Below are positions 1 through 22,841 of a DNA stretch of 22,841 nucleotides, in pieces. The notes beneath the pieces were generated by a model. That model had not been told where the DNA came from and ran no database searches. It was given only the letters and a program-made list of their open reading frames with translations. Source of the DNA: Kofleriaceae bacterium (GTDB lineage Bacteria; Myxococcota_A; Polyangia; Haliangiales; Haliangiaceae); NCBI GenBank assembly GCA_046597055.1, contig JBKJLC010000259.1, forward strand, positions 1 to 22,841. Reading direction: 5' to 3'. How positions within the stretch are numbered: the stretch's first letter is position 1; each line of letters begins with the position of its first letter. A program made the translations under genes and the position numbers.

Positions 1-166
1 GATCCTCGACCGTCTCGGAGTCCTTCGACAACTGCCAGACACTACCGCAGCCGATCGCGGCCGGTGCCGGCACACGCCGGCACGACCCTGGCACGACCGC
101 GCCGCACCTCGGTTCACGCGCCTCGGGTTTCGGCAGCTTGCGCCGCAGCTGTGGCCGCGCTGGCGC

Positions 167-182
167 TGGCGCAGCGGCTGCA
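167..182 (+). promoter_or_regulatory. Candidate sigma54 (-24/-12) promoter for the RHS gene
   Basis: TGGCGCAGCGGCTGCA fits GG-N10-GC and resembles TGGCACG-N4-TTGCW. It lies just upstream of ATG 195. Confidence 0.4.
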
Positions 183-194
183 ATCGCCGCTCGC

Positions 195-3100
195 ATGCAG
201 CTCAAGGTTTTACCCGGGTGCGCGCTCGCCGTCGCGGCGGGCGTGCTCGCCCTCGTCCACCCGACGCGCGCCGACGCGCAGGCCTCACCCCATGTCGATC
301 AGTTCAACGGCAGCTACACCGAGACGGTCGGGTTCGAGGTCCCCGGGTTCCGGGGCATCACGCCGCACCTGGCGGTCAGCTACGGCTCGAGCCGTCGCAA
401 CGGCCACGTCGGGGTCGGCTGGGCGCTCGAGGGGTTCGGCGTCATCGAGCGGATCGGCGTCGCGCGCGGCACGCCGCGGTACCAGGCCAGCGACGGCTTC
501 CTGCTCAACGGCGTCGAGCTGGTCGCCTGCCAGGTGGGGAGCGTGAGCCCGAGCTGCACGACCGGCGGCACCCACTCGACCAAGCTCGAGACCTACGAGC
601 GCATCCGGTTCGAGGCGGCGCCGAACCGGTGGACGGTGACCGCCAAGGACGGCACCCGCACGGTCTACGCCGCGATCCAGTCGGTCGCGGCCGGCACCTT
701 TCGCTGGGGCGTCGACACCGTCACCGACACCAGCAGCAACCTGGTCGACTATGCCTGGACCTGCTCTGACGACTGCTATCCCGATCGGATCAGCTACGGG
801 CAGGTGGTCGTCCAGCTGTACCGCGAGCCGCGCGGCGACGTGCTCACGACCGCGACCGGGGTTGGCCTGGTCACCAGCGGGCAGCGGCTGAAGTCGGTCG
901 ACGTCAAGGTGGCCGGCGCGCGCCTGCGCGCGTTTCGCCTGCAGTACCTGGACAGCCGCGCGACCAGCCGGTCGCTGCTCCAGCAGGTGACCGTCTACGA
1001 CCGTGACGCCACCGTCGACGCCGCCGGCAACGTCGCCGGCAACTCGCTGCCGGCGCCCCGGTTCAGCTACGCCGGCGCCGCGCCGGCGCTGCAGCCGGAG
1101 ACCTGGAGCACCTCGGCGACCGGCTTCTCCGACTCGCAGTACACGTGGTCGGCCGACGTCGACGGCGATGGCAAGACCGACATCGTCACCCGCGACGGTG
1201 CCAGCCTGCGGGTCGCCCGCTCGACCGGCCAGGCCTTCACGTATAGCACCTGGGAAGACAGCACGACCGGGTGGGGGACCGCCAACAACACCTGGCCGAT
1301 GGACGTCAACGCCGACGGCAAGACCGACATCGTCACCTACAACAGCGCCGGCCAGTTCCTGGTGGCGCGCTCGACCGGGACCTCGTTCGAGTACGAGAAC
1401 TGGGGGACCCAGACCGCGGGCTGGGGCGACGAGAACATGACCTGGCCGGCCGACGTCGACGGCAACGGCCGGATGGACCTGGTCTCGGTCGGCGGCGGCC
1501 AGCTGTACGTCGCGCGCTCGCTCGGCGACCGGTTCTTCTTCCAGGCCCCGTTCAACGCGATCGCGTTCGGCGGCGCCGGCTTCACCTGGGCGGTCGACGC
1601 CAACGGCGACGGCATGACCGACGTGGTCACCGGCAACGGCAGCAGCATCAACGTCGCCGTCTCGACCGGCACCTCGTTCGTCGGCGAGACCTGGCAGGCC
1701 GCGGCGTCGTCGTGGGGCGCGTCCGGGTTCACCTGGCCCGGGGACGTGAACGGGGACGGCCGCACCGACATCATCACCGCCAGCGGCGCGACCATCTCGG
1801 TCGCGCGCTCGACCGGCACCAGCTACGTGTGGGAGACCTGGACCACCGCGGCCTCCGGCTGGGGTGGCTCCGACTTCACCTGGCCGGCCGACGTCAACGG
1901 CGACGGCAAAACCGACCTGGTCACCGCCGATGGCAGCAACCTCCGGGTCGCGCTGTCGAACGGCTCGTCGTTCGCCTGGTCGACCTGGTCGACCACCGCG
2001 GGCCCGTTCGGCGGCGCTGCCTTCACCTGGCTGGTCGACGCCAACGGTGACGGCATGGCCGACCTGGTGACCGCCAACGGCGCGACCATCTCGGTCGCGC
2101 GCTCGACCGGGACCTCGTTCAAGTGGGAGGTCCTGACCACCAGCGCGTCGGGCTGGGGCGCGGCCAGCGTCACCTGGCTGGGCTGGTCGCGCTCGGCGAG
2201 CAGCTCGCGCAGCAAGGGTCGGGTCGACGTCACCGGCACCGGCGGCGCCTCGATCGTCACCTGGAACGGCGCGACCCTGAAGGTCTATCGCGCGTACGAC
2301 ACGGTGCCGACCGGCGCGACCCTCAACGTGCGCGACCTGCTGGTCCGGGTCGACACCGCGCTCGGCGGGATCCGGGTCGTCACCTACCAGCCGTCGACGC
2401 TGTGGCCGAACACGGCGGCGCCCCCGCCGGTCCAGATCGTGACCAAGGTCATCGAGATCGACGGGCGTGGCACCAGCGCGCCGACCTGGCTGTTCGGGTA
2501 TGCCGGCGGCCTGTACGACCGCGCCGAGCGCCGGTTCCTCGGCTTCCACTACGTCAAGCAGACGCTGCCGTGCATCGACGGCGAGCGCGCCTGTCCGTAC
2601 ATCGAGACCACGTTCAAGCAGAGCCACGGCTCGATCGCCAAGCCCGACGTGATCCGCACCTCGACTGGCGCCGGCCAGACCCTGACCTCCTCGACGATCG
2701 GCTACACCGAGAACGGCCTCACCATCCCGTACACCTCGCTCGAGACCTCGCGCGGCGAGTACGTCACCGATGGCGATGGCATCGGCCGCGGCACCTTCCG
2801 GACCACCGCCTACGACGGGTACGGCAACGTGACCCACGAGGTCAGCTACGGCGACGACAACCTCGGCGACGAGAAGAACGCCCGCTACCTCTATCGGCCC
2901 AACACCACCGCCTACATCGTGAACCGGCCCGCGGTCGTGCGCGCCTTCGACGGCACCGGCGCCGCGACCACGCCGAAGCTGTCCGAGACGCTCTACCACT
3001 ACGACGGCGCCAGCAGCTCGGACACGCCGCCGACTCGGGGCCTGATCACGGCCAAGCTCGAGTGGCTCGACACCCTCGACGCCTACGTCACCACCCGGTC

Positions 3101-6100
3101 CGAGTACGACAGCTTCGGCAACCTGACCGCCCAGGTCGATGCGCTCGGTGGCCGGGTCCAGACCGAGCACGATCCGGTCTTTCACCTGTACCCGACCACG
3201 ATCACCGATCCGCTGGGCCGCACGATCACGCAGACGTTCGACATCGTGTGCGGCGTGGTGAGGGGCGTGAAGGACCTGCGGGGCCAGAACACCACCACGA
3301 CCCTCGACGGGTTCTGCCGGCCCGTGATCCGGATCCTGCCCGGCGGTCAGGGCAACTTCGAGTCGCGCGGCTACGCCAACCTGGGTAGCGCCACCACGCA
3401 GTACCAGGAGGTCACGACCCCGGGCCCGACCGGGGCGCCCAACGGCTTCGTGCGCAGCTACTTCGACGGGCTCGGCCGGGTGTACCTGGTCGAGCGCACC
3501 GGCGGCGCCGCCGGCGTGACGATCCGCGCGGAGCAGGAGTACGACGCGCGCGGCAACCTGCGCCGGCAGGCCGCGCCTCATTACAGCACCGCGCCCGCGC
3601 AGTGGTCGACCCTGAGCTATGACGGCCTTGACCGCGTCGTCCGCGTGACCCACGCCGATCAGAGCTTCGCCACCCGCAGCTACGGGTTCGACCGCGGGAC
3701 CGCCGTGACCACCGATACCGACGAGCTCGGCCGGGCCAGCGTCCAGGTCGCCGACGCCTTCGGTCGGCTGACCGAGCGCCGGGAGCTGCTCGACAACACC
3801 TGGCGGGTGACGACCTACCGCTACGATCCGCGCGGCAACCTGAGCAAGGTCGTCGATCCGGCCGGCAACCTGACCGTGTACACGACCGACTCGCTGCAGC
3901 GGCGCACCCAGGTCGAGGATCCCGATCTCGGCACCTGGCGTTACCAGCTCGACGCGCTCGGTCGCACCACCGCGATCGTCGACGCCAAGGGTCAGCGGGT
4001 CGAGCATACCTACGATCCGCTGAGCCGCCGGCGCACGAAGACCACCCGGCACGCCAGCGGGACTGTCGAGGCGACCGTGACGTGGACCTACGACGAAGCT
4101 CGGACCGGGTACTTCAACACCGGCCTCCTGACCTCGATGACCGACAGCGCCGGCGCGGCGACCTTCGATCACGATCGCGCCGGCCGGCAGGTCAAGGGCA
4201 CCCGCGTCGTCGACGGCGTCGCGTACACGTTCCACAAGGCCTACGACAAGGTGGGCCGGCTGCTCGGGACCCGCTTCCCGGATGGCGACGTGGTCGGCCT
4301 CGATCCGACCACCGCGACCGGCACGGCGCTGCAGTACGACCTGGCCGGCCGGCTGATCGCGATCCCGGGCATCGTCGCCGGCGCCCAGTACACCGCCGAC
4401 GGTCAGCTCACCCATCACGTCAACCAGGACGGGACCACCACGACCCGCAGCTACGACCCGGCCCGCGGCTGGCTGGTCGGCATCAACACCGTGAAGGGCG
4501 CCACCACGCTCCAGAACCTGGTCTACACCCGCAGCCTGGTCGGTCAGGTCAGCCAGGTGACCAGCCCGTTCGCCGGCGAAGGCTGGAGCTACGGCTACGA
4601 TGCGCTCGACCGCCTGACCGCGGCGACCAGCCTGTCGAGCACGGCGCACAGCCAGAGCTTCCTCTACGACGCGGTCGGTAACCTCACGCTCAACTCGCGG
4701 GTCGGGACGTACGCATACCCGGCCCCCGGCACGCCGCGGCCGCACGCGGTGACCACCGCCGGCGCCAACAGCTACCAGTACGACGCCAACGGTAACCTGA
4801 CCAGCGGCGGCGGCCGGACCATCGGCTACGACGTCGAGAACCGGCCGGTCACCATCAACGGTGCCCAGTACCGCTACGACGGCGAGGGCGGGCGGGTGAA
4901 GGTGGTCGCGTCCGGCGTGACCACGATCCACCTCGGCGATGGCTACGAGGTCGCCGCCGGCGTCGTGACCAAGCACGTCGTGCTGGGCGGCGTCCTCATC
5001 GCGAAGAAGACCGGCGCCACGGTCACCGCGCTGCACACCGATCACCTCGGCTCGGTGCAGGCGATGACGGTCGCCGGCACCCTGGTCCAGCGCATCACCT
5101 ACCGGCCGTACGGCGAGCGGCTGGCCACCACCAGCACGGTCGGCCAGCCCCGCGGCTTCACCGGCCAGGAGCAGGACGCCACCGGCCTGCTCTACCTGCA
5201 CGCCCGCTACTACGACCCGATGCTCGGCCGCTTCCTGTCACCGGATCCGACCATCCCGTCGCCGCGCCTGCTCGGGCTCAACCGCTACGCGTACGCCCAG
5301 GACAACCCGGTCAACCTGGTCGACCTCGACGGTCTCGGCTTCTGGGGCAAGGTCGGTGACGTCTTCGAGAAGGGCTGGCAGCCGTTCGCCAACATCGGCG
5401 CGCTGGTCAAGACCGCGGCCGGCGAGAAGGGCCAGTCGACCGAGACCCGCCTGCGCGCGCTCGGCGCGATCGCTATCATCGGCAGCTCGGTCACGCTGAC
5501 CGTGCTCACCGGCGGCATCTCGAGCCCGCTGGCCTACGTGGCGGCCAACGCCGCGATCGGGTTCGCCACCGGCGCCGGCACCGCGGCGGTCATGGGTGCG
5601 TCGATGGACGACGCGCTGCGCGCGGGGCTCATCGGGGCGGCGGTCGCCGGGGCGACCTCGGCCCTGAGCGTGGCCTACAAGGCCCAGATCGGGCGCGGCG
5701 CGCTCGACTACGAGTACAACGTGCCCGACACGTTCGGTGTCAACAGTGACGCCGCCGGCATGGCCGACGAAGGCGGCTGGCTCACGTACCTCATCAACCG
5801 GGTGCCCGGCGCGCAAGCCTGGTCGGGCGCGCACGACTACTGGATGGGCAGCCTCGACTACGTGACCGGCACGCGGCCGGGCTTCGCGCTGGTCGGCTGG
5901 AAGATCTCGACCGGCTTCGCGTGGCTGATCGCGGCCGGGCCGCCGACGTTCGTCCAGACCTACGCGGCGCTGGCGGCCGAGACCGGCGTGAGCGCCGCGA
6001 TCGCCGGCGGCATGACCGCGACCGATCACCGCCGCGACGGCATCGGCGCGTCGACCCTCGGCTTCCTCGCCAACAGCTCGGGCGAGGCGGTCGGGATCCG

Positions 6101-6170
6101 CTCCGGCGGCCACGCGCTGCGCGGGGGCGGGGGCGGCAGCGCGTCGCTGCTCGCGATCGATCCGCTGTGA
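195..6170 (+). CDS. Secreted RHS/YD-repeat protein with SpvB-like N-terminus, FG-GAP/VCBS repeats and RHS core (TcB+TcC-like fusion, polymorphic toxin candidate)
   Basis: ATG at 195 gives a signal peptide (MQLKVLPGCALAVAAGVLALVHPTRADA|QA). SpvB-like motif P-x-L-x-x-S-Y-x-S...G-x-x-G-x-GW. Seven DxN/DGDG-type repeats plus one degenerate. TcdB-mid-like YAGGLYDRAERRFLGF. Many YD repeats. RHS core HTDHLGS...FTGQEQDATGLLYLHARYYDPMLGRFLSPDP...NRYAYAQDNPVNLVDLDG. Confidence 0.92.
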   Translation: MQLKVLPGCALAVAAGVLALVHPTRADAQASPHVDQFNGSYTETVGFEVPGFRGITPHLAVSYGSSRRNGHVGVGWALEGFGVIERIGVARGTPRYQASDGFLLNGVELVACQVGSVSPSCTTGGTHSTKLETYERIRFEAAPNRWTVTAKDGTRTVYAAIQSVAAGTFRWGVDTVTDTSSNLVDYAWTCSDDCYPDRISYGQVVVQLYREPRGDVLTTATGVGLVTSGQRLKSVDVKVAGARLRAFRLQYLDSRATSRSLLQQVTVYDRDATVDAAGNVAGNSLPAPRFSYAGAAPALQPETWSTSATGFSDSQYTWSADVDGDGKTDIVTRDGASLRVARSTGQAFTYSTWEDSTTGWGTANNTWPMDVNADGKTDIVTYNSAGQFLVARSTGTSFEYENWGTQTAGWGDENMTWPADVDGNGRMDLVSVGGGQLYVARSLGDRFFFQAPFNAIAFGGAGFTWAVDANGDGMTDVVTGNGSSINVAVSTGTSFVGETWQAAASSWGASGFTWPGDVNGDGRTDIITASGATISVARSTGTSYVWETWTTAASGWGGSDFTWPADVNGDGKTDLVTADGSNLRVALSNGSSFAWSTWSTTAGPFGGAAFTWLVDANGDGMADLVTANGATISVARSTGTSFKWEVLTTSASGWGAASVTWLGWSRSASSSRSKGRVDVTGTGGASIVTWNGATLKVYRAYDTVPTGATLNVRDLLVRVDTALGGIRVVTYQPSTLWPNTAAPPPVQIVTKVIEIDGRGTSAPTWLFGYAGGLYDRAERRFLGFHYVKQTLPCIDGERACPYIETTFKQSHGSIAKPDVIRTSTGAGQTLTSSTIGYTENGLTIPYTSLETSRGEYVTDGDGIGRGTFRTTAYDGYGNVTHEVSYGDDNLGDEKNARYLYRPNTTAYIVNRPAVVRAFDGTGAATTPKLSETLYHYDGASSSDTPPTRGLITAKLEWLDTLDAYVTTRSEYDSFGNLTAQVDALGGRVQTEHDPVFHLYPTTITDPLGRTITQTFDIVCGVVRGVKDLRGQNTTTTLDGFCRPVIRILPGGQGNFESRGYANLGSATTQYQEVTTPGPTGAPNGFVRSYFDGLGRVYLVERTGGAAGVTIRAEQEYDARGNLRRQAAPHYSTAPAQWSTLSYDGLDRVVRVTHADQSFATRSYGFDRGTAVTTDTDELGRASVQVADAFGRLTERRELLDNTWRVTTYRYDPRGNLSKVVDPAGNLTVYTTDSLQRRTQVEDPDLGTWRYQLDALGRTTAIVDAKGQRVEHTYDPLSRRRTKTTRHASGTVEATVTWTYDEARTGYFNTGLLTSMTDSAGAATFDHDRAGRQVKGTRVVDGVAYTFHKAYDKVGRLLGTRFPDGDVVGLDPTTATGTALQYDLAGRLIAIPGIVAGAQYTADGQLTHHVNQDGTTTTRSYDPARGWLVGINTVKGATTLQNLVYTRSLVGQVSQVTSPFAGEGWSYGYDALDRLTAATSLSSTAHSQSFLYDAVGNLTLNSRVGTYAYPAPGTPRPHAVTTAGANSYQYDANGNLTSGGGRTIGYDVENRPVTINGAQYRYDGEGGRVKVVASGVTTIHLGDGYEVAAGVVTKHVVLGGVLIAKKTGATVTALHTDHLGSVQAMTVAGTLVQRITYRPYGERLATTSTVGQPRGFTGQEQDATGLLYLHARYYDPMLGRFLSPDPTIPSPRLLGLNRYAYAQDNPVNLVDLDGLGFWGKVGDVFEKGWQPFANIGALVKTAAGEKGQSTETRLRALGAIAIIGSSVTLTVLTGGISSPLAYVAANAAIGFATGAGTAAVMGASMDDALRAGLIGAAVAGATSALSVAYKAQIGRGALDYEYNVPDTFGVNSDAAGMADEGGWLTYLINRVPGAQAWSGAHDYWMGSLDYVTGTRPGFALVGWKISTGFAWLIAAGPPTFVQTYAALAAETGVSAAIAGGMTATDHRRDGIGASTLGFLANSSGEAVGIRSGGHALRGGGGGSASLLAIDPL
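1140..2290 (+). repeat. Intragenic tandem FG-GAP/VCBS-like repeats, ~49 aa (147 nt) period
   Basis: Repeating unit TW-x-x-D-V-N/D-G-D-G-x-T-D-I/L-V-T...VARSTG-x-SF...W. An identical 33-nt stretch occurs at 1784-1816 and 2078-2110, 294 nt (2 x 147) apart. Confidence 0.9.
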
Positions 6171-6207
6171 TCCACCCGCCGAACCAGCCATCCACCAGGG
6201 AGACCCC

Positions 6208-6579
6208 ATGACCTCGCTCCGTACGCGCATCGTGCTGGCGACCGGCCTGATCGGCGCGCTGACCTTCGCTGGACTGTCGCTGCGCGAACTGGCGCGGGAA
6301 ACTGCCGGCGCCGGGCCGGCGGCGACCCGCGAACCGACCGGTCGCGCATCCGCGAGTGCGGCGGCGCCGACCCTGGCCCGGGGAGGCGATCTCGCTGCGC
6401 CTGCGGCTGGCGGCCCGCTCCCCGACGGCTACGTGTCCGCGCGGTCGGTCGCGAGCCCGCCCGACGATCCGTGGCCGGTGGCGGCGCCGGTGGTGCGGCC
6501 GCCGGCGCCGACCGGCGAGCTGCTTCGCCACAACCCGGGGGGCGTGACCGGCACGCGCGGCATGCGGACCTTGCCGTAG
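6208..6579 (+). CDS. Hypothetical protein with N-terminal hydrophobic anchor/signal, Pro/Ala-rich
   Basis: Shine-Dalgarno-like AGGGAG before the ATG. N-terminus MTSLRTRIVLATGLIGALTFAGLSL is hydrophobic. Starts 37 nt after the RHS stop. Confidence 0.65.
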   Translation: MTSLRTRIVLATGLIGALTFAGLSLRELARETAGAGPAATREPTGRASASAAAPTLARGGDLAAPAAGGPLPDGYVSARSVASPPDDPWPVAAPVVRPPAPTGELLRHNPGGVTGTRGMRTLP

Positions 6580-6713
6580 TCCGCCAGCGCGTCGGTGTCG
6601 AACCACGCGGCGCGCTGTTCGATCGTCATCACGAGATCGATCCGGACCGACGGTGTCGACGTGCGGTTCTGGGCACCTGCGCGCGGGTGTGTCGTTTGCA
6701 GAAGACACGAGGC

Positions 6714-7328
6714 ATGTCGTATCGCCTCGCGTCCTGTCTCGTGCTGCCGCTCCTCGCCGGCGCCGTCACGCTCGCCCTCGATCCGATCGTGGCCCGCGCC
6801 GACCGGGGTGACCACCACCTCGCGGTCGGCGTGGTGACCCAGACCGACAACCACAATCCGATCCTGGGCCGCGGACAGACGTCGCAGCTCGCGCTGACCG
6901 CGCGGGTTGGCCGGGAGGTCCGGGACGACCTGGAGGTGTTTGCGGGTGCGACCGGCGGCGTGGCCATGCCGTCGGAGGGTGGCGGCTGGTTCGCCGAGGC
7001 TGCGCTGGGTGGTCGGTGGATGCCGGTGCAGCACGGGCTGTTCCGCGCCGGCGTCGGGCTGTCGACCGGCTGGACCCGAGCCGCCTTCGAGAACAAGCAG
7101 ATCGAGGTCACCAGCCACGGGATCCACGTCGAGCCGTCGCTCGAGCTGGAGTGGCGCATCGGCCACCGGCTCGCGCTCGGCCTGTCGCTGTTCGCGCGCT
7201 CCGAGATCCTGGTCGGCGACGTTCACACCGACCACACCTACGACGGCACCTCCGACGTCCGCAGCGCCAGCGACGAGCCCCGTCAGGTCGGTGGCGGCGC
7301 GGCCCTGACGTTGCGGGCGACGTTCTGA
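6714..7328 (+). CDS. Outer-membrane beta-barrel protein (small, OmpA/OMP_b-brl-like)
   Basis: Signal peptide MSYRLASCLVLPLLAGAVTLALDPIVARA, alternating amphipathic strands, and C-terminal LTLRATF (terminal Phe, BAM beta-signal-like). Start reassigned from 6471 to ATG 6714. Confidence 0.75.
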   Translation: MSYRLASCLVLPLLAGAVTLALDPIVARADRGDHHLAVGVVTQTDNHNPILGRGQTSQLALTARVGREVRDDLEVFAGATGGVAMPSEGGGWFAEAALGGRWMPVQHGLFRAGVGLSTGWTRAAFENKQIEVTSHGIHVEPSLELEWRIGHRLALGLSLFARSEILVGDVHTDHTYDGTSDVRSASDEPRQVGGGAALTLRATF

Positions 7329-7361
7329 CCGGCGCCCTCCTCGGACCCCGCTGTCGCTGCG

Positions 7362-7398
7362 TCTCGCTGACGGACGTCATTGACAAACGTCAGCGAGA
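7362..7398. promoter_or_regulatory. Inverted repeat (probable TetR operator) overlapping a TTGACA -35 box
   Basis: TCTCGCTGACG(7362-7372)-GAC-GTCA-T-TGAC-AAA-CGTCAGCGAGA(7388-7398). Perfect 11-bp outer arms, inner GTCA/TGAC symmetry, TTGACA at 7380-7385. Confidence 0.65.
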
Positions 7399-7415
7399 TG
7401 CGCCAGAGTCCGGTC

Positions 7416-8246
7416 ATGTCGCTCGCAGGGTTCATCGCCGTCGCGATCGCCGGGGGCCTCGGGATGTACTTCGGCATCGGCGGGTTGCTGGAGCTCCGCT
7501 ACTACCGGCACCGAGATCGGGCGGCGGCATGGAAGCTCCAGCCCCGGCGGTGGCCGGGGCCGCGGGCGCGCCGCAACGAGATCCTGCTCGGCGCCGGCAA
7601 CACGATCGCGGCGTCGATCGCGTCGGGCTGGTTCGCCCATCACGTGGCCTCCGGCGGCGACACCACGATCTACTTCGACCTGTCCGCGCACGGGCTGGGG
7701 TTCTCGATCGCGACCACGCTCGTGTACTTCGTCGTCACCGACGGCGGGCTGTACGGGGCCCACCGACTGTTCCACCGGCGCCTGCTGTTCCGCCACATCC
7801 ACCGCGTCCACCACCGCTGGACCTCGCCGACCGCGTTCACCGCCGCCGCGATGCACCCGGTCGAGTTCGCGGTCTACCAGTCGCTGATGATCGTGCCGCT
7901 GTTCGTCCTGCCGATCCACGTGGTCGGGCTGGTGGCGGTGCTGGTCTACCAGAACACGATCGCGTTCCTCGATCACTCCGGGGTCAACTTCGGCTCGCTC
8001 TTGCCGTGGCAGCCCCCGCCGCGCTTCCACGACGACCACCACGTGTACTTCCACGTGAACTACGGCCAGACCCTGGGCCTGTGGGACCGGCTGTTCGGGA
8101 CCTGGCGCCGGACCGGCCGCGTGTATGGCGAGCAGGTGTTCGGCGGCAAGGGGGCGCCGCTCGGCGCCGATGCGGCGCCGTCCCGGCTCGTCGACTATCG
8201 CCAGCCCGCCCCCGCCACCCCCAGCACGATGGACACCGCCCCATGA
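7416..8246 (+). CDS. Sterol desaturase / fatty acid hydroxylase superfamily membrane di-iron enzyme (ERG3/C-5 desaturase-like)
   Basis: His boxes HRLFH, HRVHH and HDDHH, plus HPVE, DHSG and NYG...WDRLFGT motifs, with transmembrane segments. Start could be ATG 7398 or 7416. Confidence 0.9.
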   Translation: MSLAGFIAVAIAGGLGMYFGIGGLLELRYYRHRDRAAAWKLQPRRWPGPRARRNEILLGAGNTIAASIASGWFAHHVASGGDTTIYFDLSAHGLGFSIATTLVYFVVTDGGLYGAHRLFHRRLLFRHIHRVHHRWTSPTAFTAAAMHPVEFAVYQSLMIVPLFVLPIHVVGLVAVLVYQNTIAFLDHSGVNFGSLLPWQPPPRFHDDHHVYFHVNYGQTLGLWDRLFGTWRRTGRVYGEQVFGGKGAPLGADAAPSRLVDYRQPAPATPSTMDTAP

Positions 8247-9070
8247 GCCCGCTCCTCGATACCCGGGTCTTGACGATCCATGACCCGACCCGCTTGCCCT
8301 GGACCTTCGTCGGGCTGGAGCTGGTGGTGCTGCTGGTCGCCGTGCTCACGTATCGCCACGCGCTGCGCGCGCATCACCGCGGCGACCGCGCCGCGCGGCT
8401 GACGTGGTGGACGATCTTCGTCTACGGGCTGGCGATGGAGCTCCTGTCGTACAACTTCGTCGACAACTTCGCGCACGGCCAGTTCACGGTCATGTTCTAC
8501 GACCGCCAGCTGCCGCTCTACATCACGGTGATCTACCCGGTGATGCTCTACACCGGCATCGCGACCGCGCGCTGGCTCGGGCTGCGACCGGCGGCCGAGG
8601 CGATCGCGGCCGGCGTGCTGATCGTGGCCTGCGACGCGTCGTTCGACATGGTCGGCCCCGCGGCCGGCTGGTGGCGCTGGTTCGACAACGATCCCAACAT
8701 CGCCTACCGCTGGCTGGGCGTGCCGGTGACCAGCTACTACTGGCACTTCGGGTTCGGCGGCATCCTGGCCGCGGTCACCGCCCGCGCCGCGCGCAGCAAG
8801 ACGCCGTCACCGTGGCTGGCGTTCCCGCTGTCGGCGGTGATCATCGTCGCCGGCGTGATCTCGTTCCTGCCGTTCCACGGGCTCAAGGCGCTCGGCGTGA
8901 TCGACGGCGCGATCGTCGCCGCGGCGCTCGCCATCGGCGCGCTGATCGCGACCGTCGAGCTGGCGCGGCATCGCACGCCGCAGCCCACCGACCCGGCGCT
9001 GGCCAGCCTCTGGGGGCCGTTCGTGGGCTACCAGCTGCTGGTGGCGGCGTGGCTCCTCGCCGGCGGCTGA
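8243..9070 (+). CDS. Polytopic membrane protein, CruF/DUF7802-like
   Basis: ATGA overlap with the desaturase stop. Multiple TM helices. Motifs D-x-x-F-D-x-x-G-P-x-x-GWW-x-W and GVPVTSYYW resemble the CruF-type membrane fold. Family assigned from recall. Confidence 0.7.
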   Translation: MSPLLDTRVLTIHDPTRLPWTFVGLELVVLLVAVLTYRHALRAHHRGDRAARLTWWTIFVYGLAMELLSYNFVDNFAHGQFTVMFYDRQLPLYITVIYPVMLYTGIATARWLGLRPAAEAIAAGVLIVACDASFDMVGPAAGWWRWFDNDPNIAYRWLGVPVTSYYWHFGFGGILAAVTARAARSKTPSPWLAFPLSAVIIVAGVISFLPFHGLKALGVIDGAIVAAALAIGALIATVELARHRTPQPTDPALASLWGPFVGYQLLVAAWLLAGG

Positions 9071-9084
9071 TACACTGCGGTTGA

Positions 9085-9672
9085 ATGGCCAGCCAGCGCG
9101 ATGTCCAGCGGGAGGCCACCCGCGCGCAGCTGTTCACGCGGGCGATGGCGCTGTTCGACGAGCGCGGCTACGACGCGGTCAGCATCGACGACATCGTCAA
9201 GGGCGCCCAGGTCGCACGCGGGACCTTCTACTTCCACTTCCCGCGCAAGGACGACATCCTGATCGAGCTGATCCGGCAGAGCGATCGGCACATCGTCGGC
9301 AAGATGGCCGCGGTGAAGCGGGGCCGGCCGCTGCGCGCGGTCCTGCGCGCGACCACCGACGCGTTCGCCGAGGTCTGGCGCGATCATCGGCTGCTGCTGC
9401 CGCACGCCGGCGCGGTCGCGCTGCGCCGCATCGCCGAGGTCCAGGCCGAGCGCGACTCCGAGCCCCTCCGGCTCGAGCTGATCAAGCACGTGGGTCCCGC
9501 GGTCGCGTCGGGCGAGCTGAAGTCGCGGCTGCCGGCCCAGATGCTGGCCGACGTGTTCCTGCTCAACGTGTTCGCGGCGCTGATGGCGTGGGCCTCGACC
9601 GGCGCGCCCGACCTCGAGATCATCATGCCCGCGGTGATCGAGCTGTTCCTGCACGGCGCCGCCGGGCTGTAG
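9085..9672 (+). CDS. TetR/AcrR family transcriptional regulator
   Basis: N-terminal HTH: AMALFDERGYDAVSIDDIVKGAQVARGTFYFHFPRKDDIL. Confidence 0.95.
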   Translation: MASQRDVQREATRAQLFTRAMALFDERGYDAVSIDDIVKGAQVARGTFYFHFPRKDDILIELIRQSDRHIVGKMAAVKRGRPLRAVLRATTDAFAEVWRDHRLLLPHAGAVALRRIAEVQAERDSEPLRLELIKHVGPAVASGELKSRLPAQMLADVFLLNVFAALMAWASTGAPDLEIIMPAVIELFLHGAAGL

Positions 9673-9690
9673 GCCCCGGCCGCCCTGCGG

Positions 9691-10611
9691 TCAGGCCGCG
9701 AGCGGCAGCGCGACCGCGAACGGCCGGTCGAGATCGACGTCGTCGCCGGCCGGGTCGATGGTCCCGGCCGGCAGCACCCGGGCCAGCGCGGCGGTGGCCG
9801 CGTCGGCATCGCGATCGGTGGCGTCGAGGACCGCGCCGGCCGCGTTGATCACCACCACGGAGGCCTCGATCGCCGCGGCGAGGTGGGTGGCGAAGTCGCC
9901 CCAGCCGCCGTGCAGGTAGCGCGGGCGGGCCTGCTCCTTGGCGGCCGCCGGCGCGATCCGGCGACCGATCGGCGAGCCGAGCAGCCACGTATGCGCGCGG
10001 TAGCCGCGCCCGAGCCGGGTCAGCTCGGCGGCCGACGGCGCCTTGCCGAACGCGCGCTGGAACGCCTCGCGGATCGGCGGTCCCAGGTCGGGCAGGTCGA
10101 GCTCGCCGGCGTGGTGCAGCGTGAGGTAGCGGGCGATCGCGGGCCGACCCATCAGGTCGCGGCCGAGGTACCCCTCGTGGAAGCAGATCGACTGGAACTT
10201 CTCGACCTCGCGGTGCGACGAGCCGTGGTCGCCGTGGGGATGCCGGCGGGCCAGCGCGTTCACCAGCGGGTGCAGCGCGCGGTCGATCGCCAGGTGCGAG
10301 GCGAGCCCGAGCGCGATCGCGCCGAGGGTGTCGTCGCGGCGGTCGCGGGCTGCCGCGAGCACGCCGGCCAGCAGGTCGATCGCGCCGCCCTCGTGCAGGA
10401 TCGCACCCCACGGCGACGACCGGGCCGGGCGGTGCAGGGCGTAGCGCACCACCTCACCCGCGTAGTGATCGAAGTAGGGCAGGTCGACCAGGAGCGCGCC
10501 GAGCCGGGCGCCCTCTTCGCGCCGGATCACGCGGCGACGGACGCTGGCATCGAGGCGCGGCGAGGCCATCGCCTCGCGCAGCGCGGTGAGATGGACGCCT
10601 TCGGCCGGCAT
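9691..10611 (-). CDS. Zinc-dependent phospholipase C family protein
   Basis: N-terminal MP-x-x-x-x-H, G-x-x-x-x-D-L-P-Y, LH, SHLAIDRALHPLVN (H-x-x-x-D-x-x-x-HP) and HREVE are the metal-ligand pattern of the Zn_dep_PLPC family. Confidence 0.75.
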   Translation of the reverse strand: MPAEGVHLTALREAMASPRLDASVRRRVIRREEGARLGALLVDLPYFDHYAGEVVRYALHRPARSSPWGAILHEGGAIDLLAGVLAAARDRRDDTLGAIALGLASHLAIDRALHPLVNALARRHPHGDHGSSHREVEKFQSICFHEGYLGRDLMGRPAIARYLTLHHAGELDLPDLGPPIREAFQRAFGKAPSAAELTRLGRGYRAHTWLLGSPIGRRIAPAAAKEQARPRYLHGGWGDFATHLAAAIEASVVVINAAGAVLDATDRDADAATAALARVLPAGTIDPAGDDVDLDRPFAVALPLAA

Positions 10612-10687
10612 CCGGGGGAGATAGCACGGGGCCAGGCCTCACAGCAGGCTTCGCGACGGGCGGCACCGGTGCTACAAGCGAGCGGCC

Positions 10688-10945
10688 ATGAGCCATCACC
10701 CCACGACCTTCACCGGCAACGTCAGCGACGCGATCCGCACGGCCGTCCTCACCCGGCTCCCCGACGCACTGGTCGAGGTCCACGGCGGTGGCGGCCACTG
10801 GTCGATCGTCGTCACCTCGACCGAGTTCGCCGGCAAGTCGGTGATCGACGCACACCGCATGGTGCTGCAGGTGATCGCGCCGCTGATGGCGGGCGAGGGC
10901 GCGCCGGTCCACGCCGTCGACAAGCTGGAGACCCGGACCCCGTGA
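10688..10945 (+). CDS. BolA/IbaG family protein
   Basis: 85 aa with GGGHWSIVVTSTEFAGKSVIDAHRMV...VHA (F-x-G...H-R-x-V and HA motifs). Confidence 0.9.
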   Translation: MSHHPTTFTGNVSDAIRTAVLTRLPDALVEVHGGGGHWSIVVTSTEFAGKSVIDAHRMVLQVIAPLMAGEGAPVHAVDKLETRTP

Positions 10946-10949
10946 GCTG

Positions 10950-11261
10950 ATGGCGCCCAGGCGACCCGAACGCACCGAGCGCCGCACCCGCGAGCGGGCC
11001 GCGCGCCGGCTGGTCCTCGACCGCGAGCGGCTGTGGGCGCTGTCGCCGGGCGGCTCGGCGGCGCACCCGATCGCGATCGACTCGACCGCGGTGATCGAGT
11101 CGCGGGTCGGCTCGATGCGCTGCCCGCAGTGCGAGGGCAGCTACACGCTCGACGACCACCAGGCACCGCGCAGCGGCGAGCGCCGGGTGTCGGTGCGCTG
11201 CCGGATCTGCCACGTGGCGCGCACCGTGTGGTTCCGGATCGGCTCGTCGGCGCCGAGCTGA
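10950..11261 (+). CDS. Small zinc-ribbon protein (hypothetical)
   Basis: CPQC...CRIC cysteine pairs and an Arg-rich N-terminal helix. Starts 4 nt after the BolA stop. Confidence 0.7.
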   Translation: MAPRRPERTERRTRERAARRLVLDRERLWALSPGGSAAHPIAIDSTAVIESRVGSMRCPQCEGSYTLDDHQAPRSGERRVSVRCRICHVARTVWFRIGSSAPS

Positions 11262-11264
11262 CGG

Positions 11265-11546
11265 CTACTTCGTGGCGGCGGGCGGGGGCGGCGGCGTCCA
11301 GGGCGCGCCCATGTAGACGTCGCCCTTCTCCAGCTCCTCGAGCAGCTGGGTCAGACGCTTGCGCTTGGTGTCCTGCAGCTTCGCGCTGTTGACCCACTCC
11401 AGGTAGTCCTTCTGCTGGTAGTCGGGCCGAGCCCGGTACGCGTCCAGCAGGTTGCGCGTGGCGAGCGCGCTCTTCATGAACCCCGGCATCGCCTTGGTGG
11501 GAGGGGCCAGGCCGGCCTTGCCCCCCTGGTTCTTGTTCATCGTCAT
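11265..11546 (-). CDS. YdeI/OmpD-associated family protein
   Basis: MP-x-x-M-x-x-AL...AY-x-ARPDYQQKDYLEWVNSAK...TK-x-KRL-x-QLLEELE-x-G-x-x-YM. Start reassigned to ATG 11546 (or 11540). Confidence 0.85.
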   Translation of the reverse strand: MTMNKNQGGKAGLAPPTKAMPGFMKSALATRNLLDAYRARPDYQQKDYLEWVNSAKLQDTKRKRLTQLLEELEKGDVYMGAPWTPPPPPAATK

Positions 11547-11615
11547 CGGAACGTTGAGTACCACGAGCCTCGCATCCTGGCGCGTCGCGATCGTGGTACA
11601 TGCCGGCGCTCGATC

Positions 11616-12272
11616 GTGAGTCGCCGCGACAACACGGCCCTGCGCTGTCCTCGCTGCCGGATGCTCGGCGGCCTGTGCGTGTGCGCGCTCCTGCCCGACC
11701 CGCCGCTGGCGACCCGGACCCGGCTGGTGCTGTTCATCCACCGCTACGAGCTGCGCAAGCCGACCAACACCGGCAACCTGGCGGCCGAGTGCCTGGCCGG
11801 CAGCGAGGTGGTGGTGCGCGGCCACGAGGATCAGCCGACCCCGCCGTGGGTGGCGCCGCCGGGCACGCGCCCGCTGCTGCTGTTCCCGAGCGACGACGCG
11901 GTCCCGCTCGACCAGCTGCCACCGTCGCCCGACCCGGCGATCCTGATCGTCCCCGACGGCACCTGGCGCCAGGCCCAGCGGGTGCGCAGCCGCGTGCCCG
12001 GCCTGCGCGACGTGCCGTGCGTCGTGCTGCCGCCCGGCGAGGCTTCGAGCTACCGCCTGCGCCACGAGCCTCGCGACGGCGGCCTCGCCACCATGGAGGC
12101 GATCGCGCGCGCGTTCGGGATCCTCGAGGGTCCCCACGTCCGCGCCGCGCTCGAGCACGTCTTCCACGCCATGGTCGATCGCACCCTGTGGTCGCGCGGC
12201 ACCCTGGCCGCTGCCGACGTCACCGGCGGCATCCCGGCCGGCGTCGAGCGGCACGACCCGCGCCGCGGCTGA
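11616..12272 (+). CDS. DTW-domain tRNA-uridine aminocarboxypropyltransferase (TapT/YfiP-like)
   Basis: RCPRC...CVC N-terminus, H-x-x-E-x-x-KPTNTG, LLFP, DGTWRQA (DTW motif), YRLR, LATMEA. Confidence 0.93.
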   Translation: MSRRDNTALRCPRCRMLGGLCVCALLPDPPLATRTRLVLFIHRYELRKPTNTGNLAAECLAGSEVVVRGHEDQPTPPWVAPPGTRPLLLFPSDDAVPLDQLPPSPDPAILIVPDGTWRQAQRVRSRVPGLRDVPCVVLPPGEASSYRLRHEPRDGGLATMEAIARAFGILEGPHVRAALEHVFHAMVDRTLWSRGTLAAADVTGGIPAGVERHDPRRG

Positions 12273-12286
12273 CCGGCGCCGGCCGG

Positions 12287-12727
12287 TCAGGCCTTCATGA
12301 TCTCGTCGTAGCGGCGCTGCATCTCGGCCGGCGTGACGTCCTCGATCAAGTGGCCGACCAGCCACTCGTGGCCAAACGGATCGCGCACGGTGCCGGAGCG
12401 CTCGCCGTAGAACGCGTCGGATGCGGGCCGCACCAGCGTGCCGCCCTGGTCGACCGCGCGGGCCAGCATGGCATCGCAATCGTCGACGTGGAGGTGGATC
12501 GACATCGAGGTGCCACCGAGTGACTCTGGTCCGATGAGGCCCAGCTCGGGGTACTCCTCCGACAGCATCACGGTGGTGGTGCCGAAGTTCAGCTCGGCGT
12601 GGCCGATGCGGCCGCCCGGCTCGGTCAGTCGGAACTTCTCGGTCGCGCCGAACGCGTCGCCGTAGTAGGCGATGGCGCGGCCGGCGTCCTTGACGCGGAG
12701 GTACGCGAACACTTCGTGGATCGACAT
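12287..12727 (-). CDS. VOC/glyoxalase family protein (PhnB-like)
   Basis: YLRVKDAGRAIAYYGDAFGA...HAEL...LHVDDCDA...FYGERSGTVRDPFGHEW. Start reassigned to ATG 12727. Confidence 0.93.
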   Translation of the reverse strand: MSIHEVFAYLRVKDAGRAIAYYGDAFGATEKFRLTEPGGRIGHAELNFGTTTVMLSEEYPELGLIGPESLGGTSMSIHLHVDDCDAMLARAVDQGGTLVRPASDAFYGERSGTVRDPFGHEWLVGHLIEDVTPAEMQRRYDEIMKA

Positions 12728-12731
12728 GTCG

Positions 12732-13601
12732 TCACCGTGCCTGACGGTCGCCGCTGCGTCTTGCAGGAATCTGACCCGGGTCGTGCAAGATCGGCAGGTG
12801 GTGGGCCTCGCGGACCGAGGACGCGCGGTACTGGCCGGGCGCGACGCCGGCAAAGGCGCGGAACTCGCGCACGAAGTGGGGCTGATCGGCGTAGCCAGCG
12901 TGGCCCGCGACCTCGGCCCACGGGATCGCGGGCCGGCCGGCCAGCACGGCAAGCACGCGGCCGAAGCGCAGCACGCGGCCGTAGACCTTGGGCGTCAGGC
13001 CCACCGCGTCGCGGAACAGCGCGATGAAGTGGCGGTGGCTGTAGCCGCTGGCGTCGACCGCGTCGCCGACCGCACCGCCGTCGGCGAAGCAGGCCAGCGC
13101 GGTCGCGACCGCGGGATGGATGCCGCGCACCGTCGGCAGCCGGGCCCGCAGCTCGCGCTCGAGCGCCTCGAGGCGCGCCGCCGGTCCGCGCGCGGTCATG
13201 ATCCGGGCCCGGGCCTCCTCCGCGCCGGGGCCCCACAGCTCGTCGAGGGCGACATGGCGATCGGCGAGGTCGGCCGCCGGCAGGCCGAACAGGAGCGGCG
13301 CCACCCCGGGGTGGAGCATCGCGCCCACGCTGTCGGCCGGTCGGGCCACGTCGCGGACGTAGTAGCTCGCGCGGGGCCCGCCCACCAGGGCGCACCCGAT
13401 CGTGCGTCCCAGCCGATCGTCGACGTCGTCGAACACGCGCAGCGGATCGCCGTCACCGCGGAACACCACGTGGACCGTGCCGGTCGGAAGCACCCGCTCG
13501 CGCGCGACGCCCGCGATGGCCGCGTCACCGGCCGCACCCGACGATGTCCACACCGCGCTCACGAACGGGCGCAGCGCCGGGTGCGGAGGCCGGGTCAGCA
13601 T
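12732..13601 (-). CDS. AraC family transcriptional regulator (DUF6597-type N-terminus)
   Basis: P-x-P-x-LRPFV-x-x-x-W...ERVLP-x-G N-terminus. C-terminal double HTH: SGYSHRHFIALFRDAVGLTPK...WAEVAGHAGYADQPHFVREFRAFAGVAP. Start reassigned to ATG 13601. Confidence 0.92.
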   Translation of the reverse strand: MLTRPPHPALRPFVSAVWTSSGAAGDAAIAGVARERVLPTGTVHVVFRGDGDPLRVFDDVDDRLGRTIGCALVGGPRASYYVRDVARPADSVGAMLHPGVAPLLFGLPAADLADRHVALDELWGPGAEEARARIMTARGPAARLEALERELRARLPTVRGIHPAVATALACFADGGAVGDAVDASGYSHRHFIALFRDAVGLTPKVYGRVLRFGRVLAVLAGRPAIPWAEVAGHAGYADQPHFVREFRAFAGVAPGQYRASSVREAHHLPILHDPGQIPARRSGDRQAR

Positions 13602-13714
13602 GACGCCCGAGGGTAGCGCAGCGCCGACCTCCGGGCGATTGCGGCGAGAGGGCGCAGGCGTCACGTGGCAGCCCACGACCTCGCGCTGGATCAGGTCGGA
13701 CCCGGGGTCCGCGG

Positions 13715-14809
13715 TCAGCCCGGGCGCAGGTCGAAGTAGTCGCTCATCGCCTGGCGGCCGGCGTCGATCAGCGCGCGCCGGCGCGGCTCGCTCATGCCGA
13801 ACTCGAGCGCGCTGTAGCTGCGGGCCGGCAGCCGGCAGATCTCGCCCATCGCCATGCACGCCTCGATCACGGCGCGATCGTGCGAGTTCAGGATCGTCTC
13901 GACGATGCGCTGCACGCGGCGCAGCGGCTTGAGCTGGAGGAACCCGGCGAGCGCGCCGCGGACGTCGGGCATCGCGCCCGCCACCGGCAGGCTCTCGTCG
14001 ATGAGGAGCCCGAGGTTGGGCACGCCGGTCGGCCCGGCGTCGCCCATCATCTCCAGCACGTCGGCGAGCCGCGACGCCAGCAGGTGGATCGGGAAGTTCG
14101 ACAGCACGCCGCCGTCGATCAGCACGTGGCCGGTGAGATCGCGGCCGCGGTACGCGCCCCAGCCGCGCTCCCAGACCACCTCCTGGAACACCAGCGGGAT
14201 CGACATCGAGGCGCGCACCGCCCACACCACCGGGCACGCCGGCGCGGTGCGGGCGTTGAGCACCAGCATCTCGCCGCTGGTGGTGTCGGACACTGTGATC
14301 GACAGATCGCGGCCGGTCACGCGCGCGAAGTCGGCGAAGGTCGCGGTGCCCATCCCGCGGTGGCGGGCCTCGAGCTTGGCGCCCAGCCAGCTGCGCATGC
14401 GATCGCCGGCGAACGGACCGCCCTTCTCGAGCAGCGAGAACAGCATCCGGAAGCCGCTCACCGCCATCAGGCCCGCGACCAGGCCGCGCTCGATGCGGGC
14501 CTCGGTGCTGGCCGGCACCAGCGGCAGATCGACCGCGTCGAGCAGCTGCTGCAAGGTCGAGGTCCGGACCTCCTCGGGGTCGAACTGGGCCGGCACGTCG
14601 AGGAAGTCCGACATCCCGGTGATCTCGCCATGGGCGCGCTCGAGCTCGTCGGCGCGATAGCCGGCCGCGACCAGCGTCGCCACCACCGCGCCGGCCGAGG
14701 TGCCGACGAACCGGCGCGCGGTGTGGCCGCGCCGCTCGAACTCGATCAGCGCGCCGACGAAGGCAGCGCCCTTCGCGCCGCCGCCCTCGAACGCCACGTC
14801 GAACTCCAT
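13715..14809 (-). CDS. Patatin-like phospholipase
   Basis: GGGAKG oxyanion motif, GTSAG nucleophile elbow, ASMSIP and DGGVLSNFP catalytic Asp. Confidence 0.93.
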   Translation of the reverse strand: MEFDVAFEGGGAKGAAFVGALIEFERRGHTARRFVGTSAGAVVATLVAAGYRADELERAHGEITGMSDFLDVPAQFDPEEVRTSTLQQLLDAVDLPLVPASTEARIERGLVAGLMAVSGFRMLFSLLEKGGPFAGDRMRSWLGAKLEARHRGMGTATFADFARVTGRDLSITVSDTTSGEMLVLNARTAPACPVVWAVRASMSIPLVFQEVVWERGWGAYRGRDLTGHVLIDGGVLSNFPIHLLASRLADVLEMMGDAGPTGVPNLGLLIDESLPVAGAMPDVRGALAGFLQLKPLRRVQRIVETILNSHDRAVIEACMAMGEICRLPARSYSALEFGMSEPRRRALIDAGRQAMSDYFDLRPG

Positions 14810-14845
14810 GGCCCATTGTGGCCCGAACCGGCACGACCGTGCGGA

Positions 14846-16063
14846 TCAGGTCCGCTCGATCAAGGTGGCCACGCCCAGCCCGGCGGCGCCGCTGACCGCG
14901 GCGATGCCGTAGCGGCCGCCGGTGCGCTCGAGCTCGTCGACGGCGTTGGCCAGCAGGATGGCGCCGGTGGCGCCGAACGCGTGGCCGAGCGCGATGGTGC
15001 CGCCGCCCGGGTTGAGCCGGGCCGGGTCGAGCCCGAGATCGCGGCGCAGGCGCACGCACAGCGCGGCGAACGCCTCGGCGAACTCGTAGACCGCGATGTC
15101 GTCTGCGGCGAGCCCGGCCCGCGCGAGCACGGCCACGATCGCGTCCTGGCCGGCGGTGAGCATCGTCACCGGGTCGCCGGCGCAGGTCGCGGTGGCGACG
15201 ATGCGCGCGCGCGGCGCCAGGCCGGTGCGCGCGGCTGCGTCGGCGTCGCCGATCACGACGAGGGCAGCGGCGTCGGCCAGGCTCGGCGAGCTGGCCCGGG
15301 TGTGCAGGTGGCGCACCCCACCCGTGGCCAGCGCCGGGTGGCGCGCGATCGCGACCGCGTCCTGGCCGGCGGCGCCCAGCGCGGCGAACGCCGGGGGCAG
15401 CGCGGCCAGCTCGGCCGCGGTCGGCGCCCAGTCGATCAGCTCGTCGCGGTCGAGCAGCACCTCGCCGTCGCGACCGCGGACCGGCACCACCGAGCGGGCC
15501 GCCCGACCGTCGAGCCAGGCCGCGCGGGCCCGCGCGCGGGTGGTGAGCGCGTAGGCGTCGAGCGCCTCGCGCGGCGTGTCGTCGAGAGTGGCGACCAGAT
15601 CGGCGGCGACGCCCATGTGGATGCCGCCGGCCGCGGCGCGCACGGCCGGATCGGTCCACAGCGGCCCACCGTCCGAGAACATCGGCACCCGCGACACCGA
15701 CTCGACGCCGCCCGCGAGCGCGAGGCCCAGGTCACCGGCTCGCACCCGCGCGGCCGCGAGGTTCACCGCGTCGAGGCCTGACGCGCAGAACCGGTTGATC
15801 ATCACGCCGGGCGTGCGCGGGTCGAGCCCGGCGACCAGCGCGGCGGTGCGCGCCAGGTTGCCGCCTTGCTCGCCGGTCTGGCTGGCGCAACCGAGCACGA
15901 GGTCGTCGACCGCGTCGGCGGGCAGCCCGCGCGCGCGCAGCGCGTCGATCAGCCCGACCACCAGCGCCAGCGGGGTCACGCCAGCCAGCGCGCCGCGCGC
16001 CGAGCCCTTGCTGCGCGGGGTGCGTACGGTCGCCAGCACGAACGAATCGCGGATCGACGTCAT
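14846..16063 (-). CDS. Thiolase (acetyl-CoA C-acyltransferase) family protein with non-canonical active site
   Basis: VRTPR, INRFCASG (nucleophilic Cys), GGVES and NPGGGTIALGHAFGATG are present. NEAF is AEAF and C-x-G-G-G is VSGAAG. Start reassigned to ATG 16063. Confidence 0.9.
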   Translation of the reverse strand: MTSIRDSFVLATVRTPRSKGSARGALAGVTPLALVVGLIDALRARGLPADAVDDLVLGCASQTGEQGGNLARTAALVAGLDPRTPGVMINRFCASGLDAVNLAAARVRAGDLGLALAGGVESVSRVPMFSDGGPLWTDPAVRAAAGGIHMGVAADLVATLDDTPREALDAYALTTRARARAAWLDGRAARSVVPVRGRDGEVLLDRDELIDWAPTAAELAALPPAFAALGAAGQDAVAIARHPALATGGVRHLHTRASSPSLADAAALVVIGDADAAARTGLAPRARIVATATCAGDPVTMLTAGQDAIVAVLARAGLAADDIAVYEFAEAFAALCVRLRRDLGLDPARLNPGGGTIALGHAFGATGAILLANAVDELERTGGRYGIAAVSGAAGLGVATLIERT

Positions 16064-16219
16064 GGGGCCTCGCTCCTGGTGGGCTCGTGCAGGTCCGTCA
16101 CTCCCGGCCCGTCTCGACGCTGCCCGGCCGGGAGTGGCCGTCATCGTCGGGGGCGCTCATTATTCAGCGTGACCTGTCGGCGTGGGCCGGTATACGGTTG
16201 GCGACGGGGGAGATAAGCC

Positions 16220-17464
16220 ATGGTCGAGCCAGGACGCGTCGCACGCGGTCAGGTGGTCGAAGGGAAGTACCAGCTGGTGGCGCTGGTCGCCAAGGGCGAG
16301 CACGGCGAGCTCTGGCGCGGCGAGCTGCGCGGGGCCGGCGGCTTCGCGCGGCCGGTGGCAATCAAGGTGGTGCCGGAGGAGCGGGTCCGCGAGCGCCTCG
16401 ATGCCGCCCGGTTCCTCGCGCGGGTCCGCCGCAGCGCGGTGCTCGACCACGCCAACATCGTGCAGGTCAATGACTTCGCGCGCGATCGAGCCGGTCACTA
16501 TCACATCGTGATGCCGTGGGTCGATGGCCTGTCCCTGCGCGAGCTGGTCCGCGGGATCGAGCGGCTCGGCCTGCGCACGCCGTGGCCGGTCGCGGTCGCG
16601 ATCGGGGTCGGCGTGCTGCGCGGGCTGGCGTCGGCGCACGCGCACGTCGATGTCGACGGCGATCCCGATCCGGTGCTGCACGGCGAGCTGTCGCCCGACC
16701 GGATCCTGATCGGGATCAACGGCATCGCCCGGCTCGGCGGCTACGGCCTGCTCGGCGCGACCCGCGCGGGGCAGGCGGCCGCGGCCGACGTGCGCGGGTA
16801 CCAGGCGCCCGAGGTCGCGCAGCACGCGGCGTGGTACGTGGCCGCCGACGTGTTCGGCGTCGGGGCGGTGCTGTGGGAGGCGCTGGCGGGCCGGCCGCCG
16901 TTCGGCGATGCCCGGGCTGCCGACGGGTTCCGGGCCGGGACCGCCACGCTGCCGTCGCTGGGGCGGGTGCGCCCCGGGTTGCCGTCGCGCCTGGTCGCGG
17001 CGATCGATCGTGCGGTCAGGCTGCGCGCCGTGGACCGGTTCGCCACCGCCGATGACATGGCCGGCGAGCTCGCGGCGCTGCTCGCCGGGGTCGGCTGGCA
17101 GCGCGGGCCCCAGGCCGATCTCGGCGGTGCGGTGTGCGAGGCCCGGGCCGCGCTCGGTCGCGCGTCGCCGGGGAGCGACAGCGCCGACCTGTTCGAGATC
17201 GCGCCGGCCGACATCATCGGCGTGGTCGAGGTGCCCGAGGGCCATCCCGGCAACCCGATCTTGCTCAACCACCTCGCCGCCGAGCCGCTGTCCGACGACG
17301 ATCTGCTGGCGGTGGACGACGGCGTCGTCGTGGGCGAGGTCGTCGACAGCGATGCCGAGACCGGTGACTACCCGGTCGCTGCGCCCGACGCCGACGAGCC
17401 GATCGAGCTGGTGGTGCGGGCCGGCGCCCGCGCTGCCACGCCCGCGCAGGGCGCGCAGGTCTGA
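16220..17464 (+). CDS. Hanks-type Ser/Thr kinase-like protein, probable pseudokinase, with acidic C-terminal tail
   Basis: VAIK, LDHANIVQV, GYQAPE and ADVFGVGAVLWEAL-x-G-x-x-PF are present. The catalytic loop reads HGELSPDRIL and the DFG position reads GYG. SD-like GGGGGAG upstream. Confidence 0.85.
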   Translation: MVEPGRVARGQVVEGKYQLVALVAKGEHGELWRGELRGAGGFARPVAIKVVPEERVRERLDAARFLARVRRSAVLDHANIVQVNDFARDRAGHYHIVMPWVDGLSLRELVRGIERLGLRTPWPVAVAIGVGVLRGLASAHAHVDVDGDPDPVLHGELSPDRILIGINGIARLGGYGLLGATRAGQAAAADVRGYQAPEVAQHAAWYVAADVFGVGAVLWEALAGRPPFGDARAADGFRAGTATLPSLGRVRPGLPSRLVAAIDRAVRLRAVDRFATADDMAGELAALLAGVGWQRGPQADLGGAVCEARAALGRASPGSDSADLFEIAPADIIGVVEVPEGHPGNPILLNHLAAEPLSDDDLLAVDDGVVVGEVVDSDAETGDYPVAAPDADEPIELVVRAGARAATPAQGAQV

Positions 17465-17581
17465 CCCGCGGCGGGCGCGCGCGTCACGATCCGACCCCCA
17501 GCGAGCGGAGCGAAGCGGTCAACAATGACGCCGGGGTCCGGGGTCACGAGTCAGGTGCGAGGTCTGCCTTCTGCCGGAGCG

Positions 17582-19057
17582 CTATGGAGTACGGTCTCTC
17601 AGCGCCGACCCCGGCGCCCAGCACGCGTGGGTGCCGTGGCAGACCCGCTCCGGCAGCGCGAGCCGCGTCACCGGCCCGTCGGCGATCCGGGCCGCGTCGA
17701 ACAGCCAGACCTCGCTGGCGTCGCGCTTCAGGTCGGTGGTGATCGTCACCACCCAGCCGTCGTCCTCGGCGGTGCCGTCCGGGCGCGGCGCCATCTGGCC
17801 CTCGCTCAGATACACGCCGTCATCGCACTGGAAGCGCTGGCGGTCGCCGCCGTCGACGTCGAGGCGGGCGATGCCGTCGAACAGGAACCAGCCCGGCTTC
17901 GCGGTCATCGCCCAGGCGTGGCGATGCCGGCGGCCGGCGACCCGGCCGTTCACCGCCGGGAACTCGGTGATGTCGTCGCCGAGCGACGCCTCGCGGGTGC
18001 GCCCGGTGCGCAGGTCGAAGCGCCAGCGGTGCGGCCGGGTGCCCATCGCCTGCAGGTCGACCATCTTCTTGAGCGGACCCCAGGGACCGTCGGCCGGATC
18101 TGGCCGCGGCATCGGGTCGGCCTGGCGATAGCCGTCGAGCACGATCTCGTCGCCGTCCTCGTAGGCATTGATGAAGTGCAGCACGTAGGTCGGCTCGGCC
18201 TCGAACCAGCGGACCTCGCTGGCCCCGCCGCGCCGCGGGAGGATCCCGAACCGCGACGGCAGCTCGCGGTAGAAGCGCGGTCGGTGGCCGCCCTGGGTCA
18301 GCAGCGCGGGATCCCAGAACAGCGGGAAGTCGTTCAGGATCGCGAAGTGCTCGGTGAACGCCATGTCGTGGGGCAGGCGCGGCCCTGGCAGCGGCACGTC
18401 GACGAGGTGCGCCAGCGCCCCGCCCGGATCGACCACGCCGTACTTCAGGTACGGCGCGTCCTTGGCATAGCTGAAGAACAGCAGCTCGCCGGTGTGCTCG
18501 TCGAGCTTGGGGTGCGCCGAGACTCCCCAGCCCGGCGGTGCCCACGGCGCGGTGCCCGCTGGCGCCAGGGTCTCGGCGTCATGCTGGTAGACGTCGCCAC
18601 ACTGATAGAACGTGGTGAGCGCGCGCCCGCCGTGCACGACGACGTCGGTCGACGACGCATCCTTCATGCGGCCGCGCGCGCCCCAGCCGTCGCGGACCGA
18701 CCGCGCCGGGGCCTCGATGATGCCCGCCCACTGCGGTGCGCCCGCGGCGAGCTCGGCGGCGAGGCCGGCGGTGCGCACCATGCGGTTGCGGTAGCGCGTG
18801 CGCCCGCCCGCGAACCGGACCGCGTGCAGCATGCCGTCGCCGTCGAACGGGTGGTAGCGCCCGATGCTGGGCAAGAGCGGGTTCTCGGTGTTGCGCAGGT
18901 ACACGCCGTCGAGCTCGGCCGGCACCGCGCCGGCCAGGACCTCGAGATCGTCGGCGTCGTACTCGACCGTGTTGGGCCGCCAGGCCCCGGTGCGGTAAGG
19001 ATGATCGTCGTCGGCGGGCAGGCTCGACGTCCAGCGGTGATGCTCGGTGACCTTCAT
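17582..19057 (-). CDS. Carotenoid cleavage oxygenase / RPE65 / lignostilbene dioxygenase family
   Basis: VPAELDGVYLRN, HPFDGDGM and four Fe-binding His (SAHPK, LPHDM, VLHFIN, GTHACW), plus EFP and EDDGW. Start ATG 19057 overlaps the upstream thiolase stop (ATGA). Confidence 0.95.
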   Translation of the reverse strand: MKVTEHHRWTSSLPADDDHPYRTGAWRPNTVEYDADDLEVLAGAVPAELDGVYLRNTENPLLPSIGRYHPFDGDGMLHAVRFAGGRTRYRNRMVRTAGLAAELAAGAPQWAGIIEAPARSVRDGWGARGRMKDASSTDVVVHGGRALTTFYQCGDVYQHDAETLAPAGTAPWAPPGWGVSAHPKLDEHTGELLFFSYAKDAPYLKYGVVDPGGALAHLVDVPLPGPRLPHDMAFTEHFAILNDFPLFWDPALLTQGGHRPRFYRELPSRFGILPRRGGASEVRWFEAEPTYVLHFINAYEDGDEIVLDGYRQADPMPRPDPADGPWGPLKKMVDLQAMGTRPHRWRFDLRTGRTREASLGDDITEFPAVNGRVAGRRHRHAWAMTAKPGWFLFDGIARLDVDGGDRQRFQCDDGVYLSEGQMAPRPDGTAEDDGWVVTITTDLKRDASEVWLFDAARIADGPVTRLALPERVCHGTHACWAPGSALRDRTP

Positions 19058-20298
19058 GCGACCCCCACGACGAACGCGCACGCGGTGGTGCCGCTGCCGC
19101 CGATGTTGAGCGTGACGAACCGACGCGCGCCGTCGACCTGGTAGTCGCCGGCGGTGCCCTCGACCTGGCGGGCGGCGTCGAGCACCATCCGCACCCCCGA
19201 CGCGCCGACCGGATGGCCGGCGCCGATCAGCCCGCCTGACGGGTTGATCGGAAAGCGGCCGCCCATCACGGTGGCGCCATCCTCGATCGCGCGCCAGGCC
19301 TCGCCGGCCGCGGTGACCCCGAGGTGATCGATCGCCAGGTACTCGGTGACCGTGAAGCAGTCGTGGACCTCGGCGCCGGCCAGCTGGTCCGGGCCGCTCA
19401 CGCCGGCCCGGCGATACGCGTCGGTGATCGCCTCGCGCAGGTGCGGCAGCAGGTAGGGCGCACCCTCCGCGCGGGTCAGCTTGGCGGCCAGCCCGAGCCC
19501 GGCGGTGCGGTGACCCCAGCCGTCGATGCGCGCCATGGCCTCGAACGACCGCCCGGTGCGCGCGGCGTGCGCGCGGGCGAACGCCGCGGTCGCGACCACC
19601 AGCGCCACCGCGCCGTCGGTGATCTGGCCGCAGTCGAGCCGGCGCAGCCGACCCTCGACGTGCGGGTTGCGCTCGTCGTCGGTCCAGCCGGCCCCGAACG
19701 CGTCGTCGGCGAAGCGCCATCCCCGGGCCTGCGCGCGCGGGTTGCGGCGCGCGTTGCCGAGGTTCTTGCCGGCGATCGCGGCCAGGTGATACCCGCTGAG
19801 CCCGCCGCGTCGATCGATCTCGTCGCCGATGAGGGCGAACATGTGCGGCCACAGGAAGCGCGCGCCGTCGCCCTCGTGGCCGGCCCACGCCGCGGTGCCC
19901 AGGTGACGGGCCGCGACCTCGCCCGGCACGTTGCGCTCCTGCTCGATGCCGAGCACCAGCGCGCAGTCGGCGCGGCCGGCCTCCAGCTCGGCGGTGGCCG
20001 CGAGCAGCGCGACCGAGCCCGACGCGCAGGCCGCCTCGTGACGGGCGGCGGGCACCCCCCAAAGCGCCGGTCGCACGGTGGCCGGCAAGGCGCCCAGCTG
20101 GGCCTGGCCGGCGAACAGCTCGCCGAACGCGTTGCCGACGTGGATCGCGCCGATCGCGGCGACGTCGACCTGGGCGGCGTCGAGCCCGCCATCGATCGCC
20201 TCGGCGGCGAGGGTGGTCAGCCCGCCGCCCTCGCGCGCGAGGTTGCGCGCGAAGTCAGTCTGGTAGCCGCCGAGGATGTAGACCGGGGTCGGGGGCAT
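19054..20298 (-). CDS. SCP2-type thiolase-like protein (acetyl-CoA acetyltransferase/lipid-transfer family)
   Basis: HEAACASG, EVHDCFT (HDCF signature of SCP2 thiolases), INPSGGLIGAGHPVGASG, TLNIGGS. Confidence 0.92.
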   Translation of the reverse strand: MPPTPVYILGGYQTDFARNLAREGGGLTTLAAEAIDGGLDAAQVDVAAIGAIHVGNAFGELFAGQAQLGALPATVRPALWGVPAARHEAACASGSVALLAATAELEAGRADCALVLGIEQERNVPGEVAARHLGTAAWAGHEGDGARFLWPHMFALIGDEIDRRGGLSGYHLAAIAGKNLGNARRNPRAQARGWRFADDAFGAGWTDDERNPHVEGRLRRLDCGQITDGAVALVVATAAFARAHAARTGRSFEAMARIDGWGHRTAGLGLAAKLTRAEGAPYLLPHLREAITDAYRRAGVSGPDQLAGAEVHDCFTVTEYLAIDHLGVTAAGEAWRAIEDGATVMGGRFPINPSGGLIGAGHPVGASGVRMVLDAARQVEGTAGDYQVDGARRFVTLNIGGSGTTACAFVVGVA

Positions 20299-20443
20299 CG
20301 CGACGACGATACCCGCGCCATCCTGGTGAGGCTACCGCCACTCGGCGCGGACCGAGAACCGGTGTGGCGGTGTCGGCCCTGCACGCGGTGGCTGGACGAG
20401 TTGCCAGTCGCCAGCGGCCGGACCAGAAGGTACCCTCGCTGCG

Positions 20444-20974
20444 ATGACGACCCGCGCCGATGTCCTCGCCCCGCTCCAGGTGCTCGACGAGCACGGCACC
20501 GAGGTGACCCTCGCGACCTTGTGGCGCGAGCGCACCGCGGTGCTGCCGCTGGTCCGCCACTTCGGTTGACTGTTCTGCCGCGAGCAAGTGGTGCAGTTGC
20601 ACCACGCCAATGACCAGATCGAGGCGACCGGCGCCCGGCTCCACGTGATCGGCAACGGCGCGCCGATGTTCATCGCGGGCTTCCGCGAGTCCACCGGCTT
20701 CCGCGGGCCGATCTACACCGACCCCAGCCTGGCGGTGTACCGCGCCGCCGAGATGCGGCGCGGCCTCGCCACCATCCTCCATCCGCGCGGGCTGCTCAAC
20801 GCGGCGCGGGCGGTGCGGGCCGGCTTCCGTCAGGGCCGGACCCAGGGTGACGCCACCCAGACCGGCGGCGTGCTCATCGTGACGCCGGCCGGCGAGATCG
20901 CGTACCAGTACACGTCACGCGCCGCCGGCGACCATCCGGCCACCAGCGAGATCCTCGCGGCGCTGGCCGCGTAG
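20444..20974 (+). CDS. Peroxiredoxin-like (AhpC-TSA_2 / SelL / PRXL2) selenoprotein, 176 aa, with Sec at in-frame TGA 20567-20569
   Basis: Translation from ATG 20444: MTTRADVLAPLQVLDEHGTEVTLATLWRERTAVLPLVRHFG*LFCREQVVQL...VIGNG...YTDPSLAVY...QGDATQTGGVLIV...GDHP. The TGA occupies the first Cys of the family RHxG-CxxC motif, and a SECIS-like hairpin follows. Confidence 0.88.
20588..20605 (+). promoter_or_regulatory. Bacterial SECIS-like stem-loop
   Basis: GTGGTGC-AGTT-GCACCAC: perfect 7-bp stem with a G/U-containing apical loop, starting 18 nt after the in-frame TGA. Confidence 0.75.
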
Positions 20975-20981
20975 CGGGGTC

Positions 20982-21016
20982 AGAGGGTGGGAAGCTTCGC
21001 TTCCCACCCTCTCTTT
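20982..21016 (+). terminator. Strong hairpin, probable intrinsic terminator between convergent genes
   Basis: AGAGGGTGGGAAGC-TTC-GCTTCCCACCCTCT (perfect 14-bp stem, 20982-21012) followed by CTTT, 7 nt after the stop at 20974. Confidence 0.7.
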
Positions 21017-21087
21017 CGATCGGTCGGCCGCGGCCCGGAGCCCGCGCCCGATCTGCACGGAACCCGAGCCGCCTCGCCGCGCTCGGC

Positions 21088-21927
21088 TCAGTGCGAGTCC
21101 TCGTCGATCCGGACGAGGACGAAGCCGGCGCCCTCTTTCTGCCAGTGATACGTGACGTGGTAGCCGCCGCCATGGCAGGTGCAGGTGAAACCCTTGCCCT
21201 TGGCGTCGACCGGATCGCAGGCCGGCGTGGTGTTGATGAAGCCGCAGCCCGGGGCATCGGCGAGCTTGCCAGCGGCCACGTCCTTGCGGCTCAGCCGCTG
21301 GGACTTCTTGCCGCCCTTGCCGTCCTCGGAGGCCCAGGTCGCGTTCCATACCAGCTTGCCTTTGGCCGGCACCAGACTGGCCAGGACCTTGGCGTCCTTG
21401 GCCGCCAGCGCGCCGAGGAAGCGCAGGTTCCACGACTGCTCGGTGCGCTTGCACTCGGTGCCCGCACAGCAGTCGTCGCCGAAGTCGACGACCTCGAAGG
21501 TGGGCGCCGCGCCCTCGTCCTGGATGATCGACAGCGTGCTCGGCCCTTCGCGGCACGCGCCGCCCGCCTCGACGTGACGGCGCAGCACCACCGACGCGCC
21601 GTTGGCGACGACCATGGTGTCGACCACCGCGACGTAGGCGGCCTGGTCCTTGGCCGTGATCAGCCACTCCCGGAACAGCGGGCGCCACCGCTCGTCGAGC
21701 TTGTCGTCGCCGGCCAGCGCCGGCGGTGGCGGCCTGGCCGGCTCGAGGATCTGCGCGGCGGTCGCGGGCGACGTCGGCTCGGTGGTGGCGGCCGGCGCGG
21801 TGCGGCCGCTCGGATCGGTGCCCGGGTCGGTGGGGTCGGTGTTGGGGTCGACCGGTTGCGTGCGCTGGCCGCCGCAGGCGATGGCCGCGGCGAGCAGCAG
21901 GGCCAGGGTCAGGGTCCGCTTCGTCAT
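21088..21927 (-). CDS. Cys-rich hypothetical lipoprotein
   Basis: MTKRTLTLALLLAAAIA-C-GG lipobox, a Pro/Thr-rich linker, then a domain with 8 further Cys. Start reassigned to ATG 21927. Confidence 0.8.
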   Translation of the reverse strand: MTKRTLTLALLLAAAIACGGQRTQPVDPNTDPTDPGTDPSGRTAPAATTEPTSPATAAQILEPARPPPPALAGDDKLDERWRPLFREWLITAKDQAAYVAVVDTMVVANGASVVLRRHVEAGGACREGPSTLSIIQDEGAAPTFEVVDFGDDCCAGTECKRTEQSWNLRFLGALAAKDAKVLASLVPAKGKLVWNATWASEDGKGGKKSQRLSRKDVAAGKLADAPGCGFINTTPACDPVDAKGKGFTCTCHGGGYHVTYHWQKEGAGFVLVRIDEDSH

Positions 21928-22023
21928 CCGCGCATGATCGAGCACCGGTCCCGCGCGATTCAAGCGACCGGCGGCCGATCCGCCGGCCTGACAGGCAGCG
22001 GTGATCGCCGGTACGCTCGGGCC

Positions 22024-22841
22024 ATGCCGCCGCTGACCCGGGCCGAGACCACCGCCTACGCCGAGACGTCGCGCCACGCCGACGTCATGAGCTTCCTCGC
22101 CGCGCTCGACGATCCGCGCCTGCACCGCACCTCGTTCGGCACCAGCCCGGAGGGTCGCGAGCTGCCGCTGCTGGTGCTGTCGACCCGCGGCGTGCGCACG
22201 CCGGCCGACGCCCGCCAGGTCGGGCGGCCGGTGGTGCTGGTCCAGAACGGGATCCACGCCGGCGAGGTCGAGGGCAAGGAGGCCAGCCTCATGCTCGTGC
22301 GCGATCTGCTCGGCGGCGCCCACGCCGATCTGCTCGACGCGATCACGCTGGTGGTCGTCCCGCTGTTCAACCCCGACGGCAACGACCGGATCGATCCGCG
22401 CAACCGCGCGCTCGACCTGCCCAGGCTGTCGGGCCAGCTCGGGCCGGCCAGCGGCGTCGGCACCCGCACCAACGCGTCCGGCATCAACCTCAACCGCGAC
22501 TACCTGCGCCAGGACGCGCCCGAGATGCAGCTCTTGCAGGCGCACGTGTTCCAGGCGTGGGCACCGGATCTCGCGATCGACTGCCACGCGACCAACGGCT
22601 CGGTCCACCGGTTCGATCTCACCTACGACGTCCCGCACACGATCGACAGCGGTCGGCCCGAGCCGATCGAGTGGATGCGCGACGTGTTCCTGCCCGAGGC
22701 GACCACGCGGGTGCGCGCCGCCAGCGGCCGCGAGACCTTCTTCTACGGCAACTTCGTCGAGGACGAGGGCGGCGCCGGCCAGGGCTGGATGACGTACACC
22801 CATCACCCGCGGTTCGGCGGCAACTACCGGGGCCTGACCGG
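22024..22841 (+). CDS. M14 family zinc carboxypeptidase (runs off the window end; absent from the ORF track)
   Basis: From ATG 22024: MPPLTRAETTAYAETSRHADV...GTSPEGRELP...QNGIHAGEVEGKEA (HxxE)...PLFNPDG...GINLNRD...IDCH. No stop before 22841. Confidence 0.93.
   Translation, partial: MPPLTRAETTAYAETSRHADVMSFLAALDDPRLHRTSFGTSPEGRELPLLVLSTRGVRTPADARQVGRPVVLVQNGIHAGEVEGKEASLMLVRDLLGGAHADLLDAITLVVVPLFNPDGNDRIDPRNRALDLPRLSGQLGPASGVGTRTNASGINLNRDYLRQDAPEMQLLQAHVFQAWAPDLAIDCHATNGSVHRFDLTYDVPHTIDSGRPEPIEWMRDVFLPEATTRVRAASGRETFFYGNFVEDEGGAGQGWMTYTHHPRFGGNYRGLT

Follow-up and report, generated by a model that had tools for sequence, protein, structure and literature searches.

The gene at positions 20444..20974 on the forward strand of a contig from a Kofleriaceae bacterium (GenBank assembly GCA_046597055.1, contig JBKJLC010000259.1, 22,841 nucleotides, referred to here as the window) probably encodes a selenoprotein of 176 amino acids that gene callers have cut short. 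On comparison with its homologs, the in-frame UGA at codon 42 is almost certainly read as selenocysteine (Sec). The best explanation overall, held with nearly the same assurance, is that the product would be a Sec42 thioredoxin-fold selenoenzyme of the PRXL2/SelU/SelL-related family. The gene is a further member of an already known kind of selenoprotein, for which both the mechanism and the family type have been described. No principle is changed, and the result is an annotation fix rather than a new mechanism.

The reading frame runs from ATG 20444 to the TAG at 20972-20974, and on translation its sole interruption is the TGA at 20567-20569 (forward strand). This probable Sec codon falls in a column that holds TGA or Cys in homologs, and alignment places it within the active-site motif R38-H39-F40-G41-U42-L43-F44-C45 (UxxC; 20555..20578, forward strand). 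The initial annotation had observed that the open reading frame (ORF) track starts the gene at 20588, while the same frame extends up to ATG 20444 and is broken only by the TGA in RHFG-TGA-LFC; its coordinates are exact. ATG 20444 is taken as the probable start, and homologs begin within about one codon of it. A plain ORF list gives the gene as 128 amino acids from GTG 20588, and the protein collection that was searched holds it solely as a 127-amino-acid fragment (P0002, with NCBI and Logan as sources) from which the active site is missing. This truncated ORF (20588..20974, forward strand) is without both redox residues. The expectation that pipelines would truncate the gene was borne out beyond this genome, as 53 of the best 120 protein hits are cut in the same way, and Sec use in the Myxococcota is therefore likely to be undercounted. 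The correction thus restores to a small redox-enzyme gene the active site that gene finders drop. According to the ORF list the gene appears to stand alone, with both flanking genes on the opposite strand. No sigma-70 promoter or consensus terminator was called at the gene, and there is no Rfam match in this region.

Homologs were pooled from 72 loci, and removal of one that does not align at the TGA column and of five duplicates left 66 distinct loci, including this one. The column holds TGA at 45 of these and TGC or TGT at 21, with no other codon. The initial annotation had predicted Cys at this column with conservation on both sides, and had reckoned with Trp or another residue there, or with a lack of conservation upstream, as arguments against the Sec reading; the loci show Cys codons or TGA solely, and both flanks are conserved. 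Against 17 close homologs, amino-acid identity is 62% over the 32 upstream codons versus 68% downstream, with normal synonymous change upstream. The 33 codons before the TGA are free of stops in all 45 TGA loci. The six codons from the TGA to the GTG, including Cys45, are 85% identical. The best 20 of 36 matches among 41 related genomes carry one TGA each. The best 120 protein hits comprise 67 full-length sequences, all with C at the column, and 53 that begin at columns 43-56; a database C was not taken as a Cys codon, given that U may be displayed as C, and codon counts come from DNA. Identity across the 67 full-length proteins is 57% upstream versus 50% downstream of the column. The residues QLH at 51-53 are found in 51 of the 53 truncated hits, and QL[HR] in 6 of the 67 full-length hits. 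The nearest titled homologs, which are 63-69% identical, come from records named Kofleriaceae or Myxococcales bacterium, which points to a myxobacterium as the probable host.

A candidate bacterial SECIS with a 7-bp stem and an AGUU loop lies at 20588..20605 on the forward strand, overlapping codons V49-H54, and was assigned by consensus criteria and by conservation. This GTGGTGC-AGTT-GCACCAC hairpin begins 18 nt past the TGA, as the initial annotation had it, and its loop begins 25 nt past the TGA. It is present in both the minimum free energy (MFE) and centroid folds and has an energy of -11.2 kcal/mol alone. The bSECIS model, as drawn in Fig. 2A of PMC13188914, has a loop of 3-9 nt, a stem of 4-16 bp, a G in loop positions 1-2 and a spacing of 16-37 nt, and the available text of that source gives an energy threshold of at most -7.5 kcal/mol. 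Scored with our own script, the hairpin has a loop of 4, a stem of 7, G as the second loop letter, a spacing of 25 and the energy of -11.2 kcal/mol. By itself, the hairpin is within chance and proves little, as its stability is ordinary for this genome. The 59-nt hairpin region has z = -1.2 versus shuffles, and of the 2299 ordinary TGA stops that end long ORFs in this genome of 72% GC, 225 are followed by a SECIS-model hairpin at least as stable and 602 (26%) pass the -7.5 threshold. Hairpin energy was therefore rejected as evidence, given this z and the roughly 10% of ordinary TGA stops that are equally stable. The exact core at the same offset follows none of the 2299 stops. A looser scan for TGA followed by a GCAG-type loop returned 250 hits, nearly all in non-coding frames, and was set aside as uninformative.

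Rather than for its energy, the hairpin was counted as real because its conservation is restricted to TGA-bearing homologs. The core GCAGTTGC is found at +24 to +31 in 40 of 45 TGA loci versus none of 21 Cys loci. It forces the Leu codon TTG, which stands at the hairpin in 40 of 45 TGA loci versus 1 of 21 Cys loci and makes up 3.1% of Leu codons in this genome (1243 long ORFs on 120 of 303 contigs). Synonymous change among the 17 close homologs is absent from the six codons of the hairpin (0 of 90 same-residue comparisons), compared with 24-30% in the flanks. Across the 45 TGA loci, 91.7% of stem cells are paired, versus 18-64% in slid registers, and 5 of the 7 stem pairs have changes on both sides, with compensatory pairs such as G-C/C-G (30/12) and U-A/C-G (27/15). 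The covariation score was reached by 0 of 500 shuffles, a control that is inflated by kinship of the rows, and was far lower in slid registers. The generic -7.5 kcal threshold is failed by 6 of the 45 TGA loci when a strict single stem is used, and passed by 7 of the 21 Cys loci. Since the tree, from which one short Cys locus was left out, places 15 of its 20 Cys copies in one paralog clade, the contrast of 40/45 with 0/21 rests on few independent events. With rows that are related and one such clade, the independent evidence comes from the few Cys copies that fall among Sec copies in the tree (L028, L068, L073 and the long-branched L038), all of which are without the core. Comparison of the homologs demonstrates selection on the hairpin at the RNA level. 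The family is a clean example for teaching how an RNA signal dictates protein sequence: the SECIS fixes the residues Q-L-H/R along with the rare codon TTG, and this constraint disappears upon the change from Sec to Cys.

The initial annotation took the Sec reading to imply a selA/selB/selC/selD system, and saw a genome lacking it as an argument against the reading; all four components exceed their family cut-offs in this assembly. The matches are selA at 538.7 bits (cut-off 267.9), selB at 307.2 bits (cut-off 242.25), selD at 301.5 bits (cut-off 125) and tRNA-Sec (selC) at 70.4 (cut-off 47), with the anticodon UCA. In the order selA, selB, selC, selD they sit on contigs C160, C55, C267 and C206, which are similar in GC (0.70-0.74). 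As the assembly, rated 94% complete, is also rated 7.55% contaminated, it is an assumption that the machinery and the gene belong to one cell. The selD gene (contig C206, position 17549, forward strand; locus L005) is a selenoprotein gene too, with an in-frame TGA in RGGG-U-AAK; the hairpin after this TGA differs from the one described above, and its loop starts with G. In a phylum sample of 251 genomes, 74 match the NCBIfam model NF040769, discussed below, and 153 match selA. A TGA-bearing match is found in 47 of the 74 genomes, with the TGA position confirmed at 13 fetched loci, and selA is present in 47 of these 47, versus 15 of the 27 genomes that have stop-free copies solely; kin among these genomes are not independent. 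No match to selA or tRNA-Sec, nor one to selB above its cut-off, was found in genome G022, the source of the TGT copy at L028, and G164, the source of the Cys copy at L068, has no selA match. An exception is the fragmented genome G001 (1770 contigs, with 8000 bases withheld), which has a TGA gene and a tRNA-Sec, with no match to selA or over-cut-off match to selB. Together, the Cys/TGA column, the conserved hairpin, the machinery and the co-occurrence with selA support the proposal that the UGA is recoded. Following established bacterial Sec biology, as given in the available part of PMC9312934, SelB-GTP-Sec-tRNA(Sec) would bind the hairpin 18 nt past the UGA and insert Sec at codon 42.

Three other accounts of the TGA were weighed. 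If it were a true stop, there would be two genes, one for a 41-amino-acid peptide and one for a 128-amino-acid protein that restarts at GTG 20588/20591, with the GTGGTG serving as a start signal. Gene callers give this form in the 53 truncated hits, and the GTG GTG is conserved in close relatives. However, full-length Cys orthologs exist, and the six strongly conserved codons between the TGA and the GTG, with Cys45 among them, would be untranslated. In addition, the GTG within the stem varies (GTC, CTC, CTG) along with compensatory partners, and the invariable company of selA with TGA copies would go unexplained; this arrangement is very improbable. A different genetic code, with UGA as Trp or Gly, or non-specific read-through would account for the open frame and nothing more. 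Given that 2313 of this genome's 3085 long coding-like ORFs terminate in TGA and that the homologous column holds Cys, never Trp or Gly, the chance of such a code or read-through is negligible.

The remaining account puts the TGA down to a mistake in sequencing or assembly, or to a pseudogene with a recent nonsense mutation. It draws on a lone TGA that the same assembly has at an rpoC Cys codon and that is shared by 0 of 17 related rpoC loci read. This account is nonetheless extremely unlikely for the gene described here, as 44 further distinct loci spread over the phylum have the TGA in that column and purifying selection acts on both sides of the codon. The initial annotation had also considered that reads might show TGC or TGT; contigs of 4 of 4 runs cover the codon and no other letter is listed, these being DNA contigs of one study that may include the source sample. 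Near-identical DNA is found in the soil metagenomes of one study, and one RNA run listed contains 0.06 of the words. The rpoC TGA (contig C173 of this assembly, G000, position 3907, reverse strand; loci L085/L088) replaces a zinc-finger Cys codon in KDYE-[TGA]-NCGKY. The codon is TGC in 16 relatives and TGT in 1 (17 other loci read of 19), and the site was therefore rejected as a Sec site. Among the 27 of 41 genomes with an rpoC match, a stop within an unbroken match is found in this genome alone; the match in G018 is split in two. Judged against these relatives, the TGA in rpoC, an essential gene, most likely arose as an error of assembly, and the selenoprotein gene does not resemble such a case.

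With UGA read as Sec, the initial annotation expected a 176-amino-acid UxxC redox enzyme of the AhpC-TSA_2/PRXL2/SelL thioredoxin-fold type with the motif R-H-x-G-C-x-x-C, and the family models, motif and predicted fold agree with this. The read-through translation is 176 residues long with U42 and C45, and its residues 9-173 match positions 4-172/173 of NF040769 ('SelL-related redox protein') at 120.6 bits (cut-off 120), a marginal score that depends on writing U as C; a DNA search that keeps the stop reaches 111.6 bits. The match to PF13911 (AhpC-TSA_2) is at 66.5 bits (cut-off 27), and that to PF00578, at 24.1 bits, is below its cut-off of 26. AlphaFold2, given 50 sequences and C for U, yields a model with a thioredoxin fold (pLDDT 95.7, pTM 0.91). 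The top fold match of the model is human PGFS/PRXL2B (E 3.3e-13, TM 0.81), followed by ResA and Bcp/PrxQ at similar E-values. The same human protein, prostamide/prostaglandin F synthase, is the sole real sequence match among solved structures (E 9.9e-15). RHFG-U-LFC aligns to RRFG-C44-VV-C47 of PGFS, with U42, C45 and R38 corresponding to C44, C47 and R40, and an alignment of 50 full-length homologs shows no variation at R38, H39, F40, G41, C/U42 or C45. Membership in the PRXL2 / SelU / AhpC-TSA_2 group is thus indicated by the PF13911 score, the predicted thioredoxin fold and R-x-x-G-C/U-x-x-C. Residues 35-42 read PLVRHFGU, with His rather than Thr or Ser three before U, and so are without PxxxTxxC/U, the peroxidatic motif of peroxiredoxins (PMC13188914, in the part available). 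The product is probably cytoplasmic.

The family is a curated one, known here by its model name; near the whole of the NF040769 model was matched, and many other matches to it carry one TGA. No literature naming NF040769 or 'SelL-related' was found in a search of sources other than BSepDB data and bioRxiv supplements, and the family is not named in the available parts of PMC1976440, the Haft preprint (10.1101/2022.07.06.499078) or, by term look-up, PMC13326102. The available parts of PMC9312934 and PMC13188914 do catalogue selenoproteins under the names 'Prx-like thiol:disulfide oxidoreductase' (PF00578, UxxC/UxxU) and 'AhpC/TSA family protein' (pfam13911 / cd02970, UxxS). These catalogued bacterial Prx-like selenoproteins are of the same Pfam families and have Sec likewise at the first redox position, but the AhpC-TSA_2 entry is UxxS whereas the protein here is UxxC. 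The portion available of the 2008 GOS supplement (PMC2398784) holds predicted selenoproteins with RHLGU-x-x-C and RHFGU-x-x-C, which are likened to this one by motif alone, unaligned, and of which the RHFGU ones may be eukaryotic.

Human PRXL2B (PGFS; PDB 9US9, 9USA) shares R-x-F-G-C-x-x-C and the fold with the protein here at about 25% identity. It has Cys where Sec stands here, and its Arg41 and Pro167 are replaced by His and Ala, respectively. PRXL2B acts by reduction of the PGH2/prostamide H2 endoperoxide, no prostaglandin substrate is known in this organism, and the likeness is one of fold and motif. Eukaryotic SelU/PRXL2 genes have a SECIS in the 3'-UTR, whereas the gene here has an in-frame SECIS of the bacterial kind. 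SelU3, which is PGFS, has Sec forms in invertebrates according to the available text of PMC3473315. Eukaryotic selenoprotein L (SelL), from which the NCBIfam model takes its name, shares the Prx-like fold. The protein here, in which codon 45 is TGC, does not carry the UxxU motif of SelL.

A catalytic cycle can be proposed from the UxxC motif and the mechanism of human PRXL2B. The Sec42 selenolate would attack an O-O or S-S bond of a peroxide or disulfide, Cys45 would resolve the Sec42 intermediate to give a selenenyl-sulfide, and an NAD(P)H-dependent thioredoxin-type system would re-reduce it. In the part available of PMC12938796, Cys44 of PRXL2B is modelled attacking the endoperoxide beside Arg40/Arg41 and forming a disulfide with the second Cys. 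By this analogy a UxxC redox cycle is very probable, while there is about an even chance that an organic or lipid (endo)peroxide is the main substrate. The same selenoprotein might instead act mainly as a protein-disulfide oxidoreductase of the thioredoxin/TlpA-like kind rather than as a peroxide reductase, given that the model places the UxxC at a helix start after the strand 31-36, that ResA and Bcp/PrxQ come next after PGFS among the fold matches, and that PxxxTxxU is absent. A chief role in disulfide exchange is nevertheless somewhat doubtful, as PGFS/PRXL2B is both the sole real match among solved structures and the top fold match, and the Arg two-plus residues before the motif, which PGFS uses near the peroxide, is invariant here.

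A gene for a 2x[4Fe-4S] + FAD pyridine-nucleotide-disulfide oxidoreductase is placed head-to-head with the family gene at 12 of the 44 other TGA loci and at none of the 21 Cys loci. In relatives this neighbour (L108:1031-3823, reverse strand; also L012, L013, L015, L016, L019-L024, L027 and L037) encodes a protein of about 930 amino acids, which is hydrophobic over an N-terminal stretch, carries two 4Fe-4S motifs as well as a Pyr_redox FAD domain, and has a long tail rich in Pro; this genome has two unlinked homologs, on contigs C25 and C36. From its position, the [4Fe-4S]-FAD reductase is a plausible electron donor to the selenoprotein, and the linkage may also be explained by shared ancestry or mere synteny among relatives of one order. 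It is a long shot that this myxobacterial clade would be a Sec-using bacterial counterpart of PRXL2B/SelU3, acting as a reductase of lipid hydroperoxides or cyclic endoperoxides, with this dedicated, membrane-anchored reductase to recharge it. If true, soil predators would have an undescribed two-protein Sec pathway of peroxide reduction, which would also offer a tractable model for the SelU family, still unexplained at present.

In the window, a thiolase-like gene (PRK06289, over cut-off) and then a gene of the carotenoid-oxygenase/RPE65 family lie at 17582-20298 on the reverse strand and diverge from the selenoprotein gene. The thiolase, carotenoid-oxygenase-like, lipoprotein-like and M14 peptidase neighbours have no match in the 1.5-2.5 kb flanks of the 65 other loci, and the neighbourhood gave no clue to function. 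Elsewhere in the window are a second thiolase-like gene (14846-16144), a Ser/Thr kinase-like ORF (16220-17464, forward strand) and a patatin-like ORF (13715-14809, reverse strand) with weak, below-cut-off matches to phospholipase families. A protein of about 2000 amino acids (138-6170, forward strand) has repeated motifs of the DVNGDG type, which we take to be FG-GAP/VCBS-like, and presumably an RHS/YD-repeat core. Just past the stop of the selenoprotein gene, a perfect 14-bp inverted repeat (20982..21012) forms the start of a repeated extragenic element of about 115 nt. The segment 20975-21100 gives 79 blastn hits in the genome, with no Rfam match, and has very high summed depth in soil metagenome contigs; the element lies outside the recoding signal and is not part of it.

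A codon-usage scan of the genome yielded 137 candidates, of which most are neighbouring genes that share a frame. It picked up the gene described here, a SelW-like gene and the rpoC TGA but not selD, and is therefore no census. The SelW-like gene (contig C145, position 63241, forward strand; locus L086) is a second likely missed selenoprotein, a SelT/SelW/SelH-like protein of about 75 amino acids with C-V-M-U, which matches TIGR02174 at 34.4 bits (cut-off 34.2). A third likely missed selenoprotein (contig C30, position 9797, forward strand; loci L041/L087) is Prx-like, with FYRGFY-U-HSC (UxxC) and a weak NF040769 match of 36.2 bits.
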